Positions 1 through 64,000 of a stretch of 64,000 bases of DNA are shown piece by piece; positions within the stretch are counted from its first letter, which is position 1; each line of letters starts with the position of its first letter. The DNA lies in assembly GCF_988242995.1 (NCBI RefSeq), contig NZ_OZ547043.1; one strand, given 5' to 3'. The notes below the pieces were generated by a model. The model did no database searches. It was not told the DNA's origin and saw nothing but the letters and a program-made list of their open reading frames with translations. Position numbers and translations under genes: made by a program.

Positions 1-2
1 TT

Positions 3-245
<243 letters not shown>

Positions 246-274
246 TCGGTCACGGTCCATTAATACGACTTTGA

Positions 275-736
<462 letters not shown>

Positions 737-761
737 TTCGTTATTCAACGAGACGTAAAAA

Positions 762-788
762 CGCCGACCATTGGTCGGCGTTTTGCTT
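762..788 (+). terminator. Rho-independent terminator after rplI
   Basis: Perfect stem cgccgacc/ggtcggcg with a 3-nt loop followed by TTTTGCTTT. Confidence 0.8.
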
Positions 789-806
789 TCTATTTTTCGT
801 CAGGTA

Positions 807-1601
807 TTAGTTTCGCAAGTAGATCCATTCACCATTCTCCTGTGTCCATAATTCAGGATGGTTTGCTGGCGTTAGATGCATATGATCGCACCTTATGTCT
901 CGGTCCTGTGGCACTCGTTCGAAACCCAAACCCGAGTAGATTGCTGCTGAACTTGATAAGGAACGCAGACCAATTTTCAAATCATGGGGTAAATCAGAAT
1001 ACGCGTTTAGCAATGCAGCAATGATGAATCCGAGGGCATTAGAAACGCCTGTAACAGTGCGAAGTTGGTCGATATAAAGATCGATTGTTGGTAGTTCAGA
1101 TGACCAGCAATTAGGCATTTGGGCAGGAAGGGTTACAACGTATCCTATCGTTTGGCCGGTATAGTCTGGAGTACCATAACCTGGACCCAAAACAACCTCG
1201 TGTATTGTGTATTTACTGTTGGGTTCGAAGGATTCGACATCTTGCAATAAATATTTCAGTTCTGCGGTTAACCTCGCACCCGCGTAAGCTTTATTGTATT
1301 TCTGGGCGTGAATATTATCTAATGTAGCTTCATGGTTCCATCCAAAAGAATTATCACCATTCATTGTTATTCCATCGTAAGTATTACACCTCGTCGCTAA
1401 CTTATTGAATGCTTGCCAGTCTGAGAGATCTAGTTTGTGGATCTCAACAGTATGTCTGCCATCGCAATTATGGTCTCTTCCACGATTTGAAAGTAATGTA
1501 GCGCGTGCGTATTGATGAAATTTTAATTTTACTGGTTTGTCGGTGGACGAAAAACGGGGTGAATATGCAGGAAATGAATAAATAGTTGTTGGTAATGTCA
1601 T
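807..1601 (-). CDS. yjfZ: Uncharacterized protein YjfZ
   Basis: 264-aa ORF in an AT-rich segment at the position expected for yjfZ after rplI; no recognisable domain. Confidence 0.8.
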   Translation of the reverse strand: MTLPTTIYSFPAYSPRFSSTDKPVKLKFHQYARATLLSNRGRDHNCDGRHTVEIHKLDLSDWQAFNKLATRCNTYDGITMNGDNSFGWNHEATLDNIHAQKYNKAYAGARLTAELKYLLQDVESFEPNSKYTIHEVVLGPGYGTPDYTGQTIGYVVTLPAQMPNCWSSELPTIDLYIDQLRTVTGVSNALGFIIAALLNAYSDLPHDLKIGLRSLSSSAAIYSGLGFERVPQDRDIRCDHMHLTPANHPELWTQENGEWIYLRN

Positions 1602-1950
1602 TTTATTGTTGCCTGTTTAATATTTTTACAAATATCGCAGTTGAATGTTCAAAGAAAAAGAGTTGATATTAATAAAAATAAGTTTGTTTTCTGAAGTGGT
1701 GAAAATAGCGGATAGTAAAAGATATTAATATCAAAAATCGCTCATCACGGATATAACGATGCACCCAGGGAGGGAGATGACTGACAACGCCTTACACCAT
1801 ACATTCTTGTTGTGCGGTATGTAATTATTCTACGCTGTCGGTATCGGTGCGTTCGTTAATCAGCAGGTTAACCAGCCACAAAAAGCCATTGAAAAAATCA
1901 TCGATTTTACCTGGGGTTATTATATTGCTAATCCCTGGTTTTTAAAAATT

Positions 1951-2277
1951 TTGCATAGTGAAAACCAAAGTAAAGGTGTGCATTATGCAAAATCACAGCG
2001 TCTCTTAGAAATTAATCATGCGCACTTGCGGTTAATGGAATCCTTATTGGATGAAGGGAAGAAACACAATATTTTTAAGGCAGATAGCGACCCATTGCAG
2101 GTGAATATTAATATTGCTGCGCTTGGGGGATATTATTTGATCAACCAGCATACGCTTGGCCTGGTTTATCATATCAGTATGGTTTCACCCCAGGCACTGG
2201 AAGCCAGACGTAAGGTCATCAAAGAGACGCTCCTTAGCTGGCTTCTGGTTGACCCTTCATCTACCGCGCGCGAATAA
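1951..2277 (+). pseudogene. ytfA: Truncated TetR-family regulator remnant (C-terminal ligand-binding domain only)
   Basis: 108-aa ORF opening at a TTG codon; the same frame stays open upstream to a TAA at 1822-1824 with no ATG, and no N-terminal HTH is encoded. Confidence 0.6.
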
Positions 2278-2899
2278 AACTGCCATCCGGCTGACGGGTA
2301 AACAGGACCTGTTGATTATTCCCCGTATCAATGGTTAAGCCCGTCACCACGCCGCTGGCGTTCTGGCGGATTTTCACCATCTGCCCGTTTTGCAAATTAC
2401 TCAGCGGCTTACCCGCGCCTTCTACCTGCGCCATTGCATAGACATCGGTAGCGGGCAGCCCGTGGTCGCGGAACAGCTGTGCCATCGTTTTACCGGGTTC
2501 GACACGGTAAGAGCGCCATTGATTATCAATTCCGCTATCTGGCTGGAATGGTTGCGTTTGGGGGGGTTGCGGCTGCTCTTCTGGCTGGCCTTCCTGTATT
2601 GGTTCTGGAGCGACCGGAGCCACCTGATCAGGATCATTTTGTGGCGTGACTAATTGCGCCCGCAGCTGTTCTTCTGTCGGCGGTTGTGATTGCGACTGAA
2701 TATCTAACTGCGCTTCACGCGTCACCACCGGCGCGTTGGGCGTATCATCAGATGGAAGCAGAAATCCGACCACCAATACAATGGCGGCAATAATGATCCC
2801 CCGACGATGCATCGGCGGCAGCGGGTCCATGAAGCGAAAATTGTCCGGCGCGTGCCAGACTTTCTCCAGGGTTGGTTTTAGTTCAAAGCGCCCGGGCAT
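2261..2899 (-). CDS. ytfB: OapA/LysM-domain cell division protein YtfB
   Basis: ORF with a proline/glutamine-rich linker and a single transmembrane segment; start taken at MPGRFELKP (212 aa), an upstream ATG at 2935 would give 224 aa. Confidence 0.85.
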
Positions 2900-3116
2900 G
2901 GTTTCCTCCTGCTCCGCGTCTTGTTCCTCAATCATAGCCTATGAATAAGCTAACGCTATGATGTCCGTGGTAAACCCGCCTTTATTATATTCATACGGGA
3001 TATTGCTATTGTTTCTTTTTCCCCGGGATTTGTCATCATTCCCGCGACAAAGTTTTACCCAAAGAAGTGTGGCTGATATGCTGCCCGCTACTTTATACCC
3101 TAAGAAAGGAAATACG

Positions 3117-3737
3117 ATGACCACCCCAACTTTTGACACCATCGAAGCGCAAGCAAGCTACGGCATTGGTTTGCAGGTAGGGCAACAACTGAGTGAATCT
3201 GGCCTGGAAGGGCTGCTGCCAGAAGCACTGGTTGCAGGCATTGCTGATGCGCTGGAAGGCAAACATCCGGCTGTTCCGGTTGATGTGGTGCACCGCGCGC
3301 TGCGTGAAATCCACGAACGCGCCGATGCCGTTCGTCGTCAGCGTTTCCAGGCGATGGCTGCTGAAGGTGTGAAATACCTGGAAGAAAACGCCAAAAAAGA
3401 AGGTGTAAATAGCACCGAATCTGGCCTGCAATTCCGCGTGATCAACCAGGGCGAAGGCGCAATTCCGGCACGTACCGACCGCGTTCGTGTTCATTACACC
3501 GGAAAACTGATCGATGGCACCGTGTTTGACAGCTCCGTCGCTCGCGGCGAGCCAGCTGAATTCCCGGTTAACGGCGTGATCCCTGGCTGGATTGAAGCGC
3601 TGACTCTGATGCCGGTAGGTTCTAAATGGGAACTGACTATCCCGCAGGAACTGGCATATGGCGAGCGTGGCGCAGGCGCGTCCATCCCTCCGTTCAGCAC
3701 CCTGGTGTTTGAAGTCGAACTGCTGGAAATCCTCTAA
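3117..3737 (+). CDS. fklB: FKBP-type peptidyl-prolyl cis-trans isomerase
   Basis: 206-aa product [20 protein letters not shown]... with an FKBP C-terminal domain; internal ATG chosen within the longer track ORF 2958-3737. Confidence 0.93.
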
Positions 3738-4045
3738 GCAGCGCATTCTGTTCCCCTCGAGCCAGAGGGGAGCAGGCATTCAGCAATAAACCCTTCAGTT
3801 TGCCAAACGGCGCTATTTTGTGTTGCAAAGACCGCGTAAGCGTGTATTTTTGTGAGCTGTTTCGCGTTATCACCGTGATATGACACTCACTTTAAACATA
3901 AAATTAACATTAGATCTAAATCTTAGTATTCATCCCGCGTATTGTTACCTAATATCGATGAGTCCCGATACAGATTCGTCGTATCATAGACTGACTAAAG
4001 GCCGTAGAGCCTGAACAACACAGACAGGTACAGGAAGAAAAAAAC

Positions 4046-5458
4046 ATGGTAGATCAGGTAAAAGTCGTTGCCGATGATCAGGCTCCGGCTGAACAGTCGC
4101 TACGGCGCAATCTCACAAACCGACATATTCAGCTTATTGCCATTGGCGGTGCCATTGGTACGGGGTTGTTTATGGGGTCCGGCAAAACGATTAGCCTTGC
4201 CGGGCCGTCGATCATTTTCGTTTATATGATCATCGGTTTTATGCTCTTTTTCGTGATGCGGGCAATGGGGGAATTGCTGCTTTCGAATCTGGAATACAAA
4301 TCTTTTAGTGACTTCGCTTCCGATTTACTCGGGCCGTGGGCAGGATATTTCACCGGCTGGACTTACTGGTTCTGCTGGGTTGTAACCGGTATGGCAGACG
4401 TGGTGGCGATCACGGCTTATGCTCAGTTCTGGTTCCCCGAGCTCTCCGACTGGGTCGCCTCGCTGGCGGTGATAGTGCTGCTGCTGACGCTCAACCTCGC
4501 CACCGTGAAAATGTTCGGTGAGATGGAGTTCTGGTTTGCGATGATCAAAATCGTCGCCATTGTGTCACTGATTGTCGTCGGCCTGGTCATGGTGGCGATG
4601 CACTTTCAGTCACCGACCGGTGTGGAAGCGTCATTCGCGCATTTGTGGAATGATGGCGGCTGGTTCCCGAAAGGTTTAAGTGGCTTCTTTGCCGGATTCC
4701 AGATAGCGGTTTTCGCTTTCGTAGGGATTGAGCTGGTAGGTACAACAGCTGCGGAAACCAAAGACCCTGAGAAATCACTGCCACGCGCGATTAACTCCAT
4801 TCCGATCCGTATCATTATGTTCTACGTCTTCGCGCTGATTGTGATTATGTCCGTGACGCCGTGGAGTTCGGTAGTCCCGGAGAAAAGCCCGTTTGTTGAA
4901 CTGTTCGTGTTGGTGGGTCTGCCTGCTGCCGCCAGCGTGATTAACTTTGTGGTGCTGACCTCTGCCGCTTCTTCCGCTAACAGCGGCGTCTTCTCTACCA
5001 GTCGTATGCTGTTTGGTCTGGCGCAGGAAGGTGTGGCACCGAAAGCGTTCGCTAAACTCTCTAAGCGCGCCGTACCCGCGAAAGGGCTGACCTTCTCCTG
5101 CATCTGCCTGCTCGGCGGCGTGGTGATGCTGTATGTGAATCCCAGCGTGATTGGTGCGTTCACGATGATCACGACCGTTTCCGCGATTCTGTTTATGTTC
5201 GTCTGGACGATTATCCTTTGCTCGTACCTGGTGTATCGCAAACAGCGTCCGCACTTGCATGAGAAATCAATCTACAAGATGCCGCTCGGCAAGCTGATGT
5301 GCTGGGTATGTATGGCATTCTTTGTGTTCGTGGTCGTGCTGCTGACACTGGAAGATGATACCCGCCAGGCGCTGCTGGTTACCCCGCTGTGGTTTATCGC
5401 TCTGGGGCTGGGCTGGTTGTTTATTGGTAAGAAGCGGGCTGCTGAACTGCGGAAATAA
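4046..5458 (+). CDS. cycA: D-serine/D-alanine/glycine:H+ symporter (APC family)
   Basis: 470-aa polytopic membrane protein with the amino-acid permease signature. Confidence 0.95.
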   Translation: MVDQVKVVADDQAPAEQSLRRNLTNRHIQLIAIGGAIGTGLFMGSGKTISLAGPSIIFVYMIIGFMLFFVMRAMGELLLSNLEYKSFSDFASDLLGPWAGYFTGWTYWFCWVVTGMADVVAITAYAQFWFPELSDWVASLAVIVLLLTLNLATVKMFGEMEFWFAMIKIVAIVSLIVVGLVMVAMHFQSPTGVEASFAHLWNDGGWFPKGLSGFFAGFQIAVFAFVGIELVGTTAAETKDPEKSLPRAINSIPIRIIMFYVFALIVIMSVTPWSSVVPEKSPFVELFVLVGLPAAASVINFVVLTSAASSANSGVFSTSRMLFGLAQEGVAPKAFAKLSKRAVPAKGLTFSCICLLGGVVMLYVNPSVIGAFTMITTVSAILFMFVWTIILCSYLVYRKQRPHLHEKSIYKMPLGKLMCWVCMAFFVFVVVLLTLEDDTRQALLVTPLWFIALGLGWLFIGKKRAAELRK

Positions 5459-5470
5459 CCGCATTATCAT

Positions 5471-5499
5471 GCTGGATGGCGCAATGCCATCCAGCTTTT
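5471..5499. terminator. Bidirectional stem-loop between convergent cycA and ytfE
   Basis: Stem gctggatggc/gccatccagc with a 5-nt loop followed by TTTTA. Confidence 0.7.
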
Positions 5500-5502
5500 A
5501 GA

Positions 5503-6165
5503 TCACTCACCCGCCAGTGCGCGCGGGAACAGCACATTATTTTCCAGGCTGATGTGCTCCATCAGGTCATCAATCAGTTCATTAATGCCGTTATACATCG
5601 CTTTCCAGGTGGTGCAGGCTTCCGGCGGCGGTGTGACGTTATTGGTAGTGTGTTTGATTACTTCCAGCAGTTCACCCGCTTCATCGTGCTCGCTTTCCAT
5701 TACGCTGATTGGCCCCATTGCCTGGCTGCCCATGCCTTGTTTGATCATCGGGAAGAGGATCTGCTCTTCTTTCATCATGTGGCTGGAAAGCTCTTCATGC
5801 AGCATAGTCAGGTATTTTGTCAGCCCTTTTGGCACGCTCGGTTTGTCGGCGTGAACGCGTTCGACTTTAGTCGCTTGCAGGATCAGCTCCGGCAGTTGCT
5901 CGCGGTGACGATCGTGGTAGCGCACGATGATATGGTCGATGATTTCTGCCAGCGGGGCGCTACGCCAGTCTTTCTCAATCGGTTGTTCAGCAAGCTTTGC
6001 CAGCTCAGCTTCAATGACCTCAACATCCAGTTCTTTACGTGCCGCCGCACGCGCCAGCGTTTGCTTACCGCCGCAGCAGTAATCCATATCATATTTACGA
6101 AACAGAGCCGAAGCGCGAGGAATAGAGAGCGCCAGTTCACCTAAAGGTTGGTCGCGATAAGCCAT
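5503..6165 (-). CDS. ytfE: Iron-sulfur cluster repair di-iron protein (RIC)
   Basis: 220-aa [36 protein letters not shown]... with a ScdA_N/hemerythrin-like architecture. Confidence 0.95.
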
Positions 6166-6191
6166 AGCTGATACCTCATTCTTAATAAGAT

Positions 6192-6214
6192 AAGATGCAT
6201 TTTAAATGCATCTT
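6192..6214. promoter_or_regulatory. NsrR operator upstream of ytfE
   Basis: Near-perfect palindrome AAGATGCATTTTAAATGCATCTT about 30 bp upstream of the ytfE start, matching the NsrR consensus. Confidence 0.85.
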
Positions 6215-6272
6215 TAAGGCAAAAGCTATAACCCTTACGTAGCAGAGGCTTATTTAACTCACTGCCAGCGTG

Positions 6273-7238
6273 TCAACTTTCTGAGACAGATTCAGTTAAA
6301 GGTTTTTCTGGTTTTGCTCTGACCGCAATGACCACGCCAACCACTAACAGTGCGATACCGCTCAGCGTCATTAGTGGCGGCATTTGCTGGCGTAACAAAA
6401 AGGTGTACAGCAAACCTGCCAGCGTTTCGAAAACAATCAGCGGCCCGAGAATCACTGTCGGTAATCGCTGGCTGGCGACGTTCCAGCAGAGTGCGCCAAC
6501 CCATGAGCAAAGCACGGCTATTGCAATCATCAGACTAATAAACACCAGCGGACGGGGGCCAAAAGGTAGGGAGAAGTCCGGCGTTTGCGTATTCAGCCAG
6601 TAACAAGCGACGAGATAGCCGATAAGCGAAACCGGCAGCGTGACCAGCGCCTGCGCCGTCGCCCACATCATCGGATGTTTGTCGGGATTTTCCCGCAGCC
6701 AGCGGGCGTTGCGCAGGGCATACCATGCCCAGCAGACCACGGAAACTAACGCCAGCACGATGCCAGAGGTATAACGTGCCCAGTCAAAATCGGGGAGTCC
6801 GTGGTTTAACTCAGCAATATTCACACTCGCCAGGCCGATGCCAATACAAATCAGTGCCGGGGCGAGTTTTCCCCACGCGAGTTTGCCGTCGCGCTGGCTA
6901 TAAAGCAGATTGGCAAAGACAGGAATGACCACCGGCAGGGTGCCGATAATCATCGTGGAAACAGGCGCGCCAGTACGTTGAATGGCACTGGCAAGGCAGA
7001 AGTAATAAATGAGGTTGCCCATCATAGTGAGCATCAAGGCGGTAAGCCAGTCGCGACGCGCCAACTGACGCAGACGCACGCGCCCCAGCCAGGCAATGGG
7101 CAGCGCAATTAACCCTAACGCCAGATAACGCCCCATAGACTGCAACATCGCCGGGTATTCCGGCACGATCAACGGCCCGACAAAAATAAGCCCCCACATC
7201 AACCCTGCTAACAGGGCGTACAGCACGCCGCTAATCAT
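6273..7238 (-). CDS. ytfF: EamA/DMT-family inner membrane transporter
   Basis: About 321-aa hydrophobic ORF; start could be 7247 or 7238. Confidence 0.88.
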   Translation of the reverse strand: MISGVLYALLAGLMWGLIFVGPLIVPEYPAMLQSMGRYLALGLIALPIAWLGRVRLRQLARRDWLTALMLTMMGNLIYYFCLASAIQRTGAPVSTMIIGTLPVVIPVFANLLYSQRDGKLAWGKLAPALICIGIGLASVNIAELNHGLPDFDWARYTSGIVLALVSVVCWAWYALRNARWLRENPDKHPMMWATAQALVTLPVSLIGYLVACYWLNTQTPDFSLPFGPRPLVFISLMIAIAVLCSWVGALCWNVASQRLPTVILGPLIVFETLAGLLYTFLLRQQMPPLMTLSGIALLVVGVVIAVRAKPEKPLTESVSES

Positions 7239-7346
7239 TACTGGCATCCATTGGTCTGTCAGAAGAAACGTTCAGGAAGCAGATATGATTGCTCCCGGCA
7301 TCCCGTCATTATCAGAGAGGATGCGGGAGGATGCCACTTTAATTAA

Positions 7347-8207
7347 CTAGTTATTAACATTAAAAAGATGGCTTACGCTTTCGGCTAACGTTGTCGTTGG
7401 GCGGCCAATCAATTTGCTAAGCGTTTTGCTGTTATCAAACAGACCACCTTTCGATGCGCCAACGTCAGAATCCGCCAGCATATCCGCCAGTCCGTCGGGC
7501 AGTCCGACGCTTTTCAGTGCCGCGGCGAAATCGGCTTCGCTCAGATTTTGATAGGTAACGGATTTTCCGCTCTGTTTGGTCAGCTCTGCCGCTAACTGTG
7601 TCAACGTCCAGGCACTATCGCCCGCCAGTTCGTAAACCTTGCCTTCGTGACCGGCTTCGCTAATCACGCGTGCCGCAGCTGCCGCATAATCTGCCCGCGT
7701 TGCTGAGGCGATTTTGCCATCGCCCGCCGCACCGATAAATACGCCGTGTTCCAGTGCTGCCGGGGCGCTGGCGAGGTAGTTTTCGCTGTACCAGCCGTTG
7801 CGCAGCAGGGTGTAAACGATGCCAGAATCAGCCAGCATTTTCTCCGTCTCGATGTGCTCATCGGCGAGGCCGAGCGGGGAGGTATCTGCATGTAGCAGGC
7901 TGGTATAAGCGATAAATTTCACGCCAGCCGCCTTTGCGGCATTAATAACATTACGATGCTGCGGGGCACGTTGACCCACTTCGCTGGAAGAGATCAGCAG
8001 TAGTTTTTCCACTCCCTGAAGTGCAGATGTCAGTGCGGCTTCATCGCCGTAGTCAGCCTGACGCACGGTAATGCCTTGTGCTGTCAGTGCCTGGGCTTTT
8101 GCCGGATTACGAACGATAGCCACTATTTGGCTGGCAGGAACCGTTTTCATCAAGGATTCAATAACATAGTGACCAAGTTGGCCAGAGGCACCAGTAATTG
8201 CGATCAT
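7347..8207 (-). CDS. qorB: NAD(P)H:quinone oxidoreductase (NmrA-like)
   Basis: 286-aa product MIAITGASGQLGHYVIESL... with a Rossmann GxxGxxG motif; internal start chosen within track ORF 7347-8255. Confidence 0.92.
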   Translation of the reverse strand: MIAITGASGQLGHYVIESLMKTVPASQIVAIVRNPAKAQALTAQGITVRQADYGDEAALTSALQGVEKLLLISSSEVGQRAPQHRNVINAAKAAGVKFIAYTSLLHADTSPLGLADEHIETEKMLADSGIVYTLLRNGWYSENYLASAPAALEHGVFIGAAGDGKIASATRADYAAAAARVISEAGHEGKVYELAGDSAWTLTQLAAELTKQSGKSVTYQNLSEADFAAALKSVGLPDGLADMLADSDVGASKGGLFDNSKTLSKLIGRPTTTLAESVSHLFNVNN

Positions 8208-8255
8208 AGGAAGTCTCCATCGTTTTGTCTTGTGTTTAAATACGCTAACACCCAA

Positions 8256-8272
8256 ACTTACTTTTAGTAAGT
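8256..8272. promoter_or_regulatory. Candidate operator in the qorB-ytfH divergent region
   Basis: Inverted repeat ACTTAC-N5-GTAAGT centred in the 88-bp divergent intergenic region. Confidence 0.3.
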
Positions 8273-8295
8273 ACGTACAAAAAGGTAAGTATGAG

Positions 8296-8676
8296 ATGAG
8301 TCAGGTTAGCCTGTCGCAACAACTGAAAGAGGGAAATCTCTTCGCTGAACAGTGTCCGTCGCGCGAGGTTTTGAAACACGTCACCAGCCGTTGGGGGGTG
8401 TTGATTCTGGTGGCGCTACGCGAAGGTACTCATCGCTTTAGCGACCTGCGGCGCAAAATGGGCGGGGTGAGTGAAAAGATGCTTGCGCAGTCGTTACAGG
8501 CGCTAGAGCAGGATGGTTTTCTTAACCGTATCGCGTATCCGGTGGTGCCGCCGCATGTGGAATATAGCCTCACGCCGCTGGGAGAGCAGGTGAGCGAAAA
8601 GGTTGCTGCACTGGCGGACTGGATTGAGTTGAATTTGCCCGAGGTGTTGGCGGTGCGGGATGAACGTGCGGCGTAA
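8296..8676 (+). CDS. ytfH: HxlR-type winged-helix transcriptional regulator
   Basis: 126-aa product MSQVSLSQQLKEGNLFAEQCPSREVLKHVTSRWGVLIL...; HxlR/MarR-like helix-turn-helix. Confidence 0.9.
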   Translation: MSQVSLSQQLKEGNLFAEQCPSREVLKHVTSRWGVLILVALREGTHRFSDLRRKMGGVSEKMLAQSLQALEQDGFLNRIAYPVVPPHVEYSLTPLGEQVSEKVAALADWIELNLPEVLAVRDERAA

Positions 8677-8680
8677 CTGC

Positions 8681-8780
8681 AGGATGCGCGGCCTACGGTG
8701 TATGACTTGTAGGACGGATAAGATGCGCCAGCATCGCATCCGACAAAAGTGTCGGATGCGGTTGATGATTTGTAGGCCGA
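8681..8780. repeat. REP (repetitive extragenic palindromic) elements
   Basis: Multiple GCCTAC/GTAGGC and CGGATGCG/CGCATCCG palindromic units between convergent ytfH and cpdB. Confidence 0.8.
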
Positions 8781-8792
8781 AAAAGAAGTGTA

Positions 8793-10736
8793 TTACTTAC
8801 TCAAATCCACCTGATAAATCGCAAACCCGATATCATCGGTCGCGACTTTATTCATCGGATATTGCCCTTTCTCTTTAATAAACGCCGCGGCTTTATCTGA
8901 TGGAGAGGTTTCGAAACGGATATCCAGTTTCTTATCGCCAGCTATTGGTGCTAAACGCCAGTTGTTATCTGCCGCCGGGTGAATTTCCCCCGCACGTTTC
9001 GACTCATCAGCAATCCACGCTGCCAGCACCGAGCGGTTCTCATCCGGCGAAGCAAAAGCGATATGGCTGTCGCCCGTACCGGCAAATTTGCCGCCGTAAG
9101 CGCGATAGTTATTGGTGGCAACGAGGAACATGGCGTTCGGATCAATCGGCTTGCCGTTAAAGGTCAGGTTCTTAATCCTTTCCGCATTGGCATTAATCAT
9201 CTGGCACTCGCCGTCATAACGGGCGGGTTGGGTAACATCAATCTGATAATTCACACCATCAATAACATCAAAGTTATAGGTGCGGAAACCATCCCAGTTG
9301 ATGAGTGACTGTGGTTTCGTGCTGTTAGGATCAATCTGGTTAAACTGTCCGGCGGAGCACTCCAGCCACTCTTTCACCTCTTTACCGCTGGCTTTCACCA
9401 CAATCAGCGTATTGGGGTAGAGATAAAGATCGGCGGCATTACGGAAGGTCAACTGGCCTTTTTCCACCTCCACATAGCTTGCCGGGTCATTTTTGCGACC
9501 ACCAACTTTAAACGGTGCGGCAGCTGAAAGCACCGGCAGTTTTGCCAGATCCGGATCGCCCTGAATGTAATGCTCGACATACGCTTTTTGCGCGTTGTTC
9601 ACTACCTGCACGGTCGGATCGTCTTGCACTAGCGCCAGATAGCTATACATATTGTCGGCGGATTTACCGATTGGCTTGCTGACGAACTGGCGTGTGGCAT
9701 CGTGATCGGCTTTGAGTGTTTCTACCAGCTTGCTGTCTTCCGCCGCGAGGGATTTTTTATTAGCGATGTCGTAAATCGGTCTTGCTTCCGCTTTCGCCTG
9801 CGTCACCTGCCATTTACCGCTGTCATTACTGAGTTGTAAGTCGACCACACCAAGATGATCGCCCCACATGCCTGGCATTACCGCCGGAACACCATTCAGC
9901 GTGCCTTTCGCGATATCAGCCCCTTCGATATCAGCAAAATCTTTACCTGGGAAAACGGCGTGAGCATGGCCAAACATAATGGCGTTAACGCCCGGAATTT
10001 CACTGAGGTAATAAACTGAGTTTTCCGCCATCACTTTATACGGATCGGCAGACAGCCCGGAATGCGCCAGAACGACAACGACATCGGCACCTTTCTCGCG
10101 CATTTCAGGCACGTATTTGCGCACGGTTTCGGTAATATCATTCACCGTCACTTTCCCGGATAAATTAGCTTTATCCCAGCCCATGATTTGCGGCGGCACG
10201 ACGCCAATATAGCCAATCTTCAGCGTCTGTTTTTTTCCGTCTTTATCGACCACTTCGGTGTCTTTAATTAAATACGGTGTAAACATTGGCTGTTTGGTTC
10301 TGGCGTCAATGACGTTGGCATTTACATAAGGGAATTTCGCTCCCGCCAGCGCATTTTTCAGGTAATCCAGACCGTAGTTAAACTCGTGGTTGCCAAGCGT
10401 GCCGACGGTATAGTCCAGCGTATTTAATGCCTTATAGACCGGGTGAATATCACCTGCTTTTAAACCTTTCGCCGACATGTAATCTGCAAGCGGACTCCCC
10501 TGAATCAAATCGCCGTTATCCACCAGTACGCTGTTTTTCACTTCATTGCGGGCATCGTTAATCAGGCTTGCGGTACGTACCAGTCCGAATTTTTCCGTGG
10601 CGGTGTCTTTGTAATAATCGAAATCCATCATGTTGCTATGCAGATCAGTGGTTTCCATGATACGCAGATCGACCGTCGCTGCATTCACACTGGCGGCAAT
10701 CAGCGTGGCCAGGAGCGTTGCGCTAAACTTAATCAT
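8793..10736 (-). CDS. cpdB: Periplasmic 2',3'-cyclic-nucleotide 2'-phosphodiesterase / 3'-nucleotidase
   Basis: About 647-aa product with signal peptide [19 protein letters not shown] and a calcineurin-like metallophosphoesterase plus 5'-nucleotidase C-terminal domain. Confidence 0.95.
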
Positions 10737-10925
10737 CAGGGACATCCTTTTATCATCGGGAATACGAAAGAAAAGGGAGAATAAACGTCTTACTTATAGA
10801 ACAGTGAAGAATGCCACAATTTTACGCTTTGAAAATGATGACACTATCACAGTTGGCGCATTCATTAACGATAGGGTATAAGTAAAACAATAAGTTAACA
10901 CCGCTCACAGAGACGAGGTGGAGAA

Positions 10926-11666
10926 ATGTTAGATCAAGTATGCCAGCTTGCACGGAATGCAGGCGATGCCATTATGCAGGTCTACGACGGGACGAAACCG
11001 ATGGACGTCGTCAGCAAAGCGGACAATTCTCCGGTAACGGCAGCGGATATTGCCGCACACACCGTTATCATGGACGGTTTACGTACGCTGACACCGGATA
11101 TTCCGGTCCTTTCTGAAGAAGATCCTCCCGGTTGGGAAGTCCGTCAGCACTGGCAGCGTTACTGGCTGGTAGATCCGCTGGATGGTACTAAAGAGTTTAT
11201 TAAACGTAATGGCGAATTCACCGTTAACATTGCGCTCATTGACCATGGAAAACCGATTATAGGCGTGGTGTATGCGCCGGTAATGAACGTAATGTACAGC
11301 GCGGCAGAAGGCAAAGCGTGGAAAGAAGAGTGCGGCGTGCGCAAGCAGATTCAGGTCCGTGATGCGCGCCCGCCACTGGTCGTTATTAGCCGATCCCATG
11401 CAGATGCGGAGCTGAAAGAGTATCTGCAACAGCTTGGCGAACATCAGACCACGTCCATCGGCTCTTCGCTGAAATTCTGCCTGGTGGCGGAAGGGCAGGC
11501 GCAGCTGTACCCGCGCTTCGGACCAACGAATATTTGGGACACCGCCGCTGGACATGCTGTGGCCGCAGCTGCCGGAGCGCACGTTCACGACTGGCAGGGT
11601 AAACCGCTGGATTACACTCCGCGCGAGTCGTTCCTGAATCCGGGATTCAGAGTGTCTATTTACTAA
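10926..11666 (+). CDS. cysQ: 3'(2'),5'-bisphosphate nucleotidase
   Basis: 246-aa ORF with inositol monophosphatase-family motifs ([12 protein letters not shown]). Confidence 0.95.
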
Positions 11667-11878
11667 ATTCAGATGGCAGAAACAGTGTATTTCCTGATTC
11701 TGCCATCCTGATTTCTCCCAACCTAAAAAGTTATAAATAAAAAGAGATTGTATTTAAAGTGCAAAAATTCAATTGCTAATAAGTTACATTTTAATAATGA
11801 GCGTTTTTTGATAGTTATACTTCTATAATGAGATATTTAATGGCGACATAAAATAACCAAATAAAATAAGGTAGCCAT

Positions 11879-12790
11879 ATGTTACCCAGGATCAGACACA
11901 ATAATTTTATTGGTGCGGTGGAGTTATTCGTAAAATCATCGCATACAAAAACACATTCAAACAATTTTTTTAACAATATCCAGCATGCATTTAAGAAAAA
12001 AGATTGGATTTCGAATTATGATAGCCTGTTAACTTTGCGGGAGTTCTTTCGTTGCGCAACTCAGATTGATAAAAGTAGTTATCAGGTGCTTTCATCAAAA
12101 AATGAAAATGTTCACGCCATGGATAAGTTTCTTATCAGTTTCAGCATTAAAGATAACGGTGCCGAATATATAATGACATTGCGAGGCAGTGGGTTTGAAT
12201 ACGAAGAAATTCCCATAACAATAAATGAGTATAACTCATTCATGGATTTCAAAAACCGCGAGTTTCCGTTAGAACAAAACAGAAGATTGTATGCCCGGGA
12301 TATTCTGCAGAAAAAACAGTCTGACATACCGGAAAGGATTAAAGGTTATATTCGCCAGGCGATTGGTGACGTGTCTTTAGGTTATGCCTTATTGGAGGAT
12401 ATAGTAAGCAAATTAAAACGGGGTAAATTTGACCTCCAAATTCCAGGAGGTGGAATTAAAGAATGCGATGGATGGTATATTTACGAAAAAATAATTGATG
12501 ATAATTTTGCCATAGTCATAGAATCTTTGGGCTTTGCGCTTAAAATCTATGGAGGGGATGAACGTTTTCGTAATGGTTCCTCTGTTTTTTTGAAGGATGA
12601 AGATTACTCTCTTATTTATAATTTTCTGGTTAATGCAGGTTGCCAACAAGTCGAATTAGCCGAACAAGTGGATGCGATAGTAAGTGCGAATCTGGCCGCA
12701 GATAGTGATATTACCGAAGAAAAGATTTGCGAGAAATATAAATCGACCATTGAGGCGTTTAAAAAAAAGCAACTAGCGTTACCAGTATGA
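11879..12790 (+). CDS. ytfI: Uncharacterized protein YtfI
   Basis: 303-aa ORF in a strongly AT-rich segment with an AT-rich upstream region; no recognisable domain. Confidence 0.75.
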   Translation: MLPRIRHNNFIGAVELFVKSSHTKTHSNNFFNNIQHAFKKKDWISNYDSLLTLREFFRCATQIDKSSYQVLSSKNENVHAMDKFLISFSIKDNGAEYIMTLRGSGFEYEEIPITINEYNSFMDFKNREFPLEQNRRLYARDILQKKQSDIPERIKGYIRQAIGDVSLGYALLEDIVSKLKRGKFDLQIPGGGIKECDGWYIYEKIIDDNFAIVIESLGFALKIYGGDERFRNGSSVFLKDEDYSLIYNFLVNAGCQQVELAEQVDAIVSANLAADSDITEEKICEKYKSTIEAFKKKQLALPV

Positions 12791-12878
12791 GTTCGGCGTA
12801 AGAACTCAGAGGCTTAATTCCCCTATCCCATAGATAACGATAGGGGAAAATTATTTTGCAGAATTTATGTTATTGCCA

Positions 12879-13433
12879 TTATTTGAGCAACTTTTGCAGC
12901 AGGTCCATCACTTGCTGCACCTCTTCCTGTGTGAGCGCCCCGTCTTTGGCCCATTGCACGCGACCGTCTTTATCCAGCACCACTACAGCGGAACTTTCTT
13001 CATCCAGCTGCCAGGCACCGCGCGCGACGCCATTGCTATCGACAATAAACTGCGACCAGGGATAAAGCTTTTTATTACTTTCCAGACTGCTGCGCACAAA
13101 CATGCCGGAACCCGGAATTGCGTCGTCGGTGTTAACAATGGTGGTGGTCTGGTAACGATCGTGCGGTAACTTTGCTGATTTAATCGCTTCAATCAGCGTC
13201 GCGTTTTTCTCTTTTGCAGAGGTGCGACCAGCAATATGTTGCAGTACTCGCACTTTTCCCACTAACTGCGCGCTGTTCCAGGTTTTGTAGCTAAACTGAT
13301 CTTTATCAAGCACCAACTCGCCCCGATCGGTAATGCCAATCGGCGGCACTCGCTGACCGGTTTCGAACTGATGTGCGGAAGCCATCATCGGCAACAGCAG
13401 GCAGGTGAGTGCCAGAATCTTGCGTAGGGTCAT
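12879..13433 (-). CDS. ytfJ: Periplasmic protein YtfJ
   Basis: 184-aa ORF with signal peptide MTLRKILALTCLLLPMMASA. Confidence 0.9.
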   Translation of the reverse strand: MTLRKILALTCLLLPMMASAHQFETGQRVPPIGITDRGELVLDKDQFSYKTWNSAQLVGKVRVLQHIAGRTSAKEKNATLIEAIKSAKLPHDRYQTTTIVNTDDAIPGSGMFVRSSLESNKKLYPWSQFIVDSNGVARGAWQLDEESSAVVVLDKDGRVQWAKDGALTQEEVQQVMDLLQKLLK

Positions 13434-13757
13434 GGTGTTTCCTTCTTATGATATGCAGGTGATCCGACCACTTGGGTCTGAGTTTTAATCATATGTGCTA
13501 TTTATCGAATTTCCCGCAAGTGTGATGCCAGTTTGCGGTCAAGCGCACAAATCATATGAAAAATGAATGCTTATACTGAAGACCGCGCTTCGGTAAAAAG
13601 ATAATTCTGAATAATTGTAACCTTTAGGTAAAAAAAGTTATACGCGGTGGAAACATTGCCCGGATAGTCTATAGTCACTAAGCATTAAAATTTGCGCCTC
13701 ATAATAGTTGGGCCGATTGTGGCACCGCACAGGCGTAATACTCAGCAGGAGATAACA

Positions 13758-13964
13758 ATGAAAATTTTCCAACGATACAACCCACTTCAGGTGGCGAAGT
13801 ACGTAAAGATCCTGTTCCGTGGACGGTTATACATCAAGGACGTTGGCGCTTTTGAATTTGATAAGGGTAAGATTCTTATCCCAAAAGTGAAGGATAAGCT
13901 GCATTTGTCAGTGATGTCCGAAGTTAACCGTCAGGTTATGCGTCTGCAAACAGAGATGGCTTAA
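13758..13964 (+). CDS. ytfK: Small protein YtfK
   Basis: 68-aa product [34 protein letters not shown]... with a GAGA Shine-Dalgarno; internal ATG chosen within track ORF 13692-13964. Confidence 0.9.
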
Positions 13965-13991
13965 CCAAAGTGCTATGCAGTAAATAAATAT

Positions 13992-14015
13992 CCTCCGGCA
14001 TAGCCGGAGGTTTTT
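13992..14015 (+). terminator. Rho-independent terminator after ytfK
   Basis: Stem cctccggc/gccggagg with a 3-nt loop followed by TTTTT. Confidence 0.85.
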
Positions 14016-14016
14016 C

Positions 14017-14735
14017 AAATGCGCCTGTAAGGCTCTGTTACCAGCCGCGCCCTAACAGGCGCATACGATCTGACATTTGCATTCAACTTCGTTACTTACG
14101 GCCCGTAAACGGGCTGCCCGGATATGGAATCGATAACTGCTCCCCCATTTTATCCTCTTCAAGCTGGTGCTTTATGTAGTCACGTATCTTCGCCGTGTTC
14201 TTACCCACCGTATCGACATAGTACCCTCGGCACCAGAACTCCCTGTTTCTGTATTTGAATTTCAAATCCCCAAACTGCTCGTAAAGCATCAGACTGCTTT
14301 TCCCTTTCAGATATCCCATAAAGCCGGATACGCTCATTTTGGGTGGGATTTCCACAAGCATATGGATATGATCTGCGCAGCACTCTGCTTCCAGAATCCG
14401 TACGCTTTTCCACTCACACAGCTTTCTCAAAATACTGCCTATCGCCCTACGCTTCTCTCCGTAAAACGCCAGTCTTCGGTATTTCGGCGCAAAAACTATG
14501 TGATATTTACAGTTCCAGCGGGTGTGCGCTAAGCTCTTTTCGTCCCCCATTGGGACCCCCTTTTGATTTCTTGTTTGACACTTGCAGTTGCCAGACCGCA
14601 AGGTGTTTTAACAAATCAAAAGGGGTTTTAATAACTGGCTCAAAGCTGAAAGCTTTCCGGAACCCCCAGCCTAGCTGGGGGTTTTCTGTGCACAATAAGA
14701 CGGCTCCTGATTCAGGAGCCGTTGATGTTTCTGGG
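14017..14735 (-). mobile_element. IS200-like insertion sequence (IS200/IS605 family); boundaries approximate
   Basis: About 0.7 kb unit carrying a single HUH Y1 transposase, subterminal hairpins at both ends and no terminal inverted repeats, lying between ytfK and ytfL. Confidence 0.8.
14092..14550 (-). CDS. tnpA: IS200-family Y1 (HUH) transposase TnpA
   Basis: 152-aa product MGDEKSLAHTRWNCKYHIVFAPKYRR...HIHMLVEIPPK...SPFTGRK with the HUH motif; RBS sequestered in an upstream hairpin. Confidence 0.92.
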   Translation of the reverse strand: MGDEKSLAHTRWNCKYHIVFAPKYRRLAFYGEKRRAIGSILRKLCEWKSVRILEAECCADHIHMLVEIPPKMSVSGFMGYLKGKSSLMLYEQFGDLKFKYRNREFWCRGYYVDTVGKNTAKIRDYIKHQLEEDKMGEQLSIPYPGSPFTGRK

Positions 14736-14737
14736 GG

Positions 14738-16081
14738 TTACGCGACGCTTTCTTCTTTATCTTTAGCATCAGGCAATTTTGGCGAAAGGGCGGTGGCCTT
14801 GCTGTCGATTCGGGTCACCAGCAGCTGGTCGATGCGGTAGTTATCGATATCCACCACTTCAAATTTGTAGCCGGCGAATTTCACCGAATCGGTGCGTTTC
14901 GGGATCTTACGCAGCATAAACATCATAAAGCCGCCGATGGTTTCGTAGTTGCCCGACTGCGGGAACTCGTCAATATCCAGCACGCGCATGACGTCGTCAA
15001 TCGGAGTGCCGCCGTCAATCAGCCATGAGTTCTCATCACGGGCGACAATCTGCTCTTCCAGCCCCTGACCGACCAGATCGCCCATCAGCGTGGTCATCAC
15101 GTCGTTGAGGGTGATGATCCCCACTACCAGCGCGTACTCGTTCATGATCACCGCGAAGTCTTCACCTGCGGTTTTAAAACTTTCCAACGCCTCTGAAAGG
15201 GTTAACGTATCCGGCACAATCAGCGTGTTGCGAATTTGTACGCCGCTGTTCAGTGCCAGGCTTTGGTTAGCCAGCACGCGGTTCAGCAGGTCTTTAGAAT
15301 CGACATAGCCGATGATGTGGTCAATATCTTCATTACAGACGAGGAACTTAGAGTGCGGATGTTCCGCCACCTTATTCTTCAGACTTTGCTCATCTTCGTG
15401 GAGATCAAACCAAATCACGTTTTCACGCGGTGTCATTGACGACGGAACGGTACGGGATTCCAGCTCAAAGACGTTTTCAATCAGCTCGTGTTCCTGTTTA
15501 CGTAACACGCCCGCCAGCGCACCGGCTTCCACTACCGCGTAGATGTCATCAGAAGTGATGTCATCTTTACGTACCATTGGCAGTTTGAAAATACGGAAGA
15601 TCATGTTCGCCAGGCCGTTGAAGAACCACACCAGCGGGGTGCAAACGTACAGGCAGAAGCGCATCGGGTTGATGATACGCAAAGCCACTGCTTCTGGCGC
15701 AATCATACCGATGCGTTTCGGGGTTAAATCCGCAAACAGGATAAACATGCCAGTCACTAACGAGAAAGAGAGAATAAAGCTCAGTTGCTCAGAGAGTTCT
15801 GCCGACATATAGCGGGAGAACAGGCTGTGAAAAGCTGGAGAAAATGCCGCATCACCGACGATACCGCCGAGAATCGCCACTGCGTTCAGACCGATTTGGA
15901 CCACGGTAAAGAACATGCCGGGATTTTCCTGCATATTCAGAACGCGTTGGGCATTTATATTGCCTTCATCAGCCAGCAGTTTAAGTTTGATTTTGCGTGA
16001 GGCCGCAAGCGAGATCTCGGACATCGAGAAGAACGCACTTACAGCGATCAAGCAGAGTATGACTAAAATACTGTTTAACAT
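14738..16081 (-). CDS. ytfL: CNNM/CorC-family inner membrane protein (DUF21-CBS-CorC_HlyC)
   Basis: 447-aa ORF with an N-terminal membrane domain followed by CBS pair and CorC/HlyC transporter-associated domain. Confidence 0.93.
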   Translation of the reverse strand: MLNSILVILCLIAVSAFFSMSEISLAASRKIKLKLLADEGNINAQRVLNMQENPGMFFTVVQIGLNAVAILGGIVGDAAFSPAFHSLFSRYMSAELSEQLSFILSFSLVTGMFILFADLTPKRIGMIAPEAVALRIINPMRFCLYVCTPLVWFFNGLANMIFRIFKLPMVRKDDITSDDIYAVVEAGALAGVLRKQEHELIENVFELESRTVPSSMTPRENVIWFDLHEDEQSLKNKVAEHPHSKFLVCNEDIDHIIGYVDSKDLLNRVLANQSLALNSGVQIRNTLIVPDTLTLSEALESFKTAGEDFAVIMNEYALVVGIITLNDVMTTLMGDLVGQGLEEQIVARDENSWLIDGGTPIDDVMRVLDIDEFPQSGNYETIGGFMMFMLRKIPKRTDSVKFAGYKFEVVDIDNYRIDQLLVTRIDSKATALSPKLPDAKDKEESVA

Positions 16082-16257
16082 ATCTTATCCGACCTTTCAG
16101 GCCAGATCCTCGGAAGGGGAAGTTGATTAATTTGTGTGAAATACACATTGAAAGCCGATTCGAAGAAAGTGAACCGGCATTTTCAGTGGCTAGTATAGCG
16201 TAAGGTACTGTAAAGCCGCCAGAGGGTTAAAATTCAGACTGCTGATAAATGCAAAAC

Positions 16258-16365
16258 TGCCTGATGCGCTATGCCGATCAGGCCTACGCAGTCCCCACAA
16301 TATATTGATTTTGGACGATTTTGTAGGCCTGGCAAGGCGTTTACGCCGCATCCGGCATAGACAAA
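16258..16365. repeat. REP elements
   Basis: GCCTGATGCG...GATCAGGCCTAC and CGCATCCGGC palindromic units between ytfL and msrA. Confidence 0.8.
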
Positions 16366-16403
16366 TAGCACTTTATCAACAATCTACATTTGTACCCGTA
16401 ACG

Positions 16404-17042
16404 CTATGCTTCCGGCGGCAGACAGACGCCAATTCCGCCAATTCCACAGTAACCATACGGGTTTTTATGCAGATATTGCTGGTGGTCATCTTCGGCATAA
16501 TAAAACGGTGTGGCGTTCGCGATTTCCGTGGTGATGTGACGATCGTCATCGGCGGCAAGCATCGCCGCCTGAAAACGTTCCAGACTGGCGCGAGCTGCGG
16601 CATCCTGTTCTGGGGTCAGCGGATAAATCGCTGAACGATACTGCGTGCCGTGGTCATTGCCCTGACGCATTCCCTGGGCGGGATCGTGATTCTCCCAAAA
16701 TACTTGTAGCAACTGTTCATAGCTGATGACGGAAGGATCGTAAACAATGCGTACCGCTTCGGCATGACCCGTATCACCGGAGCACACTTCCCGATAAGTC
16801 GGATTTGGCGTATAGCCGCCGGTATAGCCTGCGGCGGTGCTGTAAACGCCGGGTAACTGCCAGAACAGTCGCTCCACACCCCAGAAACAACCCATCGCAA
16901 AAATGGCAATCTCCATTCCGTCAGGTACATTGGTCATTGAGTGACCGTTGACCGCATGCAGCGTGGCTACGGGCATCGGGGTGTTACGTCCAGGCAGGGC
17001 ATCGGCGGGGGAAACCAGATGCTTTTTATCAAATAAACTCAT
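16404..17042 (-). CDS. msrA: Peptide methionine sulfoxide reductase A
   Basis: 212-aa product [16 protein letters not shown]... with the GCFWG active-site motif; internal start chosen within track ORF 16404-17108. Confidence 0.95.
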
Positions 17043-17205
17043 GGTGTCGCTCTCCCGAAAATCGGTCATTGGGGTTAAGGTTGTAACAAGAGGCGTATTT
17101 GCACACAATAACCACCGTGAATAGGTCTAAAGTAAAACATAAGAAATATTTGGGGTTTAGTCTGCTTTTTAATCCATATTACTGGATTTTTGTTAAGCCG
17201 TTTAA

Positions 17206-22757
<5,552 letters not shown>

Positions 22758-22759
22758 CA

Positions 22760-23101
22760 ATGCGAATATTTGTCTACGGCAGTTTACGCCACAAACAAGG
22801 CAACAGTCACTGGATGACCAATGCCCAGTTACTGGGCGATTTCAGTATCGATAACTACCAGTTGTATAGCCTGGGCCACTATCCAGGCGCAGTTCCGGGG
22901 AACGGAACAGTACACGGTGAAGTTTATCGTATTGATAACGCCACGCTGGCCGAACTTGATGCCTTGCGCACCAGGGGCGGTGAATACGCGCGCCAGTTGA
23001 TTCAGACGCCGTACGGGAGTGCATGGATGTACGTTTATCAACGACCCGTCGATGGATTAAAGCTAATTGAAAGCGGCGACTGGTTAGACAGGGATAAGTA
23101 A
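22760..23101 (+). CDS. ytfP: Gamma-glutamylcyclotransferase-family protein YtfP
   Basis: 113-aa ORF MRIFVYGSLRHKQGNSHWM... with the AIG2-like YGSL motif; starts 2 nt after tamB. Confidence 0.92.
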   Translation: MRIFVYGSLRHKQGNSHWMTNAQLLGDFSIDNYQLYSLGHYPGAVPGNGTVHGEVYRIDNATLAELDALRTRGGEYARQLIQTPYGSAWMYVYQRPVDGLKLIESGDWLDRDK

Positions 23102-23112
23102 CCATACGCATA

Positions 23113-23140
23113 CGCCACCTTCGGGTGGCGTTGTTTTTTG
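23113..23140 (+). terminator. Rho-independent terminator after ytfP (end of tamA-tamB-ytfP operon)
   Basis: Stem cgccacc/ggtggcg with loop ttcg followed by TTGTTTTTT. Confidence 0.85.
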
Positions 23141-23280
23141 CGAGACGACTCGCATTCTGTTTTGTAATTCCCTCACCTTTTGCTTTTCTCTCCGAGCCGC
23201 TTTCCATATCTGTTAACGCATAAAAAACTCTGCTGGCGTTCACAAATGCGCAGGGGTAAAACGTTTCCTGTAGTACCGTG

Positions 23281-23300
23281 AGTTATACTTTGTATAACTT
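23281..23300. promoter_or_regulatory. Candidate chpSB operator
   Basis: Inverted repeat AGTTATAC-N3-GTATAACT about 13 bp upstream of the chpS ribosome-binding site. Confidence 0.5.
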
Positions 23301-23312
23301 AAGGAGGTGCAG

Positions 23313-23564
23313 ATGCGTATTACCATAAAAAGATGGGGGAACAGTTCAGGTATGGTCATTCCTAATGTTGTGATGAAAGAACTTAACTTACGGCCGGGGC
23401 AGAGCGTGGAGGCGCAAGTGAGCAACAATCAACTGATTCTGACACCCATCTCCAGGCGCTACTCGCTTGATGAACTGCTGGCACAGTGTGACATGAACGC
23501 CACGGAACTTAGCGAGCAGGATGTCTGGGGTAAATCCACCCCTGCGGGTGACGAAATATGGTAA
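23313..23564 (+). CDS. chpS: Antitoxin ChpS (MazE-like, AbrB/SpoVT fold)
   Basis: 83-aa product MRITIKRWGNSSGMVIPNVVMKELNL... preceded by AGGAGG; overlaps chpB by 7 nt. Confidence 0.93.
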   Translation: MRITIKRWGNSSGMVIPNVVMKELNLRPGQSVEAQVSNNQLILTPISRRYSLDELLAQCDMNATELSEQDVWGKSTPAGDEIW

Positions 23565-23908
23565 AGAAAAGTGAATTTGAACGGGGAGACATTGTGCTGG
23601 TTGGCTTTGATCCAGCAAGCGGCCATGAACAGCAAGGTGCTGGTCGACCTGCGCTTGTGCTCTCCGTTCAAGCCTTTAATCAACTGGGAATGACGCTGGT
23701 GGCCCCCATTACGCAGGGCGGAAATTTTGCCCGTTATGCCGGATTTAGCGTTCCTTTACATTGCGAAGAAGGCGATGTGCACGGCGTGGTGCTGGTGAAT
23801 CAGGTGCGGATGATGGATCTACGCGCCCGGCTGGCAAAGCGTATTGGTCTGGCTGCGGGTGAGGTGGTGGAAGAGGCGTTATTACGTTTGCAGGCGGTGG
23901 TGGAATAA
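23558..23908 (+). CDS. chpB: Toxin ChpB (MazF/PemK-family endoribonuclease)
   Basis: 116-aa ORF MVKKSEFERGDIVLVGFDPASGHEQQG... with the PemK/MazF fold signature. Confidence 0.93.
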   Translation: MVKKSEFERGDIVLVGFDPASGHEQQGAGRPALVLSVQAFNQLGMTLVAPITQGGNFARYAGFSVPLHCEEGDVHGVVLVNQVRMMDLRARLAKRIGLAAGEVVEEALLRLQAVVE

Positions 23909-23986
23909 GGTGTGTTTATTTATCGCGGGCATAAAAAACCCCTACTAACCGAAGCCCGGCGTTCAGGGTTATTACGCTAGAAGAAC

Positions 23987-24517
23987 TTATTTATTCTTTG
24001 CGCGCTCGAAGGAGGCAACGATTTCAGCTTTAGCGGCTTCTGCGTTTTCCCAGCCTTCAACTTTCACCCACTTGCCTTTTTCGAGGTCTTTGTAGTGCTC
24101 GAAGAAGTGAGCGATCTGTGCTTTCAGCAGTTCAGGCAGATCGTTAACGTCTTTAATGTGATCGTATTCTTTGCTCAGCTTGCTGTGCGGAACCGCAACC
24201 AGTTTCGCATCTTCACCGGCTTCGTCGGTCATTTTCAGAACGCCAACAGGACGGCAACGGATCACAGAACCCGGCTGCAGCGGGTACGGAGTCGGGACCA
24301 GTACGTCAACCGGGTCACCGTCCAGAGACAGGGTGTGGTTGATGTAACCGTAGTTGCACGGATAGAACATCGCGGTGGACATGAAGCGGTCAACGAACAG
24401 TGCGCCGCTCTCTTTGTCGATTTCGTATTTGATCGGATCTGCGTTAGCCGGGATCTCAATAACAACGTAGATGTCTTCCGGCAGATCTTTACCCGCAGGG
24501 ACGTTGAGTAAGCTCAT
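23987..24517 (-). CDS. ppa: Inorganic pyrophosphatase
   Basis: 176-aa [48 protein letters not shown]... Confidence 0.97.
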
Positions 24518-24826
24518 GTCTGTTTCCTTTAAAAATATGTGGCAAACAAGTGCCGAGTATTATAGCCAACTCGCGCCGAATGTCTTCGCTTGTTTTCTTC
24601 TTCATTTTCCTTTTTAGCCAGTTTTAAGATGGTTTAAAGAGCAGGAAAATCCATAACCGTAGCCGCATTTTTCATAGTGAGATGAAAGCGATTACAAACT
24701 TGTGATTAACGTTTTATTTACTTTTTTGAAGTGTGATGTAACGCAATCCGTTACATAACGAATTGTCTATAGTTTTTTCGCGAACATCTTTTCACCAATA
24801 ATAATTACCCCGACGAGGACAACCCT

Positions 24827-25783
24827 ATGTGGAAACGCTTACTTGTAGTCTCTGCAGTCTCGGCAGCCATGTCGTCTATGGCGTTGGCAGCTCCATTAAC
24901 CGTAGGATTTTCGCAGGTCGGATCGGAATCCGGCTGGCGCGCCGCAGAAACCAATGTGGCGAAAAGTGAAGCCGAAAAGCGCGGAATTACGTTGAAAATT
25001 GCCGATGGTCAGCAAAAGCAGGAAAACCAGATTAAAGCGGTACGTTCCTTCGTCGCGCAAGGGGTGGATGCGATCTTTATCGCTCCGGTGGTAGCGACCG
25101 GTTGGGAGCCGGTATTAAAAGAGGCGAAAGATGCCGAAATCCCGGTCTTCTTGCTTGACCGTTCCATCGATGTGAAAGACAAATCTCTCTATATGACCAC
25201 TGTCACCGCCGACAACATCCTCGAAGGCAAGTTGATTGGTGACTGGCTGGTAAAAGAAGTGAATGGCAAACCATGCAACGTGGTGGAGTTGCAAGGCACC
25301 GTTGGGGCCAGCGTCGCCATTGACCGTAAGAAAGGCTTTGCCGAAGCCATTAAGAATGCGCCAAATATCAAAATTATCCGCTCGCAGTCAGGTGACTTCA
25401 CCCGCAGCAAAGGCAAAGAAGTGATGGAGAGCTTTATCAAAGCGGAAAACAACGGCAAAAACATCTGCATGGTTTACGCCCATAACGATGACATGGTGAT
25501 TGGTGCAATTCAGGCAATTAAAGAAGCGGGCCTGAAACCGGGCAAAGATATCCTGACAGGCTCTATCGACGGCGTGCCGGACATCTACAAAGCGATGATT
25601 GATGGCGAAGCGAACGCCAGTGTTGAACTGACGCCGAATATGGCAGGTCCCGCCTTCGACGCGCTGGAGAAATACAAAAAAGACGGCACCATGCCTGAAA
25701 AGCTGACCCTGACCAAGTCCACCCTTTACCTGCCTGATACCGCAAAAGAAGAGTTAGAGAAGAAGAAAAACATGGGGTATTGA
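24827..25783 (+). CDS. ytfQ: Periplasmic sugar (galactofuranose) binding protein of ABC transporter
   Basis: 318-aa ORF with signal peptide and type-I periplasmic binding fold; first gene of the ytfQRT-yjfF cluster. Confidence 0.93.
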   Translation: MWKRLLVVSAVSAAMSSMALAAPLTVGFSQVGSESGWRAAETNVAKSEAEKRGITLKIADGQQKQENQIKAVRSFVAQGVDAIFIAPVVATGWEPVLKEAKDAEIPVFLLDRSIDVKDKSLYMTTVTADNILEGKLIGDWLVKEVNGKPCNVVELQGTVGASVAIDRKKGFAEAIKNAPNIKIIRSQSGDFTRSKGKEVMESFIKAENNGKNICMVYAHNDDMVIGAIQAIKEAGLKPGKDILTGSIDGVPDIYKAMIDGEANASVELTPNMAGPAFDALEKYKKDGTMPEKLTLTKSTLYLPDTAKEELEKKKNMGY

Positions 25784-25789
25784 GGGGCA

Positions 25790-25890
25790 TCAATGCCTGA
25801 TGCCGACTTGTGGGCCGCCGGATAAGGCATTCACGCCGCATCCGGCGGTTGTGCGAGATGCCTGATGCGACGCAGTTGTGTCTTATCTGG
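25790..25890. repeat. REP elements
   Basis: GCCTGATGCCG, CGGATAAGGC and CGCCGCATCCGGCG palindromic units between ytfQ and ytfR. Confidence 0.8.
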
Positions 25891-25915
25891 CGCACGCTTT
25901 ACAACGGGGGAAACT

Positions 25916-27418
25916 ATGAATACTAACCAACACCAGGAAATCCTCCGCACCGAAGGATTAAGTAAATTTTTCCCCGGCGTCAAAGCGTTAGATAACGTTA
26001 ATTTCAGCCTGCGCCGTGGTGAAATCATGGCGCTGCTCGGTGAAAACGGGGCGGGAAAATCAACGCTAATCAAAGCCTTAACCGGTGTCTACCACGCCGA
26101 TCGTGGCACCATCTGGCTGGAAGGCCAGACTATCTCACCGAAAAATACCGCCCACGCACAACAACTCGGCATCGGCACCGTCTATCAGGAAGTCAACCTG
26201 CTACCCAATATGTCGGTCGCTGATAATCTATTCATAGGTCGCGAACCCAAACGTTTCGGCCTTCTACGCCGTAAAGAGATGGAAAAGCGCGCCACCGAAC
26301 TGATGGCATCTTACGGTTTCTCCCTCGACGTGCGCGAACCGCTCAACCGCTTTTCAGTGGCGATGCAGCAAATCGTCGCCATTTGCCGGGCTATCGATCT
26401 CTCTGCCAAAGTGCTGATCCTCGATGAACCCACTGCCAGTCTCGACACTCAGGAAGTAGAGTTACTGTTTGGCCTGATGCGTCAGTTGCGCGATCGCGGC
26501 GTCAGCCTGATCTTTGTCACTCACTTTCTCGATCAGGTCTATCAGGTCAGCGATCGGATCACCGTCTTACGCAACGGCAGTTTCGTAGGCTGTCGGGAAA
26601 CCCGCGAGCTACCGCAGATCGAACTGGTAAAAATGATGCTGGGGCGCGAGCTGGGCACCCACGCGCTACAGCGTGCCGGACGAACATTGCTGAGCGACAA
26701 ACCCGTTGCCGCGTTCAAAAATTACGGCAAAAAAGGAACGATCGCACCGTTTGATCTCGAAGTACGCCCCGGCGAGATCGTTGGCCTGGCAGGCTTGCTG
26801 GGATCAGGACGTACCGAAACCGCCGAAGTGATCTTCGGGATCAAACCTGCTGACAGCGGCACGGCGTTGATCAAAGGCAAACAGCAAACCCTGCGATCGC
26901 CACATCAGGCTTCGGTACTGGGTATCGGCTTCTGCCCGGAAGACAGGAAAACCGATGGCATCATCGCCGCCGCCTCGGTGCGGGAAAATATCATCCTCGC
27001 TCTCCAGGCCCAGCGCGGCTGGCTGCGACCAATTTCCCGCAAAGAGCAGCAAGAGATTGCCGAACGCTTTATCCGCCAGCTTGGCATTCGCACACCTTCC
27101 ACCGAACAACCGATTGAATTTCTCTCCGGCGGCAATCAGCAAAAAGTGTTGCTTTCACGTTGGCTACTGACCCGACCGCAATTTCTGATCCTCGACGAGC
27201 CAACGCGCGGAATTGATGTTGGTGCCCACGCCGAGATCATCCGCCTGATTGAAACGCTGTGCGCCGATGGGCTGGCGCTGCTGGTGATCTCCTCCGAGCT
27301 GGAAGAGCTGGTGGGCTATGCCGACCGGGTGATTATCATGCGCGATCGCAAACAGGTGGCGGAGATCCCGCTGGCAGAGCTTTCCGTTCCGGCGATCATG
27401 AACGCCATTGCGGCGTAA
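25916..27418 (+). CDS. ytfR: Sugar ABC transporter ATP-binding protein (tandem ABC domains)
   Basis: About 500-aa product MNTNQHQEILRTEGLSKFFPGVKAL... with two Walker A/B plus LSGG modules; internal start chosen within track ORF 25865-27418. Confidence 0.93.
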   Translation: MNTNQHQEILRTEGLSKFFPGVKALDNVNFSLRRGEIMALLGENGAGKSTLIKALTGVYHADRGTIWLEGQTISPKNTAHAQQLGIGTVYQEVNLLPNMSVADNLFIGREPKRFGLLRRKEMEKRATELMASYGFSLDVREPLNRFSVAMQQIVAICRAIDLSAKVLILDEPTASLDTQEVELLFGLMRQLRDRGVSLIFVTHFLDQVYQVSDRITVLRNGSFVGCRETRELPQIELVKMMLGRELGTHALQRAGRTLLSDKPVAAFKNYGKKGTIAPFDLEVRPGEIVGLAGLLGSGRTETAEVIFGIKPADSGTALIKGKQQTLRSPHQASVLGIGFCPEDRKTDGIIAAASVRENIILALQAQRGWLRPISRKEQQEIAERFIRQLGIRTPSTEQPIEFLSGGNQQKVLLSRWLLTRPQFLILDEPTRGIDVGAHAEIIRLIETLCADGLALLVISSELEELVGYADRVIIMRDRKQVAEIPLAELSVPAIMNAIAA

Positions 27419-27428
27419 GGAGAACAGT

Positions 27429-28454
27429 GTGATGCCTCAATCTCTCCCGGACACTACGCCGCCGAAAAGGCGTTTTCGCTGGCCAACAGGAATGCCGCAG
27501 CTGGCGGCACTGTTGCTGGTGCTGCTGGTCGATAGCCTGGTGGCCCCGCATTTCTGGCAGGTGGTGCTTCAGGATGGGCGTTTGTTCGGTAGCCCTATCG
27601 ACATTCTTAACCGTGCGGCCCCCGTTGCGCTACTGGCGATTGGTATGACGCTGGTTATCGCCACTGGTGGGATTGATCTCTCCGTAGGGGCGGTGATGGC
27701 TATCGCCGGAGCCACAACGGCTGCGATGACGGTCGCGGGATTCAGCCTGCCGATTGTTTTGTTAAGCGCCCTGGGCACTGGCATCCTGGCAGGATTGTGG
27801 AACGGCATACTGGTAGCGATCCTCAAAATTCAGCCGTTTGTTGCCACCCTGATCCTGATGGTCGCCGGGCGCGGCGTGGCGCAACTGATCACCTCCGGAC
27901 AGATCGTCACGTTTAACTCGCCGGATCTCTCATGGTTTGGCAGCGGATCGCTATTGTTCCTGCCAACGCCGGTCATTATCGCGGTGCTGACGCTTCTCCT
28001 GTTCTGGCTGTTGACCCGCAAAACGGCGCTGGGGATGTTTATCGAAGCCGTTGGTATCAACATTCGGGCGGCAAAAAATGCCGGAGTCAACACGCGATTC
28101 ATCGTCATGCTCACCTACGTGTTGAGCGGGCTGTGTGCGGCGATTGCGGGCATTATCGTGGCGGCGGATATTCGCGGTGCCGATGCCAACAACGCCGGAT
28201 TATGGCTGGAGCTGGACGCCATTCTCGCGGTGGTGATTGGCGGCGGATCGCTGATGGGCGGGCGTTTTAACCTGCTGCTCTCAGTGGTAGGGGCGCTGAT
28301 TATTCAGGGGATGAACACCGGAATTTTGCTTTCGGGCTTTCCGCCGGAGATGAACCAGGTGGTGAAAGCGGTGGTGGTGCTTTGCGTGCTGATTGTCCAG
28401 TCGCAACGCTTTATCAGTCTGATTAAAGGAGTGCGTAGCCGTGATAAAACGTAA
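27429..28454 (+). CDS. ytfT: Sugar ABC transporter permease
   Basis: About 341-aa hydrophobic ORF; start is GTG at 27429 or ATG at 27432. Confidence 0.9.
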   Translation: MMPQSLPDTTPPKRRFRWPTGMPQLAALLLVLLVDSLVAPHFWQVVLQDGRLFGSPIDILNRAAPVALLAIGMTLVIATGGIDLSVGAVMAIAGATTAAMTVAGFSLPIVLLSALGTGILAGLWNGILVAILKIQPFVATLILMVAGRGVAQLITSGQIVTFNSPDLSWFGSGSLLFLPTPVIIAVLTLLLFWLLTRKTALGMFIEAVGINIRAAKNAGVNTRFIVMLTYVLSGLCAAIAGIIVAADIRGADANNAGLWLELDAILAVVIGGGSLMGGRFNLLLSVVGALIIQGMNTGILLSGFPPEMNQVVKAVVVLCVLIVQSQRFISLIKGVRSRDKT

Positions 28455-29436
28455 TTTGCCACTGATGATCACCATCGGCGTCTTTGTGCTGGGTTATTTC
28501 TACTGCCTGACCCAGTTTCCCGGTTTTGCTTCCACAAGAGTGATCTGCAATATCCTGACCGATAACGCTTTTCTGGGGATCATCGCTGTTGGCATGACCT
28601 TTGTGATCCTCTCCGGTGGGATCGATCTCTCCGTCGGTTCGGTGATCGCCTTTACCGGCGTGTTTCTGGCAAAAGTGATTGGCGATTTCGGCCTCTCGCC
28701 GCTGCTGGCGTTTCCACTGGTGCTGGTGATGGGCTGTGCCTTTGGCGCATTTATGGGGCTTTTGATCGACGCCCTGAAGATCCCGGCGTTTATCATTACT
28801 CTGGCAGGAATGTTCTTTTTGCGTGGCGTCAGCTATCTCGTTTCGGAAGAGTCGATCCCGATAAATCATCCTGTTTATGACACGCTCTCAAGCCTTGCAT
28901 GGAAAATCCCTGGCGGCGGTCGCTTAAGTGCGATGGGGCTGCTGATGCTGGCGGTGGTGGTTATCGGCATATTCCTCGCGCATCGTACGCGTTTTGGTAA
29001 TCAGGTGTACGCCATTGGCGGCAACACAACGTCGGCGAACCTGATGGGGATTTCCACGCGCAGCACCACTATTCGCATTTATATGCTCTCCACCGGACTG
29101 GCAACGCTGGCGGGGATTGTCTTCTCGATTTATACCCAGGCTGGATATGCGCTGGCGGGCGTAGGTGTGGAACTGGACGCTATCGCCTCAGTGGTGATTG
29201 GCGGTACGCTTTTGAGCGGTGGCGTTGGAACGGTATTAGGGACGCTTTTTGGCGTGGCGATTCAGGGACTGATTCAGACTTACATAAACTTTGATGGCAC
29301 GCTGAGCTCATGGTGGACGAAAATCGCCATCGGTATTTTGTTGTTTATTTTTATAGCATTACAGCGTGGATTAACGGTGCTGTGGGAGAATCGTCAGAGT
29401 TCGCCAGTGACAAGAGTCAACATTGCGCAGCAATAA
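28441..29436 (+). CDS. yjfF: Sugar ABC transporter permease
   Basis: 331-aa hydrophobic ORF paralogous to ytfT; overlaps the ytfT end by 14 nt. Confidence 0.92.
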   Translation: MIKRNLPLMITIGVFVLGYFYCLTQFPGFASTRVICNILTDNAFLGIIAVGMTFVILSGGIDLSVGSVIAFTGVFLAKVIGDFGLSPLLAFPLVLVMGCAFGAFMGLLIDALKIPAFIITLAGMFFLRGVSYLVSEESIPINHPVYDTLSSLAWKIPGGGRLSAMGLLMLAVVVIGIFLAHRTRFGNQVYAIGGNTTSANLMGISTRSTTIRIYMLSTGLATLAGIVFSIYTQAGYALAGVGVELDAIASVVIGGTLLSGGVGTVLGTLFGVAIQGLIQTYINFDGTLSSWWTKIAIGILLFIFIALQRGLTVLWENRQSSPVTRVNIAQQ

Positions 29437-29462
29437 AAACGCCTCTCCGTGTGGAGAGGCGC
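29436..29462. terminator. Bidirectional terminator between convergent yjfF and fbp
   Basis: Stem cgcctctcc/ggagaggcg flanked by A-run and T-run on opposite strands. Confidence 0.8.
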
Positions 29463-29468
29463 AGGAGA

Positions 29469-30467
29469 TTACGCGTCCGGGAATTCACGGATAAAGCGTT
29501 CGACATCTTCAACCATATGGTCGTTGCCGACAAAGAACGAACGGCGCTGGTGCAGGGTTTCCGGGATGATATCCAGAATACGCTCTTTGCCATCGCTCGC
29601 TTTACCGCCCGCTTGTTCCGCCAGGAATGCCATCGGGTTGCACTCATACAGCAAACGCAGTTTACCGTCCGGGTGGCTGGCGGTGCTTGGGTAGAGATAA
29701 ATCCCACCTTTCAGCAGGTTACGGTGGAAATCCGCGACCAGTGAACCGATATAACGTGAGGTATACGGGCGATTGGTGGACTTATCTTCTTCCTGGCAGA
29801 ATTTAATGTACTTCTTCACCCCGTTCGGAAACTTAATGTAGTTTCCTTCGTTGATGGAGTAGGTTTTGCCTTTCTCCGGGAAGCGCATCCGTTCCTGGCA
29901 CAGGCAGAAAACGCCGAGCGAAGGATCGTAAGTAAAGGCGTGAACACCGCATCCGGTGGTGTAAACCAGCATGGTAGAGGAGCCGTATACCACGTAACCT
30001 GCCGCAACCTGTTTGTTACCAGGCTGGAGGAAATCTTCTTCCGTTACCGGCGTGCCAACAGGCGTAACGCGGCGGTAGATGGAGAAAATGGTACCGACAG
30101 AGACGTTAACATCGATGTTGGACGAGCCATCCAGGGGGTCCATCAGCACCACGTATTTTGCGTGTTCACAGCCTTCAAAGACGACAATCTCATCTTCTTC
30201 TTCAGAGGCAATGCCCGCAACGATATCGCGTGCTTTCAGTGCGGCTTTCAGTTTTTCATTAGCGAACAAGTCGAGTTTCTGCTGAACCTCGCCCTGCACG
30301 TTCTCAGCACCGCTGGCACCCAGGATATCAACCAGTCCTGCTTTGTTGATATCGCGATGGATAATCTTGGCGCCCAGTTTTATTGCCGACAGCAAAGCAG
30401 TGAGCTCACCGGTAGCATGAGAAAACTCGTGCTGCTTTTCGACAATAAATTCACCTAACGTTTTCAT
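29469..30467 (-). CDS. fbp: Fructose-1,6-bisphosphatase class 1
   Basis: 332-aa product [34 protein letters not shown]...; internal start chosen within track ORF 29469-30530. Confidence 0.96.
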
Positions 30468-30642
30468 AAAACTTTCCCTGCAATGTTTATGGAGTAAAGC
30501 GACCGCAACAATCTTAACAAATAATCTCAATGTTGCGCTCAGGTGAATCGCGCCAGCAAATTACGGATTATCCTGAAATGCGTTTCTCACTTGCCCGACA
30601 TATGCGTAAAATGAGCGGCAGATTAAAAAAGGATAGTGACGT

Positions 30643-32016
30643 ATGCGCATTCATATTTTAGGAATTTGTGGCACGTTTATGGGCGGTCTGGCGATGCTGG
30701 CGCGCCAGTTAGGCCATGAAGTAACGGGTTCGGACGCCAATGTGTATCCGCCGATGAGCACCTTACTTGAGAAGCAAGGCATTGAACTGATTCAGGGTTA
30801 CGATGCCAGCCAGCTCGAACCGCAGCCGGATCTGGTGATTATTGGCAACGCCATGACCCGTGGAAATCCGTGTGTGGAAGCGGTACTGGAAAAAAACATC
30901 CCTTATATGTCAGGTCCACAGTGGCTGCACGATTTTGTGCTGCGCGACCGCTGGGTGCTGGCCGTTGCCGGTACACACGGCAAAACTACCACCGCGGGAA
31001 TGGCGACCTGGATTCTGGAACAGTGCGGTTACAAACCGGGATTTGTGATCGGCGGTGTGCCGGGGAACTTTGAGGTTTCGGCGCGTCTGGGCGAAAGCGA
31101 CTTCTTTGTTATCGAAGCGGATGAGTATGACTGCGCCTTCTTCGACAAACGCTCTAAATTTGTCCATTACTGCCCGCGTACGCTGATCCTCAACAACCTT
31201 GAGTTCGATCACGCCGATATCTTTGACGACCTGAAAGCGATCCAGAAACAGTTCCACCATCTGGTGCGTATCGTTCCGGGGCAGGGCCGTATTATCTGGC
31301 CGGAAAACGACATCAACCTGAAACAGACCATGGCGATGGGCTGCTGGAGCGAGCAGGAGCTGGTGGGCGAGCAGGGTCACTGGCAGGCGAAAAAGCTGAC
31401 CACCGATGCTTCCGAATGGGAAGTCTTGCTGGATGGCGAAAAAGTGGGCGAAGTGAAATGGTCGCTGGTAGGCGAACATAATATGCATAATGGCCTGATG
31501 GCGATTGCGGCGGCCCGCCATGTTGGCGTAGCGCCGGCAGATGCCGCTAACGCGCTGGGTTCGTTTATTAATGCTCGTCGCCGTCTGGAGTTGCGTGGTG
31601 AAGCCAATGGCGTGACGGTATATGACGATTTCGCCCATCACCCGACTGCGATTCTGGCAACGCTGGCGGCGCTGCGTGGCAAAGTTGGCGGTACGGCGCG
31701 CATTATTGCCGTGCTGGAGCCGCGTTCGAATACCATGAAAATGGGGATCTGCAAAGACGATCTGGCACCTTCATTAGGTCGTGCCGATGAAGTCTTCCTG
31801 CTGCAACCGGCACATATTCCGTGGCAGGTGGCAGAAGTGGCAGAAGCCTGCGTTCAGCCTGCACACTGGAGTGGCGATGTGGATACGCTGGCAGATATGG
31901 TGGTGAAAACCGCTCAGCCTGGCGACCATATTCTGGTGATGAGCAACGGCGGTTTTGGTGGGATCCATCAGAAACTGCTGGATGGGCTGGCGAAGAAGGC
32001 GGAAGCTGCGCAGTAA
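30643..32016 (+). CDS. mpl: UDP-N-acetylmuramate:L-alanyl-gamma-D-glutamyl-meso-diaminopimelate ligase
   Basis: 457-aa ORF MRIHILGICGTFMGGLAMLA... with Mur ligase domains. Confidence 0.95.
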   Translation: MRIHILGICGTFMGGLAMLARQLGHEVTGSDANVYPPMSTLLEKQGIELIQGYDASQLEPQPDLVIIGNAMTRGNPCVEAVLEKNIPYMSGPQWLHDFVLRDRWVLAVAGTHGKTTTAGMATWILEQCGYKPGFVIGGVPGNFEVSARLGESDFFVIEADEYDCAFFDKRSKFVHYCPRTLILNNLEFDHADIFDDLKAIQKQFHHLVRIVPGQGRIIWPENDINLKQTMAMGCWSEQELVGEQGHWQAKKLTTDASEWEVLLDGEKVGEVKWSLVGEHNMHNGLMAIAAARHVGVAPADAANALGSFINARRRLELRGEANGVTVYDDFAHHPTAILATLAALRGKVGGTARIIAVLEPRSNTMKMGICKDDLAPSLGRADEVFLLQPAHIPWQVAEVAEACVQPAHWSGDVDTLADMVVKTAQPGDHILVMSNGGFGGIHQKLLDGLAKKAEAAQ

Positions 32017-32019
32017 TTC

Positions 32020-32085
32020 GGCCTCAGCCTGATATAGCATTGCCGGATAAGGCGTTTACACCGCATCCGGCAAACCATACTCACA
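32020..32085. repeat. REP element
   Basis: GCCGGATAAGGCGTTTACACCGCATCCGGC palindromic unit between convergent mpl and yjgA. Confidence 0.8.
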
Positions 32086-32098
32086 TCAACAACGAAAA

Positions 32099-32650
32099 TT
32101 ACCCTTCGTTCTCTGCTAACTCGCGCAGATACTGGAAAATCTGGCGTGCGGATTTCGGCGGCTTATTCCCTTCTTTCTCTTTCTTCGCGTTGCGGATCAG
32201 AGTACGCAGCTGCTGACGATCGGCATCGGGCCACAGATTCAATACTTCAGCGATGGCGTCATCACCTTGATCGATCAGACGATCGCGCAGGTTTTCCAGT
32301 TTATGGAACAGTACCACCTGCTGGTTGTGACGGTTTTTCAGCTTATCCAGCGCCTGACGGATCGGTTCAACATCGCGCTGGCGCAGCATCTTACCGATGA
32401 GCTGCAACTGGCGGCGGCGACCTTCCATCTTAATACGCTGGGCGAGCTCAATAGCCGCGCGCAGATCCGCATCTAACGGGATCTTATCCAGCGCGTTTTT
32501 CCCCAGATCAACAATTTCCGCGCCAAGGCGTTTTAGCTCCTCGGCATCACGTTTAATTTCACTTTTACTGACCCAGATAATTTCATCGTCTTCGTCTTCG
32601 ATGTCATCACCGGGAACGTCGTCGAGCCAGTCTTCGGGCTGCTTAGTCAT
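32099..32650 (-). CDS. yjgA: Ribosome-associated protein YjgA (DUF615)
   Basis: 183-aa highly charged [43 protein letters not shown]... Confidence 0.93.
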
Positions 32651-32743
32651 CTCAGGCTCCTTAAAAAAAGAGGCTAATGTTACCAGTTAAGATGCGCACT
32701 GAAAAACGGTTCTCTGTTAGACTTCAGAGAAACTCTCTACATT

Positions 32744-34096
32744 ATGGCACTTGCAATGAAAGTAATCTCTCAAGTTGAAGCGCAGCGCAAGATTCTGGAA
32801 GAAGCAGTTTCGACTGCGCTGGAGTTGGCCTCAGGCAAATCGGACGGTGCAGAAGTTGCCGTCAGCAAGACCACCGGCATTAGCGTAAGCACGCGTTATG
32901 GTGAAGTGGAGAATGTTGAATTCAATAGCGATGGCGCGTTGGGGATCACTGTTTATCACCAGAACCGCAAAGGTAGCGCATCGTCTACCGATTTAAGCCC
33001 GCAGGCCATTGCCCGCACCGTACAGGCGGCGCTAGATATTGCCCGTTATACCTCGCCAGATCCCTGTGCCGGCGTGGCAGACAAAGAGCTGCTGGCCTTT
33101 GACGCACCGGATCTCGACTTGTTCCACCCTGCGGAAGTTTCCCCGGATGAAGCCATTGAACTGGCGGCCCGCGCAGAACAGGCAGCATTGCAGGCGGACA
33201 AACGCATCACCAATACCGAAGGTGGCAGCTTTAACAGCCACTACGGTGTCAAAGTTTTTGGCAACAGCCACGGCATGTTGCAGGGTTACTGCTCTACGCG
33301 TCATTCGCTCTCCAGCTGTGTAATTGCCGAAGAAAATGGCGATATGGAGCGTGATTACGCCTACACCATTGGTCGTGCGATGAGCGATCTGCAAACGCCA
33401 GAGTGGGTTGGGGCCGACTGTGCTCGCCGCACTTTATCGCGTCTGTCACCGCGTAAACTCTCCACCATGAAAGCGCCGGTCATTTTTGCCAATGAAGTGG
33501 CAACCGGGCTTTTTGGGCATCTGGTTGGGGCGATAGCGGGTGGATCGGTTTACCGTAAATCCACCTTCTTGCTCGACTCGCTCGGTAAACAAATTCTGCC
33601 GGACTGGCTGACTATTGAAGAACATCCGCATCTGCTGAAAGGGCTGGCATCTACACCATTCGACAGCGAAGGTGTGCGCACCGAGCGCCGCGATATCGTC
33701 AAAGATGGCATCCTGACTCAGTGGCTGCTGACCAGCTACTCGGCGCGGAAACTGGGGCTGAAAAGCACCGGACATGCGGGCGGTATTCACAACTGGCGGA
33801 TTGCCGGACAAGGGCTAAGCTTCGAACAAATGCTCAAAGAGATGGGCACCGGGCTGGTGGTGACGGAGCTGATGGGCCAGGGCGTAAGTGCCATTACCGG
33901 TGATTATTCCCGTGGTGCAGCGGGCTTCTGGGTAGAGAATGGCGAAATTCAGTATCCGGTGAGTGAAATCACCATCGCAGGTAATTTAAAAGATATGTGG
34001 CGCAATATTGTCACCGTCGGTAACGATATTGAAACACGCAGTAATATACAGTGTGGTTCTGTGCTGTTGCCGGAGATGAAAATCGCCGGGCAGTAA
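32744..34096 (+). CDS. pmbA: Metalloprotease PmbA (TldE)
   Basis: 450-aa ORF of the TldD/PmbA family. Confidence 0.95.
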
Positions 34097-34275
34097 AAAA
34101 CTGGCGCGACCTGCCGCGCTATAAACTAAAAAATTACACAAAATCATTCGCACTGCATCGAGACGGAAAGTGAATGAGGGCCGGGGAGCGTACTCGCAGT
34201 ACGTGACTCGGGCGAATGAGCGTAGCCGTCGATGAGGCAGTGTGAAGGATGAAGTGTAAATAAAAAAGGAAGTGA

Positions 34276-34665
<390 letters not shown>

Positions 34666-34799
34666 TTCCTTATTGGGCGGTGAAACGTTACCGCCCAACG
34701 CTTTCTTCTCCCTTCGTAAAATCACCGCAATATCTATCTTCACCACGGCATATTCCTGCGTGTCGTCCTCATTTTTGCGAGGCGTTTTCCAGAAATGAA

Positions 34800-34832
34800 T
34801 GTAATGCATATGTAATGCTATAATGCATTACA
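34800..34832. promoter_or_regulatory. Candidate promoter/operator of the relBE-like TA cassette
   Basis: Two copies of TGTAATGC plus a TATAATGC copy, with the 10-bp perfect palindrome TAATGCATTA overlapping a TATAAT -10 hexamer about 30 bp upstream of the antitoxin start. Confidence 0.55.
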
Positions 34833-34856
34833 CTTTTCATAATTACCGGAGGCATA

Positions 34857-35099
34857 ATGGCCACACTTAACGTCCGCCTGGATGACAAACTGAAAAATGA
34901 GGCTTATGCGGTGCTGGAAAAATTAAATATCACGCCTACTGAAGCAGTGCGACTGCTGTTTCAGTACGTTGCGGAAAATGGACGAATGCCGGTAAAAACG
35001 CTCACTGTCAGTGATAGTGAAGAAGCCTTGTTACGCACTGTCAGGGAACGACTGGCCAACCCACAAGAGGCCATTAAGGTCCGACTGGATGAACTATGA
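34857..35099 (+). CDS. RelB/DinJ-family antitoxin (ribbon-helix-helix)
   Basis: 80-aa ORF MATLNVRLDDKLKNEAYAVLEKLNITPTEAVRLLFQYVAENGRMP... closely resembling E. coli RelB; GGAGG ribosome-binding site. Confidence 0.88.
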   Translation: MATLNVRLDDKLKNEAYAVLEKLNITPTEAVRLLFQYVAENGRMPVKTLTVSDSEEALLRTVRERLANPQEAIKVRLDEL

Positions 35100-35379
35100 G
35101 CTGGCGTTTGATCCGCGGGCGCTGAAAGAGTGGCAAAAACTGGGCGTGACAGTCCGGGAACAATTTAAAAAAAAGCTTGAGGATGTGCTGAAAAGGCCGC
35201 GCAATCCATCGGCTAAACTGCGGGATTTACCGGACTGCTACAAAATTAAGCTGCGCACACAGGGATATCGCCTGGTTTATCAGGTTAACGATAAAGAGTT
35301 GCTCGTGTTGGTGATAGCTATTGGTAAGAGAGAGAACTCAGCCGTTTATGAAGACGCGACTAAACGGCTGGATGAGTGA
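35089..35379 (+). CDS. RelE/StbE-family mRNA interferase toxin
   Basis: 96-aa product MNYELAFDPRALKEWQKLGVTVREQFKKKLEDVLKRPRNP...LPDCYKIKLRTQGYRLVYQV... closely resembling E. coli RelE; start overlaps the antitoxin stop by 11 nt. Confidence 0.88.
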   Translation: MNYELAFDPRALKEWQKLGVTVREQFKKKLEDVLKRPRNPSAKLRDLPDCYKIKLRTQGYRLVYQVNDKELLVLVIAIGKRENSAVYEDATKRLDE

Positions 35380-35844
35380 CTAACGCAAATGATGCACCAC
35401 CTGATTGCTGCTGCCGCGCCAGATCAGGGAAGGGTCTTTTAAATCCTGCACAAATTTGCCGTCGACCAGTACGTTAATCAAATCAACAACCTGCATTTGC
35501 GCAGCGTTGAGTTCGTCGAGTTTATAGCCTGTCCACACCCAGATGTCTTTACCCGGACATTCGGCGCGGATGCGTTGTACCAGTTTCAGAATATCCGGCA
35601 CGTTTTGCGGATGCAGCGGATCGCCGCCGGAGAGGGAAATCCCCTGGCGTTTGATGCGAGTGTCATTCAGATCGTTAATGATCTGGTCTTCCATTGCTTT
35701 GGTAAATGGCTGACCGGAATTTACCCGCCAGGTGCTTTTGTTATAGCAACCGGGGCATTCATGAACACACCCGGAGACAAACAGGGTGCAGCGAGTGCCG
35801 GGGCCGTTGACGATGTCGACAGGATAGTACTGATGAAAGTTCAT
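35380..35844 (-). CDS. nrdG: Anaerobic ribonucleoside-triphosphate reductase activating protein (radical SAM)
   Basis: 154-aa ORF MNFHQYYPVDIVNGPGTRCTLFVSGCVHECPGCYN... with a CxxxCxxC-type cluster motif. Confidence 0.95.
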   Translation of the reverse strand: MNFHQYYPVDIVNGPGTRCTLFVSGCVHECPGCYNKSTWRVNSGQPFTKAMEDQIINDLNDTRIKRQGISLSGGDPLHPQNVPDILKLVQRIRAECPGKDIWVWTGYKLDELNAAQMQVVDLINVLVDGKFVQDLKDPSLIWRGSSNQVVHHLR

Positions 35845-36029
35845 TTTCGCTTCTCAATTGACGCCATGACTGCTCTGGTGCGTACGGGCGAAGTCCCCCG
35901 ATGCTACGCATTTGCCTCCTTGCGACGACAAAAACTGACCAGAGGCAATTCATTATGTCGGGAATCAGGAAGGGGCACGGAACGGTCCCCTCTCCCTTGA
36001 GGGAGAGGGTTAGGGTGAGGGTGGAAGGA

Positions 36030-38168
36030 TTAACCGATCTGCCCATTTCCCAAATGTTTAACGCGGCGCTTAACTTCTTCCTGCTTACCAGCGTTAAACG
36101 GACGTGCATCCGGGCTACCTAAATATCCGCACACGCGGCGAGTCACCGACACACGGGAGGCGTCATGGTTACCACATTTCGGGCAAGTGAAGCCTTTGCT
36201 GGTGCACTCGAACTCGCCAGTAAAGCCACACTCGTAGCACTCATCGATCGGCGTATTGGTGCCGTAATACGGTACATGCTGATAGCTGTAATCCCAGACA
36301 TCTTCCAGCGCCTTCAGGTTGTGCTGAATGTTTGGATACTCGCCGTAGCAAATGAAACCACCGTTCGCCAGCGGCGGGTAAGGCGCTTCAAAGTCGATCT
36401 TGTCATACGGGTTCACCTTTTTCTCCACATCAAGGTGGAAACTGTTGGTGTAGTAACCTTTATCGGTCACGCCCGGCACCACGCCAAACTCAGCGGTATC
36501 GAGACGGCAGAAGCGGTCGCACAGGTTTTCACTTGGCGTGCTGTAGAGACTGAAACCGTAACCCGTTTCTTCTTTCCACTGATCCACCGCCTGACGCAGA
36601 CGTTCAACAATCGCGATACCTTTCGCGCGGAGCTGCTCGTTGTCGTAAACATGCTCGCCGCCGAACAGCGCGTTAATGGTTTCGTGGATGCCGATGTAAC
36701 CCAGCGAAATAGACGCACGACCGTTTTTGAAGATTTCAGAAACGTCGTCGTCAGCATTCAGACGCACGCCACAAGCGCCTTCCATATAGAGGATCGGGGC
36801 TACGCGCGCTTTCACGCCCTCGAGACGAGCGATACGGGTCATCAGCGCCTTACGTGCCAGCACCAGACGTTCATCCAGCAGCTTCCAGAAGGTGGCTTCA
36901 TCGCCTTTTGCCTCCAGAGCAATACGCGGCAGGTTCAGGCTGATCACGCCGAGGTTGTTACGACCATCGTGGATCTGCTCGCCGTTTTCATTTTCCCACA
37001 CGCCGAGGAAGCTGCGGCAGCCCATCGGGGTTTTAAACGAACCGGTGACTTTCACTACCTGATCGTAGTTCAGGATATCCGGATACATGCGCTTGCTTGC
37101 GCACTCCAGCGCCAGCTGTTTGATGTCGTAGTTCGGATCACCTTTTTTATGGTTCAGGCCATCGCGAATCGCAAACACCAGTTTCGGGAACACCGCAGTT
37201 TTACGGTTTTTACCGAGGCCGGCGATACGGTTACGCAGGATCGATTCCTGAATCAGGCGCGACTCCCAGCTGGTGCCCAGACCAAAACCAAAGGTTACAA
37301 ACGGCGTTTGACCGTTGGCGGTATGCAGGGTGTTTACTTCGTACTCCAGCGACTGGAAGGCATCGTAGCACTCTTTGATGGTACGAGAGTTAGCGTAGCC
37401 TTCGGCGTCCGGGATGTTCCACTCTTCTGCGGTCTTGCGATGTTTGTTGTAGCTGGCGGTGACAAACGGTGCCAGCACTTCATCGATACGGTTAATGGTG
37501 GTGCCGCCATAAATATGGCTGGCGACCTGAGCAATAATCTGCGCAGTTACAGCGGTTGCCGTAGAAATCGACTTCGGCGGTTCAATCTCGGCGTTCCCCA
37601 TTTTAAAGCCCTGGGTCAGCATGCCTTTCAGGTCGATCAACATGCAGTTGAACATCGGGAAGAACGGCGAGTAATCGAGATCGTGATAGTGAATATCACC
37701 ACGTTCATGTGCCTGCACCACGTCACGCGGCAGCAGGTGCTGGCGTGCATAGTGTTTAGCCACGATCCCGGCCAGCAGGTCGCGCTGGGTTGGAATCACC
37801 TTGCTGTCTTTGTTGGCGTTTTCGTTGAGTAACGAGGAGTTGGTCTGCTCGACCAGACCACGGATCTCCTGGTTCAGGCGACCGCGTTTTTCACGTTCAA
37901 TGTCGCGATCGTGACGGTACTCGATGTAAGCACGAGCCAGTTGTTTGTATGGACCCGACATCAGCTGGTTTTCAACTGCGGTCTGGATCTCATTGATATC
38001 CACCTGGTTGCGGCCCTGCATCTGCTCGCTGACAACCGCGGCAACAGTGGCGCAATAATCGGCATCATCGACTTCCGCTGCTTTAGCTGCACGCAGAATC
38101 GCTTCTTTGATGCGCTCTGATTTAAACGGCACTTTGCAGCCGTCTCGTTTCATCACATGCGGTGTCAT
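36030..38168 (-). CDS. nrdD: Anaerobic ribonucleoside-triphosphate reductase (class III)
   Basis: 712-aa ORF with ATP-cone N-terminus and C-terminal glycyl-radical motif; Zn-binding cysteines near the C-terminus. Confidence 0.96.
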   Translation of the reverse strand: MTPHVMKRDGCKVPFKSERIKEAILRAAKAAEVDDADYCATVAAVVSEQMQGRNQVDINEIQTAVENQLMSGPYKQLARAYIEYRHDRDIEREKRGRLNQEIRGLVEQTNSSLLNENANKDSKVIPTQRDLLAGIVAKHYARQHLLPRDVVQAHERGDIHYHDLDYSPFFPMFNCMLIDLKGMLTQGFKMGNAEIEPPKSISTATAVTAQIIAQVASHIYGGTTINRIDEVLAPFVTASYNKHRKTAEEWNIPDAEGYANSRTIKECYDAFQSLEYEVNTLHTANGQTPFVTFGFGLGTSWESRLIQESILRNRIAGLGKNRKTAVFPKLVFAIRDGLNHKKGDPNYDIKQLALECASKRMYPDILNYDQVVKVTGSFKTPMGCRSFLGVWENENGEQIHDGRNNLGVISLNLPRIALEAKGDEATFWKLLDERLVLARKALMTRIARLEGVKARVAPILYMEGACGVRLNADDDVSEIFKNGRASISLGYIGIHETINALFGGEHVYDNEQLRAKGIAIVERLRQAVDQWKEETGYGFSLYSTPSENLCDRFCRLDTAEFGVVPGVTDKGYYTNSFHLDVEKKVNPYDKIDFEAPYPPLANGGFICYGEYPNIQHNLKALEDVWDYSYQHVPYYGTNTPIDECYECGFTGEFECTSKGFTCPKCGNHDASRVSVTRRVCGYLGSPDARPFNAGKQEEVKRRVKHLGNGQIG

Positions 38169-38403
38169 GATCGCTCCATATTTTTAAGAACAGGTTATCC
38201 ACAGAAATTGGGAAAGGCGTTTTCCGGTTTTTTTGTTTCGTTTTCCGGTGCTTTCCGCAATCGCCATCCGCTTATCCACAACGCCGCACCTTTTTCGTGG
38301 GGAGCTGTAGTAGCAATTATAGTCGATTAATACAACATATTGGGTTGGGACGCATTTTAAAGTCTATATATAGTGCTTTGCATCAAGGATGTTTGAACTT
38401 TTT

Positions 38404-38417
38404 TTGATGTAGCTCAA
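38404..38417. promoter_or_regulatory. Candidate FNR box upstream of nrdDG
   Basis: TTGATgtagCTCAA, a 9/10 match to the FNR consensus TTGAT-N4-ATCAA, about 240 bp upstream of the nrdD start. Confidence 0.4.
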
Positions 38418-38561
38418 AGTAAAAAGCAGAGCGTACGGATGACGGGCGCTACAGCGATATGTAAATTTTTTAATGAATTTTTTGATTATAAAATCAACAA
38501 AAACAACATACTGACAGGCAAAACCCCGGAATGACAGGCATTACCGGGGCTTAGCGAAGAT

Positions 38562-40217
38562 TTACTTCTGTAACCACCAGACAGCCTCAAAAGGCCGTAA
38601 AGTCATGGCACAGGGTTGTGGTGAGGCTTCTTCGTAGTTATGCATCACAAGCTGCCAGTTGCCGAGCATTTTCCCTGGCTGCCAGGGTTGGGTCTCACGG
38701 CTAAGGTTGGCAATGACCAGCAAGGTTTGCTCCTTCCACTCACGGCGATAGCACCACAATACAGGGCTGTTTGGCAGCAGATCCTGGTAATCGCCCCATG
38801 TCAGGACGGCTTCTTGCTTACGCAGTGCGATTAACTTTTGGTAGGTGTAAAACACCGAGGACTCATCGGTCAGCGCGGCTTCTACGTTGATTTCCTGATA
38901 GTTATCGCCCAGACCAATCCACGGTTCGCCAGCCGTAAACCCGGCATTATCGCCGTTGGTCCATTGCATGGGTGTGCGACTGTTGTCACGGGATTTACTG
39001 GCGAGGATTGCCAATAACTCGTCGGCATCACGCCCATCGTTGCGCAGCTCGGCAAACATATTGAGGCTCTCCACGTCGCGATAGTCAGTAATGCGCGTGA
39101 AATGCGGGTTGGTCATGCCAATCTCTTCGCCCTGGTAGATATACGGCGTTCCCTGCATGCCATGCAGCACCATCGCCAGCATTTTTGCCGCAGGCACGCG
39201 GTATTCACCTTCATCACCAAAGCGAGAAACAATGCGCGGCTGATCGTGGTTACACCAGAACAAGGCATTCCATGCCACGTTGTGCATTCCTTGTTGCCAG
39301 TGGCGGAACAATGTTTTCAACGCCACAAAGTCAGGTTTAGCCAGCGTCCATTTTTCACCACCGGGATAATCGACTTTCAGGTGATGAAAATTAAAGGTCA
39401 TCGACAATTCACTGCCTGTCAGTGCCGCATATCGCTGGCAATGCTCAAGGCTGGTGGAGGACATTTCACCTACGGTCATTAACCCGCGTGGCGTAAACAC
39501 ATCGCGGTTCATCTCGTGCAAAAACTCGTGTGCTCGTGGCCCGTCGGTGTAGAAGCGACGCCCGTCGCCATCCAGGTCATCAGGGAAACGCGGGTCTTTG
39601 GAGATCAGATTCACCACATCCAGGCGCAACCCGTCGACCCCACGATCGGCCCAGAACTCACAGACTTTTTTCAGCTCTGCGCGTACCGCTGGATTCTCCC
39701 AGTTGAGATCCGCCTGTTCTGGTGCAAAGAGATGCAAATAGTACTGTTCGCTTTCCGCATGCCAGCGCCACGCACTACCGCCAAATTTTGAACGCCAGTT
39801 GTTCGGTGGCGTTTCTGGTTCTCCATCGCGCCAGATATAAAACTGGCGGTAAGGGGTTGCTTTGTTCAGCGCCTCGCGAAACCAGGCATGTTGGGTAGAG
39901 GTATGGTTAAACACCATATCGAGAATGATACGAATCCCGCGCGATTTTGCCTGTGTCACCAGTTCGTCAAAATCGTCCAGCGTGCCGTAGGTGGGATCAA
40001 TAGCCGTATAGTTCGCTACGTCGTAACCGTTATCAACCTGGGGAGAGACATAAAAGGGGGTTAGCCAGATGGCATCAACGCCCAGTTTATGCAGATAGTC
40101 CAGGCGCTGGATAACGCCACGTAAATCGCCGGTGCCGCTACCCGTGGTGTCCTGAAAACTCTTTGGATAAATCTGGTAGATAACGCCGTTTTGCCACCAG
40201 TGGGGAAGATGAGTCAT
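38562..40217 (-). CDS. treC: Trehalose-6-phosphate hydrolase (GH13)
   Basis: 551-aa product MTHLPHWWQNGVIYQIYPKSFQD...; internal start chosen within track ORF 38562-40364. Confidence 0.95.
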   Translation of the reverse strand: MTHLPHWWQNGVIYQIYPKSFQDTTGSGTGDLRGVIQRLDYLHKLGVDAIWLTPFYVSPQVDNGYDVANYTAIDPTYGTLDDFDELVTQAKSRGIRIILDMVFNHTSTQHAWFREALNKATPYRQFYIWRDGEPETPPNNWRSKFGGSAWRWHAESEQYYLHLFAPEQADLNWENPAVRAELKKVCEFWADRGVDGLRLDVVNLISKDPRFPDDLDGDGRRFYTDGPRAHEFLHEMNRDVFTPRGLMTVGEMSSTSLEHCQRYAALTGSELSMTFNFHHLKVDYPGGEKWTLAKPDFVALKTLFRHWQQGMHNVAWNALFWCNHDQPRIVSRFGDEGEYRVPAAKMLAMVLHGMQGTPYIYQGEEIGMTNPHFTRITDYRDVESLNMFAELRNDGRDADELLAILASKSRDNSRTPMQWTNGDNAGFTAGEPWIGLGDNYQEINVEAALTDESSVFYTYQKLIALRKQEAVLTWGDYQDLLPNSPVLWCYRREWKEQTLLVIANLSRETQPWQPGKMLGNWQLVMHNYEEASPQPCAMTLRPFEAVWWLQK

Positions 40218-40266
40218 TACGTTATTCCTGCAAATGCGAGGGGGCGCAATTGCGCCCCGAAGAAAA

Positions 40267-41688
40267 TTAAACAATGTCCAGCGTGCCCAGGCGGTATTTC
40301 CGCTGATAGATAAACGAGGTGAGTACAATCGGGATGATGATGGCGATAGCCATTGCCAGCGCAAACACCTGCCAGTAGCTCGGTTGAATCGAGAGAATTC
40401 CCGGCAGGCCGCCTACGCCGATGCCATTCGCCATAACGCCGTTCAGGCCGCATAGCAATCCTGCCAGACCAGAACCAATCATCGCGCACAGCATCGGGAA
40501 GCGATATTTCAGGTTGATGCCGTACATTGCAGGCTCAGTGACCCCAAGCCAGGCGGAGATAGCGGCAGGCACGGAGATCTCGCGTTCATTGTGCTTGCGG
40601 CTGGAAATGATAATGCCTATCACGGCGGAGCCCTGAGCGATATTCGACAGTGCAATCAGCGGCCACACTGGCGTGCCACCCATGCTTTGAATCATCTGCA
40701 AATCAATAGCAAGCGTGGTCTGGTGTACGCCGGTGATCACCAGTGGGGCGTACAGGAAGCCAAACAATGCCGCGCCAATAGGTGCAAAGCTGCCGGTCAT
40801 CAGGTGACGTACCGCAAAGGCAACGCCATCGCCAATCATGCGACCAAACGGACCAATCAGCGCATGGGCGAGGAACACCGCGAGGATCAGCGAACAGACG
40901 GGCACCACCACCAGATAGAGGTAATCCGGCACGATGCGCTTAAGACGAGTTTCAATAACGCCCAGCGCCAGCCCGGCTAACAGTGCCGGGATCACCTGCG
41001 CCTGATAGCCCACTTTGGCGATGCTGAACATGCCAAAGTCCCATACTTCCGGCAGCTGCTGCCCGAGCAGATAAGCGTTCATCAGCTGTGGAGAAACCAG
41101 CGTTACGCCAAGCACGATACCGAGGATCGGTGTACCGCCCATTTTTTTCACCGCTGACCAGCAAATCCCGACCGGCAGGTAGAAGAAGATCGCTTCACCG
41201 ATCAACCACAGAAAATCGTAGATCGTTTGCAGGGAAGGGTACATTTGCGCCAGCGTCTGACCGTTGCTCATGGGCAAATCGCCGATCACATTGCGAAAAC
41301 CGAGGATCAAACCACCACTAATCAACGCGGGCAGCAACGGGAAGAAGATCTCCGCGAAATGAGAGATCAACTGCTCATGCCATTTCATATTCTGCCGTGC
41401 GGCTTTTTTTACCTGCTCTTTATCAACCTGCGCCTGTCCGGTTGACGCTATCAGTGCTTGATAGTAATCACCCACGTTGGTGCCAATCACCACCTGAAAT
41501 TGCCCGGCATTGGTGAAACAGCCTTTCACCATGGGGAGTTGCTCAATTTCTTTCGGTCTGGCATTGGCCGGTTGGTTGAGGACAAAGCGCAGGCGAGTAA
41601 TACAGTGGCTCACCGTCGCAATATTGCCGCGCCCGCCGACCAGTTCAATCAACCGATCGATATCCGTTTGGTTTATTTTGCTCATCAT
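40267..41688 (-). CDS. treB: PTS trehalose-specific EIIBC component
   Basis: 473-aa ORF with an N-terminal EIIB domain (CITRLR phosphorylation-site motif) and polytopic EIIC domain. Confidence 0.95.
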   Translation of the reverse strand: MMSKINQTDIDRLIELVGGRGNIATVSHCITRLRFVLNQPANARPKEIEQLPMVKGCFTNAGQFQVVIGTNVGDYYQALIASTGQAQVDKEQVKKAARQNMKWHEQLISHFAEIFFPLLPALISGGLILGFRNVIGDLPMSNGQTLAQMYPSLQTIYDFLWLIGEAIFFYLPVGICWSAVKKMGGTPILGIVLGVTLVSPQLMNAYLLGQQLPEVWDFGMFSIAKVGYQAQVIPALLAGLALGVIETRLKRIVPDYLYLVVVPVCSLILAVFLAHALIGPFGRMIGDGVAFAVRHLMTGSFAPIGAALFGFLYAPLVITGVHQTTLAIDLQMIQSMGGTPVWPLIALSNIAQGSAVIGIIISSRKHNEREISVPAAISAWLGVTEPAMYGINLKYRFPMLCAMIGSGLAGLLCGLNGVMANGIGVGGLPGILSIQPSYWQVFALAMAIAIIIPIVLTSFIYQRKYRLGTLDIV

Positions 41689-41753
41689 AAAGCCCCATGG
41701 CAGATGACATTTTTGGTTGGCTGCAGAATATATTGCGCGGAAAAATTTAAAAA

Positions 41754-41767
41754 CGGGAACGTTCCCG
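41754..41767. promoter_or_regulatory. Candidate TreR operator in the treB promoter
   Basis: Perfect 14-bp palindrome CGGGAACGTTCCCG about 70 bp upstream of the treB start. Confidence 0.45.
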
Positions 41768-41806
41768 AAACGCAGCGAAGATCACAATTTATCGTTCAGG
41801 AAACGA

Positions 41807-42754
41807 TCAGGACAGGGTGGCGGGGATGATGATTTGTTGCGGTTCGCTGCGCCCGGTTACCTGCGCGATCAACTGGCAGGCCGCCTGGCGTCCAGCTTCG
41901 GCGTAACCGGGATCTACGGTGACGATCTCCGGATGGAGGAATTTCATTAACGGCGTATTACCGACGCTCGCCAGTTGCAAGGTCTCGATGCGTTGCTCTT
42001 GCAGGTATTTACTTGCGCCAAGTGCCAGCGTGTCGGTTGCGCACAGTAACGCGGTAGTTTCAGGCGTAATCACTTTTGCTACGTTCTCATAGCCTTGCTT
42101 CATAGCAAGCCCTGGCAGAGCGGCAACGGGATGCAGTTTATGCACTTTGCAGAACGCCAGGTAGGCTTCGTGACGTCGCTTACCGGTCGTCACGTCACTA
42201 TGCGGCACGCCGAGATAACTGATATTACGATGCCCCTGGTCATACAGCCGTTGCATCAGGATCTTGATTGCCCCTTCGTCGTCATAACAGACCGAAGCAA
42301 AGCCTTTTGCGTCACGCGCCAGCAGAACCAGCGATGACTGCCAGTGGGCTAACATTTCTTCTGTTATGCCGGTAAAACCGAACAGCACTACGCCGTCGAT
42401 ATTACGCCGTTTCAGCACCCCCAAATGTTCGGCAACTAATTGCGGGGAAAACTGACTTTCCATCATGATTGGGTCGTAACCTTGTTCATAGAACGCTGGC
42501 AGCATGGTTTGAACGGCGAGATTTTCTGACAACGAATCCAGACGGGTAACAATGATGGCGACCACTTTATCGCTTTGCCCACGCATAGCGCGCGCAGAGC
42601 GGGAAGGGGAAAATCCATGCTGATTCATCACTGCTTCAACACGCTCGCGCGTGCGCTGGCTCACGCCGCTTTCGTTATTCAGCACCCGGGAAACCGTAGA
42701 TTTCCCCACGCCGCTTAAGCGTGCGATGTCTTTGATGGTCAGCCGATTTTGCAT
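41807..42754 (-). CDS. treR: Trehalose operon repressor (LacI family)
   Basis: 315-aa ORF MQNRLTIKDIARLSGVGKSTVSRVLNNES... with N-terminal HTH and periplasmic-binding-like effector domain. Confidence 0.95.
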   Translation of the reverse strand: MQNRLTIKDIARLSGVGKSTVSRVLNNESGVSQRTRERVEAVMNQHGFSPSRSARAMRGQSDKVVAIIVTRLDSLSENLAVQTMLPAFYEQGYDPIMMESQFSPQLVAEHLGVLKRRNIDGVVLFGFTGITEEMLAHWQSSLVLLARDAKGFASVCYDDEGAIKILMQRLYDQGHRNISYLGVPHSDVTTGKRRHEAYLAFCKVHKLHPVAALPGLAMKQGYENVAKVITPETTALLCATDTLALGASKYLQEQRIETLQLASVGNTPLMKFLHPEIVTVDPGYAEAGRQAACQLIAQVTGRSEPQQIIIPATLS

Positions 42755-42827
42755 CCTGTTGTCCCGTAACGTGTTGTTTAATTATTTGAGCCTAACTTTA
42801 CCCGTGCATTCAGCAATGGGTAAAGTC

Positions 42828-42845
42828 TGGTTTATCGTTGGTTTA
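42828..42845 (+). promoter_or_regulatory. PhoP box of the mgtA promoter
   Basis: Direct repeat GGTTTA-tcgtt-GGTTTA matching the PhoP consensus, about 290 bp upstream of the mgtA start codon. Confidence 0.8.
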
Positions 42846-42869
42846 GTTGCCTGCAGGTATTATATCGCC

Positions 42870-43132
42870 ATAGATGCTACGAATATTATTGGATTCTCCT
42901 TATTATTTGCGGCGCTTTTTTCACTTACCGGAGGTTATATGGAACCTGATCCCACGCCTCTCCCTCGACGGAGATTAAAACTTTTCCGGTAAGCCCGTCT
43001 TTTCACGGCGTTACCGGATGCGTAAGGCCGTGACGTTTTAACGTCCCTGCTCAGCTTTATTACCTTCAGGTAAGGCTTCGCCACGCCTGAAGACATTTCT
43101 GTACTGTTTCAGACAGTGTGGAGGGACTCCTT
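42870..43132 (+). promoter_or_regulatory. mgtA leader (Mg2+/proline-responsive attenuator region)
   Basis: Long untranslated leader between the PhoP-dependent promoter and mgtA, containing the proline-rich leader ORF mgtL. Confidence 0.7.
42939..42992 (+). CDS. mgtL: mgtA leader peptide
   Basis: 17-codon [20 protein letters not shown] with a GGAGG ribosome-binding site inside the mgtA leader. Confidence 0.85.
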
Positions 43133-45829
43133 ATGTTTAAAGAAATTTTTACCCGGTTCATTCGCCATTTACCTTCCCGTCTGGTTCATCGCGATCCATT
43201 GCCTGGCGCGCAGCAGACAGTGAATACGGCGGTCCCGCCGTCCTTAAGTGCGCATTGCCTGAAAATGGCGGTGATGCCCGAAGAAGAATTGTGGAAAACG
43301 TTCGACACCCATCCGGAAGGATTAAATCAGGCGGAAGTGGAATCTGCCCGCGAACAACATGGTGAAAATAAATTACCCGCACAACAACCGTCGCCGTGGT
43401 GGGTTCATTTATGGGTCTGCTATCGCAACCCCTTTAATATTTTACTCACCATTCTCGGCGCTATTTCTTACGCCACGGAAGATTTATTTGCCGCGGGCGT
43501 TATCGCGCTAATGGTCGCTATTTCTACGTTGCTGAACTTTATTCAGGAAGCACGTTCCACTAAAGCGGCAGATGCCCTGAAAGCGATGGTCAGCAATACT
43601 GCGACGGTGCTGCGCGTAATTAACGACAAAGGCGAAAATGGCTGGCTGGAGATCCCGATCGACCAGCTGGTGCCCGGCGATATTATAAAACTGGCGGCAG
43701 GGGATATGATCCCGGCAGATTTACGTATCTTGCAGGCGCGGGATCTGTTCGTCGCTCAGGCGTCGTTAACCGGTGAGTCTCTGCCCGTGGAAAAAGCCGC
43801 TACTACTCGCCAGCCGGAGCACAGCAATCCGCTGGAGTGCGACACCCTGTGTTTTATGGGCACCACCGTGGTGAGCGGCACGGCACAAGCAATGGTGATT
43901 GCTACAGGAGCCAACACCTGGTTTGGTCAACTGGCGGGGCGTGTTAGTGAGCAGGAAAGCGAGCCGAATGCCTTTCAGCAAGGGATCAGCCGCGTCAGTA
44001 TGCTGCTGATTCGCTTTATGCTGGTGATGGCTCCGGTGGTGTTGCTTATCAACGGTTACACCAAAGGTGACTGGTGGGAAGCGGCACTGTTTGCGCTTTC
44101 GGTCGCGGTAGGCCTAACGCCGGAAATGTTGCCGATGATTGTTACCTCGACGCTGGCGCGCGGCGCAGTAAAGCTGTCGAAACAGAAAGTGATCGTCAAA
44201 CATCTGGATGCCATTCAGAACTTTGGCGCAATGGATATTCTGTGCACTGATAAAACCGGCACCCTGACACAGGATAAAATTGTGCTGGAGAATCATACCG
44301 ATATCTCCGGTAAAACCAGCGAACGCGTGCTGCATAGCGCGTGGTTGAACAGTCATTACCAGACCGGACTTAAAAACCTGCTTGATACCGCGGTGCTCGA
44401 AGGTACGGATGAAGAGTCAGCGCGCTCGCTGGCCAGCCGTTGGCAAAAAATTGATGAGATTCCGTTTGATTTCGAGCGTCGCCGGATGTCGGTGGTAGTG
44501 GCAGAAAATACCGAGCACCATCAGCTGGTTTGCAAAGGTGCATTGCAGGAAATCCTCAATGTGTGTTCGCAGGTGCGTCACAATGGCGAGATTGTGCCGC
44601 TCGATGACATCATGCTGCGTAAGATTAAGCGGGTTACTGATACGCTGAATCGTCAGGGGCTGCGCGTGGTTGCGGTGGCGACGAAATACCTGCCAGCGCG
44701 TGAAGGAGATTACCAGCGGGCGGATGAATCCGACCTGATCCTCGAAGGATATATTGCTTTCCTTGATCCGCCAAAAGAGACAACTGCTCCGGCACTGAAG
44801 GCATTAAAAGCGAGTGGCATTACCGTAAAAATCCTTACTGGCGACAGTGAGTTAGTTGCAGCGAAAGTGTGCCATGAAGTGGGGCTGGACGCGGGAGAGG
44901 TGGTCATTGGTAGTGATATTGAAACGCTATCTGACGACGAACTGGCAAATCTCGCACAGCGCACCACGCTGTTTGCTCGCCTGACGCCGATGCATAAAGA
45001 ACGCATTGTGACCTTACTGAAGCGCGAAGGGCATGTGGTTGGCTTTATGGGCGATGGTATAAATGATGCGCCCGCCTTACGTGCTGCGGATATCGGCATT
45101 TCTGTGGACGGCGCGGTAGATATTGCCCGTGAAGCGGCTGATATCATCCTGCTGGAAAAAAGCCTGATGGTGCTGGAAGAGGGGGTTATTGAGGGACGTC
45201 GCACTTTCGCCAACATGCTGAAATACATCAAAATGACGGCGAGTTCTAACTTCGGTAATGTGTTCAGCGTGCTGGTGGCGAGTGCTTTCTTGCCCTTCCT
45301 GCCGATGTTGCCGTTACACTTGCTTATTCAGAACCTGCTGTACGATGTGTCACAGGTGGCGATCCCGTTTGATAACGTCGACGACGAGCAAATTCAAAAG
45401 CCGCAGCGTTGGAATCCGGCGGATCTGGGGCGCTTTATGATCTTCTTCGGACCGATCAGCTCGATCTTCGATATTCTGACGTTTTGCCTGATGTGGTGGG
45501 TATTCCATGCCAACACGCCGGAAACGCAAACGCTGTTCCAGTCGGGCTGGTTTGTGGTGGGCTTACTGTCGCAAACGCTGATTGTGCATATGATCCGCAC
45601 CCGTCGTGTACCGTTTATTCAGAGCTGTGCATCGTGGCCGTTAATGATCATGACCGTGATCGTGATGATTGTCGGGATCGCATTGCCGTTTTCACCGCTG
45701 GCCAGTTATCTGCAGCTGCAGGCGCTGCCGTTAAGCTATTTCCCGTGGCTGGTTGCGATTCTGGCAGGGTATATGACGTTAACCCAGTTGGTGAAAGGAT
45801 TTTATAGCCGTCGTTACGGCTGGCAGTAA
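43133..45829 (+). CDS. mgtA: Mg2+-importing P-type ATPase
   Basis: 898-aa product MFKEIFTRFIRHLP... with P-type ATPase motifs DKTGTLT and GDGINDAPAL; internal start chosen within track ORF 43118-45829. Confidence 0.96.
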   Translation: MFKEIFTRFIRHLPSRLVHRDPLPGAQQTVNTAVPPSLSAHCLKMAVMPEEELWKTFDTHPEGLNQAEVESAREQHGENKLPAQQPSPWWVHLWVCYRNPFNILLTILGAISYATEDLFAAGVIALMVAISTLLNFIQEARSTKAADALKAMVSNTATVLRVINDKGENGWLEIPIDQLVPGDIIKLAAGDMIPADLRILQARDLFVAQASLTGESLPVEKAATTRQPEHSNPLECDTLCFMGTTVVSGTAQAMVIATGANTWFGQLAGRVSEQESEPNAFQQGISRVSMLLIRFMLVMAPVVLLINGYTKGDWWEAALFALSVAVGLTPEMLPMIVTSTLARGAVKLSKQKVIVKHLDAIQNFGAMDILCTDKTGTLTQDKIVLENHTDISGKTSERVLHSAWLNSHYQTGLKNLLDTAVLEGTDEESARSLASRWQKIDEIPFDFERRRMSVVVAENTEHHQLVCKGALQEILNVCSQVRHNGEIVPLDDIMLRKIKRVTDTLNRQGLRVVAVATKYLPAREGDYQRADESDLILEGYIAFLDPPKETTAPALKALKASGITVKILTGDSELVAAKVCHEVGLDAGEVVIGSDIETLSDDELANLAQRTTLFARLTPMHKERIVTLLKREGHVVGFMGDGINDAPALRAADIGISVDGAVDIAREAADIILLEKSLMVLEEGVIEGRRTFANMLKYIKMTASSNFGNVFSVLVASAFLPFLPMLPLHLLIQNLLYDVSQVAIPFDNVDDEQIQKPQRWNPADLGRFMIFFGPISSIFDILTFCLMWWVFHANTPETQTLFQSGWFVVGLLSQTLIVHMIRTRRVPFIQSCASWPLMIMTVIVMIVGIALPFSPLASYLQLQALPLSYFPWLVAILAGYMTLTQLVKGFYSRRYGWQ

Positions 45830-45834
45830 AGAAT

Positions 45835-46030
45835 AAACTGGGCATGGTGGCCCGGATTCAGATTGCAGACAAAGTGAGTTTTGTTCATGCCGGATGCGGC
45901 GTAAACGCCCAATCCGGCCTACAAATTCAATAAATTGCAGGAATCACGTAGGCCTGATAAGCGTAGCGCATCAGGCGATTTTGCGTTTGTCATCAGACTT
46001 AATCCGGGCATGATAGCCCGGATTTCCATC
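45835..46030. repeat. REP/BIME elements
   Basis: Several palindromic units (GCCGGATGCGGCG, GTAGGCCTGATAAGCG, CCGGGCATGATAGCCCGG) between convergent mgtA and ridA. Confidence 0.8.
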
Positions 46031-46034
46031 AAGA

Positions 46035-46421
46035 TTAGCGACGAACAGCGATCGCTTCGATCTCAATCTTCACGTCTTTCGGCAGACGGGCAACTTCAAC
46101 GCAAGAACGTGCCGGGAAGGTGGCGTTGTGTTCGGTGAAGAAGGCTTCGTAGGTAGCATTAACGGTTGCGAAGTCGTTCAGATCTTTCACAAACACGGTG
46201 GTTTTAACGATGTCGCCCACTTTCAGGCCTGCGGCTTCGACGATCGCTTTTACGTTATCCAGCGACTGACGAGCCTGTGCAGCGACGTCTGCCGGTACTT
46301 CGCCCGTTTTCGGATTTACCGGGATCTGACCGGAGGTGATGATCATATTGCCCAGATCAACGCCCTGTACGTAAGGACCGATAGCTGCCGGTGCATTTTC
46401 CGTCGCGATAGTTTTGCTCAT
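46035..46421 (-). CDS. ridA: Enamine/imine deaminase RidA (YjgF/TdcF family)
   Basis: 128-aa product MSKTIATENAPAAIGPYVQG...; internal start chosen within track ORF 46035-46493. Confidence 0.95.
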   Translation of the reverse strand: MSKTIATENAPAAIGPYVQGVDLGNMIITSGQIPVNPKTGEVPADVAAQARQSLDNVKAIVEAAGLKVGDIVKTTVFVKDLNDFATVNATYEAFFTEHNATFPARSCVEVARLPKDVKIEIEAIAVRR

Positions 46422-46493
46422 GATTTCTCCTTTATTACAGCGGTAAAAAGTCTGGCTCATTATAGGGAGCCAGACTTTTATTACCAACCGCAA

Positions 46494-46955
46494 TTAATTG
46501 GCCAGCACCACATTATGGGAAAACTCTTTTTCACAGTATTTGCATTTGAGCGCGATGTCATTGGCGCGTTTTCGCACGGCAAAGCTGGAAGAAACCGGTT
46601 CGGCATGGCTGATACAGTTGCTGTTCGGGCAGACCAGCACATTGTCGATGCGCTCCGGCAGACTGGGGCGCGATTTGCCAACCACTTCATAGTTGTCGAT
46701 ACGGTTAACCGTGGCTTGCGGTGCATACAATGCCAGTTGGTCTACTTGATCTTCACTCAAAAAGGTATTTTCGATTTTGATCAGATCTTTGCGGCCCATC
46801 TCGCCAGAAGGCAGGTTCAGACCAATGGTGATGCGCTGATCCGTTTCGGTCAGCTTGAACAGACTCAATAGTTTAAAACCGATCTGGGCGGGGATATGGT
46901 CAATTACCGTGCCGCGTTTAATAGCTTCAACCTGCAATTTATTATCGTGTGTCAT
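46494..46955 (-). CDS. pyrI: Aspartate carbamoyltransferase regulatory subunit
   Basis: 153-aa [29 protein letters not shown]... with a C-terminal zinc domain (CPNSNC...CKYC). Confidence 0.97.
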
Positions 46956-46967
46956 CTCTATTTCCCC

Positions 46968-47903
46968 TTACAGTACCAGATCGCGATTCAGAACCAGTGC
47001 CAGTAACGCCTGGCGAGCGAAAATCCCGTTGCCTGCCTGCTGGAAGTACCAGGCGTGCGGCGTTTTATCAACATCGGTGGCAATCTCATCAACACGCGGC
47101 AGCGGATGCAGCACTTTCATATTGGCTTTGGCGTTGTGGAGATCGCTGGCGCGAAGAACAAACTGCGCTTTCACGTTGGCGTACTCGGACGGGTCCAGAC
47201 GCTCTTTTTGCACGCGAGTCATGTACAGGATGTCTACTTCCGCCATCACTTCTTCAATAGAGCTGTGCAGACTCCAGGCGATCCCTTTTTCATCGAGCAT
47301 ATCAAGGATGTATTGCGGCATTGCCAGCGCGTCCGGCGCGATGAAGTAAAAACGGTTGCCGTCGAACTTCGCTAACGCCTGAGTCAGGGAGTGAACGGTG
47401 CGGCCATATTTCAGGTCACCAACCATTGCGACGTGGAGATTGTCCAGACGCCCCTGGGTTTCCTGAATGGTGAATAAGTCCAGCAAGGTTTGCGTCGGAT
47501 GTTGGTTGGAGCCATCACCGGCATTCAGTACCGGTACATTGCCGGAAAATTCGGTGGCCAGGCGCGCCGCACCTTCCTGCGGATGACGCATCACTATCGC
47601 ATCGACGTAAGTGCTGATAACCGAAATGGTATCGGCCAGCGTTTCGCCCTTTTTACCCAGTGATGTATTGGCGCTGTCGGAGAAGCCCACCACGCTGGCA
47701 CCCAGGCGGTGCATGGAAGTTTCGAAAGAGAGGCGGGTACGGGTAGAGGCTTCGAAGAAACAACTGGCAATGACTTTGTGCTTCAACAGCTCTGGTTGCG
47801 GGTTTGCTTTCAGTTTCGCCGCTGTCGCCAGCACCAGATTAAGGTCATCGCGACTAAGGTCGTTTATGGAAATGATATGTTTCTGATATAGCGGATTAGC
47901 CAT
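46968..47903 (-). CDS. pyrB: Aspartate carbamoyltransferase catalytic subunit
   Basis: 311-aa [28 protein letters not shown]... with the STRTR motif. Confidence 0.97.
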
Positions 47904-47906
47904 CTT

Positions 47907-48041
47907 TTATCTCCTGACGCCTGGGCAAAAAAAAGCCCCTCGATTGAGGGGCTGGGAATGGGTGATCAACGGGAAGAAAAACGGCAGGCCAGCGTCTTTT
48001 TTCAGACGCGGTAAGACAAAATGTCGAACACACTGAACCAT
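47907..48041 (-). CDS. pyrL: pyrBI operon leader peptide
   Basis: 44-codon ORF MVQCVRHFVLPRLKKDAGLPFFFPLITHSQPLNRGAFFCPGVRR ending 3 nt before pyrB. Confidence 0.9.
   Translation of the reverse strand: MVQCVRHFVLPRLKKDAGLPFFFPLITHSQPLNRGAFFCPGVRR
47927..47955 (-). terminator. pyrBI attenuator (Rho-independent terminator inside pyrL)
   Basis: Minus-strand stem-loop gcccctc/gaggggc followed by a run of eight U, about 25 nt upstream of pyrB. Confidence 0.9.
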
Positions 48042-48321
48042 ACATCCTCCCGGCAAATTGTCCGGCATTATACTCATCGTCAGAAGCGGTGCAAGCATTT
48101 GATGCAATATTTTGTCAGCGCAAACGGTTTATTTGAATTAAAAGTCAAAATACATGCATATTTATTTGTTGTGATTCTGAAGGGGAACTGTCGTTCGGTA
48201 TCAATAATTGCAGACATTTCCTGCTTTTTTCTTTTTCACTTTCACGCAATTAGAAATGCATTTTATTCCATTCATCCGACTTATAGGGCGGAGTGTGAAA
48301 ACGAACGGCTAACACTATTGC

Positions 48322-48717
48322 TTATAGCTCAGGGATGCGCGCTATCACTTTAATTTCAAAATCAAAGCCTGCCAGCCATGTAACGCCCACCGCCGTCCAG
48401 GTTGGATAAGGTGGGGCGCTAAATATTTCATTTTTCACCGTCATGATGTCTTCAAATTGTTTTTCTGGATCGGTATGAAAGCTCGTAACATCAATGATAT
48501 CGTCAAAAGTGCATCCCGCGGCAGCCAGGGTCGCATGCAAATTATCAAATGCCAGTCTGACTTGTTGCTGAAAATCGGGTTCTGGTGTTCCGTCCTCTCG
48601 ACTTCCTACTTGCCCGGAAACAAACAGCAAATCGCCGGAACGAATAGCCGCAGAATAACGATGCTCAGCATACAGTGAATGTCGGCCAGCAGGGAAAACA
48701 GGAGTTCTTTCTACCAT
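48322..48717 (-). CDS. yjgH: RidA/YjgF-family protein
   Basis: 131-aa product MVERTPVFPAGRHSLYAEHRYSAAIRSGDLLFVSGQVG...; internal start chosen within track ORF 48322-48801. Confidence 0.88.
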   Translation of the reverse strand: MVERTPVFPAGRHSLYAEHRYSAAIRSGDLLFVSGQVGSREDGTPEPDFQQQVRLAFDNLHATLAAAGCTFDDIIDVTSFHTDPEKQFEDIMTVKNEIFSAPPYPTWTAVGVTWLAGFDFEIKVIARIPEL

Positions 48718-48848
48718 TTGGTTATCCTCAAGATTTACGACATGAACAGAAGATTTATATTTACCGGGAGCCGCTTTTAGGGGGACGACGTGAGTAAACA
48801 AAACCCAGACATCATGGATAATGGCTGGGCTTAATTGAGCGTAGTCGC

Positions 48849-64000: not shown

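What the first reader, a model, noticed from the sequence alone, without database searches (positions are those of the whole stretch)
42828..43132. mgtA regulatory region: PhoP box, long leader and proline-rich leader peptide mgtL
The direct repeat GGTTTA-N5-GGTTTA is followed by a leader of about 260 nt containing the 17-codon [20 protein letters not shown]. Translation of the proline codons and Mg2+ levels are known to control attenuation into mgtA. The whole control region is intact here.
Basis: partly seen in the sequence, partly recalled or inferred. Interest (0 to 1): 0.3.

Follow-up and report, generated by a model that had tools for sequence, protein, structure and literature searches.

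The report
E. coli mgtA promoter and leader
This is the well-known control region of the E. coli magnesium-pump gene mgtA: a PhoP-activated promoter, a 263-nt switchable leader RNA and the tiny proline-rich mgtL reading frame. It is intact and ordinary here.

Summary
Nothing here is new.

- **PhoP box and promoter:** GGTTTATCGTTGGTTTA lies at 42829-42845. It is the only consensus PhoP box in the 64 kb (0.02 expected by chance). It sits 12 nt upstream of a TATTAT -10 hexamer (42858-42863), the spacing described for the Salmonella mgtA promoter.
- **Leader:** the inferred start at about 42870 gives a 263-nt leader up to the mgtA ATG at 43133.
- **mgtL:** the ORF ([17 protein letters not shown]) is at 42939-42992.
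- **Database support:** Rfam RF01056 matches 42924-43039 at 125.8 bits (threshold 40). RefSeq annotates treR, mgtL and mgtA on near-identical DNA in 5425 of 5426 complete E. coli genomes. Downstream of the inferred start, the leader differs from K-12 at one base (43119).
- **Alternative structures:** the competing helices A+B and C are both present. Both are kept across 38 Enterobacterales species, with compensatory changes.
- **mgtL stop codon:** it lies inside the shared helix arm in 35 of 38 species, although ORF length varies.
- **Terminator:** the leader has no intrinsic terminator. Termination is Rho-dependent in Salmonella but not settled for E. coli.
- **Extra feature:** a conserved helix pairs leader nt 174-181 with the mgtA Shine-Dalgarno region.

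The parts
41807..42754 (-). treR, the divergently transcribed upstream neighbour (trehalose operon repressor, 315 aa). It marks the left boundary of the intergenic region.
   Evidence: ORF. Annotated as treR in E. coli 042 and K-12 on aligned DNA.
42829..42845 (+). PhoP box, the direct repeat GGTTTA-TCGTT-GGTTTA. With its flanking bases it reads TGGTTTATCGTTGGTTTAG.
   Evidence: It is the only consensus match in the window, with 0.02 expected by chance. It matches the 19-mer Salmonella mgtA PhoP box listed in PMC3335776 at 18 of 19 positions. Boxes with at most 2 mismatches occur in 34 of the 38 other Enterobacterales mgtA loci scanned.
42858..42863 (+). Predicted -10 hexamer TATTAT, 12 nt downstream of the PhoP box. 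There is no usable -35 hexamer, as expected for a class II activator-dependent promoter.
   Evidence: Sequence. The 12-nt box-to-(-10) spacing equals architecture I of PMC3335776. The same spacing to a TAT-rich -10-like hexamer recurs in most Enterobacteriaceae loci. A sigma-70 consensus scan finds no stand-alone promoter.
42870..43132 (+). The mgtA 5' leader, 263 nt from the inferred transcription start (about 42870, +/-1) to the base before the mgtA ATG.
   Evidence: The start is inferred from promoter geometry and from mutation coordinates in PMC11552253. The leader folds more stably than shuffled sequence (z = -2.9). It differs from the K-12 leader only at 43119.
42924..43039 (+). Core of the Mg2+-responsive leader: stem A with its two inner hairpins, and stem-loop B.
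   Evidence: Rfam RF01056 (Magnesium-II) matches full length, positions 1-115 of 115, at 125.8 bits against a gathering score of 40, E = 3e-27.
42924..42934 (+). 5' arm of stem A (CUUACCGGAGG, leader nt 55-65). It contains the mgtL Shine-Dalgarno sequence GGAGG at 42930-42934.
   Evidence: Present in the minimum-free-energy fold and the Rfam consensus. Stem A is 89% paired across 38 species, mostly through sequence invariance.
42939..42992 (+). mgtL leader ORF: 17 codons plus TAA, encoding [17 protein letters not shown] (leader nt 70-123).
   Evidence: Annotated as mgtL (WP_001387276.1 in E. coli 042, b4702 in K-12) on identical DNA. An ORF starting M[DE]P[DAVI]P lies upstream of mgtA in 39 of 39 Enterobacterales loci. 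Its stop codon is the TAA of the CCGGUAA arm in 35 of 38 species.
42983..42993 (+). 3' arm of stem A (leader nt 114-124). Bases 42986-42992 double as the 5' arm of the alternative stem C. The arm includes the mgtL stop codon.
43005..43031 (+). Stem-loop B (leader nt 136-162), part of the 'OFF' or high-Mg2+ conformation. Its 5' arm (43011-17, UUACCGG) is the 3' arm of stem C.
   Evidence: Pairing probability is 0.8-1.0 in free RNA. It is 92% paired across 38 species, and 7 of its 10 pairs show compensatory changes.
42986..43017 (+). Alternative stem-loop C, the 'ON' or low-Mg2+ conformation. It pairs 42986-42992 with 43011-43017 and excludes both stem A and stem B.
   Evidence: It is the minimum-free-energy structure of the nascent RNA 1..150. 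It also forms in three of four models of a ribosome stalled at a proline codon (codons 3, 7 and 9) with stem A's 5' arm held unavailable. It is 94% paired across 38 species, with compensatory changes in 3 pairs.
43043..43050 (+). Conserved GUCCCUGC segment (leader nt 174-181) that pairs with the mgtA Shine-Dalgarno region at 43120-43127.
   Evidence: Present in the minimum-free-energy fold and recovered independently by RNAalifold on 27 species. The helix is 84% paired, with a CG-to-UA change in 8 species at one pair.
43064..43092 (+). Conserved hairpin in the 3' part of the leader (nt 195-223). It could be the counterpart of the pause or termination region mapped in Salmonella, but that is not verified.
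   Evidence: It is 84% paired across 27 species, and 7 of its 11 pairs have changes on both sides. The functional assignment is inference only.
43120..43127 (+). mgtA Shine-Dalgarno region (GGAGGGAC), the 3' partner of the helix that starts at 43043.
43133..45829 (+). mgtA, the regulated gene: a Mg2+-importing P-type ATPase of 898 aa.
   Evidence: TIGR01524 equivalog model at 1607.5 bits against a cutoff of 610.75. RefSeq annotation.

Best explanation
This is the native Escherichia coli treR-mgtA intergenic region. It carries the two-layer control system already described for mgtA.

Layer 1 is transcription initiation. Phosphorylated PhoP binds the direct repeat at 42829-42845. The repeat overlaps the -35 position of a promoter that has a good -10 hexamer (TATTAT) but no -35 hexamer, so transcription starts at about 42870 only when the PhoQ/PhoP system is active, that is, when external Mg2+ is low.

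Layer 2 acts on elongation into the gene. The 263-nt leader can fold in two mutually exclusive ways:
- The OFF fold is stem A plus stem-loop B. Stem A is a three-way junction that encloses the mgtL Shine-Dalgarno sequence and the whole mgtL ORF.
- The ON fold is stem-loop C, formed by the 3' arm of A pairing with the 5' arm of B.

The choice between the folds depends on how a ribosome translates mgtL while the RNA is being made.
- When cytoplasmic Mg2+ or proline is sufficient, the ribosome reaches the UAA that lies inside the 3' arm of stem A. That arm is then covered, stem B forms, and transcription stops before mgtA. In Salmonella this stop is caused by Rho at exposed C-rich sites and an RNA polymerase pause.
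- When Mg2+ or proline is limiting, the ribosome stalls or falls off at the M-E-P-D-P-T-P-L-P stretch. The 3' arm of A stays free and pairs with the newly made 5' arm of B to give stem C, and RNA polymerase reads on into mgtA.

A further conserved helix pairs leader nt 174-181 with the mgtA Shine-Dalgarno region. It may add control of mgtA translation.

Shown here: the presence, position and conservation of every sequence and structure element. Taken from the literature: PhoP dependence, the Mg2+ and proline response, and the role of Rho.
For: Identity:
- The DNA is 99.8% identical to many E. coli chromosomes. A match occurs in 5425 of 5426 complete genomes, annotated treR, mgtL and mgtA.
- The intergenic DNA is identical to strain 042. 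It differs from K-12 at 5 positions, only one of them (43119) downstream of the inferred transcription start.

Promoter:
- There is a single consensus PhoP box, with 0.02 expected by chance.
- The 12-nt gap to TATTAT equals the Salmonella mgtA 'architecture I' (12 nt from box to -10, 7 nt from -10 to +1, 264-nt leader; PMC3335776).
- No stand-alone sigma-70 promoter is found.
- The same box and spacing recur across Enterobacteriaceae.

Leader RNA:
- RF01056 matches full length at 125.8 bits against 40.
- The minimum-free-energy fold and the ensemble give A+B (P about 0.8-1.0), with C as the minor alternative (P about 0.17).
- The nascent RNA 1..150 folds into C.
- Blocking the footprint of a ribosome stalled at proline codon 3, 7 or 9 gives C; codon 5 did not. 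Blocking the footprint of a ribosome at the stop codon gives B.
- Covariation across 38 species supports both A+B and C.

mgtL:
- An M[DE]P[DAVI]P ORF is present in 39 of 39 Enterobacterales loci.
- ORF length varies from 11 to 17 codons, yet the stop codon is the UAA inside the shared arm in 35 of 38 species. The frame and the position of the stop relative to the switch are therefore under selection.

Downstream gene: MgtA matches the equivalog model at 1607 bits.

Literature on mechanism: PMC11552253, PMC11282234, PMC12360218, PMC5314796.
Against: - Nothing contradicts the identification.
- The start site was inferred, not measured, and is uncertain by about 1 nt.
- In E. coli the termination step is unsettled. 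ChIP-qPCR with a Rho R66S mutant gave a Rho termination score of 1.0 for mgtA (PMC5499598), and PMC11552253 states that no evidence of Rho-dependent termination has been detected for E. coli mgtA. PMC7815308, in contrast, lists mgtA among 5'-UTR 3' ends linked to known premature Rho-dependent termination.
- Stem A shows almost no covariation because its sequence is nearly invariant, so comparative data neither support nor refute it. This is expected, since its arms must also fit stems B and C and encode mgtL.
- The ribosome-blocking folds are a thermodynamic cartoon, not a kinetic model. One of the four stalled-ribosome cases (proline codon 5) gave stem B rather than stem C.
Confidence: 0.93

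Rival explanations
1. The elements are the same, but the primary Mg2+ sensor is the RNA itself. Mg2+ would bind the leader directly and stabilise the A+B fold (the original 'Mg2+ riboswitch' model). mgtL translation would then report only proline availability or play a secondary role.
For: Rfam files the element as a riboswitch aptamer. PMC11552253 notes that Mg2+-dependent RNA folding alone was sufficient to modulate Rho-dependent termination in vitro, and that the sensing mode is 'still not fully understood'. A+B is the thermodynamically favoured fold of the free RNA.
Against: The strict conservation of the ORF's N-terminal M[DE]PDP motif and of its stop-codon position inside the switch arm is hard to explain without translation being part of the sensor. 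Recent E. coli and Salmonella work points to Mg2+-dependent ribosome destabilisation on the EPDP motif. The two modes are not mutually exclusive.
Confidence: 0.3
2. In E. coli the leader does not work through Rho-dependent termination. Instead, or in addition, it controls mgtA translation or mRNA stability through the conserved helix that sequesters the mgtA Shine-Dalgarno sequence (43043-43050 with 43120-43127), or it uses a Rho-independent mode of termination.
For: The Rho termination score for E. coli mgtA was 1.0 in a Rho R66S background, even though RNA polymerase occupancy dropped along the gene (PMC5499598; restated and in the review table). The anti-Shine-Dalgarno helix is found by the minimum-free-energy fold and by RNAalifold. 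It is 84% paired across 27 species, with a CG-to-UA covariation in 8 species.
Against: The authors of PMC5499598 themselves note that R66S may not abolish termination at every site. PMC7815308 lists mgtA among E. coli 5'-UTR 3' ends that correspond to known premature Rho-dependent termination. The leader is conserved from Citrobacter to Cedecea and is alignable with the family that includes Salmonella. No intrinsic terminator exists in the leader. The anti-Shine-Dalgarno helix was not tested experimentally here.
Confidence: 0.25
3. It is a classical trp-type attenuator, in which leader-peptide translation chooses between an antiterminator and an intrinsic terminator (a GC-rich hairpin followed by a U tract).
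For: The layout is similar: a short leader ORF rich in the sensed amino acid, and overlapping alternative helices.
Against: The terminator scan finds no hairpin-plus-U-tract anywhere in the leader on the + strand. Its only hit lies inside treR at 42707-42723. Stem B is followed by GACGUUUUAACG, which is not a U tract after a strong GC stem. The literature assigns termination to Rho in Salmonella.
Confidence: 0.02
4. It is a chance resemblance: the repeat and the short ORF are coincidental and have no function.
For: Short ORFs are abundant; 92 ORFs of at least 20 aa overlap the 6.5 kb around the site.
Against: The expected number of PhoP boxes is 0.02. The Rfam match has E = 3e-27. The ORF, the box and the helices are conserved across 38-39 species.
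Confidence: 0.005

Closest known systems
E. coli K-12 mgtL-mgtA control region (b4702/b4242; treR-mgtA intergenic region)
   Same: It is the same locus, with the same gene order, the same PhoP box and -10 hexamer, and the same mgtL peptide. The sequence from the inferred start to 14 nt before the mgtA ATG is identical.
   Different: There are five single-base differences in the 386 bases aligned:
- 42765 and 42797 lie upstream of the PhoP box.
- 42850 and 42852 lie in the spacer between the box and the -10 hexamer; the spacer length is unchanged.
- 43119 (T here, C in K-12) adds an A-U pair at the base of the last leader hairpin and creates an in-frame GTG at 43118.

The allele is identical to that of E. 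coli 042, and 2594 genomes match at 99% identity or more.
Salmonella enterica mgtA promoter and leader (Mg2+-sensing leader with mgtL; Rfam RF01056)
   Same: - The PhoP box is identical at 18 of 19 positions.
- The 12-nt box-to-(-10) spacing and the roughly 264-nt leader length match.
- The A/B/C stem logic and a 17-codon proline-rich ORF inside stem A are shared.
   Different: - The -10 hexamer is TATTAT here and TATGAT in Salmonella.
- The peptide starts MEPDP here; MDPDP is the commoner form in the other genera examined.
- Rho dependence and the U218 pause were demonstrated in Salmonella only.
- The Salmonella sequence itself was not available to align. It was compared only through the published box and the Rfam model.
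corA leader with the corL uORF (Salmonella and E. coli)
   Same: It has the same design: a three-way junction containing a short uORF, mutually exclusive folds that expose or hide rut sites, and Mg2+-dependent uORF translation that is inversely coupled to the transporter gene.
   Different: It is a different locus and sequence. The corA promoter is constitutive, with no PhoP box. corL has a UUG start and only one conserved proline.
M-box / ykoK Mg2+ riboswitch (Rfam RF00380, Firmicutes and mycobacteria)
   Same: It also controls Mg2+ transporter genes through a leader RNA that responds to Mg2+.
   Different: It has an unrelated fold and sequence. A permissive Rfam scan of the region (E up to 1) returns only RF01056. 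The M-box has no leader peptide in its classical form and uses an intrinsic terminator.

Membership tests
PhoP-activated class II promoter ('architecture I' of the PhoP regulon) | Direct repeat (T/G)GTTTA-N5-(T/G)GTTTA in the direct orientation | tested here: met
   GGTTTATCGTTGGTTTA at 42829-42845 on the + strand has no mismatches to the consensus. It is the only match in the window, with 0.02 expected.
PhoP-activated class II promoter ('architecture I' of the PhoP regulon) | Box ends about 12 nt upstream of the -10 hexamer, overlaps the -35 position, and there is no good -35 hexamer | tested here: met
   Exactly 12 nt (42846-42857) separate the box from TATTAT, matching PMC3335776 Table 1. 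The sigma-70 consensus scan finds no promoter. The same 12-nt geometry is seen in most related species.
PhoP-activated class II promoter ('architecture I' of the PhoP regulon) | PhoP-P binding and PhoP-dependent transcription from the predicted start | not testable with these tools
   Known for the Salmonella mgtA promoter from the literature. The start at about 42870 is inferred.
Rfam RF01056 (Magnesium-II, the mgtA Mg2+-responsive leader) | Covariance-model score at or above the gathering threshold, over the full model length | tested here: met
   125.8 bits against 40, model positions 1-115 of 115, at 42924-43039.
Rfam RF01056 (Magnesium-II, the mgtA Mg2+-responsive leader) | Located in the 5' leader of an mgtA-type Mg2+ P-type ATPase gene | tested here: met
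   The downstream ORF matches TIGR01524 at 1607.5 bits.
Rfam RF01056 (Magnesium-II, the mgtA Mg2+-responsive leader) | Mutually exclusive conformations (A+B versus C) that are conserved among relatives | tested here: met
   Across 38 species, A+B are 89% paired and C is 94% paired, both with compensatory changes.
Rfam RF01056 (Magnesium-II, the mgtA Mg2+-responsive leader) | Change of conformation and of read-through in response to Mg2+ | not testable with these tools
   Literature only.
MgtL leader peptide | Short ORF with its own Shine-Dalgarno sequence inside stem A, starting M-(D/E)-P-D-P and rich in proline | tested here: met
   [17 protein letters not shown] has 4 prolines and 2 acidic residues, with GGAGG 5 nt upstream of the ATG. 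The DNA is identical to that annotated as WP_001387276.1 (MgtL) in E. coli 042.
MgtL leader peptide | ORF and reading frame conserved among relatives, with the stop codon placed in the switch arm | tested here: met
   Present in 39 of 39 loci. The stop codon is the UAA of CCGGUAA in 35 of 38 species, despite lengths of 11-17 codons.
MgtL leader peptide | The ORF is actually translated, with stalling or drop-off at the EPDP motif | not testable with these tools
   Toeprinting and reporter data for E. coli mgtL are reported in PMC11282234.
Rho-dependent attenuator | Accessible C-rich, G-poor rut region downstream of the switch, and Rho-dependent 3' ends in the leader | tested here: inconclusive
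   C exceeds G at leader nt 71-110 (40-47% C, 17% G) and nt 171-200 (33% C, 13% G). Composition alone does not define a rut site. The E. coli literature is contradictory.
Intrinsic-terminator (trp-type) attenuator | GC-rich hairpin followed by a U tract inside the leader | tested here: not met
   There is no terminator-like site in 42870-43132. The only hit lies in treR at 42707-42723.

The most novel reading that the evidence does not exclude
The most novel reading not excluded concerns the conserved long-range helix that pairs leader nt 174-181 (43043-43050) with the mgtA Shine-Dalgarno region (43120-43127). It could be a separate output of the leader that gates mgtA translation. That might explain why E. 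coli mgtA showed no Rho dependence in a Rho R66S background although RNA polymerase occupancy still fell along the gene. The helix is probably already drawn in published secondary-structure models of the leader. I could not find it discussed in the papers held here, which is weak evidence of novelty.
Probability: 0.12. Interest if true: 0.35.

Novelty: already known. Interest (0 to 1): 0.08.

Why it matters
The mgtA leader is a textbook case of one mRNA leader combining several signals: external Mg2+ through PhoQ/PhoP at the promoter, and cytoplasmic Mg2+ and proline through translation of a leader peptide and RNA refolding. Finding it intact in this window only confirms that the window is ordinary E. 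coli chromosome with normal Mg2+ homeostasis control.

Two points have modest value beyond confirmation:
- The comparative data collected here show that the position of the mgtL stop codon inside the switch arm, and the pairing of both alternative folds, are conserved across 38 species. They also show a conserved anti-Shine-Dalgarno helix.
- The output step in E. coli itself, Rho-dependent or not, is still unsettled in the literature.

Tried and rejected
- **Papers not held:** I tried to read the primary Salmonella and E. coli papers (Park 2010, PMC2967377; Zhao 2011, PMC3102267; Gall 2016, PMC5206563), but none is held. Published stem coordinates and the Salmonella sequence therefore could not be compared directly. 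I used the Rfam model, PMC3335776, PMC11552253 and other held papers instead.
- **No Salmonella or Klebsiella locus:** A Klebsiella hit came only from mislabelled 'plasmid' records, at 73% identity over 227 nt.
- **5' hairpin:** the hairpin at leader nt 3-47 (42872-42916) is predicted strongly in this sequence. It is not supported comparatively: it is 56% paired, no better than shuffled controls, and the segment is missing in several genera. I rejected it as a defined element of the family.
- **Last hairpin:** the hairpin at nt 224-250 as folded in E. coli is not conserved in register (48% paired). Other genera have their own GC-rich hairpin at that place.
- **First ribosome-blocking run:** it used a start codon position one base off and let stem A close around the ribosome. 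It was redone with corrected coordinates.
- **Intrinsic terminator and stand-alone promoter:** both were searched for, and neither was found in the leader.
- **Plasmid copies:** the hits were checked. They are mostly chromosomes or chromosome fragments filed as plasmids.
- **Anti-Shine-Dalgarno helix in the literature:** the search found nothing specific.
Full report
**What is there.** The stretch 42755-43132 is the intergenic region between a leftward ORF of 315 aa (41807-42754) and a rightward ORF of 898 aa that starts at ATG 43133.
- A 551-base query across the region matches 5425 of 5426 complete E. coli genomes. The best hits are 99.8% identical, and RefSeq annotates treR, mgtL and mgtA under the match.
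- The intergenic DNA is base-for-base identical to E. coli 042.
- It differs from K-12 MG1655 at five positions: 42765, 42797, 42850, 42852 and 43119. Only 43119 lies downstream of the inferred transcription start.
- The downstream protein matches the Mg2+-translocating P-type ATPase equivalog model TIGR01524 at 1607.5 bits, against a cutoff of 610.75.

**Checking the observation.**
- The direct repeat GGTTTA-TCGTT-GGTTTA is at 42829-42845. It is the only match to the PhoP-box consensus (T/G)GTTTA-N5-(T/G)GTTTA on either strand of the 64-kb window, with 0.02 expected from shuffles.
- The 17-codon ORF encoding [17 protein letters not shown] runs from 42939 to 42992, stop codon included. GGAGG lies 5 nt upstream of its ATG.
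- The finding's end, 43132, is the last base before the mgtA ATG.

All stated elements are therefore real and far beyond chance.

**Promoter geometry.**
- The box ends at 42845, and TATTAT follows at 42858-42863, after exactly 12 nt.
- PMC3335776 describes the Salmonella mgtA promoter as 'architecture I'. It has a single direct-orientation box (TGGTTTATCGTTGGTTTAA) 12 nt upstream of the -10 hexamer, 7 nt from the -10 to +1, a box that overlaps a very poor -35, and a 264-nt leader.
- The window's 19-mer, TGGTTTATCGTTGGTTTAG, matches that box at 18 of 19 positions.
- A plain sigma-70 consensus scan finds no promoter here, as expected for an activator-dependent class II promoter.
- Applying the Salmonella geometry puts +1 at about 42870, which gives a 263-nt leader. 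Mutation coordinates in PMC11552253 imply 42871. The published Salmonella leader length of 264 nt, applied here, would imply 42869. The start is therefore inferred to within about 1 nt.
- In 38 other Enterobacterales mgtA loci from genome contigs, a box with at most 2 mismatches was found upstream of mgtL in 34. In most Enterobacteriaceae it is followed after 12 nt by a TAT-rich -10-like hexamer.
- The box is correctly positioned.

**Leader RNA.** Rfam RF01056 (Magnesium-II, the mgtA Mg2+-responsive element) matches 42924-43039 over its full length at 125.8 bits. The gathering score is 40, and no other family reaches E = 1 in the region.
- The minimum-free-energy fold of the leader is more stable than shuffled sequence (z = -2.9).
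- The fold contains stem A (leader nt 55-65 with 114-124). Stem A is a three-way junction that encloses the mgtL Shine-Dalgarno sequence and the whole ORF.
- The fold also contains stem-loop B (nt 136-162).
- The segment CCGGUAA in the 3' arm of stem A is complementary to UUACCGG in the 5' arm of stem B. Their pairing gives the mutually exclusive stem C (42986-42992 with 43011-43017).
- In the equilibrium ensemble of the full leader, A+B have probability of about 0.8 and C of about 0.17.
- The nascent transcript 1..150 has C as its minimum-free-energy structure.
- A simple model removed the footprint of a ribosome stalled at a proline codon, with stem A's 5' arm held unavailable. It gave stem C for codons 3, 7 and 9 but not for codon 5. 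Removing the footprint of a ribosome at the stop codon gave stem B.
- This reproduces the published logic but is a thermodynamic sketch only.

**Comparative test of the alternative structures.** I aligned the core region from 38 species of Enterobacterales, from Citrobacter to Yersinia and Acerihabitans (alignment A2).
- The A+B structure is paired in 89.4% of cells, against 34-47% when the partners are slid by 1-3 columns. Stem B has compensatory changes in 7 of its 10 pairs, and one inner hairpin of stem A in 4 of 5.
- Stem C is paired in 94.4% of cells, against 18-52% when slid, and 3 of its 8 pairs show changes on both sides.
- The outer helix of stem A is almost invariant in sequence, so it gives no covariation signal. 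This is expected for a segment that must fit two alternative partners and also encode the end of mgtL.

Conserved alternative structures are therefore present.

**mgtL.** Every one of 39 Enterobacterales loci has an ORF beginning M-(D/E)-P-(D/A/V/I)-P upstream of mgtA. Two Yersinia loci use GTG as the start codon.
- The C-terminal half varies freely, and the length ranges from 11 to 17 codons.
- In 35 of 38 species the stop codon is nevertheless the UAA embedded in the CCGGUAA arm shared by stems A and C.
- Insertions and deletions have therefore kept both the reading frame and the position where a terminating ribosome would sit on the switch. This is strong indirect evidence that translation of the ORF is part of the mechanism.

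**Mechanism and what is still open.**
- The literature model is that, at sufficient cytoplasmic Mg2+ or proline, mgtL is translated to its end. The A+B (OFF) state then prevails and transcription stops within the leader.
- At low Mg2+ or proline, ribosomes stall or dissociate on the proline and acidic codons (the EPDP motif). Stem C then forms and transcription continues.
- The leader has no intrinsic terminator.
- In Salmonella, termination is Rho-dependent and involves exposed rut sequences and a long-lived pause at U218.
- For E. coli the output step is not settled. ChIP-qPCR in a Rho R66S strain gave a Rho termination score of 1.0 for mgtA, although RNA polymerase occupancy fell along the gene (PMC5499598). 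PMC11552253 and a 2025 review repeat that Rho dependence may not be conserved in E. coli. PMC7815308 lists mgtA among 5'-UTR 3' ends linked to known Rho-dependent regulation.
- Whether Mg2+ is sensed by the RNA directly or through translation is also described as not fully understood.

I aligned the whole leader from 27 Enterobacteriaceae (A3).
- RNAalifold recovers stems A and B. It also finds a long-range helix between a nearly invariant GUCCCUG(C) segment (43043-43050, leader nt 174-181) and the mgtA Shine-Dalgarno region (43120-43127).
- Counted on the alignment, this helix is 84% paired. One pair changes from C-G to U-A in 8 species.
- The hairpin at nt 195-223 (43064-43092) is also conserved: it is 84% paired, and 7 of its 11 pairs have changes on both sides.
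- The strong 5' hairpin (nt 3-47) and the last hairpin as folded in E. coli are not supported comparatively.
- The anti-Shine-Dalgarno helix could add translational control. I found no discussion of it in the papers held, but the primary structural papers were not available.

**Differences from K-12.**
- The two spacer changes (42850 C for T, 42852 T for A) keep the 12-nt spacing.
- The change at 43119 (T for C), 14 nt before the ATG, adds an A-U pair at the base of the last hairpin. It also creates an in-frame GTG at 43118. That is why the mechanical ORF list starts mgtA five codons early.
- This allele is shared with E. coli 042, and 2594 genomes match at 99% identity or more.

**Verdict.** The region is the canonical, intact E. 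coli mgtA control region, which is already known. Interest is low. The only mildly open threads are the unresolved termination mechanism in E. coli and the conserved anti-Shine-Dalgarno helix.

Noticed in passing
L046, L048, L056, L058, L060, L061, L064-L068, L073, L075-L077, L081: about 330 nt upstream of the mgtA match (about 1170-1500 in most loci): Pseudomonas mgtA homologues carry a strongly conserved, hairpin-rich upstream leader of about 300 nt. Examples are GTCGGCCGGTnnnGGTAACCGGC and TGCCGTTGTCTCGCC...GCGAGAAGCGGCA. These leaders have no mgtL-like ORF. A recurrent 'MPLSRQ' ORF is not conserved as an ORF, because its ATG is CTG in several species. The six of these loci that were scanned (L046, L048, L057, L058, L064, L067) matched no Rfam family at the gathering threshold. 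This may be an uncurated leader RNA.
   Followed up: partly
L032-L034 and L036-L039 (Rouxiella, Rahnella, Serratia, Yersinia, Acerihabitans), upstream of mgtA: These loci have M[DE]P[DAVI]P leader ORFs and stems that align with A, B and C. Even so, Rfam RF01056 does not reach its gathering score in any of them. The curated family therefore appears to cover only the Enterobacteriaceae form of the leader.
   Followed up: partly
window 43118-43119: T at 43119 (C in K-12) creates an in-frame GTG five codons upstream of the mgtA ATG, so the mechanical ORF is 903 aa rather than 898 aa. It also adds an A-U pair at the base of the last leader hairpin. No Shine-Dalgarno sequence precedes this GTG.
   Followed up: yes
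window 60656-60850 (+), 10737-10859 (+), 14560-14683 (-), 16143-16200 (-), 25816-25892 (+), 59651-59726 (+), 59747-59822 (+): Other Rfam matches above gathering score in the window, in the order of the coordinates given: Ysr276, ES239, STnc490, STnc450, and three naRNA4 (REP-derived) copies.
   Followed up: no
NZ_AP023207.1 38158-38474 (hit H17) and other 'plasmid' records: The mgtA leader matches 9 E. coli records in the plasmid collection. Most are records of 0.4-4.9 Mb, evidently chromosomes or chromosome fragments filed as plasmids. One 93.8-kb record also carries mgtL-mgtA.
   Followed up: no
L001 608-1558 (E. coli 042 treR); window 41807-42754: RefSeq flags treR of E. coli 042 as a pseudogene ('incomplete; missing N-terminus'). 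The window's treR ORF is a complete 315 aa, and the intergenic DNA up to its start codon is identical between the two. This looks like an annotation quirk rather than a real difference.
   Followed up: no
window 43240: The only difference from E. coli 042 within 42700-43250 is G for C at 43240. It is the third position of mgtA codon 36 (Pro) and is synonymous. No complete E. coli genome in the collection is 100% identical over these 551 bases.
   Followed up: yes

Follow-up and report, generated by a model that had tools for sequence, protein, structure and literature searches.

A region on the minus strand of the window, the whole 64,000-nucleotide stretch analysed here (contig NZ_OZ547043.1 of assembly GCF_988242995.1), is very probably the leader of the Escherichia coli pyrBI operon, comprising the promoter, the leader peptide gene pyrL and a UTP-sensitive attenuator that works by coupling transcription to translation. 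We put the probability of this identification, which was reached by sequence comparison, at about 0.97, and nothing in the sequence contradicts the attenuator model. The element is already known, and it is biologically nothing new for E. coli, because it is identical to the K-12 locus that has been studied since the early 1980s. Its interest is that of a positive control, a classical regulatory element having been recognised from raw sequence alone, with correct coordinates and mechanism. That sequence-only reading had described a 44-codon pyrL ORF running through a GC-rich hairpin, with a U8 tract about 25 nt before pyrB, as an intact coupled transcription-translation attenuator.

Leader gene, terminator and promoter

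The pyrL ORF occupies 47907-48041 on the minus strand, exactly as had been claimed, with 44 sense codons and the stop making up 135 nt. Its ATG at 48041 and its TAA at 47909-47907 were read from the minus-strand sequence and the program's ORF list. The list itself opens the frame earlier, at a TTG at 48107 (47907..48107, 66 aa); we took the product to be the 44-aa peptide MVQCVRHFVLPRLKKDAGLPFFFPLITHSQPLNRGAFFCPGVRR rather than this longer form because the in-frame ATG has a Shine-Dalgarno sequence, GGAGG (48046..48050, minus strand), 4-5 nt on its 5′ side. PyrL matched the Pfam family PF08052 (PyrBI_leader) with 117.1 bits (cutoff 25) over positions 1-44 of 44, and the NCBIfam equivalog NF007587 with 120.1 bits (cutoff 61), again over its full length, and the same gene is annotated as pyrL in K-12 and O157:H7. 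The stop, at 47907, falls 3 nt short of the pyrB ATG at 47903.

The regulated gene, pyrB (46968..47903, minus strand), encodes the catalytic chain of aspartate carbamoyltransferase and matched TIGR00670 with 419.7 bits as well as Pfam OTCace_N and OTCace. The operon's second gene, pyrI (46494..46955, minus strand), encodes the regulatory chain and matched TIGR00240 with 243.5 bits as well as Pfam PyrI and PyrI_C. The full-length match of PyrL to its family, its place directly upstream of pyrB and pyrI on the same strand, and the identity of the DNA to that of K-12 all uphold the reading of the region as a coupled attenuator.

A second open frame of 49 codons (47896-48045, minus strand; MYGSVCSTFCL...) runs into pyrB. 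Its ATG precedes that of pyrL by 4 nt and abuts GGAGG without a spacer, so that translation of this frame seems unlikely. The frame is likewise open in several Citrobacter leaders.

The attenuator hairpin, an intrinsic terminator with the form AGCCCCUC-AAUC-GAGGGGCU, was located at 47934..47953 (minus strand) both by folding and by a terminator scan. Its stem has eight pairs, six of them G-C, and the pyrL frame crosses both arms and the U8 tract, so that the feature expected of the class, a frame that reaches or crosses the hairpin, is present. Folding of the minus-strand transcript gave a stable hairpin followed by a U-run, with an energy of -15.9 kcal/mol compared with -6.9 +/- 2.0 kcal/mol for 200 dinucleotide shuffles (z -4.5), none of which was as stable. 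The terminator scan flagged the same hairpin independently. As that pattern scan expects one terminator-like site per 800 nt by chance, the case for a terminator rests not on it alone but on the z-score of the fold, the family matches and conservation. The terminator U8 tract (47927..47934, minus strand) is exactly eight bases long, its first T also pairing with A47953, and its end lies 23 nt from the pyrB ATG, close to the 25 nt or so that had been estimated. A weak terminator-like site was also seen at 48210-48224 (minus strand), about 100 nt downstream of yjgH; it has a 5-bp stem and a poor T tail, and falls within the chance expectation.

Of the structures in the leader, only the terminator was significant: the fold of the whole leader gave a z-score of -1.67 against shuffles. 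No antiterminator appeared in the minimum free energy (MFE) or centroid folds of the whole leader, both of which kept the terminator and contained no helix competing for its 5′ arm. The two folds also contained an upstream hairpin within pyrL, GCGUCU-GAAAAA-AGACGC (47992..48009, minus strand). RNAalifold recovered its inner five pairs over 28 enteric leaders, with compensatory U-A to C-G changes at one pair in three sequences. This hairpin has historically been tied to pausing, in which it may take part. In recent work in vitro, however, pausing in pyrL was found to be independent of NusA and of a hairpin, with the pause mapping some 24 nt further upstream than the earlier one (PMC9291695).

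A U-rich tract, UUUUUCUU, lies at 47974..47981 (minus strand), about 21-28 nt upstream of the terminator hairpin, and is the proposed UTP-sensitive pause region; a tract of this kind in this position is a feature of the class. Among 91 Enterobacterales leaders the T fraction was 0.65 and 0.53 at -30..-21 from the hairpin, compared with 0.07-0.15 at -50..-36. The segment CGTTTTTCTTCCCGT is read as PFFFP in Escherichia, as RFSSR in Enterobacter sp. Ag1 and as FSFRC elsewhere. Judged from these alignments, the U-rich tract is conserved as nucleotides and not as codons.

The pyrBI promoter has a perfect -10 hexamer, TATAAT (48067..48072, minus strand), and, across a 16-nt spacer, a weak -35 hexamer, TTGCAC (48089..48094, minus strand), which agrees with the consensus at three of six positions. 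Our consensus promoter scan, which demands at least four of six matches in each hexamer, did not report this promoter; given the perfect -10 box, we did not count that negative result against a promoter that is known. The initially transcribed region, AATTTG (48054..48059, minus strand), starts at A48059, 8 nt past the -10 box, and lies just outside the interval 47907-48041 covered by the sequence-only reading. The combination of TATAAT and AATTTG that characterises promoters of the pyrBI class is therefore present, and is identical to that of K-12. The AATTTG motif has been described as the site of UTP-sensitive reiterative transcription at pyrBI (PMC7039003, PMC6524683), which contributes about 7-fold control (PMC6524683; PMC7039003), and a start A at 8 nt from the -10 box is the spacing said to favour slippage (PMC6245113).

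Conservation in E. coli and across Enterobacterales

The window is identical to K-12 MG1655 (b4246) from 48089 to beyond the start of pyrB, an interval that includes the -10 box, pyrL, the hairpin and U8. The alignment showed no differences between the -10 box and pyrB, and the leader is intact, as had been stated. The nearest difference is at 48090, position 5 of the -35 hexamer, with A here and G in K-12 (TTGCAC vs TTGCGC); neither base fits the -35 consensus, and the A allele is common to O157:H7 and many other strains. About 13 further substitutions are found upstream, in the yjgH-pyrL spacer. A 251-nt query over the region matched in 5,424 of 5,426 complete E. coli genomes, with at least 99% identity in 4,901 of the 5,424, and both pyrL and pyrB were annotated in every record among the matches listed. 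The presence and stability of the elements, their identity to K-12 and their conservation are thus direct observations.

Three of the 5,426 matching places of the pyrL-pyrB query were on records labelled as plasmids, and two genomes gave no match. In E. coli SC434 (locus L004, about 470-473) one of the three nucleotides that separate the pyrL stop from the ATG of pyrB is deleted (AAAAG to AAAA).

The gene order mgtA, ridA, pyrI, pyrB, pyrL, yjgH, bdcA, bdcR, tabA is that of K-12, and the order pyrL-pyrB-pyrI is the same in the annotations of K-12 and O157:H7. About 5 kb from pyrL is another leader-controlled gene, mgtA (43118-45829), which has a Magnesium-II riboswitch (Rfam, 125.8 bits) directly upstream at 42924-43039 on the plus strand. 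Further Rfam matches above threshold in the window were ES239, STnc490, STnc450, three copies of naRNA4 (REP-derived) and Ysr276, with coordinates 10737-10859, 14560-14683, 16143-16200, 25816-25892, 59651-59822 and 60656-60850.

A different allele of the DNA upstream of the -10 box, only about 60% similar, is carried by roughly 5-10% of complete E. coli genomes. Strains with this allele have an 'arginine repressor' paralogue (WP_000666045.1) as the upstream neighbour and not yjgH; examples are E. coli strain 9 (L003 1-300) and SC434 (L004 1-300), to be compared with 48073-48130 of the window. The two alleles part exactly at the -10 box, downstream of which the leader does not differ.

A candidate PurR half-operator, AACCGTTTGC, is located at 48120..48129 (minus strand), 57 nt upstream of the -10 box and outside the attenuator proper. 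The motif is kept even in the divergent upstream allele of E. coli. It was found in 23 of 63 enteric loci searched, in 18 of them at a fixed distance of 56-57 nt from TATAAT, and the genera with this spacing are Citrobacter, Salmonella, Enterobacter, Kosakonia and Phytobacter. In PMC3159470 pyrLBI has a PurR ChIP peak and is repressed in a PurR-dependent manner, with no motif given for that locus; the sequence here looks like one half of a PurR operator (compare ACGAAAACGTTTGCGC in that paper's table). By this resemblance and its conserved position, it may be the PurR site implied by the ChIP data.

For an independent comparison across species we used a degenerate pattern for the N-terminus of PyrB only (NPLY.KHIISI), with one genome per species, which gave 120 loci; with the scan anchored in this way, the leader played no part in the choice of loci. 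Within 140 nt of pyrB, 103 of the 115 loci having at least 200 nt upstream carried a hairpin with an energy of -8 kcal/mol or lower and, after it, a run of six or more T. A MAFFT alignment of 80 terminator segments placed no gaps in the variable loop and left the 5′ arms out of register, so pairs were counted per sequence instead, anchored on the T-run. All 78 unique Enterobacterales versions had a perfect stem of 6-8 bp abutting the T-run, with the core GCCCCU/AGGGGC. The inner pair showed compensatory changes (C-G, U-A, A-U, G-C), as other pairs occasionally did. The T-run was T8 in 61 of these versions, T9 in 15 and T7 in two, and the distance from the hairpin and U8 to pyrB was held at 18-60 nt across genera with unrelated upstream genes. 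In several Citrobacter leaders a change from T8 to T9 accompanies the frame difference between the two pyrL classes described next.

Of 91 distinct Enterobacterales leaders with a terminator, 65 had the arrangement TATAAT-N5-9-AATTTG; eight further loci of the order had no terminator. In 86 of the 91, an ORF with a Shine-Dalgarno match ahead of it either reached the hairpin or stopped at most 12 nt short of it. The stop lay beyond the hairpin in 35 of these, inside it in 47 and up to 12 nt before it in four. Two classes of pyrL can be distinguished on this basis, the E. coli type, with 44-48 codons and a stop beyond the hairpin (35 leaders), and the Salmonella type, with 33-34 codons and a stop in the loop or 3′ arm (47 leaders). 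As far as these sequences go, reading through the hairpin is a trait of particular lineages, whereas reaching the hairpin is the general rule.

A similar leader layout was seen in Chromobacteriaceae (Betaproteobacteria), at loci found only through their E. coli-like PyrB N-terminus: L014 (1860-2068, Vogesella aquatica), L005, L012, L102, L049, L100, L061, L124, L044 and L091. In these the -10 box (TATAAT, TAGAAT or TACAAT) is followed after 7 nt by GTTTTG, and a leader ORF of roughly 38 codons ends with UGA in the 5′ arm or loop of a hairpin AGCUCCUGA...UCAGGGGCU, which is followed by U8-9 and lies 27-40 nt before pyrB in most cases. In L014 the hairpin is not the terminator of the upstream gene, since the nearest such gene ends about 400 nt before it. 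A search of full-text literature returned no paper describing a pyrBI-like leader in Chromobacteriaceae.

Mechanism and rival explanations

We infer the UTP response, the polymerase pausing and the role of the ribosome at this locus from its identity to the studied K-12 locus. Transcription would begin at A48059. An unimpeded polymerase would transcribe pyrL, the hairpin (47953-47934) and U8 would form, and transcription would terminate 23 nt before pyrB; the attenuated transcript, from 48059 to about 47927, would be a leader RNA of about 133 nt. A shortage of UTP would make the polymerase dwell in the U-rich tract at 47981-47974, giving the ribosome that began at the pyrL ATG (48041) time to catch up. 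As the pyrL frame crosses the hairpin, this ribosome would occupy the 5′ arm as the arm emerges, and with the hairpin blocked the polymerase would continue into pyrB and pyrI, with no antiterminator structure taking part. A second and independent sensor of UTP would act at initiation, where high UTP would favour slippage of AAUUU (at 48059-48054) to AAUUUUn, the slipped transcripts being released.

U8 is the termination signal, and the UTP sensor proposed from the work of the Turnbough laboratory is not U8 itself but the slow transcription of the U-rich tract, with pausing of polymerase at 47981-47974. The coupled attenuator described by the sequence-only reading is refined in two respects, in that UTP would be sensed at this tract instead of at U8, and in that a second UTP-sensitive step, already known at pyrBI, would act at AATTTG (48059-48054).

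PMC4824070 and PMC5021804, both citing Roland, Liu & Turnbough 1988, place a terminator within the leader gene of 135 bp and have it suppressed by a ribosome following close behind. According to PMC4824070, the pyrL terminator is not suppressed at normal UTP. According to PMC5021804, tight coupling of ribosome and polymerase across pyrL is needed to stop the terminator forming, and the pyrL hairpin alone cut expression of a downstream reporter about 18-fold.

Three other explanations of the region were weighed against the UTP-sensitive attenuator. An attenuator of the trp/his/phe type would sense phenylalanine, UUU UUC UUC (47980-47972) stalling the ribosome when Phe-tRNA is scarce and so allowing an antiterminator to form. 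PyrL does contain FFF followed by two more Phe residues, and a weak Trp_leader match covers the terminator; this match, however, reached 19.7 bits where the gathering score is 41. Rfam, searched at gathering and permissive thresholds, returned no pyrBI-leader family, and its matches to the region, those to leaders included, were all sub-threshold and lay on the generic terminator hairpin only. As neither the MFE nor the centroid fold contained a structure competing with the terminator, a stalled ribosome would increase termination and not relieve it. The U-tract is, moreover, kept as nucleotides and read in other frames in other genera, and the regulated genes make pyrimidines, not phenylalanine. 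The features of the amino-acid attenuator class (an antiterminator, a curated leader RNA match and a codon-conserved run) were all absent at pyrL, and phenylalanine sensing is almost certainly not what the leader does. We likewise give next to no credence to the view that the hairpin and U8 are the terminator of yjgH (48322-48717, as delimited by the K-12 annotation), the small ORF being there by chance. That gene does lie upstream on the same strand, and chance alone would give about one terminator-like site per 800 nt, but about 370 nt separate the hairpin from the end of yjgH, and the -10 box and start region of pyrBI come before the hairpin. The leader is also unchanged in those E. coli strains in which the arginine-repressor paralogue is the upstream neighbour, and the hairpin and U8 keep their distance from pyrB in genera whose upstream genes are unrelated. 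A chance ORF would, in addition, hardly fit the curated PyrL models at an E value of about 1e-34.

An independent function for the PyrL peptide beyond its being translated, as a small protein or a nascent-chain effector, is highly improbable. In its favour, the N-terminal 25 residues (MVQCVRH.VLPRLK.DAGLPFFFPL) are well conserved in Escherichia, Citrobacter, Salmonella, Enterobacter, Kluyvera and Kosakonia. The mean entropy at codon positions 1, 2 and 3 was, however, 0.53, 0.64 and 0.75, only slightly higher at the third position, in a test that is blurred by indels in some genera; these nearly equal values lean towards a constraint on nucleotides (the hairpin, the U-tract and the Shine-Dalgarno sequence) rather than on protein. 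The C-terminal third is wholly different between the forms of 33-34 and 44-48 aa, and in more distant Enterobacterales the peptides are unrelated while the RNA layout is kept.

In the minimum-energy fold of the leader, the region where the ribosome binds pyrL (about 48053-48046, CCGGGAGG) is also paired with UUCUUCCC, the U/C-rich pause tract (about 47978-47971). Both segments are conserved for other reasons. Were this pairing to form after passage of the polymerase and exclude later ribosomes, the decision would hang on one pioneer ribosome. We regard such an undescribed extra layer, whether through this pairing or through a role of its own for the conserved N-terminal part of PyrL, as very unlikely; what speaks for it is the non-significant fold of the whole leader and conservation that known functions already explain.

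Comparison with known systems

The closest known system is the pyrL attenuator of E. coli K-12, which is the same base for base from the -10 box to the start of pyrB and has the same neighbours, differing in the -35 hexamer (A/G at 48090) and in the upstream spacer. Like pyrBI, the attenuators of the trp, his, leu, thr and phe operons combine a short leader ORF with a pause and with an intrinsic terminator ahead of the first structural gene, and depend on the coupling of transcription to translation. They sense charged tRNA through regulatory codons and switch between antiterminator and terminator, whereas at pyrBI the ribosome blocks the terminator and UTP acts on the polymerase. The attenuator of rph-pyrE in E. 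coli shares the principle of pyrBI, UTP-sensitive coupling of ribosome and polymerase suppressing an intrinsic terminator without an antiterminator. Its 'leader' is a full-length gene, rph, in contrast to the dedicated 44-codon ORF of pyrBI. In Bacillus, PyrR likewise brings about pyrimidine-responsive transcription attenuation before pyr genes, but that system needs a protein, PyrR with UMP or UTP, to bind an anti-antiterminator RNA, and the Rfam search gave no match to the PyrR site in the window.

The Salmonella-type leader, with a pyrL of 33-34 codons (as in loci L093 and L123), shares the promoter, the start motif, the N-terminal peptide and the U-rich tract, and has the same hairpin core, GCCCCUC/GAGGGGC, with U8 22 nt before pyrB. 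It differs in that its stop lies in the hairpin loop or 3′ arm, compared with 25 nt beyond the hairpin here, and it is the commoner form in Enterobacterales (47 vs 35 distinct leaders). The comparison thus separates what is universal in Enterobacterales, namely the core of the hairpin, U8-9, a start at AATTTG, a tract rich in T some 21-30 nt upstream of the hairpin and a leader ORF extending as far as the hairpin, from the part of the design that is specific to lineages, which is whether that ORF stops inside the hairpin or beyond it.
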